Sequence record: NC_042060.1
Length of the DNA: 64,000 nucleotides
Strand: one strand, 5' to 3'
Part shown: positions 1 through 64,000 of the stretch, piece after piece
Layout of the letters: each line of letters opens with the position of its first letter
Numbering within the stretch: position 1 is the first letter of the stretch
Notes under the pieces: generated by a model
What the model saw: only the letters and a program-made list of their open reading frames with translations
Told to the model about the DNA's origin: nothing
Database searches by the model: none
Program-made: the position numbers and the translations under genes

Positions 1-24
1 GAGGTAATTTAATCCATATGTTAC

Positions 25-894
25 CTATACATGGATAGTTATGGACCAAATATTAACAGGACTGCATAAGACAATTGTGATTAAATCTCTATGAGTTCTT
101 TGATAATGATTGGAACACATAACTTTGATTAACTTTAATTTTTTAGTTTCTTTATTTTGAATTTCTTTGATAAGCGATTCAATAAGCTCATTAGTAATAA
201 GTGAATGTCCATCAATAAATGGTTTTATACTTACTAGCGAATCTTTGTTAAATAGAATTGCATCATCATATTCGCATGTAGCTGCGGTCTTGTATATGGA
301 TGCAACTTTATTAACTTTGTCATTAGTGACTATAGAAAAATTAAATTCACTCTTAGTTTTACTTAACGATGTTTCAAATAATTTATATTTATCAATAATA
401 GTTTTATTATCAATAAATGATTTCATCCCAATATTTAAATCTATGTCCAGTGTGTAAGAATCATGTATTAAACCAATTGATAGTTGAGTCTCATTACCAC
501 TATTGTTAAACTTAATATTATTAACTGAACATATCTGATTATTAATAAACGATAATAATAGTTTAGAAATAGTTTTAATAACATTAACTTCATAATCATT
601 ATTAGTACAAGCAAGTGCAGTTGTCATGTATCGACTAACTTGACTAACATCTAGTTTCTGATAGTTACTACCACTATCTACCCATGGGTCAATATTTAAA
701 AAAATCCTTAGACTAGCTAGAATATCAGAAGATGTTTCAGAATAAATGAAAAACACATTATTATTAAGATCATCTTTTAGCCAACCACTAGTTCTAAGAT
801 TTTCTAGATCTTTTTCATTAGATACCGATTGACTTAATTGCTGAATTAAACTAGGGTTAGCTAGGTTTAATAAACTAATCATTTTATAAACCAT
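25..894 (-). CDS. hypothetical protein (phiKZ gp033 position)
   Basis: 289-aa ORF in very AT-rich DNA; no recognisable motif; number from synteny only. Confidence 0.75.
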   Translation of the reverse strand: MVYKMISLLNLANPSLIQQLSQSVSNEKDLENLRTSGWLKDDLNNNVFFIYSETSSDILASLRIFLNIDPWVDSGSNYQKLDVSQVSRYMTTALACTNNDYEVNVIKTISKLLLSFINNQICSVNNIKFNNSGNETQLSIGLIHDSYTLDIDLNIGMKSFIDNKTIIDKYKLFETSLSKTKSEFNFSIVTNDKVNKVASIYKTAATCEYDDAILFNKDSLVSIKPFIDGHSLITNELIESLIKEIQNKETKKLKLIKVMCSNHYQRTHRDLITIVLCSPVNIWSITIHV

Positions 895-984
895 TTTATT
901 ATCCTCTAATTTATGTAATTACATGGAATAAATAACATAAGTACTTTTATGACTTATGATTTGATTCTCCAGGAGGTTTTCCCA

Positions 985-2223
985 ATGGCAACTATTAAAG
1001 AAGTCCTTGATAGAAATTTTAAGGATGTTCAATTTGATCGCGATTTATGTAAAAGAATTATTGACTTTACTATCAGTTTTATGAATAGGAATGCTGATCA
1101 CTCTGCTTTCTTTGGTGGTGTATTACTAGGTGTACAACAAGTTAAATTCTTCGATACGGATCGTGAGATTTGGTATGATGATGTTTTACGAATTGATGAA
1201 GCGCTGTTAGTCCAAGATTTTAAGTCAGTTGAATTCATTGACCCTAACCATCGTGTAATGTCAGATGTATTCAATCATCTTCCTGCCTATATTTGTTCTA
1301 GGCTTTTAAAAACAACTAATGTTCCTTTGAATATTAGACATGAAGCAATGGTTAGTTGTTTCATGGTGTTGCATTTTAAATATCTAACATCTTTACTTGT
1401 ACCACGCTTTAAATATCCTGCACGTAAAGAAGTAGCCGAAGCTGCATTCGCCGCACTCAATTATCGATTTGACATTAAGACAATTGGGTCATGGGAGAAA
1501 CTATTTAGGCAACGGGCTGAAGGTATCATTGCACCTGATTCTATTTATGCACCTTTCTTAACTGGTAAAACACAAGAACTGGATTATTGGTCTGGTCGTG
1601 TGGTATCTGATACTCAAACACGTCTACGTGAATTAATCAACAAGTACTATGATGTTTATATCAGAACACTGCAATCAGGTGGTAAATTAGTTATTTCATC
1701 GGATATGGCTGTTAATTCTGATGGTGAGCAGATTCTACGCGATAAGTCTACTGGGTATCGCTCATATCTTACTTATATCCATCAAGTTGCGCAACAAGAA
1801 CAAAATTTCATTAGACCTGAGCTAGTCGGTATTATTGAAAAGATAATGCCCACAATGCCTCCAGAAATGTTCATGGCAACGCTTAGACACCTTTCCCGTA
1901 ACATCGGTCAACCTAGAGCACAAAAGCTTGAGAAACTCGTAGATGAGTGCTTATTGTATGCTTTCGATTATATGCAATCACTCCGTACAATGGTTGCTAG
2001 AAATAATGATCTACAAACATTGCTTGTAAAAATACGAGCAAAGATAATGGCATCTAAAACAGAAAATGCTCAAGTTATTTTCATGCGTGAAGAAGGTGAG
2101 AAGTTAGTTAGGGATGCGACTAATTCTAGGGTACCTGCATATATCGCAGCAACTAGGACTGGGTTGATGTTGTATTTAATTCTACGTGCTATGACTAAGA
2201 ATTACTATACAAAAACAAAATAA
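985..2223 (+). CDS. conserved phiKZ-like virion structural protein (gp032 position)
   Basis: Long ORF; AGGAGG RBS 9 nt before ATG 985 (track start 949); lies beside the tail genes; function from synteny. Confidence 0.7.
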   Translation: MATIKEVLDRNFKDVQFDRDLCKRIIDFTISFMNRNADHSAFFGGVLLGVQQVKFFDTDREIWYDDVLRIDEALLVQDFKSVEFIDPNHRVMSDVFNHLPAYICSRLLKTTNVPLNIRHEAMVSCFMVLHFKYLTSLLVPRFKYPARKEVAEAAFAALNYRFDIKTIGSWEKLFRQRAEGIIAPDSIYAPFLTGKTQELDYWSGRVVSDTQTRLRELINKYYDVYIRTLQSGGKLVISSDMAVNSDGEQILRDKSTGYRSYLTYIHQVAQQEQNFIRPELVGIIEKIMPTMPPEMFMATLRHLSRNIGQPRAQKLEKLVDECLLYAFDYMQSLRTMVARNNDLQTLLVKIRAKIMASKTENAQVIFMREEGEKLVRDATNSRVPAYIAATRTGLMLYLILRAMTKNYYTKTK

Positions 2224-2230
2224 ACATAAT

Positions 2231-2251
2231 GCCCTCCCGCAATGGGAGGGC
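2231..2251. terminator. intrinsic terminator between convergent genes
   Basis: gccctccc-gcaat-gggagggc 8-bp stem; identical to 62175-62195. Confidence 0.8.
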
Positions 2252-2269
2252 TTATGCTGTTAAGTAACA

Positions 2270-2632
2270 TTAGCTAGATTGATCATTACATAAATTTTTC
2301 AGAGCATCGTAAATAGCCACATAAGTAAAAATAGTTAAACTATCTTTAATTTCCTTACGTGGGGTGCCACTGAATCCACCCCATGATACATTTGTATTAC
2401 TAACACATACAGTGCTAATAGCTGGCTCATGATAGCCACCATCTACTTTACGCTTTGCATAAACCTTAGCCGTAATTTCTCCACGTAACTTTTTGAAGAA
2501 AACTAGAGCACCCGGAACGACTATACGTTTATTACCAATCTTCGTAATAAATTCTTTACGATTAGTAAAGTGCTCTTTTAATAAATCATTAATAATTTTA
2601 GTTAAACTATCAATTTCATTCTTCATCGACAC
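2270..2632 (-). CDS. hypothetical protein
   Basis: 120-aa ORF overlapping the upstream gene by 10 nt. Confidence 0.75.
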   Translation of the reverse strand: MSMKNEIDSLTKIINDLLKEHFTNRKEFITKIGNKRIVVPGALVFFKKLRGEITAKVYAKRKVDGGYHEPAISTVCVSNTNVSWGGFSGTPRKEIKDSLTIFTYVAIYDALKNLCNDQSS

Positions 2633-3819
2633 GTTGTTAGTTCCTTACAAATAAACTTGATAACGTGATCACTTACAAATTTCAATGGACCAGAACAATT
2701 AGATTTCTCAATAGCGGTTTCAGTGTATGAAATTATTTGATTTCCACTTAAGGATAATGAATCAAATAATTCATAAGAGTTATTATTTTTATTCTTAAAG
2801 GATACTGCATATTGACTATTTTCACTATTGATGCAAAATAGGTTAATAGCTGGGATAGATACAGAGTTATCTGAAGTATGGCTATTTTCCGTAATATTCC
2901 AATTACTGTATACAGTGAAAATATTTGCAGCTAGTAAAAGGTTGGCATTAACCGTTTCTAAACTAACATACTCCACAGAAGTACCTTTATGCCAATATAG
3001 TTCAATTGGATTAACCCAAGTATACCCAATGGTTTTATAGAAGGCATGCATTACATATTCTCGCCAACGTGTGGGTTTCTTATTATCAGTTAAAACACAC
3101 GTAATATTGCCTGACGGATAAATGTGGTGGATGCTACATGCATTAATTTCATCTCTAACATTAGTTGTTTCAGTAATATTAGAATGATCCTGTTTGAATA
3201 GCCATTTTAAATGACTATTAGTTGTGTCATCACCTTCCCCATTTGCAATGTCATTTTCTAACCACTTTTCAAATGTAGCTTGTCTATCAGGTGTTGGCAT
3301 TCCCCAATAGGTAGCTAAAATGAAACGATAATAGTATCGAATAATATCATCATCGTTAAGAATATTTTTATCCAGTTTCCAGTGATGTTGATACTCGTAT
3401 ACTTCGCTTGGAATATTATTTACTTGATACCATGTATTAATTAATACTTGAATTGTTAATTGCCGAATACTCTCACTTGTTAGAGTGTAATATTCCCTGC
3501 TATGCGGCTCTTCAATTGTCACTTCTTGATCAGTATAACCAATGTATTTAGGTTTACCATCGATGAGTGCAAAATTAACATTCCATGATGTATCATTACT
3601 AAAAGTGATATTAATAAAACCTTGTTCAAAGCTAGGCTTCACTACGAAACTGACATCATCCTTCTGATATGTCATTTGCGTTAGAATACCAAAATTAATT
3701 TTAGATGTAAATTCTTTATCGAAGTTATGTTTATAAAGTAATCCTAGTAAACAATCAATTTTATTAATAGTGTGGTTTTCTAATAATAAATCAGTATTTG
3801 TAAGTTCATTAATTTTCAT
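2623..3819 (-). CDS. hypothetical protein (gp031 position)
   Basis: 398-aa ORF with GAGG RBS, downstream of an early-promoter motif. Confidence 0.8.
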   Translation of the reverse strand: MKINELTNTDLLLENHTINKIDCLLGLLYKHNFDKEFTSKINFGILTQMTYQKDDVSFVVKPSFEQGFINITFSNDTSWNVNFALIDGKPKYIGYTDQEVTIEEPHSREYYTLTSESIRQLTIQVLINTWYQVNNIPSEVYEYQHHWKLDKNILNDDDIIRYYYRFILATYWGMPTPDRQATFEKWLENDIANGEGDDTTNSHLKWLFKQDHSNITETTNVRDEINACSIHHIYPSGNITCVLTDNKKPTRWREYVMHAFYKTIGYTWVNPIELYWHKGTSVEYVSLETVNANLLLAANIFTVYSNWNITENSHTSDNSVSIPAINLFCINSENSQYAVSFKNKNNNSYELFDSLSLSGNQIISYTETAIEKSNCSGPLKFVSDHVIKFICKELTTCR

Positions 3820-3872
3820 TTTAACCTCTCTAAAATTTACAATCTAGTTTTACTTATTGAATAAGCAAACAT

Positions 3873-3890
3873 GTAATATATATCTTAATT
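3873..3890 (-). promoter_or_regulatory. early-type promoter motif (TATATTAC core)
   Basis: Minus strand AATTAAGATATATATTAC upstream of 3819; same core as other copies. Confidence 0.55.
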
Positions 3891-3920
3891 ATTTTTTAGC
3901 ATAGTTTTTAACAACATAAA

Positions 3921-3938
3921 GCCTCCCCGAAGGGAGGC
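3921..3938 (-). terminator. intrinsic terminator
   Basis: Minus strand gcctccc-UUCG-gggaggc then TTTATGTTG. Confidence 0.8.
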
Positions 3939-3946
3939 GATATGCT

Positions 3947-4128
3947 TTAGCTTTTTTGGTTAGTACCGACAGTCTGCTCATTCTTTTCAGTTTGAGCATT
4001 TCGCCGAAGTTGACTAACCAGACCATTGTCAGCCGCAACTACATCGGGAGAAAAGAATGCATTGATATCAAAGTTCTGATCTTGGTTGCGAGTCTTCCCA
4101 GGTGGGACCATCGGATATACTTTTGCCA

Positions 4129-4129
<1 letters not shown>
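3947..4129 (-). CDS. small hypothetical protein in the tail operon
   Basis: 60-aa ORF, TAATG overlap with the tail tube stop, ends just before a terminator. Confidence 0.6.
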
Positions 4130-5013
<884 letters not shown>

Positions 5014-5041
5014 ACTTTTCCTCATTCTGAAAGCCACCCAC

Positions 5042-7132
<2,091 letters not shown>

Positions 7133-7256
7133 TTAATTCTCCCAAGTTGGAGCTTTGAACTCGATGTTATGAGTGTTAACTAACAGTCAATCATAGATAT
7201 TAATCATAGTTGACCATACTAGTTATTTTTTACTATCCATTTAAGGAGTAGCGGTA

Positions 7257-12587
<5,331 letters not shown>

Positions 12588-12588
12588 A

Positions 12589-12625
12589 TATAAAGCCCCC
12601 TAGGTGGTTCCTAGGGGGCTTTATA
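12589..12625. terminator. intrinsic terminator
   Basis: Perfect 16-bp stem tataaagccccctagg / cctagggggctttata with 5-nt loop. Confidence 0.85.
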
Positions 12626-12726
12626 ACGTCTTTTAACACATTATCCATATGAGACTATACTTTACAATTGCCGTTCAATACGGCTTTATTATGGCACATT
12701 AAAATAAGTACCTTAAAGGGCAGTGT

Positions 12727-14880
12727 ATGGACGTTATACTTTTCAATAGTGATTGGGATAAATACTACAGCGCTAGTGTTGATCTTACTACTAAAAATAA
12801 ATCTTTTATAAAGTTAGCATTGACTTATAAAAAGATGGGTATTAAAAATTACAAATTTATACTAGCTATATTGGACCAAGGTTTAATTGGGGTGGATCCA
12901 TATGACCCTAATCTTAGCGAAGAAATGAAGTTTCGTATTAACATGGAATGCAAATATAATCCTTGGTATTTTTTTAGGGAAGTGGCAAGAATCCCCCCTA
13001 ACTCGGGTAATAATCCAATTCCATTCCAAGCTAACCGTGGTAATATTGCTTTATTCTGGTGTTATTTCAATCACGTAGATTTTGGTTTATTACAGCCTCG
13101 TCAGACAGGTAAGTCCGTATCAACTGACGTGCTCAATACAGGCATGATGTATATCTGGGGTGAGAACACTAAGATTAACCTTATTACTAAAGATAACAAA
13201 CTACGTAATGCTAACATCGAGCGTCTAAAAGTAATGCGTGATTTGTTACCAGAGTATATCCACTATACTGATCCATTAGATGCGGATAACTCCGAATTGA
13301 TGACATGTATTAGATTAGGTAATAGGTATCTAACAGCTGTTGGTCGAAATGATGTTAACGCAGCTGATAAATTAGGTCGTGGTCTTACTGTACCAAATAT
13401 GCACTTTGACGAACTTGCATATATTAACTTAATTGGTGTTTCACTACCTGTTGCACTTGCGTCAGGTTCAGCAGCTCGTGATGAAGCTCGCCGTGAGAAC
13501 CAGCCTTATGGTAACATCTATACAACTACAGCTGGTAACATCACTACCCGTGATGGTGAATTTGCATATCACTTCTTAACAGGTGGCTGCCCATGGTCAG
13601 AGGAATTCTTTGATCTACCAGATCAGAAAACTCTACATCGTGTTGTAGAAAAAGGCACTACTGGAAAGAAACCTCTAGTTTATGGTGCATTTAACCACCG
13701 TCAATTAGGACGTACCGATGAGTGGTTATATAACACACTTCGTGAATCAGGTTCATTCGGTGAAATTGCCGATAGGGACTTCTTCAATATCTGGACAGTT
13801 GGTGGTGAAGGTTCACCCTTATCATCAGATGAGAAAGATAAACTTAAAAACAATATGCGTGAGCCAAGCTGGACAGAAATCACGGATGATGGTTACACAC
13901 TTCGTTGGTATATACCAAAAGAAGAAGTAGCCTCACGGATGATGAAGGGTAGGTTCGTTATGGGTACCGACCCATCTGAACTTCTTGGTGAAGATAATGA
14001 CGCCACCGGCACAGTTGTAGTTGATGTAGAAACACATGAGGTTATGTGTGTTGGTAGATACAATGAATCATCAGTGCCATCAATGGGTAATTTCTTTGCA
14101 ACAATGCTATTGAGATATCCTAATATTCTTTGGATACCAGAACGTAAATCAATAGGTATATCGTTAATTGACCATGTTATCTTGATTCTACATACTAAAG
14201 GAGTAGATCCATTCCGGCGTATCTTTAACAGAATTGTCAATGAATCATCAGAAAGAGAAAATGATTTCAGAGACATTCAAACTCCGTTATCAGCAAGACA
14301 ACCATCGTTCTATGATAGGTTTAAACGTTATTTTGGCTATGCAACGTCAGGTACTGGCGAGTATTCTCGTGATAATCTATTTAAGGTGGCATTACCATCA
14401 GCAATGCATTATGGGGTAAGGACCATCTATGATAAACCACTTAGCACGGAGTTATTAGCACTTACTATCCGTAATGGTAGAATTGACCATGCTAAGGGGA
14501 ACCATGATGACTTAGTGGTATCATTATTATTAGCCCATTGGTTATTAATACAAGGTAAGAATTTATCTTATTATGGTATCAATGTTCCCATCTTAGGTAA
14601 ATCAAAATTACGTGATAAAGAACCAAGTCAACTTGAAAAATATCATGAAGAGAAAGAACAGCAAGGTCGCAAAGAATTTGAAGAGATAATTGAGCAGCTT
14701 CGCGGTGAAAAGAACCCGATGATTGCAGCTAAATTAGAAATGCGTTTGAAACAATTGTCTAAACGTGTTAATATTGATGATAGCAGTGGTGTAGGTATTG
14801 ATGCCATGTTAAATCAAGCTCGTGCAGAGCGTACACGTAGAGTGCGTATTAACAGATATTCTAGAAATAGTTGGTATTAA
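12727..14880 (+). CDS. terL: terminase large subunit (phiKZ gp025-like)
   Basis: Walker A QPRQTGKS, Walker B HFDE, RNase H-like nuclease acidic motifs MGTDPSE and HDDLVVS. Confidence 0.92.
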   Translation: MDVILFNSDWDKYYSASVDLTTKNKSFIKLALTYKKMGIKNYKFILAILDQGLIGVDPYDPNLSEEMKFRINMECKYNPWYFFREVARIPPNSGNNPIPFQANRGNIALFWCYFNHVDFGLLQPRQTGKSVSTDVLNTGMMYIWGENTKINLITKDNKLRNANIERLKVMRDLLPEYIHYTDPLDADNSELMTCIRLGNRYLTAVGRNDVNAADKLGRGLTVPNMHFDELAYINLIGVSLPVALASGSAARDEARRENQPYGNIYTTTAGNITTRDGEFAYHFLTGGCPWSEEFFDLPDQKTLHRVVEKGTTGKKPLVYGAFNHRQLGRTDEWLYNTLRESGSFGEIADRDFFNIWTVGGEGSPLSSDEKDKLKNNMREPSWTEITDDGYTLRWYIPKEEVASRMMKGRFVMGTDPSELLGEDNDATGTVVVDVETHEVMCVGRYNESSVPSMGNFFATMLLRYPNILWIPERKSIGISLIDHVILILHTKGVDPFRRIFNRIVNESSERENDFRDIQTPLSARQPSFYDRFKRYFGYATSGTGEYSRDNLFKVALPSAMHYGVRTIYDKPLSTELLALTIRNGRIDHAKGNHDDLVVSLLLAHWLLIQGKNLSYYGINVPILGKSKLRDKEPSQLEKYHEEKEQQGRKEFEEIIEQLRGEKNPMIAAKLEMRLKQLSKRVNIDDSSGVGIDAMLNQARAERTRRVRINRYSRNSWY

Positions 14881-14901
14881 ACAAAAAAAATAATAATACG
14901 T

Positions 14902-14926
14902 TACCCTCTTCGCAATGAAGAGGGTA
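14902..14926. terminator. intrinsic terminator between convergent genes
   Basis: taccctcttc-gcaat-gaagagggta 10-bp stem. Confidence 0.8.
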
Positions 14927-14933
14927 TTTGAAG

Positions 14934-15200
14934 TTAAGCAACTCTAGCGAACAAAAGATTACTGGAGTTAGAATTAATATGATAGTTAGACGATCCGTCA
15001 ATCCATTTAGCATCAGAAATCTTGTTTACAAGCTGACCATCGCCAATGTAACCTAGGAAAGTTTTATTATCATATACAGCAATTTTGATTAGCTCATTTC
15101 GTCCGTAGACTAGTGGCTTACCATTGAATGCTGTTACTTCTAAACCAGCCATGTATCCATAAATTGGATCAGGTCTGGAACTTGTTTCAAAGACTTTCAT
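14934..15200 (-). CDS. hypothetical protein
   Basis: 88 aa from ATG 15200 with GAGGAG RBS (track start 15218). Confidence 0.7.
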   Translation of the reverse strand: MKVFETSSRPDPIYGYMAGLEVTAFNGKPLVYGRNELIKIAVYDNKTFLGYIGDGQLVNKISDAKWIDGSSNYHINSNSSNLLFARVA

Positions 15201-15265
15201 TCGAAGTCTCCTCTGCAAGAAAGCCCATTTTGGGCGAAAATGTCAAGCTTAAACTTGACGACATA

Positions 15266-15293
15266 TAGCCCTCCTGGTGCAACAGGAGGGCTA
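15266..15293. terminator. intrinsic terminator-like hairpin
   Basis: tagccctcctg-gtgcaa-caggagggcta 11-bp stem. Confidence 0.75.
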
Positions 15294-15478
15294 ATCTTTT
15301 TCAGAACTTACGGTATTGTTATAATACTGCTAGCGAAAATGCCCACGAGGGGTAAGTAGCTAATCCGCAGTTCTCTTGGATGACACCTACTGACAGTGTA
15401 GTCGCGAATGCACTGTTTGGAACCCCATTGGTTTAGCGGCCAATGGGGAATTCCTTTTATGTTGTCTCGACCTTCTTT

Positions 15479-15895
15479 TTAGTAGGCTTTTTTGTACTTC
15501 CATTTGTACAGTTGGTGCAGGATGAAACTCGGAACACCTAAAGCCAGTACACCTGCAATGGCCGTACCGACGATCTCTTGGGGTGTGATTGCATTGAACT
15601 CGGTGCCGAAAACAACCCGAGTAATGATAATGACAATCAAACCGATCAGAGTGGTGATCCAGAGGTGCGGGTGCAAGGAACGGCTCAGGCGAAGACCTGG
15701 AGCAGAAACACGTTCCATCCGAGTTGACCAGGTGTGGTTACGGTAGTACATCATGTCAGTGAAGTAATCACTGTAGATGTGCAACAGTTCCCCGCGTTGG
15801 TCACCAGTACCATGAGCCAAGCCATGGTAATAGTAAATCCCACCATCCTCTTTGTGGGTGTAAAGTTCAGCATCCTTTTTATGTTGCATCGCCAT
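15479..15895 (-). CDS. DUF1653-like N-terminal domain plus two C-terminal TM helices
   Basis: YTHKEDGGIYYYHGLAHGT...HIYSD resembles the YRHYKGG.Y SH3-like motif; two hydrophobic segments. Confidence 0.6.
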   Translation of the reverse strand: MAMQHKKDAELYTHKEDGGIYYYHGLAHGTGDQRGELLHIYSDYFTDMMYYRNHTWSTRMERVSAPGLRLSRSLHPHLWITTLIGLIVIIITRVVFGTEFNAITPQEIVGTAIAGVLALGVPSFILHQLYKWKYKKAY

Positions 15896-15898
15896 TAT

Positions 15899-16462
15899 TC
15901 ATCCCACCCTTTTACTTCGTACCGGAGTCAGTTGTTTGAGAGCATTGATGATACGGTGAACAGTATCACGTGCCAGTTCTCGGGTATGGAAGTTATTGGA
16001 TATTTGGTAACGCAGTTCGACTTCTCCATTTTCAGAGTTCCGGTCGAAATCTTTTACGATGTATTCGCTATCCAGAATAGCTTCCACCATTTCTTTGTTA
16101 AGTTCGAACTCAGCGATAGTCGGTGAAACCAAACGACCCTGAAGATTTCTGATTACTTCGTTGCGGAATGCAATGGCGCCTTCTGCAATCTCCAGTCGCT
16201 CTTCTGCGGAGATGAACGGGTTCTTCCAGAGTTCGGTTTCCATGGTAGGTCGAACAGAGGCTTTCTCCCATGCAATGCACCAGTAGAACCAACGTTCTTG
16301 AATTTCTTCGTTGGCTTTATCGAATGCTGTTATCGCGTTTTTATTACGGTGACAATCCAGAGGACGAGTAGCCTTCGGAAGCCAGGTGTCAGTCTTCTCA
16401 CAGTAAACGAAACGATCAACACCAGGGGTCACTGCTTGGAATTCCTTCAATTTTTTGTCCAT
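15899..16462 (-). CDS. hypothetical protein
   Basis: 187-aa ORF, GAGG RBS, tightly packed. Confidence 0.8.
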   Translation of the reverse strand: MDKKLKEFQAVTPGVDRFVYCEKTDTWLPKATRPLDCHRNKNAITAFDKANEEIQERWFYWCIAWEKASVRPTMETELWKNPFISAEERLEIAEGAIAFRNEVIRNLQGRLVSPTIAEFELNKEMVEAILDSEYIVKDFDRNSENGEVELRYQISNNFHTRELARDTVHRIINALKQLTPVRSKRVG

Positions 16463-16469
16463 GATGACC

Positions 16470-16805
16470 TCAGATATTTACCATGTTCATAAATTCGGTG
16501 TAGTTGTAGCCGGTATTCATATCGAGGTAGTCTTGTTCGACCATGTCGTCATTCAGGTACTTGACGTAAGCCTCGGCGTGAGCAGTGGCTACCGACTTGG
16601 TGAAGAAGTAACGAGCGTGTTGACGGTTCTGTTCGAACCGACGCAGATTAGTAGTGGCCTGACCGCCGAAACCATTGACCTCCATTACCCCGTAAACAGT
16701 ACGATCATCCAGAGTAGTGATCTGTGCAATCACTACACGAGAAGCATTTTCCGAATGGTCGATGAACGTCATACTGTAAATCTCGATTTCTTTGAAGTCT
16801 TCCAT
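16470..16805 (-). CDS. hypothetical protein
   Basis: 111-aa ORF, AGGA RBS. Confidence 0.8.
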   Translation of the reverse strand: MEDFKEIEIYSMTFIDHSENASRVVIAQITTLDDRTVYGVMEVNGFGGQATTNLRRFEQNRQHARYFFTKSVATAHAEAYVKYLNDDMVEQDYLDMNTGYNYTEFMNMVNI

Positions 16806-16951
16806 TAGAATTTCCTGTTAAGAAATGAATAGACAACCCCTACCCGAAGGGAGGGGCCTTATATCGTTACTTGCTGTGAAGATTTTTCTCGCGTACAGCG
16901 TCTGTTAACTGACGTGGCGGGTTGAGTTGATCTGACAGGAGCTTCCGGAGG

Positions 16952-17209
16952 TTATCCAGACCGATTACTTTCTTCTTGGATATTGAGATTATTCTCTTTA
17001 AGTAATTTGTTGAGGTGGTATTTAACCTCCACCCATTCTAACCTACCCACGTCAATCCACTTCCGATAACCAGGAGCAGCAGGTTTGAGGACCTGGGTTT
17101 TCCAGCGCTGAAATCGGAAGTTGCCGACACGGATATCGGTGCTCTCAACAAAGCGAGGTGGGAGTATACCGAGGTCAGTCAGTATCCCTCGTAGCTTGTC
17201 AGAGTTCAT
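16952..17209 (-). CDS. hypothetical protein
   Basis: 85-aa ORF coupled to the upstream stop. Confidence 0.7.
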   Translation of the reverse strand: MNSDKLRGILTDLGILPPRFVESTDIRVGNFRFQRWKTQVLKPAAPGYRKWIDVGRLEWVEVKYHLNKLLKENNLNIQEESNRSG

Positions 17210-17349
17210 CAGTAAGAACGCCTTGAGTTTCGAACACCGAAATGATCGATCATTCGTTGGAACAACTTGCCAAACGAGAACTTTTCATACTCGCAGTCGA
17301 TATGGAGGACATCAACGGTGTCCACCGGTGGATTATAACTACTGCTCAT
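17209..17349 (-). CDS. small hypothetical protein
   Basis: 46 aa from ATG 17349, overlapping the upstream stop (track start 17424 is deep in the neighbour). Confidence 0.55.
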   Translation of the reverse strand: MSSSYNPPVDTVDVLHIDCEYEKFSFGKLFQRMIDHFGVRNSRRSY

Positions 17350-17677
17350 TGGCCATCTCCTTACGTTTGTTTTTGGCCCAGTTCTTTTCATAATCGGAAC
17401 GGATGAACTTAGCGCCGGCGGCATTTAGCCAGTAACGCTCCCCTTTGAAATAACGTTCTCGTTTAGCACGGGTCAAGCGAAGAGGATCGAACATATCTTG
17501 TTCCTGACACATGAATCGATTACGCAAGAAGCAGTTATCATTCAGGATTCGAACCGAGTACAGTTGACCAAGCCGGCAGTTAGCCAACTCAGCTTTCTCG
17601 GTACGTAGCCGAGTTTCGTATTTCTTTGCATCTTCGTGATGATTGCGAGGATGTTTCTTTCCAAGTTTCCTAGACAT
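17339..17677 (-). CDS. basic hypothetical protein
   Basis: 112-aa Lys/Arg-rich ORF. Confidence 0.75.
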   Translation of the reverse strand: MSRKLGKKHPRNHHEDAKKYETRLRTEKAELANCRLGQLYSVRILNDNCFLRNRFMCQEQDMFDPLRLTRAKRERYFKGERYWLNAAGAKFIRSDYEKNWAKNKRKEMANEQ

Positions 17678-17688
17678 TATGTTTTTTC

Positions 17689-17994
17689 CTATTCTGTTGT
17701 TTTACGAAAAATCTTATCATGGAACGTCATTGCCAACACGACGCCTATCGAACCACCTAGACCGCTGGATATGATAGCAGGAAGACCCACTATTACAAAT
17801 AGTCCAATGGTGGTCAACTCAAGGGTACTGATACCCCATGAGGTGAAGAAAGCAGCTTTTTTGTACCCATGAAAGATGTTTCTTTGTTGAAAGGTTTTTA
17901 CAAAGGCATAGATGAATGATGTAGCTGTACTTAACAGTAGTAATATCCAGATAGGTAGATCATGATTAATGTTAATCACTTCTCTTGTTCCCAC
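17689..17994 (-). CDS. small multi-pass membrane protein (UPF0316-like topology)
   Basis: Three hydrophobic segments and GLGGSIGVVLAM; family link is weak. Confidence 0.65.
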   Translation of the reverse strand: MGTREVININHDLPIWILLLLSTATSFIYAFVKTFQQRNIFHGYKKAAFFTSWGISTLELTTIGLFVIVGLPAIISSGLGGSIGVVLAMTFHDKIFRKTTE

Positions 17995-18044
17995 ACGGTG
18001 GGCTCACATTTAGTATGTTGGACATTATGAATATCTTCCAGTTG

Positions 18045-18332
18045 TTAGATATTGTGTTCCTTCGTATCGATGGCCGCCAGCGCCACGATTTCGACATGAT
18101 AAGGATGATCCACATTATGGCTGATACATGCCTCGCATTTGAAGATACGCCACATTCCATACGAAGGTAGTTCACGGTTTTTCAAATAAGCATAATCGTG
18201 AGCGGCCGCAAGATATTTTTGTTGGATGGAAAACTCACAAGTAATGTAACCTTTCTCACGAATGAATTCATTGGTCATCTGATCGAAGATCTGTTTGAGT
18301 TCATCAGTAAGGGCGACTTGAGTTTCGAACAT
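18045..18332 (-). CDS. hypothetical protein
   Basis: 95-aa ORF, AAGGA RBS; contains CEAC and HxxxH. Confidence 0.75.
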   Translation of the reverse strand: MFETQVALTDELKQIFDQMTNEFIREKGYITCEFSIQQKYLAAAHDYAYLKNRELPSYGMWRIFKCEACISHNVDHPYHVEIVALAAIDTKEHNI

Positions 18333-18389
18333 TGAAAGTTTCCTTTTGATATATTAAATAGTTTTGATTATTTCGGAGTTATTGAATAT

Positions 18390-18608
18390 TTAGGTTACCA
18401 TCTGCTCTATATAAACTCGGCTGATTTCATTTAAGTAAGCGAGTGCCAATAGAATACCAGCCCAAATAACAATTTTTCGAGTAGTCTGTTTTTCTATTAC
18501 ACCTGGGTGTGATTCACGAATACTACGGTGACAAAATACATAAAACAGATACAGACTCATTGTAACAAAGATAATGGTAAACCATCCTAGATAGATCATT
18601 TTCTTCAC
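18390..18608 (-). CDS. small two-TM membrane protein
   Basis: 72 aa, two hydrophobic helices, AGGTG at the start. Confidence 0.7.
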   Translation of the reverse strand: MKKMIYLGWFTIIFVTMSLYLFYVFCHRSIRESHPGVIEKQTTRKIVIWAGILLALAYLNEISRVYIEQMVT

Positions 18609-18627
18609 CTATTTTTATAAATAGAGT

Positions 18628-18957
18628 TTATAGTTTAGTCAGGCGGATGATTTCTTCTAAAGCTGCATCAACTTGATAATACGGCCATGAATCAACACGA
18701 GGTTCGTTATCAAAGTATGTCCAAAGTTGAATACCTTGGAGTTTATTGTAGAATACATTGATTCTGATTCCTTCATGGCCAACAAGACCTTCAATGTAAG
18801 CTGCACCATGCACATACGTAACATGTAGTGCGTACTCGCTATCTTCACCAGCGTATTGCATAGGTCTGGAGTAGATGAAGGAATAAGGATTAAATGGATC
18901 AGCCTGAGTGATATGTTCGAAGAATTCTTTCAAACTAGATTTTTTCATATTGGACAT
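18628..18957 (-). CDS. hypothetical protein
   Basis: 109-aa ORF, GAGGA RBS. Confidence 0.8.
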   Translation of the reverse strand: MSNMKKSSLKEFFEHITQADPFNPYSFIYSRPMQYAGEDSEYALHVTYVHGAAYIEGLVGHEGIRINVFYNKLQGIQLWTYFDNEPRVDSWPYYQVDAALEEIIRLTKL

Positions 18958-19019
18958 TATATTTTCCTCATGATTTATTAAGTCTATCTTCTAGGAGGTA
19001 GACTTAATACTATTCGATG

Positions 19020-19412
19020 TTATTTTAAGACGCCTGCCTTGTAACCTTTAACAACAGTTCTAGCTTCTAATGCACTGATTTCGCCAATGTGTTTACGCAG
19101 TGCTTTAATAGCGTTGATGGTAGGTTCATTATCCGCGATATGTCGCCAGTTTCCCTTACCCTTAATGAGTTCAACATCCTGGACATATAGGCCATCTTTA
19201 ACTAGATCCATTGTTTCCACCAACTTTTCGACTTCTTTAGTTAGATGCGTATGAAGACTGGCGAGGGACATGTCAGTCATTTGATGCACATCATAGAGAA
19301 AATCCCTATTATCAGAAGACGATAAAATCTCTTTGGTGAGTTTATTTACAGTGTCAATGTTTGCTGCAATTGAAACTAGCAGTGCGGTATATTTCTCTGC
19401 ATTATAATTCAT
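19020..19412 (-). CDS. coiled-coil protein with ribosomal L7/L12 C-terminal-like motif
   Basis: C-terminal TINAIKALRKHIGEISALEARTVVKGY resembles KIxVIKxVRxITGLGLKEAKDLVE. Confidence 0.6.
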   Translation of the reverse strand: MNYNAEKYTALLVSIAANIDTVNKLTKEILSSSDNRDFLYDVHQMTDMSLASLHTHLTKEVEKLVETMDLVKDGLYVQDVELIKGKGNWRHIADNEPTINAIKALRKHIGEISALEARTVVKGYKAGVLK

Positions 19413-19440
19413 TAATACGTATTCCTATTTAAAATTGGAT

Positions 19441-19584
19441 TTAGTGTAATGCAGTAATACTGCGAATATCTAATTCATGTAAATCATATTTCTTTAGGAA
19501 CTCATTCACCGCTTGCTGAATGGTGTACCCACTCGGAGATTCCCACTGAGTACCATTAAAAGCAATAATACGATAACCTACCAT
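19441..19584 (-). CDS. small hypothetical protein (47 aa)
   Basis: Below track cutoff; GAGGA RBS; MVGYRIIAFNGTQWESPSG... Confidence 0.65.
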   Translation of the reverse strand: MVGYRIIAFNGTQWESPSGYTIQQAVNEFLKKYDLHELDIRSITALH

Positions 19585-19606
19585 TTTTTATTCCTCTAAT
19601 CACAAA

Positions 19607-19636
19607 ATAAATACCCTCCCGAAGGAGGGTATTTAT
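19607..19636 (-). terminator. intrinsic terminator
   Basis: 13-bp stem, UUCG loop on the minus strand, T-tract. Confidence 0.85.
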
Positions 19637-19640
19637 ATCG

Positions 19641-20120
19641 TTACCAATTGATTACAGCGACAAACTCAAATACCCGACACAATTCTTTATCACGATGGGC
19701 ATGATGAAAAGATTTACCTTCAATACCGCAATACGGATAAAACAATTTTCGGTGTTCCGTGTCGCCGAACCAGAAGGTGGTGTTATTGGAATCAACCACA
19801 CCATGGATAGCCACATCACGAATGTACTGAAATACATGAACTGCCTTATCAGTGATCACTCGCAGTTCTACACCGTGTTCCTTCATCATAGCCAGGATGT
19901 CTTCCTTGGTGTAATCTGCTTGTTCAGCATTGGTCATGATCTTGTGAGTCAGAGAACGCTTTTCCTTGTCACCGAAACAGATACAGACCAATTGCACCAA
20001 CTGACCTTCTACCTTGAGACCACTGGTCGGTTTTAGTAGAACGAACTCATCATATTTGTAATCATTGGTGACAATCAGTGCCGACTTATTGCGAGTGACA
20101 ATACCTAAGCTATACGACAT
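19641..20120 (-). CDS. hypothetical protein
   Basis: 159-aa ORF, AAGGA RBS. Confidence 0.8.
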   Translation of the reverse strand: MSYSLGIVTRNKSALIVTNDYKYDEFVLLKPTSGLKVEGQLVQLVCICFGDKEKRSLTHKIMTNAEQADYTKEDILAMMKEHGVELRVITDKAVHVFQYIRDVAIHGVVDSNNTTFWFGDTEHRKLFYPYCGIEGKSFHHAHRDKELCRVFEFVAVINW

Positions 20121-20132
20121 AATTAATTTTCC

Positions 20133-21134
20133 TTATTTTAGAGTATGTTGGACCTTGTGGATGTCTTCCAGGCTAGTACCCAGACCAGAAGCCATGTAGA
20201 TATGTTCCTGGCCTACACGCTTGTGGAAACCAAGCAGAGCATCTACCGGATTTTCAATGGGGAAGTATTCGGTATTGTTGCAGTCCCAAGCAAACTCCCA
20301 TTCTCCATCACGAATCTCTATTTTGTTAGCACTGAGGTAAGTGATATTGATGGTATTTACAGTGGCATTACCACCAATGAGGTAGTACGATCCTTCATTG
20401 CTACGAACATCGATCCTACCGCCATCGATAGTGTCCTGATAGTAGAAACCACGGTCGAAGAATAACTTCAGCATCGAAGTGAAGTAGCTGTTCAATACAG
20501 CTTGAGCATCTTTCTCTTCGACCACCCATTTTCCATCAACGATGTTATTCAGGTAATTACGATCATGATTGATCCCGACATTATCCACGATGTCAGCGTA
20601 GTTCTTATGGAACTTAGCAATCTCGTACAAACGTTCCAGAGTAGCAAAACGGAAAGGACTGGTGGGATGCAGAGCCAGAATGATCCGACCTACGCTCCAC
20701 AAACCGGTCCCGTTGACCTCGTAACTTTCTTCGAGGTAACCTTTGATACCACAGTTAACTTCAAGTTCATCTGCTGGGAAACCGGTGCGGAGCCGCCTAC
20801 GGATAGCCAATAGTACCGATTCGGATTCTTCCGGATCGAACAGGTCTATGCCGAAAGTAATCCAGCTACCACGTACTTTGTGCTGGTATGCCAGGCGTAC
20901 AGTATCACCAAATGGAGAAATGAACCAGCGTTCGTCTTCCGATACGACCAAATGGCAACCACATTGCCACAGGGTACTTAGAGGATCGTTAGAGGCGAGA
21001 ATGCGCTTGGTGTCGTTCATATCCGACGAAGTAGCATCTGGACTGCCATGTAGGTGTGTCAGAATAAACAGAAGCGATGATTCTGTAGTTTGAGCACTCA
21101 ACATTGCGCGAGTGATGGTTGCATTGATGATCAT
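20133..21134 (-). CDS. hypothetical protein
   Basis: 333-aa ORF, AAGGA RBS. Confidence 0.8.
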   Translation of the reverse strand: MIINATITRAMLSAQTTESSLLFILTHLHGSPDATSSDMNDTKRILASNDPLSTLWQCGCHLVVSEDERWFISPFGDTVRLAYQHKVRGSWITFGIDLFDPEESESVLLAIRRRLRTGFPADELEVNCGIKGYLEESYEVNGTGLWSVGRIILALHPTSPFRFATLERLYEIAKFHKNYADIVDNVGINHDRNYLNNIVDGKWVVEEKDAQAVLNSYFTSMLKLFFDRGFYYQDTIDGGRIDVRSNEGSYYLIGGNATVNTINITYLSANKIEIRDGEWEFAWDCNNTEYFPIENPVDALLGFHKRVGQEHIYMASGLGTSLEDIHKVQHTLK

Positions 21135-21205
21135 GAGATATCTTCCTTTTTACAGTTTATGAATATATTGCTAAATAAAAAAATATTACGATGTAGAAAA
21201 TAAAA

Positions 21206-21223
21206 GGGAGTCCGAAGACTCCC
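21206..21223 (-). terminator. intrinsic terminator
   Basis: gggagtc-UUCG-gactccc then TTTTATTTT on the minus strand. Confidence 0.85.
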
Positions 21224-21238
21224 ATTATTGCGTGTAAT

Positions 21239-22351
21239 CTATTTGATGATAACCGCTTTAGAAAGAGTTTCCATACTTCCAATAACTAATTTGGATTTCT
21301 CTTCTTCAGGGTTCTCCATTGCTTCACGCAGGAGTTCACCAATAGTTTTGGGTTGAACATCATCACTGATTTCACGCGAGCATGCCGAGTCGTCGTACAT
21401 ATCAAACACATTCAGATCATCATCATCCAGGGGCGTGCTGTCATTCCATGAATAGCTTGATTCATCCGAGGTATCATCAGACTCACCATACTGTTCACTG
21501 AGGTCACGGTCCAGTTCAGCCTCATACATCTCGCTAATTGCTTTATCGTCTTCTTCTTGCGCCTTACGACGAGAAGTCTTGTAGAACGGAAGCAGGCGTT
21601 GCAGGACTTTATGGAACTTCTTCTTGCTGATCAACCAGCTAACAGAGTAGCGAGACAGCTTTACTTCAGCTGCTTTGATAGTCGGATCGGAGTACAGCGC
21701 CATGACTAGCTTGTCCAGTTTGTGCAGATGATCTTTAAACGAGTTTGCATAAGCAGGATGTTCCCGAAGAGTGAACATCACAAACGAACGCATGTCAGTG
21801 ATATAGTACTGACTGTGATGTTTGTTGATTTCGATGTATACCGGATCTACTGCGCGGTTATAATCGAATTCCTCTGCCCAGGTAAGGCTACGTACTTTAG
21901 TAGGACGAGGACCTTCTGCCCAACGAACAGTCGGATGTTTCTCACGGATGTTCCAACCATGATTGCGATCATACTCGGTTGACTCTTCTTTGAACCAGGT
22001 GAAATTACCTTCACCGCGCGATACAATACCACGGCACCAACTGACGTTGATTGCCTTGTTACGGCTTTCAGTAAGATCACAGGGCATGTCCAGAATAGCG
22101 ACATAACTGTTATGACCATTGGCCACAACGCCGAGAACAGTAGCTTCGAATGTCTCGTAGCGCTGTCCAGGATACACACGTTCATTCTCATCCAGGTAAC
22201 GAAGGGAGCAGGATTCGAAGATAGCACGAGTACCGGCAGGGAAATGGGCACGACCGAAAGGTTGTTCGGCCTTTCTTTCTTTACGACGGCTGATAACCCA
22301 TTCCAGTTTTTCTTTGGTCAGACGGGTTACGGGTTCACGATATTGTTTCAT
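21239..22351 (-). CDS. early protein with acidic tail; probably the ribosome-binding phiKZ014 orthologue
   Basis: 370 aa, basic N-terminus, Asp/Glu/Ser-rich C-terminal region; orthology from counting genes from DHFR (gp004) and terL (gp025). Confidence 0.6.
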   Translation of the reverse strand: MKQYREPVTRLTKEKLEWVISRRKERKAEQPFGRAHFPAGTRAIFESCSLRYLDENERVYPGQRYETFEATVLGVVANGHNSYVAILDMPCDLTESRNKAINVSWCRGIVSRGEGNFTWFKEESTEYDRNHGWNIREKHPTVRWAEGPRPTKVRSLTWAEEFDYNRAVDPVYIEINKHHSQYYITDMRSFVMFTLREHPAYANSFKDHLHKLDKLVMALYSDPTIKAAEVKLSRYSVSWLISKKKFHKVLQRLLPFYKTSRRKAQEEDDKAISEMYEAELDRDLSEQYGESDDTSDESSYSWNDSTPLDDDDLNVFDMYDDSACSREISDDVQPKTIGELLREAMENPEEEKSKLVIGSMETLSKAVIIK

Positions 22352-22448
22352 GGTGTATTTTCCTTTTTACGATTAATTTGGATTATGTACATCCCAATGC
22401 ATCCTTTCCAAGATACATTGGGATGGAGTCTCCGAAGAGACCCATCTA

Positions 22449-23051
22449 TTATTCCTGGGTCAGTTCCCCAAGACGACCTTCAGCTTTCATACGGCGGATT
22501 TCCGAAATGGACTTACCGTATTTTGCAGCCAGTTCCTTTACGGTGCCTTCAGGGGCAGGTTTACTCATGTTGCGAAAGTTTTGCTTGGCGATGTTGTAGT
22601 TTTGAGCTTGAAGAGTTCTCAGCTCAGAACGAACCAGAGCATTGCCAATGCACTGAGAGGTGAAAGTGACCATGAAAGACTTCAGCTTATCACGGTACGT
22701 ATTGACCCATGCACAGGATTCATCCACGTGCGTGCACATGTACTCGGCGGCTTTGGCATATTCCAACAAGCCGACTGCATCTGGTCCAACATCCTGGTAA
22801 ACCATTTTGTTGAAAAGGCCCAGTGCGATATCAGATGCACGTTCAGCTGTAATGAAATCGATTGCATCATTAATGATCAACGTTTCCAGATCTTTGAACT
22901 TAACCGCATCGTTTTTGATCAACGCCAGCATAGCGTCAACCTTTACGGTCAACATCATGTCTTCATTACGACGATTGACCAGTTCATTGGTCTGCTCTTG
23001 GGTGAACACATGGTCCACGTTTTGGAAGACTTTCGACAGACGACTATCCAT
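22449..23051 (-). CDS. hypothetical protein with C-terminal HTH-like motif
   Basis: 200 aa; TVKELAAKYGKSISEIRRMKAEG. Confidence 0.75.
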   Translation of the reverse strand: MDSRLSKVFQNVDHVFTQEQTNELVNRRNEDMMLTVKVDAMLALIKNDAVKFKDLETLIINDAIDFITAERASDIALGLFNKMVYQDVGPDAVGLLEYAKAAEYMCTHVDESCAWVNTYRDKLKSFMVTFTSQCIGNALVRSELRTLQAQNYNIAKQNFRNMSKPAPEGTVKELAAKYGKSISEIRRMKAEGRLGELTQE

Positions 23052-23228
23052 TTATTTATCCTCATTTACAGTGAATGCAAACATAGTACATTTCGGTTTA
23101 GCCGGATGTTGACACCATTCCTTCGAAACCTTACCTTCGGGTTTGGTCAGTTCATAATAGAACTCACCGCAAGCAGCAGCGAGTCCCATCAGAACTGCAA
23201 GAAAACCTACACCTATTTTGGTTTTCAC
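23052..23228 (-). CDS. small putative lipoprotein or secreted protein (58 aa)
   Basis: Below track cutoff; GTGA overlap with upstream stop and abuts next ATG; MKTKIGVGFLAVLMGLAAAC signal-like start. Confidence 0.65.
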   Translation of the reverse strand: MKTKIGVGFLAVLMGLAAACGEFYYELTKPEGKVSKEWCQHPAKPKCTMFAFTVNEDK

Positions 23229-23971
23229 TTAGTGATGATCCGTTGTACGAAATGTTGGAGATTTGCAACCAGCCGATCGAACTCTTCCTCGGTCAGCTGA
23301 TCACGATGAGATTCCAGAAGTACTTCTACCTCCGGAAGAACGTTCAGAGCGATGTCCAGCTGGATACGCGAAATGAACTCTGCGACATCCAGTTCACGAT
23401 CACGACGAAGATGATTTACCAGCTTGCGATGTTGTTCACTGTTACAGTAGGTGGAGATCTTATCGATAAGAATATCAGAGATACTGCTTTCGATCTGTTC
23501 GGCTACAGCCTGACCGTCTTCCTTTATGGTAGCTTTGACCGCGAGGATGGCAGCAACGGCTGTTGCGCCAACTGCCAATGCAATAAGACCAAGACCAAGT
23601 GCGTTTTCTTTGATGAAGTTCATATTGATTATCCTTTCAAAGTTGTTTACATCATTGAAGATATCAGGACCCACCGAGAGACTTCCCAGAAGATCCGGAG
23701 CAATGTAAACAGAGTTGAGGGTTTCGTATACACCGGTAACAGCATCTACGTTAACCAGGCTAGAACTGCGCATGGGTACCCATTCACCGTTACGGAAGGC
23801 TTCACCGACCAGTACACGAACATCATCTACGTCAGTGCGGTTCGGCCATAGATCCTTACCTTCTACTATTTTTACATTACGAGCATGGTAGACCAGTTTA
23901 CCATTCATGCGAGCAACGATATTCGGACGGCACATGTTGTCGATTACTTTAACTGCTACGGACTTTTCCAT
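23225..23971 (-). CDS. hypothetical protein, central TM helix; possible fusion of two genes
   Basis: 248 aa; internal AAAGGA RBS before in-frame ATG 23623. Confidence 0.75.
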   Translation of the reverse strand: MEKSVAVKVIDNMCRPNIVARMNGKLVYHARNVKIVEGKDLWPNRTDVDDVRVLVGEAFRNGEWVPMRSSSLVNVDAVTGVYETLNSVYIAPDLLGSLSVGPDIFNDVNNFERIINMNFIKENALGLGLIALAVGATAVAAILAVKATIKEDGQAVAEQIESSISDILIDKISTYCNSEQHRKLVNHLRRDRELDVAEFISRIQLDIALNVLPEVEVLLESHRDQLTEEEFDRLVANLQHFVQRIITK

Positions 23972-23981
23972 TTTTATTTCT

Positions 23982-24131
23982 CTATTTAGTTACGAGCATT
24001 TCTTGACCATTGGGACCGATACGATGACCGAGGATAACAGTTTCATTAGAAATAGTTTGCTCTTCAAACTTAGCGTTTACAAACAGTCCACCAAAAGTCA
24101 AACCAATAACCACTAGTGCGAATGCTTTCAT
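23982..24131 (-). CDS. small membrane or secreted protein (49 aa)
   Basis: Below track cutoff; first ORF after a promoter cassette; MKAFALVVIGLTFGGLFVNA. Confidence 0.7.
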   Translation of the reverse strand: MKAFALVVIGLTFGGLFVNAKFEEQTISNETVILGHRIGPNGQEMLVTK

Positions 24132-24141
24132 TTTTAAAGTC

Positions 24142-24194
24142 CCTTTTTACATTAATTGAAGGTTAAATATCAAGTTAGTAATATACTGTTTAAA
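24142..24194 (-). repeat. 53-bp promoter/5' UTR cassette, copy 1
   Basis: Identical to 25993-26045. Confidence 0.9.
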
Positions 24195-24205
24195 TATGTT
24201 TGAAT
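24178..24205 (-). promoter_or_regulatory. early promoter motif TTTAAA-N3-TATATTAC
   Basis: Minus strand ATTCAAACATATTTAAACAGTATATTAC; fits the described phiKZ early class. Confidence 0.75.
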
Positions 24206-24221
24206 AAGGGAGTAGTAGTTA

Positions 24222-24482
24222 TTACATATCGTGCAGGTAGGTCTCATCAATGATGGCACGGGCTAGCTCAATGAGACTATCTTCATCAACAACAATGTTA
24301 CCATCTTTCCAGGTAGCGCTATGGGATAACCAGTTACGGTAATCCTTACCTCGTACAGGATTGATGCATACCTGACGAGTAGCTGCATCACGGTCACCAC
24401 GGAAACCCATGATAGCACGTGCACGACGGATTGCTTCTTTCTCCAAGTCTTCGTCAGATTTAAAAGTCAGGAAAGTTGTCAT
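24222..24482 (-). CDS. hypothetical protein
   Basis: 86-aa ORF after a promoter cassette, AAAGGA RBS. Confidence 0.8.
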   Translation of the reverse strand: MTTFLTFKSDEDLEKEAIRRARAIMGFRGDRDAATRQVCINPVRGKDYRNWLSHSATWKDGNIVVDEDSLIELARAIIDETYLHDM

Positions 24483-24527
24483 AGTTTGATTCCTTTTTAC
24501 TGATTTAATAGGTTTAATTACACTGTT

Positions 24528-24556
24528 GTGATATACTGGTTAAAATGGTTTGAATG
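24528..24556 (-). promoter_or_regulatory. early promoter motif variant (TATATCAC)
   Basis: ATTCAAACCATTTTAACCAGTATATCAC on the minus strand. Confidence 0.65.
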
Positions 24557-24563
24557 TATTATT

Positions 24564-24896
24564 TCATTTCCACAGACGACAATAGTCATCTACATGTCGA
24601 GTGATTTCTGCAACAGCCCTGAGTCGCCGGCGGCCAGTTAATTTAGAGCAGTGTTTATTAACTAATGTATCAACAGTTTTACGTAACCTAACACAGCGTT
24701 CTTCATTAGGTATATCTTGTTCGATAAACAGGCTAGTTAATTTATGGATTTCCATATGGATTTTCTTACATACATCGTTAGCCGATTTTTCTTCATTTAA
24801 TTTGTTGTATGATTCGACTAACTTAACAATAGTTGTAGCAACAGTAGTTGCGGCAACAAAAATTTGAATACCATTGATAAAATTTTTATTAAACAT
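24564..24896 (-). CDS. hypothetical protein with N-terminal hydrophobic helix
   Basis: 110 aa, GGAG RBS. Confidence 0.75.
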   Translation of the reverse strand: MFNKNFINGIQIFVAATTVATTIVKLVESYNKLNEEKSANDVCKKIHMEIHKLTSLFIEQDIPNEERCVRLRKTVDTLVNKHCSKLTGRRRLRAVAEITRHVDDYCRLWK

Positions 24897-24947
24897 TTTT
24901 AAACTCCAACTAATGTATTAAAAAAATATGTCTATATTGAAAATAAA

Positions 24948-24967
24948 GCCCTCCCCGAAGGGAGGGT
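24948..24967 (-). terminator. intrinsic terminator
   Basis: ccctccc-UUCG-gggaggg then TTTATTTT on the minus strand. Confidence 0.85.
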
Positions 24968-24997
24968 GTATGTCGCCAATAAGTGTTACTAATTTAT

Positions 24998-25210
24998 TTA
25001 GTTAGTTTGACCATACGTTCTTTCAAAGTTGTTTACATCATAACCTGAGTGGTGTGTTGCAGAACCACCTGAAGTAGTATCTATAATCTTAACTACCACT
25101 TCATCATTTTCAATGTAAACCGACAGTTTATCTCGCATAAAATCCACGTGGTCATTTCGAGAACGTAGATATTTCATTACAGCTTCGCCACTGATTTTAC
25201 TGTTAGCCAT
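24998..25210 (-). CDS. hypothetical protein
   Basis: 70 aa, GAGGA RBS. Confidence 0.7.
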   Translation of the reverse strand: MANSKISGEAVMKYLRSRNDHVDFMRDKLSVYIENDEVVVKIIDTTSGGSATHHSGYDVNNFERTYGQTN

Positions 25211-25212
25211 TA

Positions 25213-25449
25213 TTATTTCCTCGATTGATTCCAGTTAAAATTATCTTTTGCATTTTTAGTGAAGAACCCGTTACCCCAACCAAATGAGTATCTAAAGTCC
25301 TTGATTACACCAACATCCGAATCGATAACCTTATATTCAATGACTTTATCACTATTCTCCAGAATGACTAAGATCGCGATAAGATCTTTAGGATCACCTA
25401 CAGTCAATTCATGTCTTTCAGACTCGTCTCTGTGGATAACGATGTACAT
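25213..25449 (-). CDS. hypothetical protein
   Basis: 78 aa, tightly packed. Confidence 0.7.
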   Translation of the reverse strand: MYIVIHRDESERHELTVGDPKDLIAILVILENSDKVIEYKVIDSDVGVIKDFRYSFGWGNGFFTKNAKDNFNWNQSRK

Positions 25450-25466
25450 GGTACTTTATCCTCTAA

Positions 25467-25982
25467 TTATACCCATTTAGTTACTGGGAGTTCGAAGGTT
25501 TCACACAAGTCGAGTACTTTACGATGTTCCAAGTTATTTTCTGGATAGAAGGTAATGGGTGTAGTCGGACTACCCCAATTAACACGACATCCAGTTTCTT
25601 TATGGATTTCGCCAAGTACAGTATATGCACCTGCCCCATCTGCATAACCCATTTGATTAGGGTTAACGCAGATTTGAGTAAAACGCTCCGTCAATACTCG
25701 ATTAATAGTGATGGTCAAGAGACGAACGAACTCACGAGTCTTCTCGATGTCGTCTACCCAGAATTCCAGAAGGATCCATTTCCCATGAGGGTTATCATGC
25801 CCACCTTGGAAGAATACACAGAAACCTTCTTTTGCCTTATAAAACTCGTGATTGGTAATGTTACATTCAACCATTTGTTTCACTGCATGCCATACACGCT
25901 CGGTGACATAATCACCATAAAGTTCGATGCAGTGACCACGGCCAGGGAATTGTTCTTTTTTAGAAAATTTAATTTCGAACAT
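25467..25982 (-). CDS. hypothetical protein
   Basis: 171 aa, first ORF after a promoter cassette. Confidence 0.8.
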   Translation of the reverse strand: MFEIKFSKKEQFPGRGHCIELYGDYVTERVWHAVKQMVECNITNHEFYKAKEGFCVFFQGGHDNPHGKWILLEFWVDDIEKTREFVRLLTITINRVLTERFTQICVNPNQMGYADGAGAYTVLGEIHKETGCRVNWGSPTTPITFYPENNLEHRKVLDLCETFELPVTKWV

Positions 25983-25992
25983 GGTATAGATT

Positions 25993-26045
25993 CCTTTTTA
26001 CATTAATTGAAGGTTAAATATCAAGTTAGTAATATACTGTTTAAA
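25993..26045 (-). repeat. 53-bp promoter/5' UTR cassette, copy 2 (TATATTAC core at 26029-26036)
   Basis: Identical to 24142-24194. Confidence 0.9.
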
Positions 26046-26076
26046 ATGGTTTGAATGTATTATCGGTAGGGGAGGG

Positions 26077-26490
26077 TTACCCTTTTAACTTTTTAATACT
26101 ATTGGATAAGTACATGACACTACGGAAAATTTTGAATCTTGAAAAGTATTCACGTACTTCTTTTTTAGTCAATACAAGTCTTCCATCTTTGTTTACATTA
26201 TCACCAAAGACAATTTCCTGAGTATTCTTCCATAAAGATCTATAAAGATAACAGCCGTGTGGTGCATCACACCAATCATAGATCTTAAGTTCAAATTCAA
26301 CTTTGTCGACAATATCATCATCAAATAAAATAGTATTTCCTTTACTATTTAATTCCATTAACTCATTTGCACAATTTATTGCAAACTCAACCGCTGCCCA
26401 GGTTCTACCACCGCTGAACATATCTTTACTTAATTTATTTAGATCGATAGCATTATAAGTTGTTTTCTTAGTGTTTTTCATGGACTGCAC
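26077..26490 (-). CDS. hypothetical protein
   Basis: 137-aa ORF downstream of a promoter motif. Confidence 0.75.
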   Translation of the reverse strand: MQSMKNTKKTTYNAIDLNKLSKDMFSGGRTWAAVEFAINCANELMELNSKGNTILFDDDIVDKVEFELKIYDWCDAPHGCYLYRSLWKNTQEIVFGDNVNKDGRLVLTKKEVREYFSRFKIFRSVMYLSNSIKKLKG

Positions 26491-26532
26491 CCCTCAATAA
26501 TAAATAGAATAATCTGTATTTAATTCACCTTT

Positions 26533-26560
26533 GTAATATACCCTTTAAATACATTTGAAT
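26533..26560 (-). promoter_or_regulatory. early promoter motif
   Basis: ATTCAAATGTATTTAAAGGGTATATTAC on the minus strand. Confidence 0.7.
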
Positions 26561-26571
26561 ACATGACATAA

Positions 26572-26593
26572 AGCCTTCCCCTGGGGGAAGGCT
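26572..26593 (-). terminator. intrinsic terminator after DHFR
   Basis: agccttccc / gggaaggct stem followed by TTATGTC. Confidence 0.7.
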
Positions 26594-26597
26594 ATTA

Positions 26598-27119
26598 TTA
26601 TGTTTTAATCCAATGGGTATATGTACATAGGTCAGTTTCTTTAATAATGGTTGATTTCCATTTATCCCATTTAATGATTTCTTTAGGGAAATAAACACAA
26701 CTACTATTATCGATTTCCATCTTGACAGTAGTAATGTACATTTCGTCTAAAATATCCTTTTCAATGACTTCTTTATAAAGTTGAGAACCGCCAATGATCC
26801 ATACATCCTTTCCAGTTTCTTTATTGAAATGAGTGGCATAAACAATAGCTGCACTTAGATTAGGGAGTACACCTAATTTATTATCATAGGCTACTGGATA
26901 ATTACCGTTACGATATAAACTTGATGATACAACAATGTTATTACGATTAGGTAACGGTTTACTACCTAAGGATAAGAAAGTATTTTTACCCATGATAACA
27001 CAGCAACCAGTTGTCATTTCTTTAAAGAAAGCTAAATCCTCAGGTATATGCCAAGGTAATAGATTATTATATCCAATGACACCATTTAGGTCATGGGCAA
27101 CGATTAATTTAATAGCCAT
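26598..27119 (-). CDS. folA: dihydrofolate reductase
   Basis: LIVAHDLNGVIGYNNLLPWHIPEDLAFFK, VIMGKNTF, PLPNRNNIVVS, IIGGSQLY. Confidence 0.97.
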   Translation of the reverse strand: MAIKLIVAHDLNGVIGYNNLLPWHIPEDLAFFKEMTTGCCVIMGKNTFLSLGSKPLPNRNNIVVSSSLYRNGNYPVAYDNKLGVLPNLSAAIVYATHFNKETGKDVWIIGGSQLYKEVIEKDILDEMYITTVKMEIDNSSCVYFPKEIIKWDKWKSTIIKETDLCTYTHWIKT

Positions 27120-27625
27120 TAATTTTCCTTAGGCCAGAATTTACAAGATACTTCATTATCTTTAAATTCAATAGCCCAACTACAGCAAGTGAAATTAGTT
27201 TTAAACTTAAATGTAGACGCTAATAGGTAATTAATTTGAGCCATTTGTAATAGCGTTAATTCACCATATACTTTCTCATCAATTAATACACCAGGTCTTT
27301 TATGTTTAATAACTAATTCATTCAACTTAATATCTTGTTCAATATAGAGGTATTCCACTTCGCCTTTTTCTAGTATGGGCATGTCCCAAAGAATCAGACT
27401 AATCTGCTGTGTGAATTCCTCAATATTAGTTGTAATATCTAGTCCTTCATAACCTATCAATAGATTTATAAGTACTTGTAGGCTAATCAGATTAACAGGT
27501 AAGTCTTTTAAATCGTCTTCTTTAATAGTTGTTCTAAAATAAACAGTGCCATCTAAGTTTTTAACTAATAATCTATTTAATAGATGATTGACTTCTGATT
27601 TAATCTGATAATCCAGTTTGATCAT
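27119..27625 (-). CDS. hypothetical protein (gp003 position)
   Basis: 168 aa, overlaps both neighbours. Confidence 0.75.
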   Translation of the reverse strand: MIKLDYQIKSEVNHLLNRLLVKNLDGTVYFRTTIKEDDLKDLPVNLISLQVLINLLIGYEGLDITTNIEEFTQQISLILWDMPILEKGEVEYLYIEQDIKLNELVIKHKRPGVLIDEKVYGELTLLQMAQINYLLASTFKFKTNFTCCSWAIEFKDNEVSCKFWPKEN

Positions 27626-28184
27626 TAGCTAACTCCTTGAGTCTAGTCATGCCATTACTAACTTCAATAATGTAACTAAAGTCAAAACTATATTTCATCA
27701 TTTTGAATTCTTCTTTAAAGTTAGCGATATTTCCAGACAGAGCAATTTGTTCAAATCGACTAAAATCAGTAATAGTTTCATCGAACATTAGTTCTCTTGC
27801 GGTAATATCTGGATCATAGTTAGGATGATCAACTACAGTACCTTCGTGGTTTAAAGTACCTTGAAAATTCAAAGTCTTTTTAACATGGTCTACAGTTATT
27901 TTCCAACTAGTTGCAATATACCGAGCTTTAACTAAATTAGGAGCATACCTGTAAATACACCATTGTAATGGAGTGCCAACAGTTTGCGTATCATGCGTGG
28001 CTTTTATAACTTTAATAAAATTCTCAAGTTGATCAAATGTAACATTCCTAGTTACACCATCATTAGTGGTTATATTAAGAGATGGTCGAAGACCAGTACC
28101 AAGATCATTGGTGATGATTATATCCTCAACTAAAGCTTCATATAACTTTAGTCCTTCTTTTCTGGATCCAACATCATTACCCAT
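27600..28184 (-). CDS. gp002-position protein; possible ChmB (phage nuclear shell partner)
   Basis: 194 aa, two genes upstream of DHFR; ChmB link from recalled gp2 naming, not from a sequence motif. Confidence 0.55.
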   Translation of the reverse strand: MGNDVGSRKEGLKLYEALVEDIIITNDLGTGLRPSLNITTNDGVTRNVTFDQLENFIKVIKATHDTQTVGTPLQWCIYRYAPNLVKARYIATSWKITVDHVKKTLNFQGTLNHEGTVVDHPNYDPDITARELMFDETITDFSRFEQIALSGNIANFKEEFKMMKYSFDFSYIIEVSNGMTRLKELANDQTGLSD

Positions 28185-28537
28185 TGTTTAGCTTCCTCTT
28201 TTGTTACCAGTTGATAAAGTTTATTAAATTCACGTTGACGCATTAATTTGTAATCTAGTATACGCCCATTATTTTTACGAATTAAAATAATAAAATCACC
28301 CGGACAGACAATTTTATCTTTATCTGGGCCTACACGTAAAATACCATGACTAGATTCAGTTAGATTACATAATGGGCAAATCGCATTACTAAGAGTAGAC
28401 TCTTTAGTAGGTATAGCATAACCAACAATAGCACCTTGGTTGATATTATTGATAACGCCATCACCAGGTATATCACCGTTCTTTTTCCATTCGATTGCTT
28501 CAATTGGATCGGTGTATTTCGGTAGATAAAAAGACAT
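28148..28537 (-). CDS. hypothetical protein with CxxC and VCPGDFII motif (widespread phage family)
   Basis: PIEAIEWKKNGDIP, CPLC..H, VCPGDFII, FNKLYQ. Confidence 0.7.
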   Translation of the reverse strand: MSFYLPKYTDPIEAIEWKKNGDIPGDGVINNINQGAIVGYAIPTKESTLSNAICPLCNLTESSHGILRVGPDKDKIVCPGDFIILIRKNNGRILDYKLMRQREFNKLYQLVTKEEAKQWVMMLDPEKKD

Positions 28538-28881
28538 TCTTAATTAACTCCGATAAATAATAGTAGTATAGTAAAAAGCACTTAGGTATATTTCTATTTT
28601 AAGCTATATTGTTGATAAAATAAAACCTAAGGGTACATAGTGGGTTATTATTTAAAGCTCTTAAATAGCATGGTAGAACGATATTGGACTATATAGCTGT
28701 AACCCTTAAGGCACTAAGGCTACAGAGGTTTTTAAGATAAAGATATCCAATGTACCATAATATGCTTTTACAATAGATCAACTAAATTCATTTAAAATGG
28801 GTCGTAAAAATACTTAGTTGATCTAAAGATATGTTGAATACTTTTTCACATGAACTTACGACTCACAATTGGAAATTAACA

Positions 28882-31170
28882 ATGTTAAAAACTATCATTA
28901 AACTAGACGGTACTGAAGAAGCATACTCACCTGCTAAGATTAATGGTTGGGGTGAATGGGCAGCCCAACATCTTGGCGATAAGGTGGATTGGAGTAGTGT
29001 TGTGATGGATGCTGTTCAAGCTCTTGGTGATAAAACTTCATCACAAGAACTACAATTACAACTTATTGAAGAATGTTTAAATCGTAAGACATGGTCTTAT
29101 TATCTAATGGCTGGTAGACTATATGCGATTTATCTTCGTAAGAAGTTCTATGGTCTAAATGGCATCCCAACTGTTAAAGCGCTTCAAACCAGGATGCGTA
29201 AAGATGGTATCATTGTTAAATTAGATTATAGTAGTAAAGAATACGCTCAGATTGAAAAGATCATTGATCACGATCTTGACCTACTTTGTCCGCATTTTTC
29301 ACTTCATCACATTCGTGGAAAGTATGCTCTACGTAATCGTAAAACTGGTCAAGAATATGAGACTGCCCAGTTTGTATATATGCGAATGGCAATGGCTCTA
29401 GCTGAAAAAGAGCCAGCTGAAACTCGCATGACTCATGTGGAGAATTACTATAAACTACTTTCTAATAAAATTCTTAGTGCGCCAACACCTAACTACGTTA
29501 ACCTAGGTACTAAGCTTCGTGGTTTTGCATCATGTTGCCTATTTGCTTCTGGTGATAATGGTGTATCACTGGCAATGGGCGATTATATTGCTAACATCAT
29601 GACCCAATCATCAGCAGGCATTGGTGTTAACTTAATGACTAGGTCAATTGGTGATCCTATCCGTAATGGCCTAATCATTCACCAAGGTAAGAAACCATAC
29701 ATCGATGTAATTGGTAAAGCAGTAAGGGCTAACCTACAAAATGGTCGAGGTGGTGCTGTTACGTGTTACTACAGTGCTTTCGATCCTGAAGCAGATATGA
29801 TTACTCAGCTACGTAATCCACGTTCTACTGAGGATAGGAAGAACCGTGATCTTCACTATGCATTCCTAAGTAATAAGTTCTTTGCTAAGAAAGCGGCTCA
29901 GAAAGATGGCATGATCTTTGTATTCAATCCATTTACTGCTCCAGATCTACATGATGCTTTCTATAGTGGTGATATTGATAAGTTTATTAAGCTTTATGAA
30001 AAATATGAAGCGGATCCTAAATTTGAGAAAACTTATGTAAATGCTCGGGATCTTCTCAAATCAATGCTAGTTGAAGCATATGAGACTGGAACCATCTATT
30101 CAGCTCAAATTGATGAACTCAATCATCATACACCATTTAAAGAACCTATTTACAGTTCTAACCTATGCCTTGAAATCGCAGAACCCACTAAGCCTTACTA
30201 TCGAATGGAAGATCTTTATTCTAGTGAGGATCACGGGCGCGGTGAGATTGCTACTTGTTCACTGGCTGCTATTGCAGTGGATAACGTTCCTGATAAGCAA
30301 ACTTATGAAATGGCGGCTTACTACGCACTTAAGATGATTGACTATTGTATCCTTAATGCAGAGTATGCTTTCCCACACCTTGCACTAACCGCTAAGAATC
30401 GAATGAGTGCTGGTGTTGGTATCATGGGTCTAGCCACACATATGGCACGTGCTGGCCTTAAATATAGCAGCGATGCTGGTAAAGCTGAAATCCACTTCAT
30501 TGCTGAACGGCATATGTACTTCCTTATCAAGGCGTCACTTAAGATTTCTAAAGAACGCGGGAATGCGCCTTGGATTCATAAGACTAAATGGCCAGAGGGA
30601 TGGACTCCACGTAAGACTTATAATAAGTCAGTGGATACTATCATTGAAGGTGGCTTTGAAGAACTTTATCCATGGGATGAGCTAGAGAAAGAAATTAAGG
30701 AGAATGGTGGTATTGCACACTCCGTACTAGCTGCATACATGCCTGGTGAAGCATCATCTAAGGCACTAGGGTCAACTAATGGTCCATACCCGGTACGTCG
30801 CCTAATTCTTAATAAGACTGATAATGGTGCACGTGTGCTATGGGCTGCTCCATATGGAGATGATGACTCCTATGTGTATGAATCAGCTTATGATATCCCC
30901 ACTAAAGATCTTATTGATTGCTATGCCATTATTCAAAAGTGGACTGATCAAACAATCAGTGCGGACCTCTACCGACGCATTGTAGGTTCTGAAAAGATCT
31001 CTTCTAATGAAATGCTAGGTAATCACTTCTACATGGTGAAACGTGGAATGAAAACCCGGTATTATGTAAATCTAGAAACAGCAGCAGGACTTGATATTAA
31101 ATCACTTGAACGTGCTGTTGAGGTAACTAATACTGAAGTTGGGTGTGCAGGCGGTTCGTGCACTCTTTAA
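28882..31170 (+). CDS. nrdA: ribonucleotide reductase class Ia alpha subunit
   Basis: ATP-cone-like start IIKLDG, ASCCL, SSNLCLEI, TCSLA, TRYY, C-terminal CAGGSC; ATG 28882 preferred over 28831. Confidence 0.96.
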   Translation: MLKTIIKLDGTEEAYSPAKINGWGEWAAQHLGDKVDWSSVVMDAVQALGDKTSSQELQLQLIEECLNRKTWSYYLMAGRLYAIYLRKKFYGLNGIPTVKALQTRMRKDGIIVKLDYSSKEYAQIEKIIDHDLDLLCPHFSLHHIRGKYALRNRKTGQEYETAQFVYMRMAMALAEKEPAETRMTHVENYYKLLSNKILSAPTPNYVNLGTKLRGFASCCLFASGDNGVSLAMGDYIANIMTQSSAGIGVNLMTRSIGDPIRNGLIIHQGKKPYIDVIGKAVRANLQNGRGGAVTCYYSAFDPEADMITQLRNPRSTEDRKNRDLHYAFLSNKFFAKKAAQKDGMIFVFNPFTAPDLHDAFYSGDIDKFIKLYEKYEADPKFEKTYVNARDLLKSMLVEAYETGTIYSAQIDELNHHTPFKEPIYSSNLCLEIAEPTKPYYRMEDLYSSEDHGRGEIATCSLAAIAVDNVPDKQTYEMAAYYALKMIDYCILNAEYAFPHLALTAKNRMSAGVGIMGLATHMARAGLKYSSDAGKAEIHFIAERHMYFLIKASLKISKERGNAPWIHKTKWPEGWTPRKTYNKSVDTIIEGGFEELYPWDELEKEIKENGGIAHSVLAAYMPGEASSKALGSTNGPYPVRRLILNKTDNGARVLWAAPYGDDDSYVYESAYDIPTKDLIDCYAIIQKWTDQTISADLYRRIVGSEKISSNEMLGNHFYMVKRGMKTRYYVNLETAAGLDIKSLERAVEVTNTEVGCAGGSCTL

Positions 31171-31176
31171 GTGTAT

Positions 31177-31202
31177 ACACCCTCCCTTAATTGGGAGGGT
31201 GT
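31177..31202 (+). terminator. hairpin between nrdA and nrdB
   Basis: acaccctccc-ttaatt-gggagggtgt; 22-bp core identical to 32853-32874. Confidence 0.7.
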
Positions 31203-31270
31203 TATTCCCAATTTATACTAACCTCTATTATTTATTGTAAGAAATATTTTTAAATTGTAAAGGAACTGAT

Positions 31271-32434
31271 ATGTCTACTAAATCTCAACTACCAAAGAAA
31301 ATCTTCAATGTTGCTAAGAGTGATTATCATCTACCGGAAATTATTCTTGGAGATGATCCAGGTCTACTAGATTCAATTCACACTCATTATCCTAAAATGT
31401 GGGAGCTATATAAGCGTCTAAAGATGCTTGATTGGGATGAGCTAGAATTTGACTTTTCCACTTGTCTAGTAGAATTTGAAACGTGTGATAAATCAACTTA
31501 TGACATGATGATTAAGACACTGGCCTGGCAATGGGAAGCTGACTCTGTAGCCAGTCGTTCCATTGTTAATATTCTATCACCTGTCATGACAGATTCACGA
31601 GTATGGGCGGGATATGTACGTATTAATGATAATGAAGACGTACATGCTTTAACTTATTCTGAAATTGTACGTAATAGCTTTAAAGATCCTAAAGTTATTC
31701 TAGACGAAATTCTTAGGGTAGAAGAAGCACAAGAACGAATGGTTGCAGTAGCCCGCACTATGGGTGAAGCACATGACGCAGTTCATGCGTATGCTCTTAA
31801 TCAGGTACCCAATGATCAAGAACTTTACAATAAAGTATTCATGTTCTTCATCGCTCTATATTTCCTAGAACGTATCCAGTTCATGGCATCCTTTGCAGTA
31901 ACCTTTGCTATTGGTCGTACTGGTGCATTCCAGCAAATTGCAGCCGCTGTTAAGAAAATTGCCCAAGACGAATTCGAAATCCATGCACAATATGGACAAG
32001 AAGTTATTCGTGCACTACTGGCAACTGAACGCGGTAAACTCGCTTACAGTCAATGTAAAGATAAAATCATTGAACTACTATGGGAAATTGTAAAGACTGA
32101 AGTTACCTGGATTAATTATCTATTCTCTGAAGGTCGTGAACTAACTGGTGTTAATGCGACTAAACTTATTAACTGGGTACTTTTCAATGCTAATGCCGCA
32201 GCAACATTCCTAAGTATTGAAAATGATGTTGTAGAACAGTATCAAGTGGAGTTTAAAGAATCAGCTGGATTTGATTTTGTTTGGCCAGAGAAGAACCCAC
32301 TTCTTTATATGGAAGACTACCTAGATATTTCATCAACCCAAGCATCTCCTCAGGAAGAAGAGAAGCCTGATTACATGGTCAACGTTGTAAATGATGTTGG
32401 TGAAGAAGAAGAATTTGAGGTTGACTTCTTATGA
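31271..32434 (+). CDS. nrdB: ribonucleotide reductase class Ia beta subunit
   Basis: Di-iron ligand and radical motifs WEADS, EDVHALTYS, LERIQF, DEFEIH, C-terminal PDY. Confidence 0.96.
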   Translation: MSTKSQLPKKIFNVAKSDYHLPEIILGDDPGLLDSIHTHYPKMWELYKRLKMLDWDELEFDFSTCLVEFETCDKSTYDMMIKTLAWQWEADSVASRSIVNILSPVMTDSRVWAGYVRINDNEDVHALTYSEIVRNSFKDPKVILDEILRVEEAQERMVAVARTMGEAHDAVHAYALNQVPNDQELYNKVFMFFIALYFLERIQFMASFAVTFAIGRTGAFQQIAAAVKKIAQDEFEIHAQYGQEVIRALLATERGKLAYSQCKDKIIELLWEIVKTEVTWINYLFSEGRELTGVNATKLINWVLFNANAAATFLSIENDVVEQYQVEFKESAGFDFVWPEKNPLLYMEDYLDISSTQASPQEEEKPDYMVNVVNDVGEEEEFEVDFL

Positions 32435-32844
32435 TTAAGATTATCACATTCGTAGTTTTAATGTGGTCCACTGTCCTATTTGCAGCAACTGAAGTAAAAT
32501 CAACTACAGATGGTATTATTGCACATTCAGAATGTCAGCTAGTTGCTAAAGATAGTAGTGTTGTCGGCACTACTGTTGGAGGTGCGGTTGGAGCCACCGC
32601 AGGCGCTGTATTAGGTCGAGCAATCTTTGGTAAATCTGGAGGTTGGGTAGGTGGTTTAATCGGTGGTGCCGCAGGCGGCGCAGTCGGTAATAATGTTAGT
32701 GCTACTGAAACATTTCAATGTAAACTGATTGTTAATACAGATGGCAAGCAGTACATGGTTCAAACAGTTACCAATGAAAAACCAAAGGTTGGTGATAAAG
32801 TCACTGTTGTTGAAATGAATGATGGTACACGAGATATAATGTAG
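32431..32844 (+). CDS. glycine-zipper 2TM secreted protein (SlyB/YcfJ-like)
   Basis: Signal peptide MIKIITFVVLMWSTVLFA; GxxxG repeats VGGAVGATAGAVLG and GGLIGGAAGGAVG; C-terminal KVGDKVTV. Confidence 0.8.
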   Translation: MIKIITFVVLMWSTVLFAATEVKSTTDGIIAHSECQLVAKDSSVVGTTVGGAVGATAGAVLGRAIFGKSGGWVGGLIGGAAGGAVGNNVSATETFQCKLIVNTDGKQYMVQTVTNEKPKVGDKVTVVEMNDGTRDIM

Positions 32845-32852
32845 ACATAATG

Positions 32853-32874
32853 ACCCTCCCTTAATTGGGAGGGT
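32853..32874 (+). terminator. intrinsic terminator
   Basis: accctccc-ttaatt-gggagggt then TTATG. Confidence 0.75.
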
Positions 32875-32929
32875 TTATGCTAACAATTCTATAGCACTCT
32901 TATTAACAGTCATCAACGAGAGAGTAGAC

Positions 32930-34813
32930 ATGAATAAAATGCTAAACTTCCTAAACCGTACGCTATATAGCGGTACTGAAAAAGTATCTTCAAAAGCTAC
33001 ACCAAGTCTAGAACACTTTAAAACAAATGTTGAACAAGTAGATAAAAAGATTCTACAACCCTTTAGTACTAAATTTAAAACCATTCTAAAAGAATGTTAC
33101 AGTAATGAGGAGTGGGTTGAAGAACAATCATTTATTGAAGAACCTATTGATCTTGGTTCAGCTGCACGCGGTCTTACCGAGCGCGGTATTATGCGTGGTG
33201 ATTGGGGACGCTTAGCGCATTCCACTATTAAAGAAGCAGAAGGTATGATGCGTACTTATAGTGGTCGTCTAAATGAAGATATGGAGGCATCTGAAATTAA
33301 TGAAGTAATTCAAGATATGCCTTATAACTTCACAGCTGGCTCAGCTAATACTAGCCGTTTAGAAGAAGATGACTCTATTTTTGTTGAAGCAGATACAACT
33401 GTAGTTGAACCTCTGTCTAAGCAGACTCTGCCAAAAGTAGCAGAACTTACTAACCAACTAGTAGAAGTTTATAACCGAATCACTGAAGAATTTACAGAAA
33501 CTGGTATTGCTAAAGTTGAACAAGTTGAACAGCCAGCAGTTCTTGTAGCACTTGGTGAGATCATTAGTAGTTTTAATAAACTAATTGATGCTTCATGTGG
33601 TGCTCTACCAGTGGAAGAAACTGTTATTGTAGAGGAGGATCCGTTACCTGCCATTGTTACTGGTCCAACTACTGAACCCATTGATGGTGAAATTCCACCT
33701 GTTGATGCTATTAATAATTCTGCGGCATTAGAAGAGTTTATTGAAGAAGTACTAAGTACTAATCCAGAATTCATTAAATACCAAAGTATGAATGATAGTA
33801 ATATTGATTCATATCTAACTGGAGATGACTGGATTATACTAAAATTTAAAGATGGTTCTTATTATTTATACAATGCCCAGAGTGCTGGTGAAACAAATAT
33901 AGAAATCATGAAAGATATGGCCGAAACTGGTAGTGGTCTTAATGGTTTTATAAATCGAGTTATTCGTGGCGGGTATGTAGAGAAGTCCATCATTAATACT
34001 CCCGGTTTTATACAAGTCTCAAATGAAGGTCTTATCGACACCATTAAGAGTATCTTCGACTCTGGCCCTGAGATCAATCTTGATAAAAAGAAGAAAGCTA
34101 TTGCTACACTGAAAAGTACCTATGGTGATGCCAAATGGGTGGCAGAAGCAAAGCTTAAAACCGGCGAAGTAAAAGTATCGAGTTACGAGACGTTCGCGTC
34201 TAATGATCCTAAGACCGCAAAAGCCAATATCACTAATGCTGTAGCTAAAGCTGATCGTCACAACCAGAAAGTTCTGGATGAGAACAGTAAGATACTAGCC
34301 CCCGTGGTTAATCTGTTCAAAGGGAATGATTGGCAAGACCCTAAGAAAGTCGCTACTCTTCTGGCTGAATGGAAACCCAATGTAAAGACAAACTTCCAAG
34401 AACCCAAATGGCCAGATAATGCTGGTGCTAAGATTAAGTTGCTTGATGCTACCGGTATTGTGGAAGCAGCTAACGTTATCATTGACGTTCTGTCTAACAA
34501 CACTAAGACTATTGCGGACACTTGGGTAGCCCAGTATCCTGACCTATCTGTCAATGGGGATATCTACAAACATAAGCTATCCACTATTAAAGATAAAGAT
34601 GCTCTTGAGGATGTATATCTGCTGGCTAAAAGGGCCGATAATGCCATTCTTAACATTCATGCATCGTACGACGACGCTAAGGTTGAATCTGCATATCGAG
34701 TATTTGCTATCGACATGTTGAAACTAATGCAAGCATCTGTCAGTAGCTTCCCAAGTGGTTCAACCGTAGAGAACACCAATGAACGCAATACGGTCATTGG
34801 TATTGAAGAATAA
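32930..34813 (+). CDS. modular virion head protein (phiKZ gp303-like) with internal KTSC-like domain
   Basis: 627 aa; S/A-x-E sites (SLE, SNE, ALE); duplicated LKxxYxxxxW motif; KTSC-like segment. Confidence 0.7.
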   Translation: MNKMLNFLNRTLYSGTEKVSSKATPSLEHFKTNVEQVDKKILQPFSTKFKTILKECYSNEEWVEEQSFIEEPIDLGSAARGLTERGIMRGDWGRLAHSTIKEAEGMMRTYSGRLNEDMEASEINEVIQDMPYNFTAGSANTSRLEEDDSIFVEADTTVVEPLSKQTLPKVAELTNQLVEVYNRITEEFTETGIAKVEQVEQPAVLVALGEIISSFNKLIDASCGALPVEETVIVEEDPLPAIVTGPTTEPIDGEIPPVDAINNSAALEEFIEEVLSTNPEFIKYQSMNDSNIDSYLTGDDWIILKFKDGSYYLYNAQSAGETNIEIMKDMAETGSGLNGFINRVIRGGYVEKSIINTPGFIQVSNEGLIDTIKSIFDSGPEINLDKKKKAIATLKSTYGDAKWVAEAKLKTGEVKVSSYETFASNDPKTAKANITNAVAKADRHNQKVLDENSKILAPVVNLFKGNDWQDPKKVATLLAEWKPNVKTNFQEPKWPDNAGAKIKLLDATGIVEAANVIIDVLSNNTKTIADTWVAQYPDLSVNGDIYKHKLSTIKDKDALEDVYLLAKRADNAILNIHASYDDAKVESAYRVFAIDMLKLMQASVSSFPSGSTVENTNERNTVIGIEE

Positions 34814-34824
34814 CTTACTGAGTA

Positions 34825-34839
34825 TGTAATGATATGTAG
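34825..34839 (+). promoter_or_regulatory. TGTAAT-NN-TATGTAG motif (late-type TATG promoter)
   Basis: Exact motif also at 37051-37065 and 39218-39232 upstream of tRNAs. Confidence 0.6.
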
Positions 34840-34980
34840 AAATGATCCCTCCCCCTCGTTTCTACATTAGTCATAATAAATCGGAGCCAGTCCCCCTTCC
34901 AACTGGCTCCCAGAGAGTAAAACTCTTTGCTGGGCATTAATGACGATATATCGCCTCCCTTCGGGGAGGCTTTATATTTT
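34836..34980 (+). ncRNA. candidate structured small RNA with two C-rich loops
   Basis: Stems 34834-45/34856-67 and 34883-91/34902-10 with loops UCCCUCCCCC and CCCCCUUCCA; third stem; UUCG terminator. Confidence 0.55.
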
Positions 34981-34981
34981 G
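34953..34981 (+). terminator. intrinsic terminator
   Basis: gcctccc-UUCG-gggaggc then TTTATATTTT. Confidence 0.88.
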
Positions 34982-35033
34982 TTTTTACGTATGTATATTA
35001 AAATATGTATAAACAACATAGAGTAATTATAAA

Positions 35034-35486
35034 ATGATCAAAAATGAACTTTTACCAGGGCTAATCTATGCCCAAAAAGAATTTGATAAAATTGCAGCTA
35101 ATGTAAAAGACTATGATAAGTATAAAAGACGCGAAGCTGGTAGGGCAAGTGCCGTTTTAAGAAGTCTAGTGAGCAATATTGTAAATCAGAATAAACCATC
35201 CTCACTTGAACATGAAGGCAAAGTTAGTACTACTAATACTAATGAATATTTAGAAGAAGTTAATAATTACTTCTTTAACATTAATAATATTAAATTAATT
35301 TCTCCTAAACTCATAAAAGAGAAATTAACAATTGATCTAATGAATATTTATGTTAAATGGAATATGATTGGAGTGGCTGGCCGAAATGATGTGCCAATTA
35401 TTGAGCACAGAATTAATGATTGGTGCGAAGTGACCGATGTCTACATTAATGGTAATAAGATAACTTCTTTACAATGGCCACGTTGA
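35034..35486 (+). CDS. hypothetical protein
   Basis: 150-aa ORF. Confidence 0.75.
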   Translation: MIKNELLPGLIYAQKEFDKIAANVKDYDKYKRREAGRASAVLRSLVSNIVNQNKPSSLEHEGKVSTTNTNEYLEEVNNYFFNINNIKLISPKLIKEKLTIDLMNIYVKWNMIGVAGRNDVPIIEHRINDWCEVTDVYINGNKITSLQWPR

Positions 35487-35544
35487 ATTTAAAATAAGTT
35501 GTAATAAAATACCTAGCATTACATGTTATGTATTGAAGCACAAT

Positions 35545-35629
35545 GCCCGAATGGTGAAATTGGTAAACACAGAAGACTTAAAATCTTCCGGCTACGGTCT
35601 TGTCGGTTCGAATCCGACTTCGGGCACCA
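35545..35629 (+). tRNA. tRNA-Leu(TAA)
   Basis: Cloverleaf, long variable arm, loop CT-TAA-AA, GGTTCGAATCC, encoded CCA. Confidence 0.95.
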
Positions 35630-35638
35630 ATTTAAATA

Positions 35639-35714
35639 CGGAGTGTAGCGCAGTTGGTAGCGCGCCTGCTTTGGGAGCAGGATGTCGGGAGTTCGAGTCT
35701 CCCCACTCCGACCA
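35639..35714 (+). tRNA. tRNA-Pro(TGG)
   Basis: CGGAGTG acceptor, loop TT-TGG-GA, GTTCGAGTC, CCA. Confidence 0.95.
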
Positions 35715-35735
35715 TTTTAATAATAGGTAAATAGG

Positions 35736-36029
35736 ATGGATAATAAATGGATATCATGGGAACATCAAATTATAGGAACAGCTCTTTACGCTATTCTTAG
35801 TGACCCTGAATTAACTAATATTCAATTAGCTCAAGGCTTACACTATCTAACAGAAGCAAAGTCTTCTGTATTACATGTTTGTAATAACCATATTACATTC
35901 ACTGTAACCTATCCACATGGCACATTTAGAACCAATGTAATTAGAGAGTGCCCTGCTAGTGATACAAATACATTCAAATGGTCAGGTGTATTAGTCCGTC
36001 AAAAAGATGGAACATTCTTACCAGAATAA
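35736..36029 (+). CDS. hypothetical protein
   Basis: 97-aa ORF between tRNAs. Confidence 0.7.
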   Translation: MDNKWISWEHQIIGTALYAILSDPELTNIQLAQGLHYLTEAKSSVLHVCNNHITFTVTYPHGTFRTNVIRECPASDTNTFKWSGVLVRQKDGTFLPE

Positions 36030-36036
36030 ATAAAAA

Positions 36037-36113
36037 GGGCCTATAGCTCAGTTGGTTAGAGCAGGCGACTCATAATCGCTTGGTCGCAGGTTCAAGTCCT
36101 GCTGGGCCCACCA
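36037..36113 (+). tRNA. tRNA-CAT, most likely Ile2 (lysidine, reads ATA) rather than Met
   Basis: Loop CT-CAT-AA; body GAGCAGGCGACTCATAATCGCTTGGTC matches recalled bacterial ileX; C4-G69 and C5-G68 pairs. Confidence 0.9.
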
Positions 36114-36165
36114 TATACTAGCCTCCCACTTGGGGGAGGTTTTATACTGTCTCATTGAGGAAAAC

Positions 36166-36387
36166 ATGAATACAGTAATAATGTTGGTATTATCTATCAA
36201 AGTTGGATTATTTGGTTTCATTTCGACTAATGAAAGTAATATCCTATTTGAAAATAGGGAACAGTGTATTTCTCATCTGGATATTCTGGAACATAAATAC
36301 AAGTCTCTTGAAGTTATTCGAAATGAGAATACTCTAAAGATAACCGAAAGAGATAACCATTCTATTTATATTTTTAAATGTCTCTAG
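36166..36387 (+). CDS. small hypothetical protein, hydrophobic N-terminus
   Basis: ATG 36166 with GAGGA RBS; track start lies in a terminator hairpin. Confidence 0.7.
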   Translation: MNTVIMLVLSIKVGLFGFISTNESNILFENREQCISHLDILEHKYKSLEVIRNENTLKITERDNHSIYIFKCL

Positions 36388-36395
36388 GAAAATAC

Positions 36396-36683
36396 ATGGA
36401 ACATCAAGAACAAAAAGAACTATTGAGACAACCATTACAAACACTTTATAATCTTACTTTTAGTCCCCGTTTACGTAATGGAGCGAAGGCTCCCGATTGG
36501 ATTCACCTGACCGATGAAGTAACCCTATTCCCAAACGGATTAGATATTACAATCAACGCTGTTACACGTTGCATCAAATGGGAACTTATCGGCGAGGATG
36601 TAAGTAACATTACTTATGTTGAAGCTATGTTCTTTAATAAAGGTCTTAAAGCAGTTAAAGCCTATCTCAAACATACGGAGTAA
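36396..36683 (+). CDS. hypothetical protein
   Basis: ATG 36396 with AGGA RBS (alternative 36378). Confidence 0.7.
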   Translation: MEHQEQKELLRQPLQTLYNLTFSPRLRNGAKAPDWIHLTDEVTLFPNGLDITINAVTRCIKWELIGEDVSNITYVEAMFFNKGLKAVKAYLKHTE

Positions 36684-36685
36684 AT

Positions 36686-37033
36686 ATGGATCATCTAACC
36701 CCAACGCAGAGCGCTGTATATTTCACATTTATTAGCCCTGAGTTTATAAAGCTAACTCTTGTTGAATCTTTTGTAGCGATCCACAAGAAACATCCAGAAG
36801 TAAAGCATTGCGTTAAGAAAAAGATTAGTGCTAATGAAACGCAGTTTATCTTTATCTTCAAAGATGGGACTGATAATTTAATCATTACACGTAAAACTGA
36901 ACCTTGCCCTGAACTGGATAGCCCAGTAGGCGATAGTATTAAGTTGTCCGGCGAAGAACTTAAAAATATTCTTGCTAAGTACGATCGTCCCAAGGATGGT
37001 AACTATTTCAAGCACTGGACTGATCGCCCGTAA
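36686..37033 (+). CDS. hypothetical protein
   Basis: 115 aa, GGAG RBS. Confidence 0.75.
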   Translation: MDHLTPTQSAVYFTFISPEFIKLTLVESFVAIHKKHPEVKHCVKKKISANETQFIFIFKDGTDNLIITRKTEPCPELDSPVGDSIKLSGEELKNILAKYDRPKDGNYFKHWTDRP

Positions 37034-37050
37034 TAAAATATTACTGGTTA

Positions 37051-37065
37051 TGTAATACTATGTAG
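37051..37065 (+). promoter_or_regulatory. TGTAAT-NN-TATGTAG motif upstream of tRNA-Asp/Asn
   Basis: tgtaat-ac-tatgtag. Confidence 0.6.
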
Positions 37066-37085
37066 GAAGTCATGTCCATACGTTT

Positions 37086-37162
37086 GCGCTCATAGTTCAG
37101 TTGGTTAGAATACCCGCCTGTCACGCGGGTGGTCAGGGGTTCGAGTCCCCTTGGGCGCGCCA
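37086..37162 (+). tRNA. tRNA-Asp(GTC)
   Basis: Cloverleaf, loop CT-GTC-AC, G73, CCA. Confidence 0.95.
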
Positions 37163-37168
37163 TTTAAT

Positions 37169-37244
<76 letters not shown>

Positions 37245-37250
37245 TATTCT

Positions 37251-37274
37251 AAAGAGTAGCTTCGGCTACTCTTT
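37251..37274 (+). terminator. intrinsic terminator after tRNA-Asn
   Basis: aaagagtagc-UUCG-gctactcttt then TATGTTG. Confidence 0.85.
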
Positions 37275-37328
37275 TATGTTGCCATGGGTTATCTTATGAA
37301 TTAAAATGATTTACTTGAGAGCACACTC

Positions 37329-38336
37329 ATGTTTGAATTACTATTATCGCCAGATATAGGCGAAGAGTTACCCTTGGTTGGATTTAATGAAATTATTAAA
37401 TTAGGTGATCTACCTGTAGCGTTAGCTGGTACAATGTCATATGTGGATGGAAATACACTGTATGTTGGATCTGGTCATCATACTGAAGGACAAACAGCTG
37501 CAACTGTGTTCAGACGTTTTACCATATCGCCATTTGCCGATATAGGTGCAACTGCTTCTGGAACATTCTTACCAGGGGTATCTTTAGGATTTGGGACATT
37601 ACATAAGAATAACTTTATTGTTTATGGCGGTATTACTGGATGGAACTCGGCTGGTAATGGTGGTACGGGAACATCTAACTTTATACAACATTTTGATATA
37701 GCTACAGGCAATAGGGTTGAGCGATATAGTGGTCCCGTACCACTTTGGGGCACAGCCTCCGCATCAGATGGTAATGATCTTATTATGTGTGTTAACCCAG
37801 TTGGGGTAAATGCAATGCGGTTAAAACCATCGGGTAAGACATGGCTTAGTGGGCAAGATTATTCAGGTGGTGCTCGTTCAGGTCAACAGTTATTCTTTTA
37901 TAATGGTTACTTTTACCATTTTGGTGGTTGGGATAATACAAAGAACATACCTAATCTTGAAGTTTATCGATATAATGCAACTACCTTAATATGGGAGCAA
38001 ACACCTTGGATGATTATACCTGCTGATAAAGGAACAATCTGGCAAGGTAACGGTTATGTAGATGGAGAATATTTTAATTACCTTAACGCTGTTGATGTCG
38101 GCGGTGTAACTAAAATGTTTGCACAACGTTTTAATATTAGGCGCCGGAAATGGGCTGAACCATTTGAACTAGGTATCGGATTCCTTAATATTTCATCTAT
38201 AGCTAAAGGTCCGGATAATAGCATGATCATTGTAGGTGGATCTAAAATGCCAGTTGGTGGTGGAGCATATATGTTGAAAAGCCAATTGTTATCAGGTATC
38301 TATCAGGTAAAACTAGCGCCATTAATCATTGATTAA
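37329..38336 (+). CDS. Kelch-repeat beta-propeller protein, possibly virion-associated
   Basis: Repeats LYVGSG, FIVYGGITG, FYHFGGWD, MIIVGG; MFELLLS start recalls phiKZ-like structural proteins. Confidence 0.8.
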   Translation: MFELLLSPDIGEELPLVGFNEIIKLGDLPVALAGTMSYVDGNTLYVGSGHHTEGQTAATVFRRFTISPFADIGATASGTFLPGVSLGFGTLHKNNFIVYGGITGWNSAGNGGTGTSNFIQHFDIATGNRVERYSGPVPLWGTASASDGNDLIMCVNPVGVNAMRLKPSGKTWLSGQDYSGGARSGQQLFFYNGYFYHFGGWDNTKNIPNLEVYRYNATTLIWEQTPWMIIPADKGTIWQGNGYVDGEYFNYLNAVDVGGVTKMFAQRFNIRRRKWAEPFELGIGFLNISSIAKGPDNSMIIVGGSKMPVGGGAYMLKSQLLSGIYQVKLAPLIID

Positions 38337-38620
38337 AATAATAATATTTATAACTATTTAGATAATTATACTGGCACGATGATATTATGTAAGAGTACTA
38401 TAATAAAGTATTCTTAAATCTATCCACTAAACACACTCGGTGGTAGAACTTATTATAGAGTGTGTCTAAATGCCAGGGGTTTGCCACCCCTGGTTATATT
38501 CATTGTTACTATTATAAATTCATTTATAGATGAGAAAAGGTTTTATCACCTTTTCAAAATCGGCATTTAATTCCAGTTAAAAAACTGAATCTATGCTACA
38601 TTGTAATAAAGGAGTCTATT

Positions 38621-39133
38621 ATGACTAACTCTAATCAGTTTGTAAGAACTATTGTAAAGTACCAAGATATCCTAGATGCTTTAATTCAAAAAACGAATGA
38701 GAACTGGGTTAATTATCGATCTAATTCTATTGGTCATATTGTTATTCGTGAATACAGGACTGTTGGATTATTTGTAGGTCGGCAATGTGGTAGTACAACT
38801 GCATTGATTGAGTTTGCTAATCGTCATCCTGGCGAATGTCTAGCTGTATTTGTAGAAGATAAAATTAAACAGGCTGTACTGGCTAAGTTCCAGAATGCTA
38901 AAGATAATATTGTTTCTTGTTTAATTACACACCAACTCCGTAAATATATTCATCAACCTGAGGAATCATCTATTCAAAAAGATATTAAAGAAGAATTAAT
39001 ATCGTCTGTAAAATATATTCTTGTTGACAATGCCTCATTTAATCTGAACCTACGCGGTATCACTGATAAAGAATTTAACCAGTGGGTTGCAGATACTTTT
39101 GGTACAGAGGTAATGGTGGTTCGTTTTAGTTAG
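38621..39133 (+). CDS. degenerate P-loop-like protein
   Basis: VGRQCGST (Walker A Lys replaced by Ser) and YILVDNAS Walker B-like. Confidence 0.6.
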   Translation: MTNSNQFVRTIVKYQDILDALIQKTNENWVNYRSNSIGHIVIREYRTVGLFVGRQCGSTTALIEFANRHPGECLAVFVEDKIKQAVLAKFQNAKDNIVSCLITHQLRKYIHQPEESSIQKDIKEELISSVKYILVDNASFNLNLRGITDKEFNQWVADTFGTEVMVVRFS

Positions 39134-39217
39134 AATTAGTAACTTTGATAGTTTCTAATAAGATTAACTACACGTTATTTACATAATGTCATAACAAGAA
39201 ATAAATAATACTCAGAT

Positions 39218-39232
39218 TGTAATAATATGTAG
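39218..39232 (+). promoter_or_regulatory. TGTAAT-NN-TATGTAG motif upstream of tRNA-Asn copy 2
   Basis: tgtaat-aa-tatgtag. Confidence 0.55.
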
Positions 39233-39294
39233 TTATTACATATCTATATTAGGTTGTCAGTAACTCATCTCTAATATAAAATCGCCATAATTCT

Positions 39295-39370
<76 letters not shown>

Positions 39371-39414
39371 ATTCATAGTTTTAGATTTAGTTATATTTCA
39401 CTACTATGTAAACT

Positions 39415-39440
39415 ATAAAGGCAGCTAATGCTGCCTTTAT
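39415..39440 (+). terminator. intrinsic terminator
   Basis: ataaaggcagc-taat-gctgcctttat. Confidence 0.8.
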
Positions 39441-39501
39441 GTCGTCTTGTAAAAGTACCCAGTAGTTGAATCTTATAGCTGAATACAAATAGGGTAAAGA
39501 C

Positions 39502-39687
39502 ATGTCACTTAAAGCATTGCAAGATATAGTTAGTAGTGTTCCTACAAATGAACAAAAGGAACGATTAGTTAAAGTTCGGAAAACGATGGAAGAGCTAAAT
39601 GAGTCTATTAAGAATCAGATTCGTAATAAACGACCTAGTCAAGCTCTTCTCGACAAAACGATAAACTGGGGTACCAAGTATGGCTAA
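39502..39687 (+). CDS. small hypothetical protein
   Basis: 61 aa, helical. Confidence 0.65.
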   Translation: MSLKALQDIVSSVPTNEQKERLVKVRKTMEELNESIKNQIRNKRPSQALLDKTINWGTKYG

Positions 39688-39970
39688 GACATTAGTTCGT
39701 GCAAAGCTGATTACTGAGGCTGGTCAATGGATGTCGTCTGACTGGGAATGTGGTTTCCGTGCATGTCGATTCGTGAAACTTGGTAATGATCATGTAAACA
39801 TAAAAGACTTTGAGGCTATGATCACGGCATTCGAAGTTGGTGACATGTTAGTGATTTGGCCAAATGGGCTTAGAACTTCGTATAGTGTGGATAATTTCAA
39901 TAAGTACTTTTCCCATATCAAAGATGAATACCATGAGACTGATCTCCGTCCACTCTTTTACCCCAAGTAG
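39680..39970 (+). CDS. hypothetical protein
   Basis: 96 aa, overlaps the upstream stop. Confidence 0.7.
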   Translation: MAKTLVRAKLITEAGQWMSSDWECGFRACRFVKLGNDHVNIKDFEAMITAFEVGDMLVIWPNGLRTSYSVDNFNKYFSHIKDEYHETDLRPLFYPK

Positions 39971-40441
39971 TTGAGCTTATGATAACTATATTCGTGTATA
40001 AATACATTACATTCGTTATACCCTTTAATTGATTGAAATCAAGCTACATAAAAGTGATTGAATGGTCCATGTAGGTGATAATTTTAATAAAGGTAAAGGA
40101 TTTATCAGAGAATATCTCAGTGCATTTAGGTATTTTATCACTCGCCTATCTAAATCACATAAAGCCCTTTACCGAGGAATGTGAGAATGTTGGTTGCGAT
40201 TGATAATACTGGGACAGAATATGATGTCGACCCAACTGATGAAGTAGACGTAATGTTTGTATTTAGACCCACACTAAAATAACTTTATATGACTTAATAC
40301 CCCTCTATATAGAGTGGTCTATTTATAAGTAAAATTATACATAGAGTTAATATTATTTGTAGATTAGTTCTACACATAACTCAACTTGAAACCGGGTGTT
40401 AATAAAATTTAACACTACGGAAAACATAAAGGTGTATAAAA

Positions 40442-41071
40442 ATGGCTTTTCATTTTACTGAAGTAGATTTAAATGATTTTATCAATGAATCAGGTAAAGA
40501 CTTAAAAATAAATGTTGGTAAACAAACACTAGCAGTTTATGATATCGATAGGCTAAATATTGTTAATTCAACTATTAATAAACTAGTTTATAATGAACCT
40601 ATAAGTGAAGAACACATAGATGCATCACTTACAGATAATTCATTAAAAGAGCTTAATGATTATTTACTAAATGTTGGTGTTACTGAAAGCGCTAAAATGA
40701 TGATTGATGCTGTGTTAGAATTAAGCGATTATCATAAAAGTGATGAATACTTTAACCCAATGATGTATAAATTAAAAAGTATGCACACTAAAAATACAGA
40801 TGGTGTTTATTTGATATTTTTACCAACGCCTACTATCGATGATCAAATTAACACCATGCAAGGGTATATTATCAATAAATCCGGTAATCTCATTAGGACT
40901 ACTGTACAGTCATGGCGATTTGAGAAAATTGAATTCAAAGACTTAGCCAAACATGATAGACGTTGGTTATTTATTGAATATTACATTAATGTTAAACAAA
41001 CGAAAAATAATATAATCAAAGAGCAACAAGATGAATTAACTAAATTTATTTATTATAGTACTCTAAGTTAA
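40442..41071 (+). CDS. hypothetical protein
   Basis: 209 aa, AAGGTG RBS. Confidence 0.8.
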   Translation: MAFHFTEVDLNDFINESGKDLKINVGKQTLAVYDIDRLNIVNSTINKLVYNEPISEEHIDASLTDNSLKELNDYLLNVGVTESAKMMIDAVLELSDYHKSDEYFNPMMYKLKSMHTKNTDGVYLIFLPTPTIDDQINTMQGYIINKSGNLIRTTVQSWRFEKIEFKDLAKHDRRWLFIEYYINVKQTKNNIIKEQQDELTKFIYYSTLS

Positions 41072-41095
41072 AACAAATAAAAAAATAAATATAAG

Positions 41096-41118
41096 AGCTA
41101 GCCCCTAATGGGCTAGCT
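41096..41118. terminator. terminator between convergent genes
   Basis: agctagccc-ctaat-gggctagct. Confidence 0.8.
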
Positions 41119-41128
41119 TTATGTTATC

Positions 41129-41266
41129 TTACTCTGCTACATCTTTTACATCAGGTTTATTATTCCAACGTACTGCTCTCGCAATACCATACGTAAGAAT
41201 AAGAGCACCTACGGCGCCAATAGTGGTGCTAATAATAATGCCAAGAGTTTTTGGGTCGATATTCAT
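41129..41266 (-). CDS. small single-TM protein (45 aa)
   Basis: Below track cutoff; AGGA RBS; follows the early-promoter cassette at 41311-41350. Confidence 0.7.
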   Translation of the reverse strand: MNIDPKTLGIIISTTIGAVGALILTYGIARAVRWNNKPDVKDVAE

Positions 41267-41310
41267 ATTTAGTTTCCTATTTACAATTAATAGAAAATAT
41301 TACTTTTAGT

Positions 41311-41351
41311 AATATCAAGTTAATGATATACTGTTTAAATATGTTTGAATA
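41311..41351 (-). promoter_or_regulatory. early promoter cassette, copy 3
   Basis: 39/41 identity with 24166-24206. Confidence 0.75.
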
Positions 41352-41413
41352 TAACTTTATTTATTATAATAAATAAAATAATACTTTCATATACACTATA
41401 TGTAGAAGATTCC

Positions 41414-41490
41414 GCCGCTATAGCTCAGCTAGGTAGAGCAACGCACTTGTAATGCGTAGGTCCTCCGTTCGATTCGGAGTGGCGGCACCA
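41414..41490 (+). tRNA. tRNA-Thr(TGT)
   Basis: Cloverleaf, loop CT-TGT-AA, CCA. Confidence 0.95.
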
Positions 41491-41568
41491 AATTTACTGA
41501 GGTTTAAACTATTCTTAAATATATTAGTTAGGATGGGATTGAACGCGAAAGACTCAGTAAATCATATT

Positions 41569-41588
41569 GCCCCTCCATATGGAGGGGC
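41569..41588 (+). terminator. intrinsic terminator
   Basis: gcccctcc-atat-ggaggggc then TTATGTTTG. Confidence 0.8.
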
Positions 41589-41619
41589 TTATGTTTGTCA
41601 TTAATCAGGAAAATATAAA

Positions 41620-41796
41620 ATGAGTCATCTATTATTTATCATCCAAGAATACATTACTAATAAATTTGAGGTAACACGAATTGATATGAAGCCAGGCAAT
41701 CGAATGTTACGCGTATGTGTATACGGTCAACATGAGGAAAAAGGTTTCGTCCGTGTAGATTTATGGTCAGTTGGTTATCGCATTACAAAGAAATAA
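41620..41796 (+). CDS. small hypothetical protein (58 aa)
   Basis: Below track cutoff; AGGA RBS; MSHLLFIIQEYITNKFEV... Confidence 0.6.
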   Translation: MSHLLFIIQEYITNKFEVTRIDMKPGNRMLRVCVYGQHEEKGFVRVDLWSVGYRITKK

Positions 41797-41838
41797 TACT
41801 CCAGATTATTTAATATGTATTAATCAAAGGAGTTTATA

Positions 41839-42249
41839 ATGAGTAATGAAACTAACTATCTAGGTTATGAATGGAAAACAGATATAACTACTTCAAATAT
41901 TAATAGAGTGGTTGATTTATATACACTTGAATTAGCATGGTTAAAAGAAGATTTTAATGATACTCTTTTTATAAAGTCTTATAAAGTTCTAGAGGGTCTA
42001 TTAGAGGAACCGTCTAGGGCAATCCATGATGATACAGTAACCATTCAAGATCAATTAGATGAATTAAATACTGTTTTTAAATTAGTATTTGGAAAAGATA
42101 ATAACGTAGAGTTATCAATTAATAATGATTCAATTATTGTGATCGGTGCTACAGATGCAACTAAAGAAAAGTTAGAAGCAGAGGTGCGTGAGTTTGCATA
42201 TAGAAAATCATTAATTGATGAACGTTATCCAGATATTGTAACGGATTAA
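41839..42249 (+). CDS. hypothetical protein
   Basis: 136 aa, AAGGAG RBS. Confidence 0.8.
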   Translation: MSNETNYLGYEWKTDITTSNINRVVDLYTLELAWLKEDFNDTLFIKSYKVLEGLLEEPSRAIHDDTVTIQDQLDELNTVFKLVFGKDNNVELSINNDSIIVIGATDATKEKLEAEVREFAYRKSLIDERYPDIVTD

Positions 42250-42329
42250 AATACTTACAGCTATCTAGTATGTAACTAGGCGGATTGCCATTTGTAAATT
42301 ATCTATTTAATCAAACTGAGGAAATACTA

Positions 42330-42719
42330 ATGAAACAATTCTTTCAGCTACTTCTAAGCCTGCTTTTCAAACTACCGGTTCTATCATATTTTGCTGAGAA
42401 GAAACGACTAGAGAAAGAGAAACAGGAAGAAGAAAAGCGTCAGCAAGAACAACGTCAAAAAGAACTACTTGATGAACAACGTCGCGAACAAGAAGATCAT
42501 TATCGAAAGACGGCTTACGATCGCCTAGCAAAACTTATTCATACTCGGTGGTATGATGAGTTTAACGCATATGAAAAGAAACTAGTTGATCTTGCCGTGT
42601 CGAGTGGTAAAGCAGTTAGTGTTAAGTATGGTAAAGTCACTAAGATGCAACACCCTCAGCAATTTAAACTACTTAATGATTGGCTGGATGATATCCCAGT
42701 AGAAGATTATTCTAAGTGA
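42330..42719 (+). CDS. coiled-coil protein with hydrophobic N-terminus
   Basis: ATG 42330 with GAGGA RBS; E/K/Q/R-rich centre. Confidence 0.75.
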   Translation: MKQFFQLLLSLLFKLPVLSYFAEKKRLEKEKQEEEKRQQEQRQKELLDEQRREQEDHYRKTAYDRLAKLIHTRWYDEFNAYEKKLVDLAVSSGKAVSVKYGKVTKMQHPQQFKLLNDWLDDIPVEDYSK

Positions 42720-42744
42720 GTTTAAATAAAAAAATAAAGACATA

Positions 42745-42768
42745 GCCCCTCTCCACATGGAGAGGGGT
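42745..42768. terminator. terminator between convergent genes
   Basis: gcccctctcc-acat-ggagaggggt. Confidence 0.8.
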
Positions 42769-42779
42769 TTATGCCGTAA

Positions 42780-43460
42780 TTATACACTTACTTTGATAAG
42801 ATTTTTAATATCAGTGAAATGGGTATATGTTGCCTTTTTATCTTTGTGAACCAGTAGGCAACAGGTGCCTTCATTTACGGTATTGGTTTGTTTTAATGGG
42901 ATATTTAAAGCATATTCAAATAGATCATCCATCCAGTTAAATGCCATGAACTTATTGATAAGGACATGATCGAAATCAATTAATTCAATAAACGAATCGA
43001 TCTCAGATTGATAATACTCTACAACCATTTTAGACCATTCTTTGTTTATTGCATTAATGACATTGGGATTATTTATTTTATTAAATAACTCAGTGCGTTC
43101 CTTAGTAGGTAAACTGAGATAATAATTAATATTACTTCTAACGATATCTGGATTAGTGATATCTAGTTTTTCTGGTAAGTTATGTTTACTATCTACATAT
43201 TTCTTGGTTTCTGGAGTCATCCTCCAGCAACCATAATCAGCAGTAGTACTTGATGGATCTATTTTAGTCTCCACTACTTTAGAAAATACATCTACATATA
43301 AATTAACAGATTCGTATACATCAGGTCTGATTGGATTAAAGTTTAAACTTTTAATAAGACCCCTAACTGGCCGAGTACCAATTAGACAATGCAATTCAAG
43401 CTTAACATTTTCCTCTTTAGCCATCTTAAATATATCAGCAAAACTGAGCTTTACTGCCAT
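42780..43460 (-). CDS. hypothetical protein
   Basis: 226 aa, AAGGT RBS. Confidence 0.8.
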   Translation of the reverse strand: MAVKLSFADIFKMAKEENVKLELHCLIGTRPVRGLIKSLNFNPIRPDVYESVNLYVDVFSKVVETKIDPSSTTADYGCWRMTPETKKYVDSKHNLPEKLDITNPDIVRSNINYYLSLPTKERTELFNKINNPNVINAINKEWSKMVVEYYQSEIDSFIELIDFDHVLINKFMAFNWMDDLFEYALNIPLKQTNTVNEGTCCLLVHKDKKATYTHFTDIKNLIKVSV

Positions 43461-43628
43461 TTAGAATATACCTTTTATTAATTGGACAAATAGATTAGAT
43501 ACACATAGCAATAGAATAAACCATAAACCTAGTCTTTGTAATTTATCTATACGCTTAGCTTTTTGTTTCCTCTTTAATCTAACTAATAATGTATTTTTAA
43601 TATCATTCATTAAATTATCTCAGATTTT

Positions 43629-44159
43629 TTAGACGGTGTATAAACCCTCAGTATTACATGTTGTTATGATATTGTAAAGACGATGCCAATAGCGATCATA
43701 CGTATTTTTACGTTTGTAGCTATTGGTACGGATGACTAGATTGGCGACCCAGTGATTCTGATCAATGGTCTCATGTAGATGCCCGAAATAAGCCCCCAGT
43801 TCAATTTCGAATGGGATCTTACACTCACGCCCCTTACACATTGCTTCACGCAATAAACGCATTGCAGAATTCTCTGCATTGGTATCTTTAAATAAAAGAC
43901 TAATGTATCCAGGGCTACCACCAGTTTCTTCATCAACATGGCCTGAACAGCAATAAATAGTTGCAACATTGGTAAATTGATTAAACCATTTAATTAATGG
44001 CCTACATGCTTCATCAATAAGATCTTCATATTCAGGTTTATACATTACTTTAACAGTATCATCTGCACGTTGTTTCACATGATGAAAATATTGCTCCCAA
44101 TTTACATTAGTGTAATATAGCATATCCATATTAGAATTACTCATACAAATCAACCCCAT
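43629..44159 (-). CDS. TYW3/Taw3-like motif protein
   Basis: IDEACRPLIKWFNQFTNVATIYCCSGH resembles TYW3 IDxxIxxLxxxINxxxxxxTxSSCSGR; alternative start 44144. Confidence 0.6.
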   Translation of the reverse strand: MGLICMSNSNMDMLYYTNVNWEQYFHHVKQRADDTVKVMYKPEYEDLIDEACRPLIKWFNQFTNVATIYCCSGHVDEETGGSPGYISLLFKDTNAENSAMRLLREAMCKGRECKIPFEIELGAYFGHLHETIDQNHWVANLVIRTNSYKRKNTYDRYWHRLYNIITTCNTEGLYTV

Positions 44160-44881
44160 ATGTTATTGGCATATTCGCGGTCATTGAAAATGCGGGTAAG
44201 ATCCATCCGCTTTTGAATGCGCGCTAGTATCCATTTTAGTTGTTTAGTTGATAGTTCTTGATTTTGCTTGTACTCACCTGTAGCATGGATGTAATAATCA
44301 AATTTACGACTTACAGTAGTAGTATGTGCACATGCAATAGCAAATGCTTCAAGTGCAGTTAGTTTGGTTGATCCATTATCATTACAATTAGGGATAAACT
44401 CAAGTACACTATTAACTGCATCTACACCACTACCCAAATGAGCCCAATCTTTCTTGGTGATGTTGATACCCATGTCTTTAAGAATAACTGTATATATGTC
44501 ACCATTCTCCATAGTGAACATCATAGAAGTATTACCATTAAACAACCTGCGTTCTATGACTGGCAAGATATTTACTTCAACTTTAAACCAATCAGCTAAA
44601 TCAACACCTGCGGTAAGGGCATTCAATAGATCATAAACATTATCTATAGTTCCAGCAAAAGCCATAGTTTTAACACGTTTACCTTGCCAAGTAACTGTCG
44701 GATGAAAAATTATCTTGTGGCAATCATTGTAATATACATCTACACCTTCAGCTTTAGCAGTTAGATCAATATAACCGTTATCTAATACTGGAAGTCGCCC
44801 AATGCTATCAGTTGCATTATTCCGCTCAATTAATAGGCAGTCTGCAATCATGACTTTACCATCATTTACGATATATGTCAT
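44150..44881 (-). CDS. HslV/proteasome-beta-like N-terminal-Thr hydrolase
   Basis: GGAG RBS places the start at ATG 44881, giving M-TYIVNDGKVMIAD; CHK, MAFAG, HLGSG motifs. Confidence 0.7.
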   Translation of the reverse strand: MTYIVNDGKVMIADCLLIERNNATDSIGRLPVLDNGYIDLTAKAEGVDVYYNDCHKIIFHPTVTWQGKRVKTMAFAGTIDNVYDLLNALTAGVDLADWFKVEVNILPVIERRLFNGNTSMMFTMENGDIYTVILKDMGINITKKDWAHLGSGVDAVNSVLEFIPNCNDNGSTKLTALEAFAIACAHTTTVSRKFDYYIHATGEYKQNQELSTKQLKWILARIQKRMDLTRIFNDREYANNIWG

Positions 44882-44916
44882 TTTCACTCCTTATAATAAA
44901 ATAAATAGGCTTAAGC

Positions 44917-44944
44917 GAAATAAAGCCCTCCCCGAAGGGAGGGC
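44917..44944 (-). terminator. intrinsic terminator
   Basis: gccctccc-UUCG-gggagggc then TTTATTTC. Confidence 0.88.
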
Positions 44945-45042
44945 ATTATCAATAGGTGGGATCTCGGCGGCACCTTCATTTGCGGACGGGAACGCTGAAG
45001 GGAGATAGTCCGGGAGATCCCGATTTGGGTATTCTTTACATA
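44917..45042 (-). ncRNA. candidate structured small RNA
   Basis: TATGTA at 45042, nested stems gggatctc/gagatccc and ccttca/tgaagg, then a terminator. Confidence 0.4.
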
Positions 45043-45047
45043 TGGTA

Positions 45048-45428
45048 TTACTGCAAGTATTTGTTCCCCGCAGTATAATCACCATTGATCCAATTTTTGA
45101 TTACAACACTGATCCCTTCATTTTCTTTAACGGTAACCCCCAACTCAAGATCGATTGATTGATAAGCTACAGCCGCCAGTGTTAACCGAAGATAAACGGA
45201 TCCATCTTTTTCGATATCGTAGGATACTACGAACCCGTCTTGTAGATTTTGTAGCTGGAATGTATTAGCATGTTGTGGGTGGAGACGATCCATATTGTAC
45301 TCGACGACATCTAGTAGATATTGCCGAGCATCAGCAGCATTATCAAATCCGAGATCGCACAGACCGATCGGATAGCGAGCTTGCGTGCATGTAACTTTCA
45401 TAGATACTACACGATGTTGTTTGCACAT
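45048..45428 (-). CDS. hypothetical protein
   Basis: 126 aa, GAGGA RBS. Confidence 0.75.
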   Translation of the reverse strand: MCKQHRVVSMKVTCTQARYPIGLCDLGFDNAADARQYLLDVVEYNMDRLHPQHANTFQLQNLQDGFVVSYDIEKDGSVYLRLTLAAVAYQSIDLELGVTVKENEGISVVIKNWINGDYTAGNKYLQ

Positions 45429-45453
45429 TATATTTTCCTCTTAGATGTCAAAA

Positions 45454-45476
45454 ACCCTCCCCGATCAGGGGAGGGT
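45454..45476 (-). terminator. intrinsic terminator
   Basis: accctcccc / ggggagggt stem then TTTT. Confidence 0.8.
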
Positions 45477-45569
45477 ATCTCATTGGTACTTCTTCAGCAA
45501 AACTGAAACTAAGATAAAAGAGCAATCGTAAAGGAACTACATAGAATAGTGTATTTCTTTTACTATTTT

Positions 45570-45983
45570 TTACACAACCTCTTTAGATGGGGGTTCTTTA
45601 TGAATCCAGTCTAAAGTTGTTGGTAAACTATTATCTGATCTGAAGGTACACACCGTCCGGAACCGAGAGTGATCAACTACAGATAATTGCCCGTTAATCG
45701 CAGCCTCATATTGCCTACACAACTTCACACACCTTTTCTCTAGATCAGTTGGTTCGTAACCTTCTTCTCTTGGTTCAGTGTATGGTCCATCCCAAAAGAA
45801 TATTAATCTAAGATCAATCCCAGATTTATACTCCGCTTGGTATGAATATTGATGAACATCAAAATCATCTAATTCTTCAACTAGATGTGATGTTATTGTT
45901 CTAGGGTGTTCATGAGTTAATTCACTGTATATATGTTTATTTCTAGGGTTTTGTAAATCAACTACGATAAGTTGACTAGTCAT
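45570..45983 (-). CDS. hypothetical protein
   Basis: ATG 45983 directly after the upstream stop; track start overlaps the neighbour. Confidence 0.7.
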   Translation of the reverse strand: MTSQLIVVDLQNPRNKHIYSELTHEHPRTITSHLVEELDDFDVHQYSYQAEYKSGIDLRLIFFWDGPYTEPREEGYEPTDLEKRCVKLCRQYEAAINGQLSVVDHSRFRTVCTFRSDNSLPTTLDWIHKEPPSKEVV

Positions 45984-45984
45984 T

Positions 45985-46638
45985 TTAACTTTTATCCAGA
46001 TGTCTATTACGAGTGCGTTCCACTGCTGTAGGTTCGACAGTGGCTCGCGGTAGATAAGTAATCTCCGGGAAAGTCTTATTAAGAGCATCTTCAATTAGCT
46101 CTTTAGCAATCTCTGCATCGATGTAATGGTTTAGAATAATACCACGATGATACAGGAAGAAGCTGTATTCATCATAACCATGGCGAAGACTTACTTTACC
46201 ACGATACCCACCATAGGTTAGAGTATCTTCGTTAATTTCATTCCGATAAATATCAAGTTGGATATTATTTTGAAGATGCATTTGAATGAAGTCATTACCA
46301 TCGCCACCAAATAGGGTTGGTCGTTTCCGCCCGGTAACAACATCTTGGATGGAATCCATTAGTCGGTTAATGTCTGTTTCTAATCGTTGGATATCACATT
46401 GAGAATTCATTGCTTCATGAAAACGAGTTACAACTGCATTAAATTCTTCTTCAGTCCAACCGCTGGTACGTTTTTCATAATCAACAATGATAATACCGAA
46501 CCAGGCATAACCGTTAGAATGTTTTACTTTAACACATAGATGAGGTACATTATCAGCACCTGACTGATGGTTAACAGTGTAATTATTATTACGGCTGATT
46601 ACTAGTTTGATAAAAGGTAGACTAATGATTGACGCCAT
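45985..46638 (-). CDS. hypothetical protein
   Basis: 217 aa, AAGGA RBS. Confidence 0.8.
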   Translation of the reverse strand: MASIISLPFIKLVISRNNNYTVNHQSGADNVPHLCVKVKHSNGYAWFGIIIVDYEKRTSGWTEEEFNAVVTRFHEAMNSQCDIQRLETDINRLMDSIQDVVTGRKRPTLFGGDGNDFIQMHLQNNIQLDIYRNEINEDTLTYGGYRGKVSLRHGYDEYSFFLYHRGIILNHYIDAEIAKELIEDALNKTFPEITYLPRATVEPTAVERTRNRHLDKS

Positions 46639-46786
46639 GGAAATATTCCTTTTGTATTTTTTAAATTAAAGTAGGAGTTATTATTGAGTTTCAACTCAAT
46701 ACATCAATAACTCCAGTATGTTTTCAAAATTAAATACATGTATTTACAGTTACATTGTAACCAGTTAGTTTTGCCAACAATACAAA

Positions 46787-46975
46787 TTAGCGAACCTGTT
46801 CGATTTTTTCAGAAACAATGAAAATATGTGCAATACGATCCTCATCAACATACCGATATCGAAATGAGGTATAACTAGATGACACATCCGTATCGTTTAA
46901 ATAGGTGATATTAAAATCATCTACTTCCCTACCATTAGCAGCCGCAACGGTATTTAGAATGTTGAGTAGACTCAT
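46787..46975 (-). CDS. small hypothetical protein
   Basis: 62 aa, AAGGA RBS. Confidence 0.65.
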   Translation of the reverse strand: MSLLNILNTVAAANGREVDDFNITYLNDTDVSSSYTSFRYRYVDEDRIAHIFIVSEKIEQVR

Positions 46976-46998
46976 TTTACAGATTCCTTTTTAGTATA

Positions 46999-48525
46999 TT
47001 AATATTTCAATAGACTATTGATAAAAGCATTAGGGTCATAACGGTTATTTGAAAAAGCCGCCATTACATCACACCCTGGCTGATCTTTAAATCTGATATC
47101 TTCAGGAATATCGAAGTCAGGGAACATTAGTTTAATATACTCCCTAACCTCTTGATCTCGTAGATATGGAATCTCCACCATGTAATCAACGCGACCTTTC
47201 CTTAGAAGTGCTTTATCAATATTCTCAGGATGGTTTGTAGTTAGAATGGTCATTGTCTCATCTAGTGGAACAATGCCATCTAGACCATTTAATAAAGCTG
47301 ACAAAGTTAATCCGCTAGCCGGTTGTTCATACGTAATTCCATTCTTCATACACTTCTTTAATTTCCACCATCGGCGAATTGTGGTAAATAATGGATCTTT
47401 CTCATCGGCCCATTTTGAAACACCCAATTCAGCCATAGCGTAAGCACTTATCCCAAAACCTTGATCATCGCTATTTTCATCAAAGATATAGATGGTGTCA
47501 TTAAATCCAACTACAGAGTATCCTTCATAGTCATCTTTAAGATCAACCCATGCAGATGGATATTTCTCAATTAAATCAATAAAAGAATATTTCCTCTCTA
47601 ATTCTTTTATCTCTTTATCTAGTTTTACAGGATCATTTAAAACGCGATCTTTAACTGCCGGGGTATCATCGAAGTCCTCAATTAAAAGAATATTACCTTT
47701 AGGTAGTGTAGTAAATGCCCGCCTAAGACTATCATTAGTCATAGAGGCTAGTGATAGCGCACTAACATTTTTATTAAAATGTGAGGCAATTGCTTTACTG
47801 ATCGAGGTTTTACCAGTACCAGGAGGACCTGTTAAAACACAAGTGAATTTATAGGGTAGTCCACGATCATCGTACCATTTCCGATCAGAATAGAATTCTT
47901 CAATCTTATTAAGGAATTCTTCTTTGATCTCTTTACGCAAAATCACCGTGTTGATATCGCGTTTAGTAACTTCAATCTCATTGCCCCAACGGTTACCATC
48001 CCAATGTGAAATAGTCAGACCCCTTTCATTTGGGCGCCAATGGTAAGCATCTACTAAATCAATAATTAGTTTACTACTCCTAGATAATCCACGGATAGTA
48101 ATATCCATTTGATCTCGACTGGCATTTTGACTATCCCGGCGTGCTTTTACAAACCAGAATAACCTACCTTTAAACAGAAAGAAATGTAAGCCAAAACCAA
48201 CACCAATTTTCTGTTTAGTTGCACTATAACTTTGCTCATCAACATTAGTTGAAAAACGTCGATTAAATCCAGCTAATGGCTGCTTAATATACCATTCCAT
48301 GAAACAATCAAAGTTCTTCTCGTTCAGCCCATTACCCATGTTGGTAATATGTAGACTAACTGTAAACTGATTTAATGCGAACCTAGCTAGTTTACTTGGT
48401 AAGCCTCTTAGAGTGGTCCAGAATAAACCACCAATTGCCATTCCGATAGCTCCACCCATAACCATATTCTTCTGAGAGATATCGATGAACATGGCGTAAT
48501 ATTGCAATAAGGTTTCTATAATCAT
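46999..48525 (-). CDS. BCS1-like membrane-anchored AAA+ ATPase
   Basis: N-terminal TM; KRDINTVIL..WYDDRGLPYK; GPPGTGKT; ILLIEDFD; SGLTLSALLNGLDG; TTNHPENIDKALLRKGRVD. Confidence 0.88.
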   Translation of the reverse strand: MIIETLLQYYAMFIDISQKNMVMGGAIGMAIGGLFWTTLRGLPSKLARFALNQFTVSLHITNMGNGLNEKNFDCFMEWYIKQPLAGFNRRFSTNVDEQSYSATKQKIGVGFGLHFFLFKGRLFWFVKARRDSQNASRDQMDITIRGLSRSSKLIIDLVDAYHWRPNERGLTISHWDGNRWGNEIEVTKRDINTVILRKEIKEEFLNKIEEFYSDRKWYDDRGLPYKFTCVLTGPPGTGKTSISKAIASHFNKNVSALSLASMTNDSLRRAFTTLPKGNILLIEDFDDTPAVKDRVLNDPVKLDKEIKELERKYSFIDLIEKYPSAWVDLKDDYEGYSVVGFNDTIYIFDENSDDQGFGISAYAMAELGVSKWADEKDPLFTTIRRWWKLKKCMKNGITYEQPASGLTLSALLNGLDGIVPLDETMTILTTNHPENIDKALLRKGRVDYMVEIPYLRDQEVREYIKLMFPDFDIPEDIRFKDQPGCDVMAAFSNNRYDPNAFINSLLKY

Positions 48526-49307
48526 ACTAGCATCCCTCTGGATAGCTTAGGAAAATATTGTCCACAGATCATGTATTCACGTTCTAGAAAATCTAGAGTA
48601 TGACTTTCAAATATTTCACCTACATCTTTACCATAGATTTCCGTATACCCATTTTTGAATACGGCCATTACATAAACATCAGACATAGTCATGCCGTAGT
48701 TATAAATTTGATTGTCTCTGTATTTTGGATGAAATAGGTCATATAAAAAACGAGTCATTGAACTATTGGCAACAGTTGTCACCCCTTTCTGCTTTAAGGC
48801 ATAACGTACTTGTTTAACCACATAGTTAACTTTAGAGCGCTCGCCAAATACCGTCAGTTTATCTACATTGCAATTACGATATCCCATAACTTCAGGATTA
48901 GCTATCACGGTGTGTTTTGGAACACGTACATCAAAGATAATGCCATTAGGGGATAGAATAATCTTTTCATGGTTAAATAGAACATGAAATAAATGTCGTT
49001 CTGGTTTAGTGATTTTGATACTTAACCCAATCACCCCACTAATCTTTCTTTCTAGATCTTCTAGTGACTGCATCACCATGTGATATTGATTGAAGAAAGC
49101 ATTATTCTTATATTTATCTAACTCAAAGTATTTCCAACTTCCACGAAAATGAATAGCATGACTTTTGGTATAACCTTTAGTTAATTTACTTTTGAGTTTT
49201 TCAAACCAATTTTCAAGATAACCTTCGACTGTAAAACCAAGTGGGTTATTATTAATCAGTTTATTGGAATATGATAAGCTAAATCTGTACATGGTTCGAC
49301 GATGCAT
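48522..49307 (-). CDS. hypothetical protein, paralogue of 49364-50236
   Basis: 261 aa; ATGA overlap with the AAA gene; shared C-terminal blocks. Confidence 0.75.
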   Translation of the reverse strand: MHRRTMYRFSLSYSNKLINNNPLGFTVEGYLENWFEKLKSKLTKGYTKSHAIHFRGSWKYFELDKYKNNAFFNQYHMVMQSLEDLERKISGVIGLSIKITKPERHLFHVLFNHEKIILSPNGIIFDVRVPKHTVIANPEVMGYRNCNVDKLTVFGERSKVNYVVKQVRYALKQKGVTTVANSSMTRFLYDLFHPKYRDNQIYNYGMTMSDVYVMAVFKNGYTEIYGKDVGEIFESHTLDFLEREYMICGQYFPKLSRGMLV

Positions 49308-49334
49308 TTTATATTCCTGCCAAATAAAGAAAAA

Positions 49335-49360
49335 ATAAAGGGCTCCGAAGAGCCCTTTAT
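49335..49360 (-). terminator. intrinsic terminator
   Basis: ataaagggctc-UUCG-gagccctttat then TTTT. Confidence 0.85.
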
Positions 49361-49363
49361 ATA

Positions 49364-50236
49364 TTAGATTTTTACAGACCAGTGTTGCTCGAATTCCTGA
49401 TATAGGAAATTGTCGGATGCGTTATCCCAATTTTCTCGATCGGTTACACCATAATAATGGAATTCTAGTTCAGTAGGTCCACCAACAAAACCATTCTTAG
49501 CATAGCTATAAACTTTGCCATTGGTTAGCTTAATAAGTACATCCACATAGAAACTATTACGGTTCCATATTTCATTGTGGATGTACTTAAATACCACACT
49601 GTGGATGTACTTAAATTGCGCACTTGGTTTTCCGAGTACACTATAATAGAATTTACGGATACCTATTTCGGTCTTGAAATTAAACTCACCGTTGCGAATG
49701 TTGTTAGAAACAATACGTGTTAGTTTATTAACCCGATTTTCTTCACCGAGTAGATAGATCCCGGAAACACTACATCCATCTCCTATTGATCCATTATTAA
49801 CTAGTGGATCAACACCATATTCATCAGTGAAAATGGTTTTGATAACCTCTTTACCTTCTCGACGCACCAACATATTCAGATGACCATCTTCGATATATGA
49901 CATATGGCTAGGCTGAATATATTCACTTGTATCGACGATAACATCATTCGCCATTATATTAAACAGTAGATGGTTTACCAGATCACTAATACCTTTAAAA
50001 CGAATGGCTTGGTTCGCTGTATTTAGATCGACATACACCACGACATCAATAATGCCTTGTTTTAGTGATTTGTCATCTTTGTCAGTAGTTGTATCAATTT
50101 TTACGTAATTTTGATATAGTTCACTAAAACAAGATATGATGTCATCATGTAGTTTAATTACATCAGATCCATTTCGTTCAAGCGCTTTAAGCGATACGTT
50201 AAAACCAATACGAATTTTATTAGAACGACGTGCCAT
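49364..50236 (-). CDS. hypothetical protein, paralogue of 48522-49307
   Basis: 290 aa, AGGTG RBS. Confidence 0.8.
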   Translation of the reverse strand: MARRSNKIRIGFNVSLKALERNGSDVIKLHDDIISCFSELYQNYVKIDTTTDKDDKSLKQGIIDVVVYVDLNTANQAIRFKGISDLVNHLLFNIMANDVIVDTSEYIQPSHMSYIEDGHLNMLVRREGKEVIKTIFTDEYGVDPLVNNGSIGDGCSVSGIYLLGEENRVNKLTRIVSNNIRNGEFNFKTEIGIRKFYYSVLGKPSAQFKYIHSVVFKYIHNEIWNRNSFYVDVLIKLTNGKVYSYAKNGFVGGPTELEFHYYGVTDRENWDNASDNFLYQEFEQHWSVKI

Positions 50237-50277
50237 GGTTATATCACCTATGTTAAATTAATGAATTATTTATTCAA

Positions 50278-50640
50278 TTACCGTACTACATCTGTGATTA
50301 GAATAAGTTCATCATCACTATTGATAACACTATAGCTTTTTACAATTTCGATGCGCTTACTAATAATCTTATTCTCTAGATCTACTTTTACGATATTAAC
50401 ACGAATTACCTTATTTGATTGATCATGCATTTCTTTAAAAATGCATTCGATATTTTTACCAATGACAGCTTTTAATTTTTCAATGCTGTCAATGGATGAA
50501 TATTTAAAACTATATGCTTCTGCCAGGGTTTTTGCATTACCCACAACCGTAGTTAGGGTACCCCAATAATCATAAACATACAACGCAGTATCACTATTGG
50601 GATTATCGATAATTTCAATTATAAAATCCACTTGTATCAC
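50278..50640 (-). CDS. hypothetical protein
   Basis: 120 aa, first ORF after an early-promoter motif. Confidence 0.75.
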   Translation of the reverse strand: MIQVDFIIEIIDNPNSDTALYVYDYWGTLTTVVGNAKTLAEAYSFKYSSIDSIEKLKAVIGKNIECIFKEMHDQSNKVIRVNIVKVDLENKIISKRIEIVKSYSVINSDDELILITDVVR

Positions 50641-50667
50641 TCCTATTAGTTTATTGATAGTACACTT

Positions 50668-50686
50668 GTAATATAGATCTTAAATA
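50668..50686 (-). promoter_or_regulatory. early promoter motif
   Basis: TATTTAAGATCTATATTAC on the minus strand. Confidence 0.65.
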
Positions 50687-50695
50687 AATTATGAT

Positions 50696-51160
50696 CTAAC
50701 CATTTAAAATAGATAAAGCCTCTATATGCCAATGGTGTATTAGTTCTTCTTTACTAATAATATTATTGAAGTAGTTTAACCGATGTGATACCATTAATTT
50801 AGAATGCATATCGACTTCACTACTTACCTTAATCACCCCAGTCTCTAATAATTGCAGAGAGCCAACATACGCAAATAAAGTTGGTTTTAAATACCAGTGT
50901 TCCCTATATTGTTTTTGATCAGGTACATTTCCTATAATGTAGTCAGTAGAATTACTTCGGTATGCGTAAATAGTTGATTTAGAACCAAGTAAATTAAGAT
51001 CGATATCATAACTCCCGCTTTTAGCTGCAATACATTCAATAACTGATGGAGCCACACATATACGGTTGGTTACACTGTCTTCGCCATCAGCTCTATTACT
51101 TGGAATATATGGCCTTAATAAAACATAATCCCCAAGGTATACTGTCGATATGTGATACAT
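50696..51160 (-). CDS. putative ADP-ribosyltransferase-fold protein
   Basis: YHIS, RICVAPS, IYAY, VPD..REHW in ART strand order. Confidence 0.6.
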   Translation of the reverse strand: MYHISTVYLGDYVLLRPYIPSNRADGEDSVTNRICVAPSVIECIAAKSGSYDIDLNLLGSKSTIYAYRSNSTDYIIGNVPDQKQYREHWYLKPTLFAYVGSLQLLETGVIKVSSEVDMHSKLMVSHRLNYFNNIISKEELIHHWHIEALSILNG

Positions 51161-51175
51161 AATTAACCTATTTAA

Positions 51176-51703
51176 TTAAAACAGATAACGCTCTGTTACT
51201 GAACGATATTGTGACATGATGTTTAATGGATCAACATCCACTGGTGCTTTAGTGACAGTTAAGCGAGCACCTTTTAAAAATTCACCAATATCTAATTTCC
51301 TTACAGTAACATCATGGATAGTGTTTTTCGTAATCCACTCAGTATCAATGCTATTGTGAGGATTATTATTCTTAATCCATTTGTCAGAGTCCCTAAATGG
51401 AATGGTATAAACATACACAACCATTTTTAAAATATCACTTTTATCGATATTATTTTGACAATAGATTGTAATATCCCTATCAACAGTAGCATATCTATCA
51501 CTATCAAATAACTTTTCGATAGCGCTACCAATACCTAAATAAGATGCATCTTTTTCAGATGACGTTGCATATAGGTATTGGTTAGACTCAATACCATCCC
51601 ACATAACAAGTTCACCAGATCTTTTAAATCCTGGCATTAATTCATCTTGTTTATAAAGAGAACCATGGTAAAGTAATTCTGGTTTATTCATAATAAAATC
51701 CAC
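51176..51703 (-). CDS. putative H-Y-E class ADP-ribosyltransferase (Arr/PARP-like)
   Basis: LYHGS, LYAT, VYVYTI, TEWIT; likely start ATG 51691. Confidence 0.7.
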   Translation of the reverse strand: MDFIMNKPELLYHGSLYKQDELMPGFKRSGELVMWDGIESNQYLYATSSEKDASYLGIGSAIEKLFDSDRYATVDRDITIYCQNNIDKSDILKMVVYVYTIPFRDSDKWIKNNNPHNSIDTEWITKNTIHDVTVRKLDIGEFLKGARLTVTKAPVDVDPLNIMSQYRSVTERYLF

Positions 51704-51737
51704 TATGCTTTATAAGAGTTATGGTTATCAATTAACT

Positions 51738-52094
51738 TCAAGGTAACAGTGTGGCCGTATTGAAGTGATTGGTTACTGCTTCGATCAGCATATGCTCGAT
51801 GTTGATTTTGTAGTATTCCGGTTCTTCGTTCAATTCCCAAATGACAGTCGCACGTAATAGTGCAGGTGCTATGAATCTAACTACCTTACCATGTGTGTCA
51901 AACTCTACATTAAACATTGCATAATGTTCAGTGGTATGATCTTTGTAAAAAGTGAAAGTACCAGCGTAACTGCGAACCTCTATTTCACCGTGAACACTGG
52001 AGTAGACTTCCTGGTGGAATACTTTACCTTTAAGGCGTGTATTCTCTTCAATGATATTTACCAATTCTTTCAATTTGTCTTTATCTAGTTGCAT
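51738..52094 (-). CDS. hypothetical protein
   Basis: 118 aa, AGGA RBS. Confidence 0.8.
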   Translation of the reverse strand: MQLDKDKLKELVNIIEENTRLKGKVFHQEVYSSVHGEIEVRSYAGTFTFYKDHTTEHYAMFNVEFDTHGKVVRFIAPALLRATVIWELNEEPEYYKINIEHMLIEAVTNHFNTATLLP

Positions 52095-52134
52095 TTGTAG
52101 GTTCCTATTAATAAATGTATACGATGGATATCTT

Positions 52135-52500
52135 TTACGATTTCCGGTGCTTATCCATATCTAGTTTTACATCAGCATATATCTTGAATCTATCAGATAG
52201 ACTATCCATATCTACACGCAATGCCCGAATATGCATATGAGTATCTTTTGGTTTACCTTCAGACTCCCATACGGCCTTTACGATATCAAATACCACATTG
52301 TTCAAATAGTATTCGACTTCATGTTCATCAAGCAAAAGAGTGTCATGGAAACCAATACGTGATAAAATGGCGTAATCACGCTGATTAACATCTCTCCAAC
52401 CTTTACGTACTAAGTAACTTTTACAGATTCCATCTTTTTTACAACTTTTACTAATAATTTCTATAATGAACTTATCATGCCATTTATAATCCATAATCAT
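52135..52500 (-). CDS. hypothetical protein
   Basis: 121 aa, AAGGAG RBS. Confidence 0.8.
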   Translation of the reverse strand: MIMDYKWHDKFIIEIISKSCKKDGICKSYLVRKGWRDVNQRDYAILSRIGFHDTLLLDEHEVEYYLNNVVFDIVKAVWESEGKPKDTHMHIRALRVDMDSLSDRFKIYADVKLDMDKHRKS

Positions 52501-52507
52501 TACTCCT

Positions 52508-53020
52508 TCATTTAATCAGCTTCATTACTAGAGGAACAGATAGACTTATGCCATTGGCCATTTTAGCTAGGCTATGATAGACATCGTCTGCTTCTTGATT
52601 ATTGGTACAAGGTATAGAAATGGCATCACCATAGTAAGGACTGTAGTTAATACGGTCGCCATACACACCACTCACAAAACTATAATCTAATCCATCCGTA
52701 GTAGTCATAATAACTACAACATGATCATCCCCAACTATACCGGATTCTAAATCCTCACATAGTTCCAGTTTTTGTTGCACACCTCGTTGACAGATCCATA
52801 CCTCACGGTATTGATGATGGGGATATGGATTACATGCTACATCATTTTCACTAACGAAGTACATAGTCCCCCAGTTGTAAGACTGGAATTGGGTTGTTTG
52901 TTTGTGGGCTTCCCATACCTCCTCCATACAAAAGGTATGTTTGTTAACCCATAGACCATCGTTATTAAGACTATCAACGATCCCATCACGGACACGTACT
53001 ACACGGAGTGTTTTAGTCAT
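52508..53020 (-). CDS. hypothetical protein
   Basis: 170 aa, overlaps the upstream stop. Confidence 0.8.
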   Translation of the reverse strand: MTKTLRVVRVRDGIVDSLNNDGLWVNKHTFCMEEVWEAHKQTTQFQSYNWGTMYFVSENDVACNPYPHHQYREVWICQRGVQQKLELCEDLESGIVGDDHVVVIMTTTDGLDYSFVSGVYGDRINYSPYYGDAISIPCTNNQEADDVYHSLAKMANGISLSVPLVMKLIK

Positions 53021-53453
53021 CTACGTAACCCTCATCAGATACATAAGTGCGTTCAGGGCTGAACACATATTTGATGTTATTAATTACAGCTGTGATATAA
53101 ACCTGATATTCTTTTGAAATAGATTCCATCAGTTCAATAGATACGGAATTTGAACTCTGAATAAGTTTATTTACTTTCTTTAGTTCATCAAATTCTAACC
53201 GACCGTAGATTATACCAACATCTCTGAAACTGATAACTGGATAGTGTTTCCAAATATAACAATTCAGTTTACCAAGATGAATTACTTGAATTGTTTCATC
53301 GCACCATTGTTTCTTTTTCTTATTGTAGTATTCAACACGACGTTCGATGAAGACGCGAGTACCAGAAACAGAGGTGTACGCATTCAGTTCATAACCATAC
53401 TTATGGTCAACGTTATTTGGATCTTGGCGCCATTTTGGAATGAATGCTTTCAT
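53013..53453 (-). CDS. hypothetical protein
   Basis: 146 aa, AAGGA RBS. Confidence 0.8.
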   Translation of the reverse strand: MKAFIPKWRQDPNNVDHKYGYELNAYTSVSGTRVFIERRVEYYNKKKKQWCDETIQVIHLGKLNCYIWKHYPVISFRDVGIIYGRLEFDELKKVNKLIQSSNSVSIELMESISKEYQVYITAVINNIKYVFSPERTYVSDEGYVDD

Positions 53454-53480
53454 TTGTATTTTCCTTTTTACGAAATAGAA

Positions 53481-53498
53481 GCCCTCCCGAAGGAGGGC
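53481..53498 (-). terminator. intrinsic terminator
   Basis: gccctcc-UUCG-ggagggc then TTCTATTT. Confidence 0.8.
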
Positions 53499-53511
53499 AA
53501 TTATACCATTA

Positions 53512-53811
53512 TTAAATTACGAGTCTATATACTTCTTTTAATTTTTCACCAGGGGTAGCTAGATAATCTACATTATATTTAATAGCAATTACACCCACAA
53601 GTTCTTTTCTCAGTAGCTGTTCTACCTGATCGCATAATTTATCAATAGTTCCATCTTCTACATCCTCGTATAATGGATATTGACTATAAATATTATCAGG
53701 TGTAAGTACAGACAGTTTCAATTCCCCATCTTTACCAATGACTGGGTGATATGTCTGTTTAAGACCTTTACAATGATAGTGATAGGTAATGCGCTGTTGT
53801 TTAGTGGTCAT
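53512..53811 (-). CDS. hypothetical protein
   Basis: 99 aa, AAGGT RBS. Confidence 0.75.
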   Translation of the reverse strand: MTTKQQRITYHYHCKGLKQTYHPVIGKDGELKLSVLTPDNIYSQYPLYEDVEDGTIDKLCDQVEQLLRKELVGVIAIKYNVDYLATPGEKLKEVYRLVI

Positions 53812-53822
53812 GTAAAGATACC

Positions 53823-54344
53823 TTAAATAAACCGTTGGGTAGTTCCGTCTTTAAAGACAGTTAGTTGATTAACATCTTTCAATGAATTATCTGCAATATT
53901 CTTAGCCAATAACAATAGATCATCGTGATATGTTTTAATGAGAACTTTAAGCCTCTCCCTTTGTTTATATCGGAAACCTTTATTAATCACAGTAACTCCA
54001 TCTGGATTATTTTTATAATTCAGTACAGTGATTGGTGTATTCGGTACAAAGACGGCTAGTTCGTCATCGAATACAATGTAAACCATCACTTTATAATTAT
54101 TAACCGATTCTTGGAATTGTTGTGTGATTACATTATAGTCTTTTGTGCGATGACTAAGAAATAGCTCTCTATTAGCTCGGCAGAAACTATGTCGTGCTTC
54201 TTTATCAGCACTCATAACAGCGATACCACGGATAATGAATTTATTATCTAAGGTATATTTTCTTTGAGACATTGCATAATCGACTACATCAACATCACCG
54301 CCGAATAGTACGGCATTTTCACCATATCCACAAATAAGAGCCAT
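53823..54344 (-). CDS. hypothetical protein, weakly HslV/Ntn-fold-like without catalytic Thr
   Basis: ALICGYGENAVLFGGD..RKYTLDNKFIIRGIAVMSAD parallels the HslV N-terminal strands. Confidence 0.55.
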   Translation of the reverse strand: MALICGYGENAVLFGGDVDVVDYAMSQRKYTLDNKFIIRGIAVMSADKEARHSFCRANRELFLSHRTKDYNVITQQFQESVNNYKVMVYIVFDDELAVFVPNTPITVLNYKNNPDGVTVINKGFRYKQRERLKVLIKTYHDDLLLLAKNIADNSLKDVNQLTVFKDGTTQRFI

Positions 54345-54358
54345 TTATAATTACCTGT

Positions 54359-54718
54359 TTAAAAATTATATTCAATAAATTGGAGAGTGAATAGTTCACT
54401 ACATTCCCATGTACGACTTGCTAATTTATATTTACCTTTAACAGGTAAGTCATATTCATGTAATGCCTTTTCTACTGAACCTGCCTCATGATTGGCTAAT
54501 AGCACCTGTCTAGCTTTTATGATTTCTGAGCAATTAACTAACTCATAATCATCTCGCTTTGGTGTCCAAATGGCAACATTGGTGCCTGGCTTTCTAGCAT
54601 ACCAGAGTACATCATGGCCCTCTGGATTAATAATAGAGATATATAGCTGACGTTCAGCGGGTAACCACAAGTTACGTGGATCATACTCTCCATTAACATC
54701 AAAGAATTTAAATATCAT
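54359..54718 (-). CDS. hypothetical protein
   Basis: 119 aa, ATGA overlap. Confidence 0.75.
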   Translation of the reverse strand: MIFKFFDVNGEYDPRNLWLPAERQLYISIINPEGHDVLWYARKPGTNVAIWTPKRDDYELVNCSEIIKARQVLLANHEAGSVEKALHEYDLPVKGKYKLASRTWECSELFTLQFIEYNF

Positions 54719-54954
54719 AGAGTTGGAACCGGTTTTGATGGATCAGCAATTAATGCAGATTCATCTACATAAACCATTGCAAAGTTTTCACCTTCTTTAC
54801 GAATACCAGTAGAAGGTGTTTTCGATGGATCATAGACGATGATCTGACACTGCTGCCCAGCTGTTAAATAAGTTGGACCAGTTAATGCATTGGGTTTTGG
54901 GTGAGGGATATCAATTTTAGTAATACAATATTGACCAGTACGAAACTCACGCAT
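54715..54954 (-). CDS. small SH3/KOW-like beta protein
   Basis: FRTGQYCITKIDI..LTAGQQCQI. Confidence 0.7.
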   Translation of the reverse strand: MREFRTGQYCITKIDIPHPKPNALTGPTYLTAGQQCQIIVYDPSKTPSTGIRKEGENFAMVYVDESALIADPSKPVPTL

Positions 54955-54966
54955 TATATTAACCTC

Positions 54967-55653
54967 TTAATGAATAATTGCAGTAGAAGGACGACATGTC
55001 ATAGTTTTGAAAATATCTGTCGGATAGATATTACCAGCCTGTCCAAATGGTTTATCCGCTAAAAGAAATTGTGGGCAAACTGTTTGCAGGTAACCACTGT
55101 CGGTAGGTAGGAATCCTTCAATATCGCTAATGAGAATTTGCCAAATTGGTAATTGGTTATAATAGTCATCCATATTGTAATACGCATGTAGTTTACCACC
55201 AAAGCCATAAACAAATTGATGTGCATCAATTGGACGAATACCAAACTTTGGTTGCCGACCCATTCGTTGATCTTCTTCGAATGCGCTTAGAAGATCTGCA
55301 ATTTCTACACCACCTGTAATTTGCTTAACTTCTTTTAATTTTTCAAAAATAGCATAGATGGTGTTAATAGCTGATTCCTTAGTAATACAAGCAGTGATTA
55401 CTAGTTCGGGAAACAGAGGATCTTCTTTATTACATCCGCACGTGTAATATACAACATTTGAACCAATATCACCATCTCGTTCAAGCACAACAAATGATTG
55501 CTTGGACCGTTTCATTTGTTCTTCGATTAACTTCCGACTATTTTCACGAATAGCTGAATATTCATTACTAGTCTTAAAAATAGGTGCTTTATAGTCTGTT
55601 CCTTTCGGCTCTACTAAATCACTTGCCGATTTGATAATTAATGGATTACTCAT
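54967..55653 (-). CDS. DUF4262-like protein
   Basis: YYTCGC..FPELVI and WQILISDIEGFLP..Y..PQFLL resemble DUF4262 YTVGL..PELIV and QLVWPDxxGxFPW..QPLL. Confidence 0.6.
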   Translation of the reverse strand: MSNPLIIKSASDLVEPKGTDYKAPIFKTSNEYSAIRENSRKLIEEQMKRSKQSFVVLERDGDIGSNVVYYTCGCNKEDPLFPELVITACITKESAINTIYAIFEKLKEVKQITGGVEIADLLSAFEEDQRMGRQPKFGIRPIDAHQFVYGFGGKLHAYYNMDDYYNQLPIWQILISDIEGFLPTDSGYLQTVCPQFLLADKPFGQAGNIYPTDIFKTMTCRPSTAIIH

Positions 55654-55680
55654 TATATATTTCCTTTTCTTAAATAAGAA

Positions 55681-55700
55681 AGGGAGGTATTATCCTCCCT
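55681..55700 (-). terminator. intrinsic terminator
   Basis: agggagg / cctccct stem then TTCTTATTT. Confidence 0.7.
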
Positions 55701-56034
55701 AATTAAGCATTAGATATTTAGGTTCAGTAGTGGCTCGGATCTTAGCAATAAGTGCTTTCTGATCACTAACCTTACTAACGGGATATTCTAATAAACGTAA
55801 ATCCATATCCCGTTGTACTAAACCCAACATTGCCTTATTTTGATGACTATTCCTACGTAATGCTGCGATATGTTTATCAACTTCATTACTAACAGTCTTT
55901 GAAAGCCCTACCAAATACTTCCCAGTTGCAATGTGTTCAATAACATAAACACCTGCTCCAACTATTTCGCTTCTTTTCCCACGACCGTGCGAAGTACTTG
56001 ACCAACTATAACACTTATCATCAACTATAAACAT
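55699..56034 (-). CDS. degenerate GIY-YIG-like protein
   Basis: GVYVIEHIATGKYLVGLSK; second Tyr and the conserved Arg are absent; H..L..N.H.N motif kept. Confidence 0.65.
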   Translation of the reverse strand: MFIVDDKCYSWSSTSHGRGKRSEIVGAGVYVIEHIATGKYLVGLSKTVSNEVDKHIAALRRNSHQNKAMLGLVQRDMDLRLLEYPVSKVSDQKALIAKIRATTEPKYLMLN

Positions 56035-56077
56035 GGTTAATTCCCGTCCTATAACTATCTAATTGGACGGTCAAGTA

Positions 56078-56440
56078 TTAGCTACCAGTCCATGAATACT
56101 TATCATAAACTAACCACATTGAATGGATCTTATTGATGATATTAAAAATAGGTTCTTGGACCTCTTCAAAATCACCTAGATCAGCTGCCAGATTGGCCAT
56201 ATATTGGAATAGCCACTCAATTGATACATCCACTAGATTGGTAAATGGGATACTAGTATATGGGATTTGCTTTGACATACCAAACTGATAAATCTTAGCA
56301 AACCATGCATCCAACATTGCAACATCTGCTTTAAGCATCCAATTAATTTCAGCAGGATGTGCACCATAGGTGATGTTAAACAAATCACCAGTAACTGTTT
56401 TAACTAGCATCTCTATTTCAGTCGCATTAAATTCAATCAT
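56078..56440 (-). CDS. hypothetical protein
   Basis: 120 aa, coupled to the upstream stop. Confidence 0.75.
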   Translation of the reverse strand: MIEFNATEIEMLVKTVTGDLFNITYGAHPAEINWMLKADVAMLDAWFAKIYQFGMSKQIPYTSIPFTNLVDVSIEWLFQYMANLAADLGDFEEVQEPIFNIINKIHSMWLVYDKYSWTGS

Positions 56441-56441
56441 C

Positions 56442-56819
56442 TCAACCCACCTTTAGTTTACTGCAATATAGTCTAAACTTAAGAATATCCTCTACTAAGT
56501 TAGACCACAGGGTATACCTATTTCGTGATGCATTTACTTCTTCAATCTTAGCATTTATATTTTGGCGAAGAACTTTGTAATGCTGATATGCATTAGTCGC
56601 ATGTTTAGAGAACATGATAATAATATCATCAGGACTTTTATTTAGCACATCAGCTAGTGAATCATCGTCATATATTTCAATAAGCGTATTAACGATACGA
56701 TGATGAAGATGGGTTAGTAATTGGTAAATATGATATTCGCTACCAATATAATTACCTTTTATAAAAGCTCTTTTACTGTAGAAGATCTGTGCAGTATCTC
56801 TTACGCATTCAAGTTTCAT
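56442..56819 (-). CDS. hypothetical protein
   Basis: 125 aa, ATGA overlap. Confidence 0.75.
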   Translation of the reverse strand: MKLECVRDTAQIFYSKRAFIKGNYIGSEYHIYQLLTHLHHRIVNTLIEIYDDDSLADVLNKSPDDIIIMFSKHATNAYQHYKVLRQNINAKIEEVNASRNRYTLWSNLVEDILKFRLYCSKLKVG

Positions 56820-57028
56820 TGTGCATTAACCTGATGTAGATGAACATAAAATCCATTACTAGGGCCACTATTAGATGGATAAACTAACAGATGGTCTCCA
56901 TTAACAGATTCGACTATAACTACAGTGCCAGCTTTGCATAGTGTAAGATCATAACCGCATTCACCGGTGCTATTAATAATATCTGTATTGACTACAACTT
57001 TGTCACCGGCTTTAAATGAATTTGACAT
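56816..57028 (-). CDS. small SH3/KOW-like beta protein
   Basis: FKAGDKVVVNTDI..LCKAGTVVIV; GAGGTG RBS. Confidence 0.7.
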   Translation of the reverse strand: MSNSFKAGDKVVVNTDIINSTGECGYDLTLCKAGTVVIVESVNGDHLLVYPSNSGPSNGFYVHLHQVNAQ

Positions 57029-57036
57029 ATATCACC

Positions 57037-57339
57037 TCAGTTATATGCGTGAAGAATATCATCCATATCTGTACATTGTACAGTTTCAATTTGATTATAA
57101 TTGTCGGCATTTAAAACTCTAAAGCCGCCTTCGGGATTACCCTCATCAACACCTAATACGGTTAGGTCATCACCTTCATTAGCAAACTTCCATTCTAAAT
57201 AGCCATTCTTTTTACAGGTTCTCATGATCCATATGTCTTGTGTTGCTTGTAGGATCATACCAACTTGAACTTTATTTTTAGCAATAAGATTAATGCCATT
57301 AACTAGCGCGTTTGCTAGACAGCTCACCGTTGTACTCAT
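57037..57339 (-). CDS. small SH3/KOW-like beta protein
   Basis: VQVGMILQATQDI..FANEGDDLTV. Confidence 0.7.
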   Translation of the reverse strand: MSTTVSCLANALVNGINLIAKNKVQVGMILQATQDIWIMRTCKKNGYLEWKFANEGDDLTVLGVDEGNPEGGFRVLNADNYNQIETVQCTDMDDILHAYN

Positions 57340-57631
57340 TTCTTTTTACCTCTTTACCACTTTTATCTTCAGTTAACCATGACTTGTTAAAGATACTATT
57401 TATGATGGGATTGAATTTCGGTGATTCTTTCTTTTTCTGATCTGTATCCATCGATATCACCTATACTAATAATTTTATTAATACCAACTAATGTATTACT
57501 TAAAATAGCTATAATCAAAAACAGTGCTACATATTTGATTCCTTCCATTTTGAGTACCTCAAATAATGATTACCTAACTTAGCATGGTTATTATATATTT
57601 TTAAATTTACTTATAATAAACCATTTATGCA

Positions 57632-57934
57632 TTATGGTAATAGTTCACTGTATTTAGGATAGTTATCAACCACCCATTGGTTAGACATATACTTAGGAGT
57701 ATCACCTAGTAGTTTAGTATAGGTTAGAAGATAGATTATCTGCGCTTTATTAAAGTCTAATCCAACCTCTTCCCAACCAGCGCGGTACTGCTCCACCTTA
57801 TCACCATGTGCGCTAATTAGCCCGGCACAGGACTCAATATACCGATCTTCACCGGCGAATACAGTGCTAATGAACTTATCAGTATTTGCCAACATATACG
57901 ACGCCGAGTCAATTACTTTATTTTTCATGTTCAT
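57632..57934 (-). CDS. hypothetical protein
   Basis: 100 aa from ATG 57934; track start crosses a terminator. Confidence 0.75.
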   Translation of the reverse strand: MNMKNKVIDSASYMLANTDKFISTVFAGEDRYIESCAGLISAHGDKVEQYRAGWEEVGLDFNKAQIIYLLTYTKLLGDTPKYMSNQWVVDNYPKYSELLP

Positions 57935-57970
57935 TTTTGAGTTACCTATGTATATTAAAAGGATATAAAA

Positions 57971-57988
57971 GCCTCCCCGAAGGGAGGC
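57971..57988 (-). terminator. intrinsic terminator
   Basis: gcctccc-UUCG-gggaggc then TTTT. Confidence 0.85.
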
Positions 57989-57998
57989 CATTATGTTG

Positions 57999-58433
57999 TT
58001 ACACTGTGAAACGAATTGATACCCCACAAATAGGACTATTTGAATCGGTCCAAATTTTAGCTGTACCGTCATTTTTAATAGTTACACAATAACCCCAGCG
58101 AAGATTATTTATTTTAGTGGTATACCCACTTTTAAATACGGTCATGTCTTTATAAAGCTGTGGGATAGTTGGTACTTTTTTAGACTGCATTTTACCAGAT
58201 AAATCACGATAGTAGAGTTTATCTACAATCACATTATCAAATTTTTTATAATCACCAAAGACTTCAGATAGATTAAACGTTACCCCATCTGCTTTTAGTG
58301 GGGCTGTCATAAAACTACCTTGCTCAGTTGTAACCATACTGATAGCAACATCATGGTCTAATAGAAATCGAGTTTCACCATTAGTTTTCTTATATACTGG
58401 GAAACTTCCTAGCGGTTGTAGAATACTCATCAT
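57999..58433 (-). CDS. hypothetical protein
   Basis: 144 aa, AGGAG RBS. Confidence 0.8.
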   Translation of the reverse strand: MMSILQPLGSFPVYKKTNGETRFLLDHDVAISMVTTEQGSFMTAPLKADGVTFNLSEVFGDYKKFDNVIVDKLYYRDLSGKMQSKKVPTIPQLYKDMTVFKSGYTTKINNLRWGYCVTIKNDGTAKIWTDSNSPICGVSIRFTV

Positions 58434-58466
58434 TAACTCCTGATTGACGGTCTATAAAATTGACCA

Positions 58467-58913
58467 TTATAAACCTTTATAGCATTCTACACTAATTTTC
58501 TTTATAGTCATATCAAACTCACTATCAACATACTCATTGTCATGATAGTACTCATCTGAATAACCGATGAGTTTTTTCTGGTTATGATAATTTAAAAAGA
58601 AAATAACACGCATTACAATACAAGCGTGTTCGGGGTGATTAAGATATAATTCTTTCTTATTTAGGTCTAAATAAAGTGTTTTTATTTGAACTGGTTCATT
58701 AGTGAAAACTAGTTTTACAGGGTTATCCAGCTGTATTACTTTGGGTTCACTATTAAAAAATGTATCACCGGATTCACCTAAGTAATATGTAATTGATTTA
58801 ACATAATAGGCTATATCTTCGGTTTTCTCTAACCGGGTTATACCATAGCCGGTTATGACTGAAAGAACAAACAATGATAAAATAACTAATATTATCTCAG
58901 TCACATTGACCAC
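58467..58913 (-). CDS. hypothetical protein with N-terminal TM helix
   Basis: 148 aa; EIILVILSLFVLSVITGYGI. Confidence 0.75.
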   Translation of the reverse strand: MVNVTEIILVILSLFVLSVITGYGITRLEKTEDIAYYVKSITYYLGESGDTFFNSEPKVIQLDNPVKLVFTNEPVQIKTLYLDLNKKELYLNHPEHACIVMRVIFFLNYHNQKKLIGYSDEYYHDNEYVDSEFDMTIKKISVECYKGL

Positions 58914-59193
58914 CCATATAAAGTGTTGTTATATCGATACACTGTGAAACAGAATGTTTACATGGAATAAATATTTCATCGATGGTTAAATCATCATCGA
59001 TAGGTTGAATACTTTCTAATCTACCAAATCCATCACAGTTAAATTTAAGTGCTGGATAACCTTCAATACCCATGCTAACCCAGCTATTATTCTGTTTAGT
59101 TACATGGTTGAATTTAAAATTACGCATCTTTCCTAGAAATTCAATTGTCCATGTAGCATCCTTCTGTTTCTTCAAATGGTAATATTTATTCAT
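58897..59193 (-). CDS. hypothetical protein
   Basis: 98 aa. Confidence 0.7.
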   Translation of the reverse strand: MNKYYHLKKQKDATWTIEFLGKMRNFKFNHVTKQNNSWVSMGIEGYPALKFNCDGFGRLESIQPIDDDLTIDEIFIPCKHSVSQCIDITTLYMGGQCD

Positions 59194-59239
59194 TAGTATT
59201 CACCATTATTAAGATTAGTTTCATTCTATTAAATAGATA

Positions 59240-59257
59240 GGGGGTCTAAAGACCCCC
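59240..59257. terminator. terminator-like hairpin
   Basis: gggggtc-taaa-gaccccc. Confidence 0.65.
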
Positions 59258-59271
59258 ATTTTCATAATTAA

Positions 59272-59691
59272 TTAGAATGCAGAAATGGCCAACTCATTGC
59301 ATTTAACGGCAGCGAGTTTTTCCCAATCTTCTTCATGTTCCATCAAGCATTCAATTACAACATGCATGGACCATGATTCACCGTCAATATTTGCAAATAC
59401 AAAGAAACCATCATCAAGCTCAGTGATACCACTAATCAGATTATTTTTGATCAGATAGACCAATTGATCATTAACGATTTTAACTTCATTATCAATGAGA
59501 TGGCTGACATATTTGCTAGTGATATCAAACACTTCTTTTGATGAAAGTGACCCATCCCGTTTGACAGCAGTTAGGCTCCAATTAACCAAAGACGGTGAAT
59601 ACCAATGAAGACCATGTACATTCATCAAAACTGGATGTTTGTTATCCATAGCTTTTACAGAATAAGCCCAATACTTTTCATCAAGATACAT
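59272..59691 (-). CDS. hypothetical protein
   Basis: 139 aa, AAGGA RBS. Confidence 0.8.
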   Translation of the reverse strand: MYLDEKYWAYSVKAMDNKHPVLMNVHGLHWYSPSLVNWSLTAVKRDGSLSSKEVFDITSKYVSHLIDNEVKIVNDQLVYLIKNNLISGITELDDGFFVFANIDGESWSMHVVIECLMEHEEDWEKLAAVKCNELAISAF

Positions 59692-59715
59692 TTATATTTC
59701 CTTTTTCCAGATTGA

Positions 59716-59994
59716 TTATTTTATTACAATGCCTTCAGCATTGCGTACCGCTTCTTTAGCAAATTGAACATCTCCAAATACATGTTCAATAAACTTTGAT
59801 GCATCTGACCCAGCTACATTACTTGATAGTAGTTTTACAGTCTTAGTAATCTTACCAGGATAATAGAGGATGATATCCCATCCATCACTTTCTTTAACAG
59901 AGCGAATTTTTAGAATAGGTTCTTCTTTATCAAGGTGTTCAAGACTAACGCCACTTTTGACAGCAGCTTCAAATACTACATCAGAGATAGACAT
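59716..59994 (-). CDS. hypothetical protein
   Basis: 92 aa, AAGGT RBS. Confidence 0.75.
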   Translation of the reverse strand: MSISDVVFEAAVKSGVSLEHLDKEEPILKIRSVKESDGWDIILYYPGKITKTVKLLSSNVAGSDASKFIEHVFGDVQFAKEAVRNAEGIVIK

Positions 59995-60021
59995 ATTAGT
60001 TACCTTCTTGAAAGAAAGCGG

Positions 60022-60255
60022 TCATGCGACCGCATCTTTAATCAGCGAGATAATTCGCGCTGATGGTTCACGCCAAAATTCAATACGTACATTATTGAAT
60101 TGGCTATCGTGATGCATGAAAGCTGATGATTGCTTTGCAGCATCGTGATTCATAATAGAACGTAGCTGGATAATATTTTTGTCTTTGAGTCGGATACCAT
60201 CCAGATCAATAACTTTCAGTCCAGAGTTCATAGTTTTTACAGTTACATGTTGCAT
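60022..60255 (-). CDS. hypothetical protein
   Basis: 77 aa, AAGGA RBS. Confidence 0.7.
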   Translation of the reverse strand: MQHVTVKTMNSGLKVIDLDGIRLKDKNIIQLRSIMNHDAAKQSSAFMHHDSQFNNVRIEFWREPSARIISLIKDAVA

Positions 60256-60294
60256 TTACAATTTCCTTTTAGTTAGATTAAAAATATGAATAAA

Positions 60295-60507
60295 TTACTT
60301 CTTCTTCCACACGTTTATTTCTACGATGGAATTACGTTTCATCCGACGGCGGATAGATTTGGCAGCCTTCTCTGTTTCCTCAGTCCAACCACCACCATAG
60401 ATAGTGTGATGTTCATTGATCTGAGTATGAAGGTTATGAGTAGCCATTACGCCACCAAGACCACGTGATTTATAATACTCGATCAATAGATCAGCTTGGT
60501 CATTCAT
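60295..60507 (-). CDS. hypothetical protein
   Basis: 70 aa, AAGGT RBS. Confidence 0.7.
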   Translation of the reverse strand: MNDQADLLIEYYKSRGLGGVMATHNLHTQINEHHTIYGGGWTEETEKAAKSIRRRMKRNSIVEINVWKKK

Positions 60508-60577
60508 GTGTTAACCTTATCAAATGTAGGGATATCCTCACAAGAATGGGAGTTTAGATGTTGCTGTAGTTCATCAA

Positions 60578-60712
60578 CTATTCACTAGTTTGAAATAATC
60601 GACTAATCCATCGGAAATGTCGATTGCTTTTCACCGCGTCTACAAACAGATCACGTACTTCACTGAACGTGGCTGCGCGTGGTTCACCAGTGCCTTCGAA
60701 ATATATAGTCAT
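60578..60712 (-). pseudogene. truncated copy of the 62646-63020 family (44 aa)
   Basis: MTIYFEGTGEPRAATFSEVRDLFVDAV matches MIYFEGDGNVKPVTQEQVKELFISSV; out-of-frame remnant LNSHSCEDIPTF follows. Confidence 0.6.
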
Positions 60713-61128
60713 GATTTTGCGATAGCCTTGATAAGTTCCAGTTCAAGTTGCACGAGTTCATGATCTGTGATTTCGCGTGAAACACACATGCTACGCCCTG
60801 GTCGTTTATACCACGTGATACAGACATCACGCCAAATAAGCGCACCTCCATCAATATCATTGAGCCTGAAAGTCTCTAGCTCGTCAGTGTTAAGAGAAGG
60901 ACCACCAGAATGAGGATAAAACCTATCGTAATCAATTTCACTATATTTCATCACTAGGATATATAGTGGTGGTGGGACCATTTTCCAATATGAAGCTAAT
61001 TTAATATCCTCACTTGGTACAGATGTCCAATACTCTTTTACAGCCTCATTCATTTCTTCTGGTTTAGGAAGTCCACCAACCAGACAATGAACATATTTTG
61101 CTACTTCAACTAGACGTTTATTTTTCAT
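60709..61128 (-). CDS. hypothetical protein
   Basis: 139 aa, AGGA RBS. Confidence 0.75.
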   Translation of the reverse strand: MKNKRLVEVAKYVHCLVGGLPKPEEMNEAVKEYWTSVPSEDIKLASYWKMVPPPLYILVMKYSEIDYDRFYPHSGGPSLNTDELETFRLNDIDGGALIWRDVCITWYKRPGRSMCVSREITDHELVQLELELIKAIAKS

Positions 61129-61137
61129 AGTTTGATC

Positions 61138-61679
61138 CTAATTAAATTCTAGAACATCAAAACACCTACATCAGTATCCTTAAGTACTGGTAGGCTAGTA
61201 GTAATGATTAATTTGATATTACGTTTGGCAATTCCTTCACTGGCATTAAGGATAGCTGCCATAACACCATTACCACCTGTGCGTGTACGCACTACGTTAT
61301 CAACATCCTCGGCAATAATAACAGACCCATTTGGAAAATCTCTAATGAGATTAGCAAATTCAGGATGTTCTAAAACATCAGACCGATCAACTAAATAAAT
61401 TTTATCGTCCCAGCCTCGATGATTCAGCATTTCTCTAGTGAGGTTTGACTTACTGGTATCAGGTTTACCAAAAATAGTTAATACATTAGAACTAGATTCA
61501 GAAAATATATTCCAAAGTTCTGCTGGTGTAAAATTGAAGTAAGGATAAAACTTATGGACATCACTAACTGGTTGATATTCTAGACATGTTTCTACAGTTG
61601 TAGTCAGTGTACCATTTGCTGTAAGGTGAATCCTCCTAAGATATTTGGATGGTTTATTATTTAAATAATCATTAGCCAT
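61138..61679 (-). pseudogene. decayed AAA+ ATPase
   Basis: Walker A GKPDTSKS, Walker B IIAEDVD, ILNASEG; stop after DTDVGVLMF with RCFDVLEFN in a shifted frame. Confidence 0.7.
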
Positions 61680-61724
61680 TGTATTTTCCTTTTTAAATAA
61701 ATAATGAAACTAACTATGGTGTTA

Positions 61725-62084
61725 TTATTTACCAATAGATACAATTACCTCTTTTAATTTACCATGGTCATTAATTGCCATTTGACAAGTGGGGCATGGG
61801 TATGCATCCAGTGGCCTACCATCAGCACCGACACGTGCAACATAGATCCTATATCCTTTTCCCTTGGAGAGGATGATAGAACGCAACTCACTATGCATCT
61901 CACAACGTAGATCGGACAATCCTGCTTTTAGAGAATAACGTTTCTGAACAGGATGTGTTTTACCATACATATTTTGGCTTTCACTAATGATCCTACCACG
62001 TTTATCAGTAATGACTGAATAAACACGTTGACGATGTTTTACATAAGGGATCTCGCGACACTTTTCCAAAGCATAATCCAACAT
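61725..62084 (-). CDS. Zn-dependent deaminase (cytidine/dCMP/TadA superfamily)
   Basis: HSE and PCPTC motifs; ATG 62084 downstream of an early promoter. Confidence 0.85.
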   Translation of the reverse strand: MLDYALEKCREIPYVKHRQRVYSVITDKRGRIISESQNMYGKTHPVQKRYSLKAGLSDLRCEMHSELRSIILSKGKGYRIYVARVGADGRPLDAYPCPTCQMAINDHGKLKEVIVSIGK

Positions 62085-62127
62085 AATTGATTTACCTATT
62101 TGAAATTTAGATAGTTTTATCACATTT

Positions 62128-62146
62128 GTAATATACTGTTTAAAAT
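62128..62146 (-). promoter_or_regulatory. early promoter motif
   Basis: CATTTTAAACAGTATATTAC on the minus strand. Confidence 0.75.
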
Positions 62147-62174
62147 GCTTTAAATACAAAAAAATAAAATATAA

Positions 62175-62195
62175 GCCCTCCCGCAATGGGAGGGC
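62175..62195 (-). terminator. intrinsic terminator
   Basis: 21-bp hairpin identical to 2231-2251, then TTATATTTTATTTT. Confidence 0.85.
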
Positions 62196-62208
62196 AATAT
62201 AATAACTA

Positions 62209-62643
62209 TTACAATTTATTCGCCATTTTACCTGGTACTATAACCCAGTGTAAATTACATTTAATGTGTTTATTTTTAAGAGACATTCCTGAGATACACA
62301 CATCCTCTTTGGTTATGCTAATTTTAAATAAAGCTTCCCATTTATTAGCTGTGATGATTTCATCAACAGTGTGATGGAATTTAAGTGTGTTATCTAATAC
62401 TGAAATATAAAAGTCTTTATTGGGTTGACCTTTAGTTAAATCAATTATTAACCTATTATTTAATTTAGGTGAAAAAGTTGTTAATGTACCATCTTCATTA
62501 TTTTCAGATATATAAGAGCAACCAGTAACAATGAAGACATTATCATTTACACTATTGGCATAAATTATTTTTGGGTGTTTAAAAATATTAATTAGATAAA
62601 CAATAATTGCTGACAGGATTAGTGCAATTACTATATCAGCCAT
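62209..62643 (-). CDS. hypothetical protein with N-terminal TM helix
   Basis: 144 aa; IVIALILSAIIVYLI. Confidence 0.75.
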   Translation of the reverse strand: MADIVIALILSAIIVYLINIFKHPKIIYANSVNDNVFIVTGCSYISENNEDGTLTTFSPKLNNRLIIDLTKGQPNKDFYISVLDNTLKFHHTVDEIITANKWEALFKISITKEDVCISGMSLKNKHIKCNLHWVIVPGKMANKL

Positions 62644-62645
62644 TA

Positions 62646-63020
62646 TTAACCCCTATTAACAAAGATAAAATAATCTCGTAGTTCACCAGCTAAATCTAAT
62701 GGTTGATAATTATCACTACCATCATCATAAGGGATATAATCAGCACCTGCTTCTACAGCCGCTAAATATTCTTCCTCACCAACTGCTGGAATTAAATGAA
62801 ACGCTGGGCAATCGTCATTATTGCCATCTAGTATATCTAGCATGCCTGTAATGACACTATCTGCTACAGCCCTGTCCCGATCAGCTGGCTCTGTAAATTG
62901 ATCAAGTTTAGAGTTATTGATAGCATTATCACGCATATTGACAACACTACTAATAAATAGTTCTTTAACTTGTTCCTGTGTTACAGGTTTAACATTACCA
63001 TCGCCTTCAAAATAGATCAT
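62646..63020 (-). CDS. hypothetical protein, paralogue of 63065-63751
   Basis: Shares LDGN..P.F.LIP.V..E..G.+Y.P..D+.G.LR. Confidence 0.8.
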   Translation of the reverse strand: MIYFEGDGNVKPVTQEQVKELFISSVVNMRDNAINNSKLDQFTEPADRDRAVADSVITGMLDILDGNNDDCPAFHLIPAVGEEEYLAAVEAGADYIPYDDGSDNYQPLDLAGELRDYFIFVNRG

Positions 63021-63064
63021 AATTACATACCTTGTTATCAGTAGCTTATAAATTTATTAGTTCA

Positions 63065-63751
63065 TTAACGCATTATTCGACTGATATCATCAGCTATTTG
63101 TGATTGTATCTTTTCCGCTTTTTCTTTAGCTTTTTCTACTAACATAGCAAGTTGCTCTTGCGTAAAATTACCCGAGTAATACTTAACAGGTTTCTCACCT
63201 GCTAAACTAAGGAAATGGTTCAATAGTGCATGTGGTCCTTTGAAAGGTTCCGTAAATGTCTTAGAAACTTGATAACGTAGATTACCAGAAATATCAACTG
63301 CATCACACTTTGCACGGATATTATCTTTTAAATTTTCAACTGGGTTTACTGGCCAATAATTCTCACCAATACTTATTAGGTAGTCAATATCCTCTTGAGT
63401 AACATTAGGTATAAGTTTGAATCCGGGTATATTTGGATCATTGCCATCTAGGCCAGCTGCGATGCTATATATAAATCCATCAAGCATATCTCTGATAGAT
63501 AGTGCCTTATCTGTATTTTGAGTATCGGTATACTGTTTATGCCAGTAATTACGTGTGCTTTGAAGCCAATTTACAAAGAGAGAAGTTTGTTCCTCTTTTG
63601 TATATTCTCTCGGATCATCTACTTTCTCCCATTCTTTTTGTTTATTTATCTTAGGAGTCTTAGTTTTCTTTACAGGTTGTTCAATCGGTGAATCTGAAAC
63701 CTTTGTTTCAAATCCTATACCAACTATAGTTTTATCGGTTGTATTGATCAT
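63065..63751 (-). CDS. hypothetical protein, paralogue of 62646-63020
   Basis: 228 aa with the shared core. Confidence 0.8.
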   Translation of the reverse strand: MINTTDKTIVGIGFETKVSDSPIEQPVKKTKTPKINKQKEWEKVDDPREYTKEEQTSLFVNWLQSTRNYWHKQYTDTQNTDKALSIRDMLDGFIYSIAAGLDGNDPNIPGFKLIPNVTQEDIDYLISIGENYWPVNPVENLKDNIRAKCDAVDISGNLRYQVSKTFTEPFKGPHALLNHFLSLAGEKPVKYYSGNFTQEQLAMLVEKAKEKAEKIQSQIADDISRIMR

Positions 63752-63978
63752 AGAACATGAAACCTTTGTATATAGTTTGGTTTTATGCGTTTAGTAAATT
63801 GCGCTGAATGCTCAATGTAATAAATGCATTTATCATTAAGTGAATACACTGTATAATAGGTTTTAGCACATATATGTCGTATGCCAATAGTAACACATAT
63901 TTCCCAACCGATCTTTGTAAATACATAACCTAACTGATTAGGCTCTATTTCTAAACATCTTTTGTCGAAGTTAACCAT
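63748..63978 (-). CDS. hypothetical protein
   Basis: 76 aa, GAGGA RBS, ATGA overlap. Confidence 0.7.
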   Translation of the reverse strand: MVNFDKRCLEIEPNQLGYVFTKIGWEICVTIGIRHICAKTYYTVYSLNDKCIYYIEHSAQFTKRIKPNYIQRFHVL

Positions 63979-64000
63979 TGTGGCTTCCTCGGAATAGTTC

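Follow-up and report, generated by a model that had tools for sequence, protein, structure and literature searches.

The window, meaning the whole 64,000-nt stretch of DNA that was analyzed, corresponds to bases 1-64000 of Pseudomonas phage PA7 (JX233784 / NC_042060, genus Phikzvirus). Within it, the gap between gp040 and gp041 was 220 nt long, contained a small RNA gene, and headed a cluster of seven tRNA genes (Table 1). A sequence-only reading of this DNA had set a candidate small RNA between the stop codon of a head-protein gene and a UUCG terminator, and both boundaries were present, as the stop codon of the gp303-type gene upstream and the terminator stem (34953-34970) downstream. The seven tRNA genes were called by ARAGORN at window positions 35545-41490 (Leu, Pro, Met, Asp, Asn, Asn, Thr). 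Over 30000-39000, the annotation of PA7 lists no tRNA feature, so the deposited record appears to be without tRNA annotation there.

In every homologous phage found, the small RNA lay directly 3' of the gp303 homolog, and in every genus the region headed by the RNA contained tRNA genes. The next feature downstream was gp302 in Phikzvirus, tRNA-Leu in Pawinskivirus, and the unrelated gene 374 in PhiPA3. A downstream gene kept across genera, the linkage by which attenuators and riboswitches are judged, was therefore not found; the conserved partner was the gp303 gene, upstream of the RNA. No terminator separated the gp303 gene from the RNA. The gp303 mRNA should consequently end at the terminator of the RNA, which would make the element the 3'UTR of the gp303 gene as well.

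Between PA7 and phiKZ, together with about a dozen other Phikzvirus genomes, nucleotide homology started only at ~34822. This position is exactly that of the small RNA's promoter, so the RNA gene is bordered by a mosaic junction. Over its 3' part (window ~34300-34822), the gp303-type gene was a different allele in PA7 than in phiKZ, and the neighboring PHIKZ304-type gene formed two allele groups inside Phikzvirus (99% and 56% amino-acid identity).

Table 1. Features at the small RNA locus and one distant candidate partner, in window positions unless PA7 is named.
Feature	Position	Strand	Description
gp040	stop at 34813	+	virion structural protein, PHIKZ303 homolog (gp303-type)
Promoter region, phage non-virion RNA polymerase	34814..34836	+	double TATG, 34823-34826 and 34833-34836
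Hairpin 1, DNA inverted repeat	34834-34845 with 34856-34867	+	12 bp; loop TCCCTCCCCC at 34846-34855
Small RNA	34836..34976	+	~141 nt; ortholog of the phiKZ TU237/T131 transcript as judged from locus, length and sequence; covariance model 154 bits
Hairpin 1, RNA, 5'-terminal	34836-34845 with 34856-34865	+	loop UCCCUCCCCC at 34846-34855
32-codon ORF	34842-34940	+	judged non-coding
Three-way domain	34870..34944	+	GUCAU 34870-34874 with AUGAC 34940-34944, enclosing hairpins 2 and 3
Hairpin 2	34883-34891 with 34902-34910	+	9-bp stem; loop CCCCCUUCCA (DNA CCCCCTTCCA) at 34892-34901
Hairpin 3	34911-34929	+	CAGAGAGU-AAA-ACUCUUUG
Intrinsic terminator	34945..34985	+	GCCUCCC-UUCG-GGGAGGC 34953-34970, then U-rich tail; equivalent of phiKZ T131
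Second TATG past terminator	34990-34993	+	
TATG	35004..35007	+	likely promoter core of gp041 (putative function); kept in all Phikzvirus rows aligned
gp041	ATG at 35034	+	PHIKZ302 homolog
Kissing candidate hairpin	PA7 127066-127093		between PHIKZ177 and PHIKZ176 homologs; 10-bp stem, loop UUGGAAGG

Promoter and ends of the transcript

TATG, its G being +1, is the core of the late phiKZ promoters, which the non-virion RNA polymerase uses (Yakunina et al., 2015, PMC4666361). The predicted +1 of the PA7 RNA is G34836, the G of the second TATG. Of the two TATG motifs before hairpin 1, phiKZ retains the second only. The promoter sequence TATGTAATGATATGTAGA was kept in 12 phages of two genera and also in PhiPA3. 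A start at a TATG of the class seen at the tRNA genes had been proposed from the letters, and it held up: nearby tRNA genes start likewise, and the motif is the published phiKZ promoter core. The sequence upstream of tRNA-Asp (TATGTAATACTATGTAGGAAGTC, window 37052-37074) closely resembled the small RNA promoter (TATGTAATGATATGTAGAAATGA), both containing a double TATG, and a TATG lay 12-17 nt upstream of tRNA-Thr and tRNA-Leu as well.

Counting 141 nt from G34836 leads to position 34976, in the U-tract. An intrinsic terminator should release the RNA at this point, which is 6 nt past the terminator stem. The length of 141 nt is that of a known phiKZ transcript. From an ONT-cappable-seq map of phiKZ transcription, Putzeys et al. 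(2024, microLife, PMC10914365) describe TU237, a 141-nt intergenic RNA upstream of PHIKZ302 with its own start site and the terminator T131. Northern blots confirmed the short RNA, which was reported as abundant, and also a form that reads through the terminator.

The match in phiKZ spans 273945-274163 of NC_004629 (minus strand). In PA7 as in phiKZ, the locus is flanked by the genes of the PHIKZ303 and PHIKZ302 type and lies on their strand. The two RNAs were 97% identical over 143 nt without indels (phiKZ L002:3015-3157) and scored 152-154 bits with the covariance model. They shared the locus, the TATG start, the terminator, and the predicted length of 141 nt, with no substantial difference. 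On locus, length and sequence, rather than on base-by-base published coordinates, the PA7 RNA is thus assigned as the ortholog of TU237/T131. The discrete small RNA of ~140 nt anticipated by the sequence-only reading accordingly has a counterpart in the northern-confirmed transcript that PMC10914365 gives for the 97%-identical phiKZ locus. Initiation at TATG and phiKZ-type intrinsic termination of an independent RNA of ~141 nt are either demonstrated or strongly supported.

As a transcript, then, the RNA was already known (phiKZ, 2024), and its discovery as such is not new. The text of PMC10914365 makes no mention of the C-rich loops or of covariation, and it reports neither a function nor conservation outside the genus. 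No function assignment for the phiKZ or PA7 RNA was found in the later literature searched.

Fold, conservation and distribution

RNAfold gave -60.9 kcal/mol for the + strand (z = -6.5 against 200 dinucleotide shuffles), compared with z = -4.0 for the - strand (dinucleotide shuffles). Both C-rich loops had an unpaired probability of 1.00 in the ensemble. The stems that had been read from the sequence, one of 12 bp and one of 9 bp with their loops and a third stem, were all present on the + strand; as RNA, hairpin 1 has a stem of 10 bp, which begins at +1 if the start is G34836. The helix closing the three-way domain was predicted in all three clades when each was folded alone, and it is less certain because it is not positionally alignable. 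The motif UUNAUGA (window 34936-34944), just 5' of the terminator, was kept in all three genera and forms the 3' strand of the closing helix in PA7. A small ORF at 34940-35026, which runs through the terminator, looks conserved only because the terminator is conserved.

C-rich, G-free loops of 10 nt on stems of 9-12 bp were found only in hairpins 1 and 2 when the 64-kb window was scanned for hairpins, and the same combination of loop and stem was limited to these two hairpins in 264 kb of the PA7 genome. Five other C-rich loops in the window were 6-7 nt long, on stems of 7-9 bp. The hairpins and their C-rich loops are real and are more than chance. The region at window ~38385-38500 is the equivalent of a published phiKZ ncRNA candidate downstream of PHIKZ298. 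It contained a TATG start, three hairpins and a terminator (z = -5.1), and no C-rich loops; such loops are thus no general trait of the phage's small RNAs.

Searches by blastn and pattern scan recovered homologs from Pawinskivirus-like phages (HPP-Temi, PA1C, PS119XW, phiLBG22, phiHQ, and BRkr) and from PhiPA3 (Miltoncavirus). Judged from these matches, the RNA is common to three genera of P. aeruginosa jumbo phages, namely Phikzvirus, Pawinskivirus and that of PhiPA3, a distribution that is newly reported here. Nucleotide identity to PA7 across the RNA was 64-68% in the other genera. The gp303 proteins were only ~27-36% identical, and the PHIKZ304 homologs 45-66%.

RNAalifold, run on a plain MAFFT alignment of nine distinct sequences that was not fitted to structure, returned the same four helices with 35 pairs, five of which had compensatory changes on both sides. 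In the model-fitted alignment, which leans towards structure, 97.8% of cells were paired, against 43-48% with partners slid, and seven pairs had changed on both sides (reached in 0 of 500 shuffles). The RNA strand is fixed as + by numerous G-U pairs. Four pairs of the hairpin 1 stem were changed on both sides, including G-C to A-U within Phikzvirus. The hairpin 2 stem was 100% paired in the nine distinct sequences, and two of its positions were changed on both sides (U-A to C-G; G-C to A-U or C-G). One pair of hairpin 3 was A-U, G-C, and U-A across the three clades. The architecture was common to the three clades when each was folded separately: the 5' hairpin is followed by the closed three-way domain that contains hairpins 2 and 3, and a linker then leads to the terminator. 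Covariation across Phikzvirus had been suggested as a check on the fold, which is backed by compensatory changes across three genera and hence beyond Phikzvirus.

The core of loop 2, CCCUUCCA (8 nt), was invariant across the three genera; its stem covaries and the linkers diverge. Loops that varied while their flanks were kept would have spoken against the candidate RNA, and loop 2 was instead its most conserved segment. Loop 1 retained only CUCC across genera, reading UCCCUCCCCC in PA7, UCCUUCCCCC in phiKZ, UCACUCCU in Pawinskivirus, and CCUACUCCU in PhiPA3. Motifs of the type CUCC, CCUCC or CCUUCC were exposed in every clade. In the Pawinskivirus homologs (L003:3057-3237, L004:3032-3210), hairpin 3 is separated from the terminator by an insertion of 45 nt that exposes CCUCCUU. 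This insertion carries UCCCCUCCUUUCA and UCUUUCUCCUUG and is partly predicted as single-stranded; its CCUCCUU is identical to the anti-Shine-Dalgarno heptamer of 16S rRNA.

In Phabio, Viktualia and 201phi2-1, phages that infect other Pseudomonas species, the covariance model found no member in the examined stretch surrounding the gp303 homolog (~5.6 kb in each of the first two, 27 kb in 201phi2-1). It likewise found no member around the tRNA-Leu of 201phi2-1 and no paralog elsewhere in the 64-kb window. Pattern scans of viral contigs returned only PA7, PhiPA3 and one chance match, and those of metagenomes and bacterial genome collections returned nothing or GC-rich chance matches, none of which was confirmed by the model. 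As far as tested, the RNA family does not extend beyond P. aeruginosa jumbo phages. Rfam 15, searched at E up to 10, gave no family match for the PA7 RNA.

Coding potential and pairing partners

The 32-codon ORF that overlaps the RNA had been noted as having no ribosome-binding site. Its ATG lies 6 nt from the 5' end of the RNA, inside the 10-bp stem of hairpin 1 and without a Shine-Dalgarno sequence, a position that counts against a translated gene. The ORF exists in PA7, KTN4, Wadjak 1, and PA7_Y12, and PhiPA3 keeps this frame open for 21 codons over hairpin 2, which would speak for a small proline-rich protein. Against such a protein, the ATG is replaced by ATA in phiKZ and T2P and by ACG in PS119XW and phiLBG22, so that the start is lost in four of nine distinct homologs. 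Frame or length varies in the other genera, the ORF being 7 codons long in HPP-Temi and lying in another frame in PA1C. Where phiKZ has lost the ATG through a G-to-A change, the opposite arm of the stem carries a matching C-to-U change, which shows selection on the RNA. With start, frame and length not conserved, the ORF is not under selection as a protein. The small-protein reading was rejected and is regarded as extremely improbable.

Ribosome-binding sites in PA7 were short and A-rich, with AGGA in 35%, GAGG in 20%, and GGAG in 16%. G-rich sites amounted to 0-3% (GGAGG 1%, GGGG 2%, GGAAGG 0%). The loop-2 complement UGGAAGGG was not enriched in the window (24 matches, 30 expected). Duplexes between the loops and the ribosome-binding sites of PA7 mRNAs were barely better than background, 4-5% of the phage sites reaching -10 kcal/mol or lower, and duplex energies did not differ between a putative early gene block and the rest.

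When the whole PA7 genome was scanned for duplexes, the best complements of loop 1 were the G-rich 3' arms of the phage's terminators, which are buried in stable hairpins. The terminator motif, CCYCCC-loop-GGGRGG followed by TTAT(G), occurred at ~32-40 sites in PA7, including window positions 3921, 34953, and 57971. Since the terminator stem of the RNA is this generic phiKZ motif, a special role for its sequence was rejected. The stereotyped phiKZ motif ending in TTAT is already described in PMC10914365.

One hairpin elsewhere in the genome, between the PHIKZ177 and PHIKZ176 homologs, was considered as a kissing partner. Its loop, UUGGAAGG, is a perfect complement of CCUUCCAA in loop 2, and the hairpin, which has no U-tail, was 100% conserved in Phikzvirus genomes. 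It was rejected as a conserved target because PA1C keeps the stem and not the loop, and because it is absent in PhiPA3. A G-rich loop in gp111, a phosphohydrolase gene (PA7 68562-69218), was set aside as coding sequence and probably a chance match. Resemblance to the Era-binding 16S rRNA sequence GAUCACCUCC was dropped because the GAUCA part is not conserved across genera. No convincing or conserved phage target of the loops was found in PA7.

Interpretation and relation to known RNAs

The explanation we favor, tentatively and at a probability of roughly 40%, is a trans-acting non-coding RNA of ~141 nt acting through its C/U-rich loops. The RNA is started by the phage non-virion RNA polymerase at the TATG G, just after the gp303-type gene, and it displays C/U-rich single strands on stable stems, with CUCC in loop 1 and the invariant CCCUUCCA in loop 2. 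The loops may then pair in trans with G-rich RNA without needing a chaperone, in the manner of other sRNAs with C-rich loops. Their likeliest partners would be found in the host, either as GGAG/GGAAGG Shine-Dalgarno-like stretches of P. aeruginosa mRNAs or as other G-rich RNAs. Ribosome-binding sites of the phage itself, which are A-rich and seldom G-rich, are less likely partners. If the loops do pair with RNA, a host target fits better given that no convincing phage target emerged, and the limitation of the family to P. aeruginosa phages also points to the host.

Comparison of the sequences suggests a loop-borne function, for which the invariant loop 2, its covarying stem and the divergent linkers were counted. 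The variable downstream neighbor, together with gp041's own likely TATG past the terminator, argues for action in trans rather than in cis. Counted against pairing in trans were the lack of a convincing phage target, the partial conservation of loop 1, and the making of the RNA inside the phage nucleus, from which its export is putative. The earlier proposal of a phage riboregulator is therefore retained in part: the discrete RNA of ~140 nt, the TATG start, the non-coding ORF and the conservation of a loop all stand, and the silencing of mRNAs with strong GGAGG or GGGA sites is a putative role, such sites being scarce among the ribosome-binding sites of PA7 itself.

The principal alternative in the literature places the element in cis. 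Putzeys et al. interpret the phiKZ RNA as conditional termination in the 5'UTR of PHIKZ302, where they see short and full-length read-through forms (PMC10914365). The RNA would then be a prematurely terminated by-product, and read-through of T131 would set the expression of gp302 and the tRNA cluster, a view in keeping with the tRNA-containing region that follows the RNA in every genus. We consider it unlikely, because the gene immediately downstream differs between genera, candidate TATG promoters lie past the terminator in PA7 and PA1C, and the invariant apical loop would be left unexplained by a simple attenuator. Nor does the RNA contain a G-rich segment that could form an antiterminator with the C-rich 5' arm; the Pawinskivirus linker is 50 nt long and C/U-rich, and, co-transcriptional folding aside, no alternative antiterminator pairing was seen in the minimum-energy or centroid folds of any clade. 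The invariant 8-nt loop on a covarying stem is, on the other hand, typical of a specific recognition site, and this also suits a decoy or scaffold whose loops bind a KH- or S1-type host protein, Rho, or a phage RNA-binding protein in order to titrate or recruit it. The abundance reported for the phiKZ RNA in PMC10914365 and the failure to find a phage RNA target favor this reading. It too is improbable in our judgment, as no candidate protein was found and CUCC/CCUUCC is the classic pairing seed of sRNAs with C-rich loops.

Part of the evidence would also fit an element without any function as an RNA, whose main role would be to give the gp303-type mRNA a stable 3'UTR and a terminator and to set that gene apart from the tRNA genes. 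It always lies directly after the gp303 homolog with no intervening terminator, and in Phikzvirus the mosaic junction coincides exactly with its 5' boundary. A purely structural role, as 3' end or insulator, nevertheless appears quite unlikely. The RNA starts from a conserved promoter of its own, with a primary start site that has been mapped, protection from exonucleases needs no sequence-specific conservation of loop 2, and the gp303 proteins are only ~27-36% identical, against 64-68% nucleotide identity for the RNA. Under a further, equally improbable proposal, the exposed CUCC/CCUCC/CCUUCC motifs would mimic the 3' tail of 16S rRNA, which they resemble, and so block G-rich host sites and spare the phage's. 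In its general form, the idea that the loops act as anti-Shine-Dalgarno sequences is a plausible hypothesis.

Small RNAs with C-rich loops that pair with G-rich Shine-Dalgarno regions include 6C of Mycobacterium (PMC6486639), LhrC of Listeria (PMC4132741), and RsaA/RsaE and RNAIII of S. aureus (PMC3961350). 6C pairs without a chaperone (PMC6486639), and the short, interrupted U-tail of the PA7 RNA would be atypical of an Hfq-dependent sRNA. In common with 6C, RsaA/RsaE, LhrC and RNAIII, the PA7 RNA presents at least two C-rich, G-free motifs in hairpin loops on stable stems. It has no sequence or model homology to 6C, RsaE, LhrC or RNAIII, none of which gave an Rfam match at E up to 10, and unlike them it is encoded by a phage of a Gram-negative host and made by a phage polymerase in a phage nucleus. 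The alphaproteobacterial 'cuckoo' RNA ar14 (RF02344) has a similar design of tandem hairpins with CCUCC-type loops and was the only Rfam family aligning over hairpins 1 and 2 (34829-34914). Membership in ar14 was rejected at 19.9 bits, against a gathering score of 58.8 (E = 0.56).

The layout of the locus recalls sRNAs of the DapZ/MicL type, for which a separate promoter lies at the 3' end of a coding gene whose terminator they share. The PA7 RNA likewise has its promoter at the very end of the upstream gene and should share that gene's terminator. It differs in starting 23 nt past the stop codon rather than inside the coding sequence, and in its use of the phage's own polymerase, and it is not known to depend on Hfq.

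Regulatory RNAs are only starting to be credited to virulent phages. Relative to the main text of PMC10914365, the present analysis adds a covariation-backed fold, conservation next to tRNA genes in three genera, and an invariant 8-nt loop, which offers a handle for mutagenesis and target capture. The variable downstream context, the non-conserved ORF and the negative scans for phage targets are also new. If it is true that the loops act on G-rich ribosome-binding sites, a nucleus-forming phage would for the first time have been described as taking over translation initiation at the RNA level. Should the RNA prove to mimic the anti-Shine-Dalgarno sequence, a jumbo phage would be biasing host translation towards phage messages with an RNA encoded beside its tRNA genes. 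Loops that bind a protein would instead indicate an unknown host or phage factor.

More speculative still is a role of loop 1 at the phage's own terminators. Its sequence is that of the 5' arm of these stereotyped hairpins, and it may modulate them in trans. The terminator tail often creates a TATG right after the hairpin, so that the two may form a terminator-promoter cassette.

Follow-up and report, generated by a model that had tools for sequence, protein, structure and literature searches.

A gene of the phiKZ-type phage PA7 predicted to encode an N-terminal-threonine peptidase of the proteasome beta, Anbu and HslV family

The phage phiKZ is the model for nucleus-forming jumbo phages, and the majority of its approximately 370 genes have no assigned function. 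An orthologue of one phiKZ gene, PHIKZ289 (gp289), which is also the orthologue of Churi gp011, lies in the 64,000 nt stretch of NC_042060.1 that was analysed here in its entirety (the window), which comes from a jumbo phage of the phiKZ type, Pseudomonas phage PA7. The gene is labelled 'hypothetical protein' in the record, and in the literature searched neither gp289 nor PHIKZ289 is named in any main text, the gene appearing in supplementary tables only. A reading of the letters of the window (the original prediction) had described the product as an HslV/proteasome-beta-like protease with an intact N-terminal Thr, and the question raised by this locus is whether the protein does belong to the proteasome family and, if so, whether it is likely to be an active enzyme. 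We conclude, with a probability of roughly 0.7, that it belongs to the proteasome beta/Anbu/HslV family and is an N-terminal-threonine (Ntn) peptidase that is competent for catalysis, the activity being predicted.

The coding sequence lies on the minus strand at 44153..44881, with the stop codon at 44150–44152, and specifies a protein of 243 aa. The Shine-Dalgarno sequence AAGGAG, found on the same strand at 44887..44892, is separated from the ATG at 44881 by a 5 nt spacer and, therefore, the protein begins with Met-Thr (N-terminus Met-Thr-Tyr-Ile-Val). This agrees with the original prediction, where the open reading frame at 44150–44881 had been started at the same ATG on the basis of its ribosome-binding site, and the reading frame is real. 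In the GenBank record of PA7, the start is placed at a GTG at 44887, giving a protein of 245 aa. Judged from the sequence, this start is probably wrong, and it is implausible because the position falls within the Shine-Dalgarno sequence, which the longer reading frame overlaps. The 732 nt form starting with the ATG is the one given in the gene tables of both Churi and phiKZ.

The terminator hairpin of the upstream gene (44925..44944, minus strand) marks the 5′ boundary of the peptidase gene, and poly(A)-tailed cDNA in a Nanopore cDNA run ends close to this hairpin, at approximately 44917. RNA-library contigs from four studies span the gene; such contigs carry no information on strand or on the level of expression. 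The early-promoter word TATATTAC was not enriched in the 64 kb window and was not found upstream of the peptidase gene, and PADLOC returned no match for the gene or its neighbours.

Relatives were recovered as 42 clusters from a search of 1.8 billion representatives. The family is small and was found only in phages, and the gene is present in 51 phage records. Mean column identity across the 42 members is 28 %. A Met-Thr start is seen in 38 of the 42, one of which has a 7-residue extension upstream of the Met-Thr, and a Met-Ser start in two, the remaining two being truncated gene calls. These starts bear out the earlier proposal that an N-terminal Thr would be exposed on removal of the Met.

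Asp14, Lys56, Gly77, Gly150 and Asp195 are each invariant (42/42). Equivalences to proteasome residues were set by order, invariance, the expected strands and the ranges of the whole-chain superpositions and are, hence, positional and not geometric. Thr2 (codon at 44876..44878, minus strand, as are all of the codons and segments given below) is the predicted nucleophile, corresponding to Thr1 after loss of the Met. The Lys of the CHK motif, Lys56 (44714..44716), is taken as the equivalent of Lys33, and the Gly of MAFAG, Gly77 (44651..44653), which lies at the end of the strand formed by residues 68–77, as that of the oxyanion-hole residue Gly47. The regions of Lys33 and Gly47 had been assigned to the same two motifs in the original prediction, and the invariance of both residues supports these assignments. 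The further assignment of HLGSG to the region of Ser129 stands in part: the GSG segment, Gly150-Ser151-Gly152 (44426..44434), lies in the region of proteasome Gly128-Ser129-Gly130 and Gly150 is invariant, but Ser151, the match to Ser129, is Ser in just 20 of the 42 members (Cys in 8, Ala in 6). Two invariant acidic residues had been missed earlier. Asp14 (44840..44842) is at the end of strand S2, and its order and fold position point to equivalence with Asp17, and Asp195 (44297..44299), in an F-D-Y-Y motif that follows helix H4, is a possible counterpart of Asp166.

An insertion after the first strands, as had also been proposed, occupies residues ~23–55 (44717..44815), between the strand at residues 17–22 and Lys56, which it directly precedes. 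This position is the S3/S4 site, and the length of the insertion varies within the family. At the other end of the protein, the C-terminal helix region (residues 212–243; 44153..44248) carries the best conserved non-catalytic motif in the family. The helix, modelled at residues 212–225 or beyond, resembles H5 of the beta subunits and Anbu.

PHROG 1040 ('peptidase HslV family') was the only annotated family that could be reached by sequence. It matches the PA7 protein with an E value of 5e-5 and 18 of the 42 family members, the best at 3.6e-9; as a control, it detects genomes that carry HslV or a proteasome, and in PA7 it matches the peptidase gene alone. Alignment to the Escherichia coli HslV using hhalign gave a probability of 51–52 %, whether HslV was entered by itself or within a shallow profile of enterobacterial sequences, and the FAG segment fell on FAGG and the GSG segment on GSGG of HslV (52 % probability). 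There was no gain from the profile because the scan of genome contigs used for it yielded only HslVs that are at least 85 % identical to one another. Pfam PF00227 did not match the PA7 protein, any of its 42 homologues or the genome searched in six frames, and NCBIfam likewise gave no match for the protein or the 42 homologues. When the PDB was searched by sequence, with the single protein or a 6-sequence profile, just chance matches to CheA (E >0.3) were returned.

The AlphaFold model built from the 42 homologues has a pLDDT of 93.7 and a pTM of 0.87, and supersedes an earlier model from 6 sequences (pLDDT 71), in which the insertion was unmodelled. Foldseek comparison with the PDB, the check that the original prediction had put forward, found the Ntn fold, with proteasome-family chains only among the matches listed (best E 2.7e-6), and the best 500–1000 Foldseek and VIA matches are all proteasome-family chains with Z scores of up to 14.2. 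When 48,161 chains were searched by structure without bias, the top ranks went to beta subunits, Anbu, HslV and BPH. The 20S beta subunits gave Z scores of 12.2–14.2 (rmsd 3–4 Å over 160–180 residues), Anbu 12.5–13.9, the HslV of Thermotoga maritima 11.4 and BPH 10.5–11.2, followed by the proteasome alpha subunits at 8.6–10.4, connectase at 7.9–8.3 and other Ntn hydrolases at 7.8 or less. Residue 2 of the model superposes on the nucleophile, residue 1, of the beta subunits, HslV, BPH, connectase and other Ntn enzymes. On the strength of this model, the protein almost certainly adopts the proteasome-family Ntn fold, an alpha-beta-beta-alpha arrangement in which an S1–S10 core is combined with helices H1–H4. 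The description of the protein as HslV/proteasome-beta-like is thus retained for the Ntn fold, Thr1 and the Asp/Lys/Gly set, but the fold is at least as close to the 20S beta subunits and Anbu as it is to HslV. Because of the fold, the alignment of residue 2, the invariant residues, the Met-Thr or Met-Ser start and the match to PHROG 1040, we consider the protein to be an Ntn hydrolase of the proteasome family that is probably active. Peptidase activity, taken as a separate prediction, is likely.

The best structural match is to the 20S beta subunits (MEROPS T1, PF00227), with which the PA7 protein shares Thr1, Asp, Lys and Gly in the same order, helices H1–H4 (H1 and H2 at residues 82–90 and 95–103 of the model) and a C-terminal helix. 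Unlike them, it has no PF00227 match, no propeptide and no alpha-type partner, is ~30 residues longer between S3 and S4, and is only ~12–17 % identical. The longest aligned span is with Anbu (PDB 5nyg, 5nyw, 5lox and 5loy), at 181–188 residues reaching model residue ~237, and Anbu also has the direct Met-Thr start. The long C-terminal H5 helix of Anbu has a possible counterpart in the conserved C-terminal helix of the PA7 protein. It differs in that the PA7 protein includes the S3/S4 insertion and the identity is just 11–16 %, and the operon partners of Anbu are not found near the PA7 gene, the neighbours of which include no ATP-grasp, transglutaminase-like or alpha-E Pfam domains and match PHROGs of unknown function. 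An Anbu is also encoded by the host species itself, P. aeruginosa (title of PDB 5lox). HslV (ClpQ) resembles the PA7 protein in its propeptide-free Met-Thr start and in the FAG and GSG segments that align. However, HslV is only ~175 aa in length and has neither the S3/S4 insertion nor the H5 helix (PMC8665760), whereas the PA7 protein, at 243 aa, has both the insertion and a C-terminal helix, and no HslU gene was detected in the phage.

Proteasome-like Ntn proteins of tailed phages that have no propeptide, PPH and AAH, have been described (Fuchs, Alva and Lupas 2021, PMC8665760), and the PA7 protein is like them in being phage-borne and propeptide-free. The PPH proteins are ~140 aa long and lack helix H2, and the group I homologues are compact, with no insertions and no H5 (PMC8665760). 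By these descriptions, the PA7 family, with its 243 aa, H1–H4, insertion and C-terminal helix, is set apart from both.

In the mechanism that we propose, Met1 would be removed by the host methionine aminopeptidase, making a propeptide unnecessary, and the amino group and hydroxyl of Thr1, aided by Lys56 and Asp14, would then attack the peptide bond, with Gly77 forming the oxyanion hole. The protein would probably assemble as a homo-oligomer, either of stacked rings or in an Anbu-like arrangement, as its closest structural relatives do; by this analogy a ring-type oligomer is somewhat favoured. The conserved C-terminal helix may join the subunits in the manner of H5, whose role is set out in PMC8665760, and the variable S3/S4 insertion, beside the active site, may shape or restrict access of substrates.

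The cores of HslV and the 20S proteasome are gated by AAA+ rings. Accordingly, the first alternative to consider is an HslV-type core that needs an AAA+ unfoldase, either a hijacked host HslU or ClpX or a Bcs1-like AAA encoded by the phage. A Bcs1-type AAA gene is indeed found 2.1 kb upstream of the peptidase gene in PA7, and one is no more than 5 kb away in L006 and L009 also, though the gene order in L009 differs. Moreover, the related chimallivirus RAY, which infects Erwinia, encodes both an HslV-like protein, gp56 (PHROG 1040, E 1e-9), and the HslU-like gp116. RAY gp116 was itself considered as a nuclear HslV-like protein and set aside, as it is the HslU-like ATPase, gp56 being the HslV-like product in RAY. 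Against such an arrangement, no AAA_2 (HslU/ClpX-type) domain was detected in PA7, while all 14 of 14 control genomes were positive, and PA7 has no homologue of RAY gp116. The Bcs1-like AAA is found in 156 phage records compared to 51 for the peptidase gene, and PhiPA3 has the AAA and no match for the peptidase. The two genes are ~40 kb apart in Psa21 and D6, and no Bcs1-like AAA was found in the neighbourhood of the peptidase gene in L007 and L008. Distribution and synteny, hence, lend no support to the idea that the Bcs1-like AAA is a dedicated partner, which was rejected, and the AAA+ gating mentioned in the original prediction is not supported for this gene. BPH and Anbu also act without a known unfoldase (PMC8665760). 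Overall, dependence on an AAA+ unfoldase appears unlikely.

A second alternative takes the insertion as its starting point. [quoted passage not shown] Connectase (PDB 6zw0 and 8jtu) is likewise a Thr/Ser1 Ntn protein with an S3/S4 insertion beside the active site, and a small, phage-confined family and a gene with no linked dedicated unfoldase would both suit such an enzyme. However, connectase is an archaeal monomeric ligase that lacks H1 and H2, both of which are present here, and its Z scores of ~8 are far below the 10.5–14 seen for the beta subunits, Anbu, HslV and BPH. The H5-like C-terminal helix also suggests assemblies, as does the detection of PHIKZ289 by SEC-MS in infected cells in 3 SEC peaks (one replicate row among those listed from the source data of PMC10449902). 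For a double hexameric ring, the form that HslV takes, these peaks are at most an indirect hint. We regard the connectase-like reading as quite improbable.

On the other side of the peptidase gene lies a small ORF, PHIKZ290.1 (43461..43610, minus strand), the predicted 49 aa product of which is basic at the N-terminus and hydrophobic in a segment at the C-terminus. By tblastn, PHIKZ290.1 has matches immediately behind the peptidase gene in Psa21, D6 and L007, and look-alike ORFs of 42–46 aa occupy the same position in L006 and Viktualia. From this placement, we infer that PHIKZ290.1 is possibly an associated factor of the peptidase. A bolder proposal is that the peptidase, a tail-anchored PHIKZ290.1 and a membrane-anchored Bcs1-like AAA together make up one membrane-associated AAA-plus-Ntn protease, with the logic of FtsH built from unrelated parts, that remodels proteins of the host envelope or of the early-infection vesicle, and this is a very long shot.

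That the protein is instead a dead proteasome-fold scaffold or decoy, similar to an alpha subunit and, for example, binding and blocking a host unfoldase, is highly unlikely, for though phages often carry inactive mimics and Ser151 is variable across the family, Thr/Ser2, Asp14, Lys56 and Gly77 are retained at ~20 % identity, a pattern that only selection for catalysis would be expected to produce, and alpha subunits match the model worse than active beta subunits do.

Returning to the active peptidase, PHIKZ289 is an accessory gene that is dispensable for laboratory growth on PAO1: transposons had inserted at 12 distinct sites in one TnSeq table and at 28 in the other (PMC12676376 supplement). 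The proteome tables for 15 minutes list the neighbours of Churi gp011 but not gp011 itself. Since the gene is accessory and dispensable on PAO1, its product most likely cleaves host or phage proteins in a manner specific to certain hosts or conditions. The suggestion in the original prediction that it acts on host defence proteins is compatible with dispensability in the laboratory and is speculation.

The PA7 protein is very probably related to proteasome beta, Anbu and HslV, all threonine proteases, and, although divergent, has kept the catalytic residues intact. A small, soluble and non-essential phiKZ gene thereby gains a concrete enzymatic prediction, that of a threonine protease, which should be sensitive to proteasome-type inhibitors. 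As transposon mutants exist, the hypothesis is directly testable, for example via host-range or anti-defence phenotypes. For the virus-borne homologues of the proteasome, the family adds a structurally distinct clade that is marked by the S3/S4 insertion and the H5-like helix and has no Pfam model.

The window comprises the initial 64 kb of a phiKZ-type jumbo phage, Pseudomonas phage PA7, and its coordinates are the same as those of JX233784. The predicted peptidase gene runs on the minus strand from ATG 44881 to a stop codon at 44150-44152 and encodes 243 aa. The product is 98.8 % identical to PHIKZ289 and is found with 100 % identity in many phiKZ-like phages. The original prediction, which had placed the start at this ATG so that the protein begins Met-Thr, was confirmed, a Shine-Dalgarno sequence, AAGGAG (44892-44887, minus strand), lying 5 bases upstream. 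The 732-nt ATG form is also used in the annotation of phage Churi and in the phiKZ gene table of the TnSeq study. In the PA7 GenBank record (AFO70867.1), the start is GTG 44887 (codon 44885-44887, minus strand), giving 245 aa. This GTG falls within the Shine-Dalgarno sequence and adds Met-Lys ahead of the true Met-Thr, and would conceal the N-terminal nucleophile from readers of the annotation. The gene is carried by 51 phage genomes, all of Pseudomonas phages, and is labelled 'hypothetical protein' or similar in all of the listed records.

The PA7 peptidase has no match in Pfam and none by sequence in the PDB. It is a member of PHROG 25842, a group of unknown function, and matches PHROG 1040 ('peptidase HslV family') weakly (E 5e-5). 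A word-based search found six relatives, one of them named HslVU peptidase subunit by JGI, and because this search left the subfamily open an exhaustive profile search with a cut-off of E up to 1e-3 was performed. With just 42 matching clusters among 1.84 billion representatives, this is a small family. When these 42 full-length or almost full-length members were aligned (mean column identity 28 %), Asp14, Lys56, Gly77, Gly150 and Asp195 proved invariant. The N-terminal residues are Met-Thr in 38 members and Met-Ser in two, the remaining two being truncated gene calls, and a 7-residue extension upstream of Met-Thr in one of the 38 is probably due to a miscalled start. In the CHK, MAFAG and HLGSG motifs, originally matched to the Lys33, Gly47 and Ser129 regions of N-terminal nucleophile (Ntn) proteases, Lys56, Gly77 and Gly150 are thus conserved throughout, but Ser151, the candidate for Ser129, is Ser in only 20/42. 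This pattern of conservation suggests that the predicted peptidase is catalytically competent. Neither Pfam Proteasome nor any NCBIfam model matches any of the 42 members, and PHROG 1040 matches 18 (best E 3.6e-9). The PHROG 1040 profile detects control genomes with HslV or a proteasome, and the peptidase gene is its sole match in PA7.

An initial model of the peptidase built from six sequences was mediocre (pLDDT 71) and already matched proteasome-family chains only; the model based on the 42-sequence alignment reached pLDDT 93.7 and pTM 0.87. When the latter was ranked against 48,161 PDB representatives using an aligner independent of Foldseek, the Z values fell in a clean gradient, from 20S beta subunits (12.2-13.4) and Anbu (12.5) through HslV (11.4), BPH (10.5-11.2) and alpha subunits (8.6-10.4) to connectase (7.9-8.3), with other Ntn hydrolases (acid ceramidase, bile-salt hydrolase, penicillin acylases) at 7.8 or below. 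Residue 1, the nucleophile, of beta subunits, HslV, BPH, connectase and acylases superposes on residue 2 of the model. An hhalign comparison with HslV reached only 51-52 % probability, but in it the FAG and GSG segments were aligned with the corresponding segments of HslV. The proposed proteasome beta/HslV-type fold is supported, but in fold the protein resembles 20S beta subunits and Anbu no less closely than HslV. Many other phage proteins in a viral structure library show this fold, among them those of Noxifer, RisingSun, Moabite ('ATP-dependent protease subunit') and CcrBL9 ('proteasome subunit beta').

The model includes strands at residues 3-6, 10-14 and 17-22, an insertion of approximately 30 extra residues between the last of these and Lys56, helices H1 (82-90), H2 (95-103), H3 (153-160) and H4 (176-186), and a conserved C-terminal helix from residue 212. 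The insertion is at the S3/S4 site, where the specificity element of connectase sits (Fuchs, Alva and Lupas, PMC8665760). The same study describes phage-borne PPH as about 140 aa long and without H2. The phage-borne HslV-like group I is described there as compact and as lacking both insertions and H5, a helix that forms a coiled coil in Anbu and provides the contact stabilising the double beta layer. The phiKZ-type peptidase, with 243 aa and H2, is set apart from the former and, with its insertion and H5-like helix, from the latter.

No HslU/ClpX-type AAA_2 domain was found in PA7, though it was detected in 14/14 controls, and there is no homologue of the HslU-like gp116 of Erwinia phage RAY. 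As there is no HslU and the protein includes the insertion and the H5-like helix, the peptidase is not HslV proper. In RAY, the nuclear 'HslVU-family' protein reported by Prichard et al. (bioRxiv 10.1101/2023.02.24.529968) is gp116 (RAY locus L096, 2353-4062). The HslV-like gene, gp56 (RAY locus L095, 2562-3110; PHROG 1040, E 1e-9; no Pfam match), is unannotated and 36 kb away; it might act together with gp116 as a phage HslVU pair. In PA7, a Bcs1-like AAA protein (BCS1_N and AAA domains; 46999-48525, minus strand) is encoded 2.1 kb upstream of the peptidase gene on the same strand. A gene of this kind is found no more than 5 kb from the peptidase gene in three cases, PA7 and two metagenomic loci (L006, 1-530; L009, 1955-3538). 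These show two gene orders, one of the metagenomic loci being the one that differs. In Psa21 and D6, however, approximately 40 kb separates the AAA gene from the peptidase gene, and two other peptidase neighbourhoods lack the AAA. The Bcs1-like AAA is found in 156 phage records, compared to 51 for the peptidase, and is carried by PhiPA3, in which a search for the peptidase found nothing. Further classical AAA (PF00004) matches lie outside the window in PA7, at genome positions 91831-92187 (minus) and 96253-96561 (plus), in ORFs of 383 and 716 aa.

The order p217-p137-...-peptidase-small ORF is common to PA7, Psa21, D6, Viktualia and metagenomic phages. The upstream genes p217 (217 aa; 45985-46638, minus) and p137 (137 aa; 45570-45983, minus), both of unknown function, share synteny with the peptidase gene among distant phages, and p217, at 39-52 % identity, is better conserved than the peptidase. 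The small ORF (49 aa; 43461-43610, minus) is PHIKZ290.1, with a basic N-terminus and a hydrophobic C-terminal segment. ORFs of this type (42-49 aa, no PHROG match) are found immediately 3' of the peptidase gene in a number of distant phages (compared loci L002, 6729-6872; L003, 6719-6859; L005, 5732-5881; L006, 5714-5842; L007, 6706-6846), but in PA7 one gene intervenes. The PHIKZ290 orthologue (171 aa; 43629-44144, minus) starts a few bases past the peptidase stop codon, matches PHROG 7413 and shows weak similarity, below threshold, to Pfam TYW3 (E 0.0015) in the region of a C-C-S-G-H motif; in phiKZ, PHIKZ290 tolerates many transposon insertions. Elsewhere in the window, a 290-aa protein (49364-50236, minus) weakly resembles the SidC N-terminal domain, the match (E 1.8e-4) falling below threshold.

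PHIKZ289 is listed in the source data of an SEC-MS study on infected cells, with three SEC peaks, peak number being the authors' proxy for assembly states (PMC10449902). In a phage TnSeq supplement it has 12 and 28 distinct insertion sites and is one of the genes of a large non-essential region that spans orf184 to orf304 (PMC12676376). The Churi orthologue, gp011, is missing from the 15-minute proteome tables, which include its neighbours (PMC11849849). The peptidase gene is covered by contigs from four RNA libraries, each from a different study, and these contigs carry no strand or level information. A Nanopore cDNA library has numerous short contigs of very high word depth at 44919-45040 and about 45426-45500, with poly(A)-tailed ends at about 44917, 44953 and 45451. 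This pile-up lies between the stop codon (45048) and the terminator (44925-44944) of the upstream gene, and could represent a stable 3'-UTR/terminator fragment or a small RNA.

The peptidase might assemble into rings, be gated and have an anti-defence role. Proteins of this kind are already known, as a catalogue of phage proteasome homologues exists and a homologue has been named HslV by one automated annotation. The phiKZ-type clade is without a curated model, has a distinct architecture and is present in a model phage.

Follow-up and report, generated by a model that had tools for sequence, protein, structure and literature searches.

A Bcs1-family ATPase of Pseudomonas phage PA7, orthologous to phiKZ gp286, with a predicted membrane anchor and a long insert at pore-loop 2

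Introduction

Mitochondrial Bcs1 is a machine that translocates a folded protein across a membrane. To our knowledge it is the only AAA protein that carries folded protein across a membrane, and all work on it so far has concerned the mitochondrial protein. The solved structures of Bcs1/BCS1L (yeast 6sh3 and 9gsn, mouse 6uko and 8tp1) share one architecture, in which an N-terminal transmembrane helix is followed by a Bcs1-specific domain and then by an AAA module. The protein builds a homo-heptameric ring with one vestibule on the matrix side and another on the membrane side. Bcs1 has no aromatic pore loop of the kind that threads unfolded chains (PMC7994207), and in the ATP state of the yeast protein flexible loops close the matrix-side pore (PMC12219900). 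In mitochondria lacking Tat, Bcs1 is the counterpart of the role that TatBC has elsewhere (PMC8662606).

A bacterial protein, Bacillus subtilis YjoB (7w42), has a Bcs1-like N-domain joined to an AAA module. YjoB is soluble. It has been described as a substrate-specific chaperone (PMC9565160). In jumbo phages, BCS1 orthologs were already reported in 2021 (Iyer et al., PMC7824862); their existence is thus known, and it is the function of one of them, gp286 of phage phiKZ, that we infer here. This protein is the most tractable viral member of the family, having a genetically tractable host, knock-down tools, and existing interaction and expression data. Identifying its cargo would reveal whether phages supply an export pathway of their own for folded proteins, and the insert described below, its two natural alleles and natural deletions of the neighbouring gene gp285 are ready-made variants for such a study. 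If gp286 is only an accessory chaperone, the result would be an ordinary one.

A Bcs1-family protein in phage PA7

The window analysed here covers the first 64 kb of the phiKZ relative Pseudomonas phage PA7 and contains the following gene:

46999..48525, minus strand: Bcs1-family AAA+ ATPase, ortholog of phiKZ gp286 (PHIKZ286); open reading frame with an ATG start, 508 aa

The protein is identical (100%) to that of PA7 and 98.2% identical to phiKZ gp286, and it belongs to PHROG 7485 (606 bits to phrog_7485). When the PDB was searched with phmmer, yeast Bcs1 was the closest solved relative (E 4e-38), with mouse Bcs1 next. The alignment to the yeast protein comes in two stretches, residues 27-287 of the query matching Bcs1 56-323 and residues 403-469 matching Bcs1 337-403; the Pfam AAA match (61.5 bits) is also split into two. 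Although identity to Bcs1 is only 22-30%, structural comparison gives the same answer. The AlphaFold model, of the monomer, has a pLDDT of 87.6, above 90 in the core, and its first 12 Foldseek matches are all full-length Bcs1 (12/12). With VIA-align, yeast and mouse Bcs1 align to the model from end to end with Z of 26-27, the full-length Bcs1 matches as a whole reaching Z of 24-27 (at Z 27.3, model residues 18-508 are covered and 363/385 Bcs1 residues aligned), as against Z of at most 18.6 for generic AAA proteins. YjoB, at Z 20.9, lies below Bcs1. Its solved chain matches the model from residue 55 on only and therefore has no counterpart of the predicted membrane helix of gp286; unlike gp286, it is also without a large pore-loop-2 insert. 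By sequence and by modelled structure, gp286 is, as the initial annotation had proposed, a Bcs1-family protein and not a generic soluble AAA protein.

In some phage records gp286 is labelled FtsH. FtsH is likewise membrane-anchored and has an AAA module of the classical clade, but it also has an M41 peptidase domain. The label is wrong, because the Pfam search found no M41 zinc peptidase domain in gp286 and the protein reaches only 44.8 bits with the NCBIfam FtsH model, whose cut-off is 600. Among the anti-phage defence models of PADLOC there was no full-length match to gp286; the matches, to IetA and TRIP13, were local and confined to the P-loop.

Predicted membrane anchor, middle domain and AAA module

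The domains preceding the insert and following it are laid out as in Bcs1:

48409..48465, minus strand: predicted N-terminal membrane helix, residues 21-39 (MVMGGAIGMAIGGLFWTTL), from hydropathy, the helix in the model and superposition on the Bcs1 transmembrane helix
47944..48429, minus strand: Bcs1-specific middle domain, residues 33-194, Pfam PF08740 (BCS1_N), pLDDT >90
47663..47830, minus strand: first half of the AAA module, with Walker A and Walker B and without an aromatic pore-loop-1, from motifs, the yeast Bcs1 alignment and invariant columns
46999..47319, minus strand: second half of the AAA module and a short lid, with the DG motif at 416-417, N431, R442/R445 and GCD at 484-486

Residues 21-39 are moderately hydrophobic, with a 19-residue Kyte-Doolittle mean of 1.51, slightly under the usual line of 1.6. 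In the model this segment lies inside a long helix (21-54) and superposes on the membrane helix of Bcs1. A hydrophobic segment near residue 20 is kept in 92% of 214 homologs, and in 89% of them lysine plus arginine is richer on the C-terminal side of the segment, the means being 2.8 on the C-side and 0.9 on the N-side (n=214). This family-wide charge asymmetry predicts an N-out/C-in topology. The protein thus appears to have a single N-terminal transmembrane anchor with its bulk on the cytoplasmic side, which agrees with the N-terminal membrane segment originally noticed, as a prediction. The middle domain scores 44.1 bits to BCS1_N, the gathering cut-off being 28.1, over profile positions 2-182 of 182, and it can be superposed on the corresponding domain of the solved Bcs1 structures; the BCS1_N-like region seen at first is therefore a true match to the family. 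None of the findings that would have spoken against the original assignment (clustering with generic AAA proteins, lack of BCS1_N, absence from the membrane) was made, the last of these judged from the predicted anchor.

All nucleotide-handling motifs that had been listed can be read from the sequence: Walker A (GPPGTGKT, residues 233-240), Walker B (ILLIEDFD, 279-286), sensor-1 (TTN, 429-431) and the arginine fingers (RKGR, 442-445), together with the LLNGLDG helix (411-417). G233, G236, G238, K239, N431, R442 and R445 are invariant across a 104-sequence alignment, and the module is predicted to be catalytically intact. Walker B has the ED-x-D form in both gp286 and Bcs1. Both also do without the aromatic pore-loop-1, since in the alignment to yeast Bcs1 no aromatic-hydrophobic-Gly motif follows strand beta-2 of gp286. 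The Rieske cargo contacts of Bcs1, in contrast, are not kept. Of the EWR motif only the tryptophan persists (W180, corresponding to W213), the E and R being lost, and DDR is replaced by NDS. Unlike mitochondrial Bcs1, gp286 is phage-encoded and would have no Rieske cargo; the loss of EWR and DDR argues for another cargo and leaves the case for the fold and the mechanism untouched.

Based on these likenesses we propose that gp286 is a membrane-anchored ring ATPase of the Bcs1 type that moves a folded protein or domain into or across a membrane, with its insert serving as a docking or gating module. We give this reading as a whole a probability of about 45%. The protein would be seated in the host inner membrane, its short N-terminus facing outwards and its ATPase part lying in the cytoplasm, and would build a Bcs1-like ring around a cytoplasmic cavity. 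Concerted, ATP-driven contraction of the ring would push or hand a folded protein or domain into or across the membrane by a Tat-independent route. The cargo is probably not a Rieske protein, because the cargo-contact motifs of Bcs1 have been lost.

The insert at pore-loop 2

Between the two halves of the AAA module lies the feature that sets gp286 apart from Bcs1:

47320..47662, minus strand: insert at the pore-loop-2 position, residues 288-402 (LTLSALLNGLDG), 115 residues where yeast Bcs1 has 13

An insertion of roughly 115 aa had been placed at about 47320-47665. Its position holds, ending at 47662, whereas its size depends on the reference: the net insertion is ~100 aa against yeast Bcs1 and ~70-80 aa, not 115, against the nearest phage relatives, in which the spacing between Walker B and LLNxLDG is 41-55. 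The insert starts around R294, a nearly invariant arginine following Walker B, and ends (...YEQPASG) before helix alpha-3 and LLNGLDG. It contains 13 lysines. Helices at 299-332, a beta-hairpin at 336-349 and further helices at 364-394 are predicted (pLDDT 52-80), and confidence in the model of the insert is low (pLDDT 52-69).

Homology, not a ring model, places the insert at the mouth of the ring. It would extend from pore-loop 2, which lines the cytoplasmic mouth, next to helix alpha-3, and should move with the nucleotide state because alpha-3 carries the inter-subunit DG signalling motif. From the pore-loop-2 position a role in selecting cargo or a partner can reasonably be inferred, and docking or gating would be the form that this role takes in the membrane-translocation reading.

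Could the insert be without function, either a loop whose growth was tolerated or what is left of an intein or other mobile element, and gp286 in all other respects an ordinary Bcs1-like protein? The loop is clearly expandable. Across the phage family the spacing runs from 17 to about 70, most members having 20-60, and with the long-insert clade included the length of the site varies from 17 to about 130 residues. The insert is also the fastest-changing part of the protein (PA7 and SL2 are 67% identical here but 97-98% identical in the core), and it is modelled with low confidence. Spacings of 119-132 occur, however, in one clade only (phiKZ, PhiPA3, Pawinskivirus PS119XW and the metagenomic P0004, P0005 and P0124), where a length of ~120 has been kept although the cores are 35-57% identical, and secondary structure is predicted throughout. 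Two old insert alleles exist within Phikzvirus, and the dN/dS between them, 0.14-0.17 at dS >1, shows that the insert is under purifying selection. Positive selection, considered in view of the high divergence, is ruled out by the same ratio; the divergence is matched by a saturated dS, and the alleles are therefore old and have been exchanged by recombination. An intein would be recognised by a Hint or LAGLIDADG domain and by an HN at its end, the next residue being Cys, Ser or Thr. The insert has no such end motifs and no Hint or LAGLIDADG match in Pfam, and the one true intein in a relative (P0027) sits in Walker A and not at the insert site. Judged from its retention across the clade and from dN/dS, the insert is functional, and we regard a functionless expansion as very unlikely.

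Searched alone, the insert had no detectable relatives outside Phikzvirus. Its best score in a language-model search of the ESM Atlas was 0.55, which is noise, and when 50,697 phage records were searched by tblastn, with E ≤1 allowed, the only matches were 46 Phikzvirus records, PhiPA3 not being among them.

Distribution and expression of gp286

The jumbo-phage BCS1 family comprises 782 representative clusters at E ≤1e-30. Its members (PHROG 7485) share the membrane anchor and domain order of gp286; most have the 20-60 spacing, whereas the gp286 clade has 119-132 and a gp285-type gene upstream. The branch of the Bcs1 family to which they belong is large and mostly viral, with very few cellular members, as far as a genome scan built on a 13-sequence alignment and narrow patterns can tell; distant bacterial relatives may be missed by it. 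The gene is non-core in Chimalliviridae (PMC12571901). Outside this family, homologs are found in phiTE (a 142-kb member of Vequintavirinae), in CcrColossus and related Caulobacter and Brevundimonas phages, in Citromicrobium phage vB_CbaS-RXM and in Dinoroseobacter phage vB_DshS_R26L. The gp286-type gene is not restricted to nucleus-forming phages, and the link to membrane-bound and shelled phage compartments that had been suggested for it is weak.

In published phiKZ data gp286 mRNA is early, peaking 5-10 min after infection and then falling while capsid mRNA rises at 20-30 min; peptides of gp286 are detected, and its transcripts remain high under ChmA knock-down. Knock-down of gp286 itself does not reduce plaque formation but lowers the level of ChmA, as do many unrelated knock-downs (PMC12571901). 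These data make gp286 an accessory factor that is not essential.

Transport of folded proteins across the membrane of the phage's own compartments, at the lipid vesicle that encloses the injected genome early in infection or during the handover to the ChmA shell, would be in keeping with some of this. The gene is expressed early, at the time of the vesicle stage, its transcripts stay high under ChmA knock-down, ChmA falls with gp286, and with an N-out/C-in topology cargo would be directed out of the cytoplasm and into a lumen of periplasmic-side origin. The non-core status of the gene, the phages listed above, the intact plaques and the lack of specificity of the ChmA effect speak against it, and we find such a role quite unlikely. 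A second alternative, proposed in 2021 for jumbo-phage BCS1 orthologs (PMC7824862), is that the protein acts in membrane-proximal virion assembly, loading folded proteins into proheads at the membrane. The homolog of Klebsiella phage fENko-Kae01 was detected by LC-MS/MS of a phage preparation, but the sample was an ultrafiltered lysate in which 220/578 proteins were found, many of them non-structural. With a message that drops as capsid mRNA climbs and with plaques unaffected by knock-down, this role is the most improbable of those considered here.

Possible association with the ribosome

The only physical interaction data on gp286 concern the ribosome and have no obvious fit to a translocase. 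PHIKZ285 and PHIKZ286 co-elute with the 70S ribosome in SEC-MS, and in XL-MS PHIKZ286 is linked to rplL (L7/L12), rplK (L11) and rplJ (L10), PHIKZ285 to rpmC (PMC10449902). The authors of that study caution that ribosome signal may come from nascent chains, and that the preparation leaves membrane complexes in the same high-mass fractions (PMC10449902).

Taken at face value, these contacts would make gp286 and gp285 a ribosome-docked AAA+ chaperone or remodeller that tunes translation or captures newly made phage proteins, with gp286 at the L7/L12 stalk, gp285 near the exit tunnel and the lysine-rich insert as the ribosome-contact module. Early synthesis, the fall in ChmA protein upon knock-down and the 13 lysines of the insert would suit such a role, and YjoB demonstrates that a Bcs1-like fold is able to serve as a soluble chaperone. 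On the other hand, L7/L12 is abundant, flexible and lysine-rich, the authors' two cautions apply, and a ribosome-docked chaperone does not explain why the membrane anchor is conserved or why the Bcs1 middle domain is complete. We consider this explanation unlikely.

The ribosome contacts could also be brought together with membrane translocation. In a more specific form of that proposal, gp286 would be an early-made, Tat-independent, phage-encoded exporter of folded proteins whose insert docks the cargo or takes it directly from the ribosome. The ring would lie either in the inner membrane or in the vesicle that encloses the genome early on and probably derives from that membrane, and the cargo would be a folded phage protein, moved out of the cytoplasm across the bilayer. 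An insert receiving cargo from the ribosome would account for the stalk cross-links and for the cross-link of gp285 near the exit tunnel; as a whole, this extended version seems quite unlikely to us.

gp285 and the putative transcription unit

Upstream of gp286 on the same strand are the following features, with the next strong hairpin downstream included:

48522..49307, minus strand: gp285 ortholog, 261 aa; its stop codon overlaps the gp286 start (ATGA)
49335..49360, minus strand: intrinsic-terminator-like hairpin immediately upstream of gp285, with an 11-bp stem and a T-run
44925..44944, minus strand: next strong terminator-like hairpin downstream, which would close a unit gp285-gp286-gp286.1-gp287-gp288

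Judging by gene order and overlap, gp285, a small gene, is translationally coupled upstream of gp286 in most long-insert lineages, and it would be the first candidate for a partner or cargo. A gp285-type gene is found upstream of the ATPase only in the long-insert clade, with homologs directly upstream in PhiPA3, PS119XW, L005 and L006 (hhalign probability 95%, E 2.7e-8). The gene is absent from the natural isolates SL2, OMKO1 and fMGyn-Pae01, all of which retain the insert, and in P0124, which has the long insert, the upstream genes do not match gp285. Because these four keep the insert without gp285, the insert cannot require gp285 as its partner. Strict co-evolution of the two was likewise rejected: each of the two insert alleles occurs both with and without gp285, which makes all four combinations, and P0124 is without a detectable gp285 homolog.

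The gp285 family has three further proteins only among 5.8 billion. Searches of Pfam, NCBIfam and PADLOC gave zero domain matches for gp285, a profile search of the PDB gave 0 and the ESM Atlas result was noise; the AlphaFold model is poor (pLDDT 56), its best Foldseek match having E 0.095. In published phiKZ data, read counts fall ~4-fold from gp284 to gp286.

Gene and family assignment

Over the 8 kb around the ATPase gene, Pseudomonas phage PA7 agrees in every base at equal coordinates (100% identity), and about 40 phiKZ-like phages show 95–99% identity over this region. The features of the gene are as follows:

46999–48525, minus strand: gp286 ortholog (PHIKZ286), 508 aa, 98.2% identical to phiKZ gp286
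Residues 233–240: Walker A (motif search)
Residues 279–286: Walker B (motif search)
47320–47662, minus strand: insert in the ATPase, residues 288–402
Residues 411–417: LLNGLDG (motif search)
N431 and R442/R445: sensor-1 and Arg fingers (motif search)

All elements that the initial annotation had listed for a BCS1-like AAA+ ATPase were recovered in this ORF by motif search, Pfam and structure comparison, and its insert coordinates agree with our alignment to yeast Bcs1. The catalytic residues do not vary across a 104-sequence family alignment. Pfam covers the entire BCS1_N profile (44.1 bits, cut-off 28.1) and matches the AAA domain in two stretches. A sequence search of solved structures ranks yeast Bcs1 (E 4e-38) first, followed by mouse Bcs1; the yeast match comes in two pieces, between which query residues 288–402 face 13 yeast residues. 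With 104 homologs as input, AlphaFold gives a model with a mean pLDDT of 87.6 (core >90), whose top 12 Foldseek matches in the PDB are full-length Bcs1 throughout. In VIA-align, Z is 27.3 for yeast Bcs1 over model residues 18–508 (363 of 385 residues aligned), 26.5 for mouse Bcs1 over residues 4–508 and 20.9 for B. subtilis YjoB; no other AAA protein exceeds 18.6. The proposed membership of the Bcs1 family is thus right, and we regard it as secure (probability about 0.95). Note that PQ093904 and ON631220 label the gene 'ATP-dependent zinc metalloprotease FtsH', which is wrong because the protein has no peptidase domain.

The N-terminal transmembrane segment of the initial annotation holds as a predicted segment. 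Specifically, residues 21–39 have a mean hydropathy of 1.51, borderline taken alone, and a hydrophobic segment near residue 20 is a family trait, present in 92% of 214 homologs. Across these homologs Lys and Arg are more frequent on its C-terminal flank (mean 2.8 vs 0.9 on the N-terminal side), so that an N-out/C-in topology, the same as in Bcs1, is predicted.

The gene has homologs in 156 phage records, many of them outside the nucleus-forming family, in phiTE (Vequintavirinae, 142 kb), Caulobacter and Brevundimonas phages, Citromicrobium phage vB_CbaS-RXM and Dinoroseobacter phage vB_DshS_R26L. A scan of 185,579 prokaryotic species (one genome each, narrow search patterns) gave about a dozen near-full-length matches with 23–31% identity, nearly all from metagenome bins, and none in Pseudomonas. 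By this count, the family is mainly viral.

The insert

The insert comes after the nearly invariant R294, 8 residues past Walker B, and is limited C-terminally by the helix LTLSALLNGLDG, before sensor-1. By the established features of the FtsH/YME1 group, we take its site to be pore-loop 2 of classical AAA proteins, and the DG ending the helix after the insert is presumably the inter-subunit signalling motif. The spacing from Walker B to LLNxLDG in 216 homologs is continuous from 17 to about 70 residues, followed by a few proteins at 86–95 and a small group at 119–132. This continuity indicates that the pore-loop-2 position is an expansion hot-spot across the phage family, with the gp286 ortholog at the extreme. 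In a quick tree built without the insert columns, where support is not decisive, the long-insert proteins of PA7/phiKZ, SL2, PhiPA3, Pawinskivirus phage PS119XW and the metagenomic relatives P0004, P0005 and P0124 form one clade (SH-aLRT 93), to which a Noxifer-like group with spacing 41–55 is sister. Searched exhaustively with phmmer, 1.84 billion representatives yielded 782 clusters at E ≤1e-30; among the best 150, only 2 match across the insert in a single stretch.

The insert is the least conserved portion of the ATPase. PA7 and SL2 share 97–98% identity in the core vs 67% in the insert, and for PA7 and PhiPA3 the values are 59–74% and 24%. Phikzvirus has two insert alleles, A (PA7, phiKZ, OMKO1, fMGyn-Pae01) and B (SL2, 124.01, Bobae and others). 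With the insert alone, tblastn at E up to 1 found only Phikzvirus records, 37 with allele A and 9 with allele B; a language-model search gave only noise. Codon analysis yields dS 1.25–1.49, dN 0.20 and dN/dS 0.14–0.17 in the insert vs dS 0.1–0.6 and dN/dS 0.01–0.08 in its flanks, which indicates that the gene is a recombination mosaic and that purifying selection acts on the insert, though less strictly than on the core. Its dN/dS rules out rapid adaptive change. A functionless loop would be consistent with the low conservation; the purifying selection points the other way. In the AlphaFold model the insert consists of three helices, a beta-hairpin and a C-terminal part that is again helical (pLDDT 52–80); the clade has in common its first helix (DPVKLxxEIxxL) and its last (RxxELxxR...GG).

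An intein origin of the insert is ruled out by the lack of end motifs; the true intein of the metagenomic relative P0027 (807 aa) lies within Walker A. P0027 is a phage Bcs1-like ATPase whose Walker A is split by this LAGLIDADG intein of about 345 aa, which starts after GPPGTGK and finishes ...VVTHN, followed by T.

The upstream gene gp285

The surroundings of the ATPase gene contain:

48522–49307, minus strand: gp285 ortholog, ORF directly upstream of the ATPase
49360–49335 and 44944–44925, minus strand: terminator-like hairpins flanking the unit that begins gp285-gp286
49364–50236, minus strand: gp284 ortholog, sub-threshold Pfam match to the SidC N-terminal domain (21.1 bits, cut-off 25)

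The ATPase start overlaps the gp285 stop codon (ATGA) and is preceded by a Shine-Dalgarno-like AGAGGG. In PhiPA3, PS119XW and two metagenomic loci, too, the long-insert ATPase directly follows a gene of 250–275 codons, and gp285 and these four counterparts are homologous (hhalign probability 95%, E 2.7e-8). No gp285-type gene precedes the shorter-loop ATPases of Noxifer, fENko-Kae01, phiTE and the P0121 locus. The link between gp285 and the insert is not strict: SL2 (locus L003), OMKO1 (L014) and fMGyn-Pae01 (L015) keep the insert and lack gp285, and the presence or absence of gp285 combines with the two insert alleles in all four possible ways. Upstream of the long-insert P0124 ATPase, two adjoining genes of 282 and 278 codons (contig L010:2274–3955) are gp284/gp285-sized, with no detectable similarity to gp285. 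Family, profile and structure searches gave gp285 no recognisable family or fold.

Compared with 48522–49307, the natural gp285 deletion of some Phikzvirus isolates is linked to another N-terminal ATPase allele (MIDTFI... vs MIIETLL...). In published phiKZ data, early mRNA of gp284 reaches about 4 times the gp286 level.

Possible function

Previously, Iyer et al. 2021 named BCS1 orthologs in all three major groups of jumbo phages and proposed membrane-proximal virion assembly as their role (PMC7824862). Their presence in jumbo phages is therefore a general fact already known. New are the location of the insert at pore-loop 2, its confinement to one clade, its two alleles with purifying selection, the translationally coupled and partly conserved gp285, and what early expression means for the assembly hypothesis. 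None of the papers searched describes a function for a phage Bcs1.

PHIKZ286 reads at 5, 10, 15, 20 and 30 min are 3541, 4784, 1564, 955 and 1011, and capsid mRNA rises only at 20–30 min (Gerovac et al. 2025 source data, PMC12571901), so PHIKZ286 is an early gene, which argues against a dedicated role in virion assembly. Its level is still high when ChmA, the shell protein of the phage nucleus, is silenced (same source data). PHIKZ286 peptides were detected in published phiKZ data. Gerovac et al. 2025 enter gene 286 as uncharacterized and non-core; its antisense knock-down leaves plaques unaffected and reduces the ChmA level (PMC12571901). The latter would be consistent with action on the early vesicle or nucleus; a role specific to nucleus-forming phages is disfavoured by the non-core status and wide distribution of the gene. 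The tie to membrane-bound and shelled compartments suggested in the initial annotation is weak on the same grounds.

Fossati et al. 2023 report that 70S ribosomes co-elute with PHIKZ285 and PHIKZ286, with cross-links of PHIKZ286 to rplL, rplK and rplJ and of PHIKZ285 to rpmC (PMC10449902). This might point to a ribosome-associated chaperone; the authors caution that the ribosome signal may represent nascent chains, and membrane complexes survive their sample preparation (PMC10449902).

By homology, a Bcs1-type machine is a plausible functional reading of gp286. If this is true, a ring anchored in the membrane and enclosing a cytoplasmic cavity would handle a folded protein, driven by concerted contraction and not by threading. 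The contact motifs of yeast Bcs1 are mostly lost (EWR keeps only the Trp and DDR aligns to NDS), so the cargo must differ from the Rieske protein. In ATP-state yeast Bcs1, flexible loops appear to close the matrix-side pore (PMC12219900). Since the corresponding loop of the long-insert clade has expanded to the size of a domain, the most economical reading is that the insert may act as a gate or docking site.

Other features of the region

44150–44887, minus strand: gp289 ortholog, weak match to PHROG 1040, 'peptidase HslV family' (E 6e-6)
43629–44159, minus strand: gp290 ortholog, weak sub-threshold similarity to the TYW3 methyltransferase family (18 bits)

Downstream of the AAA gene, about 2 kb away and past a terminator, lies the gp289 ortholog, which has no match in Pfam or in a PDB sequence search. 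G+C content is 43–46% at 4001–6000 and 16001–24000 vs 30–38% in most of the window.

Follow-up and report, generated by a model that had tools for sequence, protein, structure and literature searches.

RESULTS

Two adjacent minus-strand genes in a phiKZ-like phage

The window analysed in this study, the whole 64,000-nt stretch of sequence record NC_042060.1, was 100% identical to Pseudomonas phage PA7, a phiKZ-like phage, and over the span PHIKZ280-283.1 it was 99.8% identical to phiKZ itself. A sequence-only reading of this DNA had pointed out two open reading frames (ORFs), at 50696-51160 and 51176-51703. Both were present at these positions on the minus strand, and they encode the orthologues of PHIKZ283 and PHIKZ282, respectively (gp283 and gp282 below). 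The two genes, the spacer between them and the codons of their conserved motifs are as follows.

51176..51691, minus strand: gp282-like coding sequence, PA7 gp070, orthologue of PHIKZ282, 171 aa (from the ORF, the PA7 annotation and a full-length match to PHROG 13483)
51659..51673, minus strand: codons of L7-Y8-H9-G10-S11, first beta-strand (residues 6-11), proposed NAD+-binding His motif (H9 87/87, S11 84/87)
51563..51574, minus strand: codons of L40-Y41-A42-T43, strand (40-43) followed by a long helix (46-62), proposed nicotinamide-stacking Tyr (L40 and Y41 each 88/88)
51335..51343, minus strand: codons of T117-E118-W119, start of a strand (118-121), proposed catalytic Glu (E118 and T121 each 88/88)
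51161..51175, minus strand: 15-nt intergenic spacer, with an AGG a few bases 5' of the gp283-like ATG (from the sequence)
50696..51160, minus strand: gp283-like coding sequence, PA7 gp069, orthologue of PHIKZ283, 154 aa (from the ORF, the PA7 annotation and PHROGs 25542, 5043 and 10766)
51044..51064, minus strand: codons of R33-I-C35-V-A-P-S39, strand (33-37) then helix (40-48) (R33 80/81, C35 77/81)
50894..50926, minus strand: codons of V79-P80-D81...E87-H88-W89, invariant acidic pair, with a helix at 80-85 and a strand at 88-90 (D81 and E87 each 81/81, W89 79/81)

Judging from the homologues and PHROG 13483, the best-supported start of the gp282-like gene is the ATG at 51691, in preference to the GTG at 51703, and residues of gp282 are numbered from this ATG. 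The short motifs that had been read as marks of an ADP-ribosyltransferase (ART) were all found in the two translations: LYHGS, LYAT and TEW in the ORF at 51176-51703 (in the contexts LLYHGS, YLYAT and DTEW), and YHIS, RICVAPS and VPD..EHW in the ORF at 50696-51160 (MYHIS at residues 1-5, RICVAPS at 33-39, VPD at 79-81 and EHW at 87-89). The separation of 15 nt on the same strand was likewise as described, with the spacer at 51161-51175 and both genes on the minus strand. An AT-rich element, TCTATATTAC, lies between the gp283-like gene and the next gene (50668-50677); its frequency in the window was no higher than expected (11 matches with no more than one mismatch, against 11.3), and we therefore make no promoter claim for it. 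Scans of the window for sigma-70 promoters and terminators gave hits at chance level only.

gp282 carries an invariant His-Tyr-Glu set on predicted strands

The relatives of gp282 numbered 162, forming 162 clusters at 90% identity, and came from many Pseudomonas and some Erwinia jumbo phages. Conservation was counted over 88 diverse family members (87 at some columns). H9 (87/87), Y41 (88/88) and E118 (88/88) were invariant, as were L40 and T121 (88/88 each), with S11 retained in 84 of 87. Invariance extended to W31, D32, E35, N37, Y95, N110 and N113, whereas not a single Arg was invariant in the 88-member alignment. We know of no tie between W31, D32, E35, N37, Y95, N110, N113 or T121 and the classic ART residue sets.

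The AlphaFold2 model of the gp282-like protein had a pLDDT of 92.9 and placed H9, Y41 and E118 on strands at residues 6-11, 40-43 and 118-121, the second strand being followed by a helix at 46-62; a C-terminal extension of about 50 aa completes the protein. In the models of gp282 and gp283 alike, the conserved motifs of the family fell on beta-strands in the order of the ART core. Motifs of three to five residues are weak on their own; these mean more than chance because they coincide with columns that are invariant, or nearly so, in two large families.

When the gp282 model was compared with solved structures in the PDB by Foldseek, the top match was KptA (9ldi; E 0.13, probability 0.90, TM-score 0.33) and the second was the ART pierisin-1. 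Against the viral models of BFVD, the best named match was Arr-like (E 5.8e-3, probability 1.00, TM-score 0.41 on the query and 0.68 on the target). All named BFVD matches of gp282 were ARTs, among them PcfJ-like, ART-PolyVal, DarT and PolyVal ART proteins. These scores are modest: no match to a solved structure reached E<=1e-3 for the model of gp282 or gp283, and the TM-scores of 0.3-0.45 lie under the usual threshold for the same fold. Sequence and profile searches of the PDB with both proteins were empty, PHROGs returned only families of unknown function for the two, and no significant ART profile was found in Pfam, NCBIfam or PADLOC (including its DarT models) for either protein or family profile. 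ART-PolyVal was the commonest Pfam match among gp282 members, tied with one unrelated family, and it was weak (E 0.072, in 2 of 47). One relative of gp282 carries a fused YAcAr SLOG domain, which is linked to nucleotides and ADP-ribose.

The H-Y-[EDQ] clade of ARTs comprises the PARP/diphtheria-toxin type, DarT, and the phage N4-like, p0068-like and ART-PolyVal families (PMC9503650). Its residue pattern, in which the first strand bears a His, the next core strand a Tyr and the catalytic strand a Glu, Asp or Gln, was found in gp282, with Glu at the last of these positions, as read from the alignment and the predicted model. gp282 resembles the clade in its h-h-H-G-S His motif, in a Tyr followed by a helix and in a Glu that opens a later strand, and DarT and PolyVal ARTs are among its named viral structure matches; it differs in its additional invariant residues, in its C-terminal extension of about 50 aa and in matching no profile. 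Profiles of the described H-Y-[EDQ] families (PARP, DarT, ART-PolyVal, Tox-ART-HYE/HYD and others) gave no significant match to it. The proposal that the gene at 51176-51703 encodes an ART fold drew partial support from its best fold matches and from a strict H-Y-E set on the expected strands, but the scores were weak and no profile matched significantly. Taking conservation and predicted structure together, we consider gp282 a probable new family of H-Y-E ARTs.

Comparison of gp282 with Tpt1/KptA and Arr

Members of the H-H-h clade, Tpt1/KptA and Arr, share with gp282 the PxxLYHG[ST] first strand, and the helix-strand-helix that follows aligns over about 45 residues; KptA is the best solved-structure match of gp282, and an Arr-like protein its best named viral match. 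The comparison with KptA was made against a profile of 10 sequences, built from a real KptA (PF01885) whose locus includes a gp282 homologue as well. The hhalign probability between the gp282 family and this profile was 7.5%, with just seven robust columns. Residues 1-54 of gp282 were aligned with the beginning of the NAD+ lobe of KptA so that the LYHG motifs coincided, residue 1 falling at about residue 96 of the 202-aa KptA, and the PxxLYHG block was the sole robust part of the alignment. gp282 differs from Tpt1/KptA in having neither the RNA lobe nor the KptA Arg and His residues, and from the H-H-h clade in having Tyr and Glu instead of the H-H-h set. Neither Pfam PTS_2-RNA (PF01885) nor any Arr family matched gp282. 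Membership of gp282 in the KptA family was rejected, as only the PxxLYHG block aligns and the RNA lobe and the Arg/His residues are absent.

gp283 belongs to a separate family with an atypical residue set

The gp283 family was sampled with 179 representatives and forms at least 179 clusters at 50% identity. Counted over 81 members (80 at the H3 column), D81 and E87 were invariant (81/81 each), and H3 (75/80), R33 (80/81), C35 (77/81), C43 (78/81), Y67 (79/81) and W89 (79/81) were nearly so. Position 37 is Ala, Ser or Cys, position 39 is Thr or Ser in 70 of 81, and position 85 is Thr in 66 of 81. The N-terminal part of about 105 aa forms the conserved domain, with an ART-like predicted fold, followed by about 40 variable C-terminal residues of low model confidence; the AlphaFold2 model had a pLDDT of 77.0 and was good over residues 1-115. 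In one relative the domain sits within a 1083-aa multidomain protein that also carries a GNAT domain and resembles polyvalent effector proteins.

In the Foldseek comparison of the gp283 model with the PDB, the top 26 matches were all ART toxins (cholera toxin/LT A1, Rhs TreX and PltA), with Arr ranking lower and MazF and Hcp folds among the lower ranks as well. The best match had an E-value of 0.046, a probability of 0.90 and a TM-score of 0.38-0.45, within TM-scores of 0.3-0.45 overall. The top fold matches belong to the R-S-E toxins (cholera toxin/LT A1, PltA and the Xenorhabdus Rhs TreX). With the R-S-E clade as a whole (these toxins and T4 Alt/ModA/ModB), gp283 shares a small domain, a strand leading into an [AS]-P-[ST] turn and a helix, and a later strand that bears an invariant Glu; residues 37-39, [ASC]-P-[TS], partially resemble the S-T-S motif. 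It differs from the clade in having His3 (75/80) in place of Arg on the first strand and T-x-E87 in place of [EQ]-x-E, and in its weak fold scores; sequence similarity between gp283 and the clade was undetectable. Unlike the toxins, gp283 is a phage protein of the cytoplasm, and nothing points to secretion or to a B-subunit partner. We know of no counterpart in R-S-E toxins for its two near-invariant Cys residues and invariant Asp.

Set against the H-Y-E pattern, gp283 conserves His3 and Glu87, with R33 and C35 in place of the Tyr and a conserved Tyr67 on a later strand; R33 and C35 lie where typical ARTs have the Tyr or the S-T-S motif. Hence, for the gene at 50696-51160 the suggested ART fold found backing in the top fold matches, which are ARTs, but not in the scores, which are weak, or in the residues, which do not make up the R-S-E set and match the H-Y-E set at most in part. 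From the predicted models, the case for an ART assignment is fairly good for gp282 and weak for gp283, and gp283 may be described, with much less certainty than gp282, as ART-like with an atypical residue set.

gp282 and gp283 are independent genes

The sequence-only reading had taken the two genes as a tandem modification module. This did not hold: a gp283-like gene adjoins a gp282 homologue only in Phikzvirus, and the two families were unrelated by hhalign. The adjacency was kept in all 46 Phikzvirus-level genomes, but these are 95-100% identical in DNA sequence here, so the arrangement is inherited rather than independently maintained. Other genes flank the gp282 homologue in PhiPA3, 201phi2-1 and Erwinia phage Wellington. 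Across 45 jumbo-phage loci on viral contigs, a gp283-like neighbour was present in one, PA7 itself; clustering of the neighbours over these loci revealed no conserved partner gene, the commonest neighbour family occurring at 13 of the 45. Genes of the gp283 family also stand alone in unrelated phages. An origin of gp282 and gp283 as diverged paralogues, by tandem duplication, was rejected, the family-versus-family hhalign probability being 0.3-0.4%, and no further member of either family was found in the window. They are independent genes rather than a conserved module of the writer-eraser or toxin-antitoxin kind.

When 94 ORFs of the window were scanned against Pfam, none matched a Macro, NADAR, ARH or Nudix family at E<=1e-3. 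The earlier statement that no macrodomain or NADAR eraser is recognisable consequently stands for the window but not for the whole phage, since phiKZ encodes gp104, the macrodomain eraser AdfM (PMC13309987).

Both genes are early and dispensable in phiKZ

Transcripts of PHIKZ282 and PHIKZ283 are present 2 min after infection, when non-early genes are near background (PMC10914614 supplement). Transposon insertions are tolerated in both genes, which makes them dispensable in the laboratory (bioRxiv 10.1101/2025.11.23.690004, Tables S2 and S3). The authors of that TnSeq study describe the region of about orf184-304 plus orf1-20 as largely non-essential, host-interacting and linked to defence (bioRxiv 10.1101/2025.11.23.690004), and both genes fall in this accessory region. 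Their early and accessory status is compatible with a role in takeover or counter-defence. Neither PHIKZ282 nor PHIKZ283 is named in the main texts of the literature searched, and the search found no biochemical data on either protein.

DISCUSSION

In this study, we examined two neighbouring genes of a phiKZ-type, nucleus-forming jumbo phage. The explanation that we favour, to which we give about an even chance, is that these are two separate early accessory genes encoding small soluble proteins whose predicted folds lie nearest the ART superfamily. gp282 would be an NAD+-dependent transferase of the H-Y-[EDQ] clade and is most likely active. His9 on the first strand and Tyr41 on the next core strand would hold NAD+, Glu118 would activate the ribose-nicotinamide bond, and ADP-ribose would be placed on a host macromolecule, either protein or nucleic acid, in the first minutes of infection. 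gp283 might use NAD+ or an ADP-ribose-derived ligand, although this is much less certain; it represents a separate, widespread phage family with an ART-like domain of about 105 aa carrying the set His3/Arg33/Cys35/Cys43/Tyr67/Asp81/Glu87/Trp89. A bolder version, which we offer tentatively as less probable, is that gp282 is an unrecognised active H-Y-E ART that hits host nucleic acid or the gene-expression machinery within 2 min of infection, and that gp283 founds a second miniature ART-like family with a new His/Arg-Cys/Asp-Glu site.

Alternative explanations of the folds and functions have to be considered. It is rather unlikely, in our view, that the ART likeness is an artefact of weak scores and that the fold of one or both proteins, above all gp283, is a small alpha/beta fold unrelated to ARTs, in which the His3/Cys35/Asp81/Glu87 set could, for instance, make a thiol-type hydrolase or a metal site, or that the proteins are non-enzymatic binders of host factors. 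Such a reading would accommodate the Foldseek scores (every PDB E-value was 0.046 or worse, with TM-scores below 0.5), the failure of any sequence profile to tie either family to ARTs, the MazF and Hcp folds among the lower-ranked matches of gp283, and the residues C35 (77/81) and C43 (78/81), which have no counterpart in the residue sets of the three classic ART clades (PMC9503650). It does not readily explain that the ART matches were unscattered, taking ranks 1-26 for gp283 and making up all the named viral matches of gp282, that non-ART matches had probabilities of 0.05 or less, or that the conserved residues occupy strand positions used by ARTs. An unlikely alternative is that one or both proteins keep an ART-like pocket for NAD+ or ADP-ribose without transfer, and counter Thoeris-, TIR- or SIR2-type defences as a sponge or hydrolase of NAD+ or of NAD+-derived immune signals. 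In favour of this, the two genes are early and dispensable and are located in a defence-related accessory arm of the genome, phiKZ already has one such sponge (Tad1, gp184), the YAcAr SLOG domain fused to a gp282 relative is a ligand-binding module linked to nucleotide and ADP-ribose derivatives, and the residue set of gp283 is atypical for a transferase. Nevertheless, the invariant Glu118 of gp282, at the ART catalytic position, suits catalysis better than mere binding, and no sponge annotation occurs among the named structural matches.

The two remaining alternatives are less probable still. That gp282 and gp283 work as a functional pair, either a writer with its regulator or immunity protein or a toxin with its antitoxin, is very unlikely: their 15-nt spacing on one strand, early co-transcription with similar kinetics and constant adjacency in the 46 Phikzvirus-level genomes speak for it, but the near-identity of those genomes, the different neighbours of gp282 in PhiPA3, 201phi2-1 and Wellington, the single gp283-like neighbour (that of PA7) among 45 loci where the next-best neighbour family reaches 13, and the solitary gp283-family genes of unrelated phages all speak against it. 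Least credible, and in our judgement extremely improbable, is that gp282 is a phage RNA 2'-phosphotransferase of the Tpt1/KptA type, repairing RNA after cleavage of host tRNA or mRNA. KptA-family genes are known in jumbo phages (PMC7824862), KptA was the top PDB fold match, and the NAD+ lobe of KptA opens with the identical PxxLYHG motif. On the other hand, gp282 begins where that lobe begins and so misses the entire N-terminal RNA-binding lobe, the profile invariants R20, H21, R68, R79 and R124 have no conserved counterpart in it, its Tyr and Glu stand where the KptA alignment shows H128 and no Glu, PF01885 gives no match, and a gp282 homologue and a true KptA are encoded together on one large element.

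The favoured reading, a probable ART in gp282 and a less certain ART-like protein in gp283, can be compared with other proteins of the same phage. Like Tad1 (gp184) and AdfM (gp104), the two are from phiKZ and from the same accessory region, and would share a link to NAD+ and ADP-ribose chemistry. The difference is that Tad1 and AdfM bind or erase ADP-ribose-derived molecules from host defences, whereas gp282, to judge from its model, resembles a writer.

Among nucleus-forming jumbo phages, phiKZ serves as the model, and it is a therapy candidate; it can do without about 70% of its genes under laboratory conditions, and many genes, PHIKZ282 and PHIKZ283 included, have no assigned function. The ART proposal for both proteins draws on predicted structure and conservation. 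If they do use NAD+, they would supply an immediate-early candidate enzyme and a concrete hypothesis for action in the host cytoplasm before the nucleus forms. The proposal, if true, would also link them to the ADP-ribose traffic around phiKZ, which involves host DarT2 and the phage proteins AdfM and Tad1, and would reveal an NAD+-dependent layer of takeover or counter-defence in phages for which physical shielding and their own RNA polymerases are regarded as the main means. Both families are large and blank in Pfam, PHROGs, NCBIfam and PADLOC, and a confirmed assignment would allow many phage genes to be annotated together.

Results

Gene models and sequence families

Pseudomonas phage PA7 (NC_042060) matches the window at 100% identity and with the same coordinates, and phiKZ is 99.8% identical to the window across PHIKZ280-283.1. 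The PA7 products gp069 and gp070 and their counterparts are termed "hypothetical" in every record; their genes are as follows.

50696-51160, minus strand: gp283 CDS (PA7 gp069, orthologue of PHIKZ283)
51176-51691, minus strand: gp282 CDS (PA7 gp070, orthologue of PHIKZ282)

A sequence-only reading had described the pair as tandem ADP-ribosyltransferase (ART)-fold genes. All motifs that it quoted for the two ORFs were found in the sequence, and the 15-nt spacing on a shared strand was also correct. Its start codon for gp282 was GTG 51703; the better supported start is ATG 51691, which is used in PA7 and agrees with PHROG 13483 and the homologues. The phiKZ RefSeq entry for PHIKZ282 (NP_803848.2, 153 aa; 5177-5638 of the phiKZ locus L001) starts 18 codons downstream of the PA7 start (window 51638-51691, minus strand) and therefore lacks the conserved first strand with His9, found in 87 of 88 homologues; the longer form, of 171 aa, appears to be the true product. 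Past the gp283 gene, the spacer 50641-50695 (minus strand) contains an AT-rich stretch whose end is TCTATATTAC, followed by TAGGAG and the start of the next gene. This stretch could be a phage promoter; the decamer showed no enrichment within the window.

Relatives of gp282 numbered 46 by a first search and 162 by a profile search. In an alignment of 88 sequences, the H-Y-E residues were conserved throughout (H9, 87/87; Y41, 88/88; E118, 88/88), and W31, D32, E35, N37, Y95, N110, N113 and T121 were also invariant. For gp283, a word-indexed search returned its own cluster only, and exhaustive phmmer returned at least 179 representatives with a common N-terminal region of approximately 105 residues. 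Across 81 members of this family D81 and E87 were invariant, and H3 (75/80), R33 (80/81), C35 (77/81), C43 (78/81), Y67 (79/81) and W89 (79/81) were nearly so. The motifs of the sequence-only reading carry weight because they fall on the columns that are best conserved in two large families.

Predicted folds

Sequence comparison of both proteins and their families with Pfam, NCBIfam, PADLOC and the PDB gave nothing significant, and PHROGs gave matches to families of unknown function only. The AlphaFold2 model of gp282 was confident (pLDDT 92.9, pTM 0.85) and placed H9, Y41 and E118 on strands 6-11, 40-43 and 118-121, respectively. Foldseek against the PDB ranked KptA first (9ldi; E 0.13, prob 0.90, TM 0.33) and pierisin-1 second, with noise below. 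Against BFVD, after one homologue and one unnamed giant-virus protein, all named matches were ARTs, comprising an Arr-like protein (E 5.8e-3, prob 1.00, TM on target 0.68) and PcfJ-like, ART-PolyVal, DarT and PolyVal ART proteins. The giant-virus protein, the second-best viral match (A0A5J6VI63, uncharacterised, 317 aa, Megaviridae environmental sample; E 8.9e-5, prob 1.00), hints that the predicted gp282 fold is also present in giant viruses of eukaryotes.

The gp283 model was of moderate confidence (pLDDT 77.0), with residues 1-115 good. ART toxins (cholera toxin and LT A1, Rhs TreX, PltA) filled all of ranks 1-26 among its PDB matches, and Arr came further down; the best E value was 0.046 and TM scores were 0.3-0.45.

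Comparison with KptA and domain fusions

On L010, a contig filed under Paraburkholderia sp. BCC1886, a genuine KptA (PF01885) and a homologue of gp282 lie about 5 kb apart (2587-3195 and 8001-8492). This contig (219.5 kb in the Logan copy, 286 kb in NCBI) has densely packed small ORFs and MazEF and RelE pairs, and resembles a large phage or plasmid-like element; a DUF6817 gene lies directly upstream of its gp282 homologue. The L010 KptA served as comparator, and a 10-sequence KptA profile was built. In the hhalign comparison, residues 1-54 of gp282 fell on the beginning of the NAD+ lobe of KptA, with LYHGS over LYHGT and the next strand and helix in register; the probability for the gp282 family against the KptA profile was 7.5%, only the PxxLYHG block being robust. 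The RNA lobe and the invariant Arg/His residues of KptA have no counterpart in gp282, which is therefore not a Tpt1/KptA enzyme, and an RNA repair role of that kind was rejected. By its residue profile, gp282 appears to belong to the H-Y-[EDQ] clade as defined previously (PMC9503650).

One relative of gp282, P0096 (314 aa), carries a fused YAcAr SLOG domain (E 2.8e-10); this is the sole Pfam-annotated fusion of such kind among the 120 relatives listed of 162; this fusion is encoded at 6001-6945 of L003, a metagenomic jumbo-phage contig of 125.7 kb. A gp283 relative of 1083 aa (P0224; 2971-6222 of the metagenomic locus L008) carries the gp283-like domain at residues 433-538, flanked by a P-loop kinase-like region on one side and a GNAT acetyltransferase on the other, an architecture like that of the multidomain polyvalent effector proteins of phages.

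Linkage, expression and neighbouring genes

The gp282 family occurs across Pseudomonas jumbo phages (phiKZ, PhiPA3, 201phi2-1, PS119XW, Phabio, Noxifer and others) and in Erwinia phage Wellington. Outside the phiKZ type, the surroundings of the gp282 gene in these phages (e.g., PhiPA3, 201phi2-1 and Wellington) lack the gp283 family, which is found instead in unrelated phages (e.g., P. putida phages of about 200 kb) and many metagenomic phage contigs. Among 45 viral-contig loci of gp282 homologues, nearly all on contigs of 240-325 kb, one had a gp283-like neighbour, and that one was PA7; the commonest neighbour family occurred in 13, at variable positions. As hhalign detected no relation between the two families and their adjacency is not kept across gp282 neighbourhoods, the proposed tandem module was not borne out, and we rejected a two-gene module.

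Published RNA-Seq values at -2, 2, 4, 6, 8 and 10 min were 0, 133, 342, 481, 604 and 738 for PHIKZ282 and 0.2, 218, 550, 842, 1057 and 1333 for PHIKZ283, whereas PHIKZ001-004 counts stayed below 25 throughout (PMC10914614 supplement); both genes are therefore immediate-early. Early counts drop about four-fold from PHIKZ281 (window 51738-52094) to PHIKZ282 (51176-51691) and rise again at PHIKZ283, which suggests partial termination or separate transcript ends inside this gene row; a simple terminator scan found nothing convincing. Both proteins are listed in what appears to be the gradient proteomics table of the RNA-Seq study (PMC10914614). PHIKZ283 is listed in a SEC-MS table as well.

PHIKZ282 and PHIKZ283 are dispensable under laboratory conditions. 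In the two TnSeq tables (S2 and S3), insertions numbered 8 and 16 for PHIKZ282, and 7 and 19 for PHIKZ283; chmA and the major capsid gene had 0 in Table S2 and a few, with read counts of at most 20, in Table S3 (bioRxiv 10.1101/2025.11.23.690004). Both genes lie inside the region of about orf184-304 plus orf1-20, which the same authors tie to host interaction and defence.

When 94 ORFs of the window were scanned with Pfam, none matched a Macro, NADAR, ARH, Nudix or ART family, in agreement with the earlier statement that the window holds no eraser. The phage as a whole nevertheless has one, the phiKZ gp104 macrodomain AdfM, which takes DarT2 marks off DNA (PMC13309987). Nearby, the PHIKZ286 orthologue (46999-48525, minus strand, 508 aa) has an AAA ATPase domain (E 1.5e-16) and a BCS1 N-terminal domain that passes the Pfam cutoff (E 3e-11). 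The mitochondrial BCS1 translocase has this same domain arrangement, an unusual one in phage. For the PHIKZ284 orthologue (49364-50236, minus strand), the N-terminal domain of Legionella SidC scored below threshold (E 1.8e-4; 21 bits, cutoff 25), a match that may be due to chance.

Discussion

Taking the predicted structures together with the conserved residues, the most probable role of gp282 is that of an NAD+-dependent ADP-ribosyltransferase, H-Y-E in type, acting early and in the cytoplasm. NAD+ would be held by His9 and Tyr41, with Glu118 catalysing transfer onto a host macromolecule. The protein probably has an ART fold; real transferase activity is conceivable, a little short of probable. 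The gp283 protein is, judged from its model and alignment, a miniature ART-like domain whose His/Arg-Cys/Tyr/Asp-Glu set is atypical; opinion on a true ART fold is evenly balanced, and an NAD+-linked activity seems unlikely.

Two other explanations have to be weighed. The proteins may bind or break down NAD+-derived immune signals instead of transferring ADP-ribose, or their likeness to ARTs may be a chance resemblance of folds, which is most plausible for gp283. In the Foldseek comparison, the ART-like folds of the sequence-only reading held in direction, which was consistent for both proteins, although the strength was modest and sequence profiles were silent. For both families the evidence consists of predicted structures and conservation.

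Phage ARTs are well known, and jumbo-phage surveys report them (PMC7824862; PMC9503650). The gp282 and gp283 families have no annotation in Pfam, NCBIfam, PADLOC or PHROGs, and PHIKZ282 and PHIKZ283 were not found by name in the main texts of the searchable literature. Confirmation would make gp282 and gp283 new families of an established superfamily, in a model phage that has been studied intensively.
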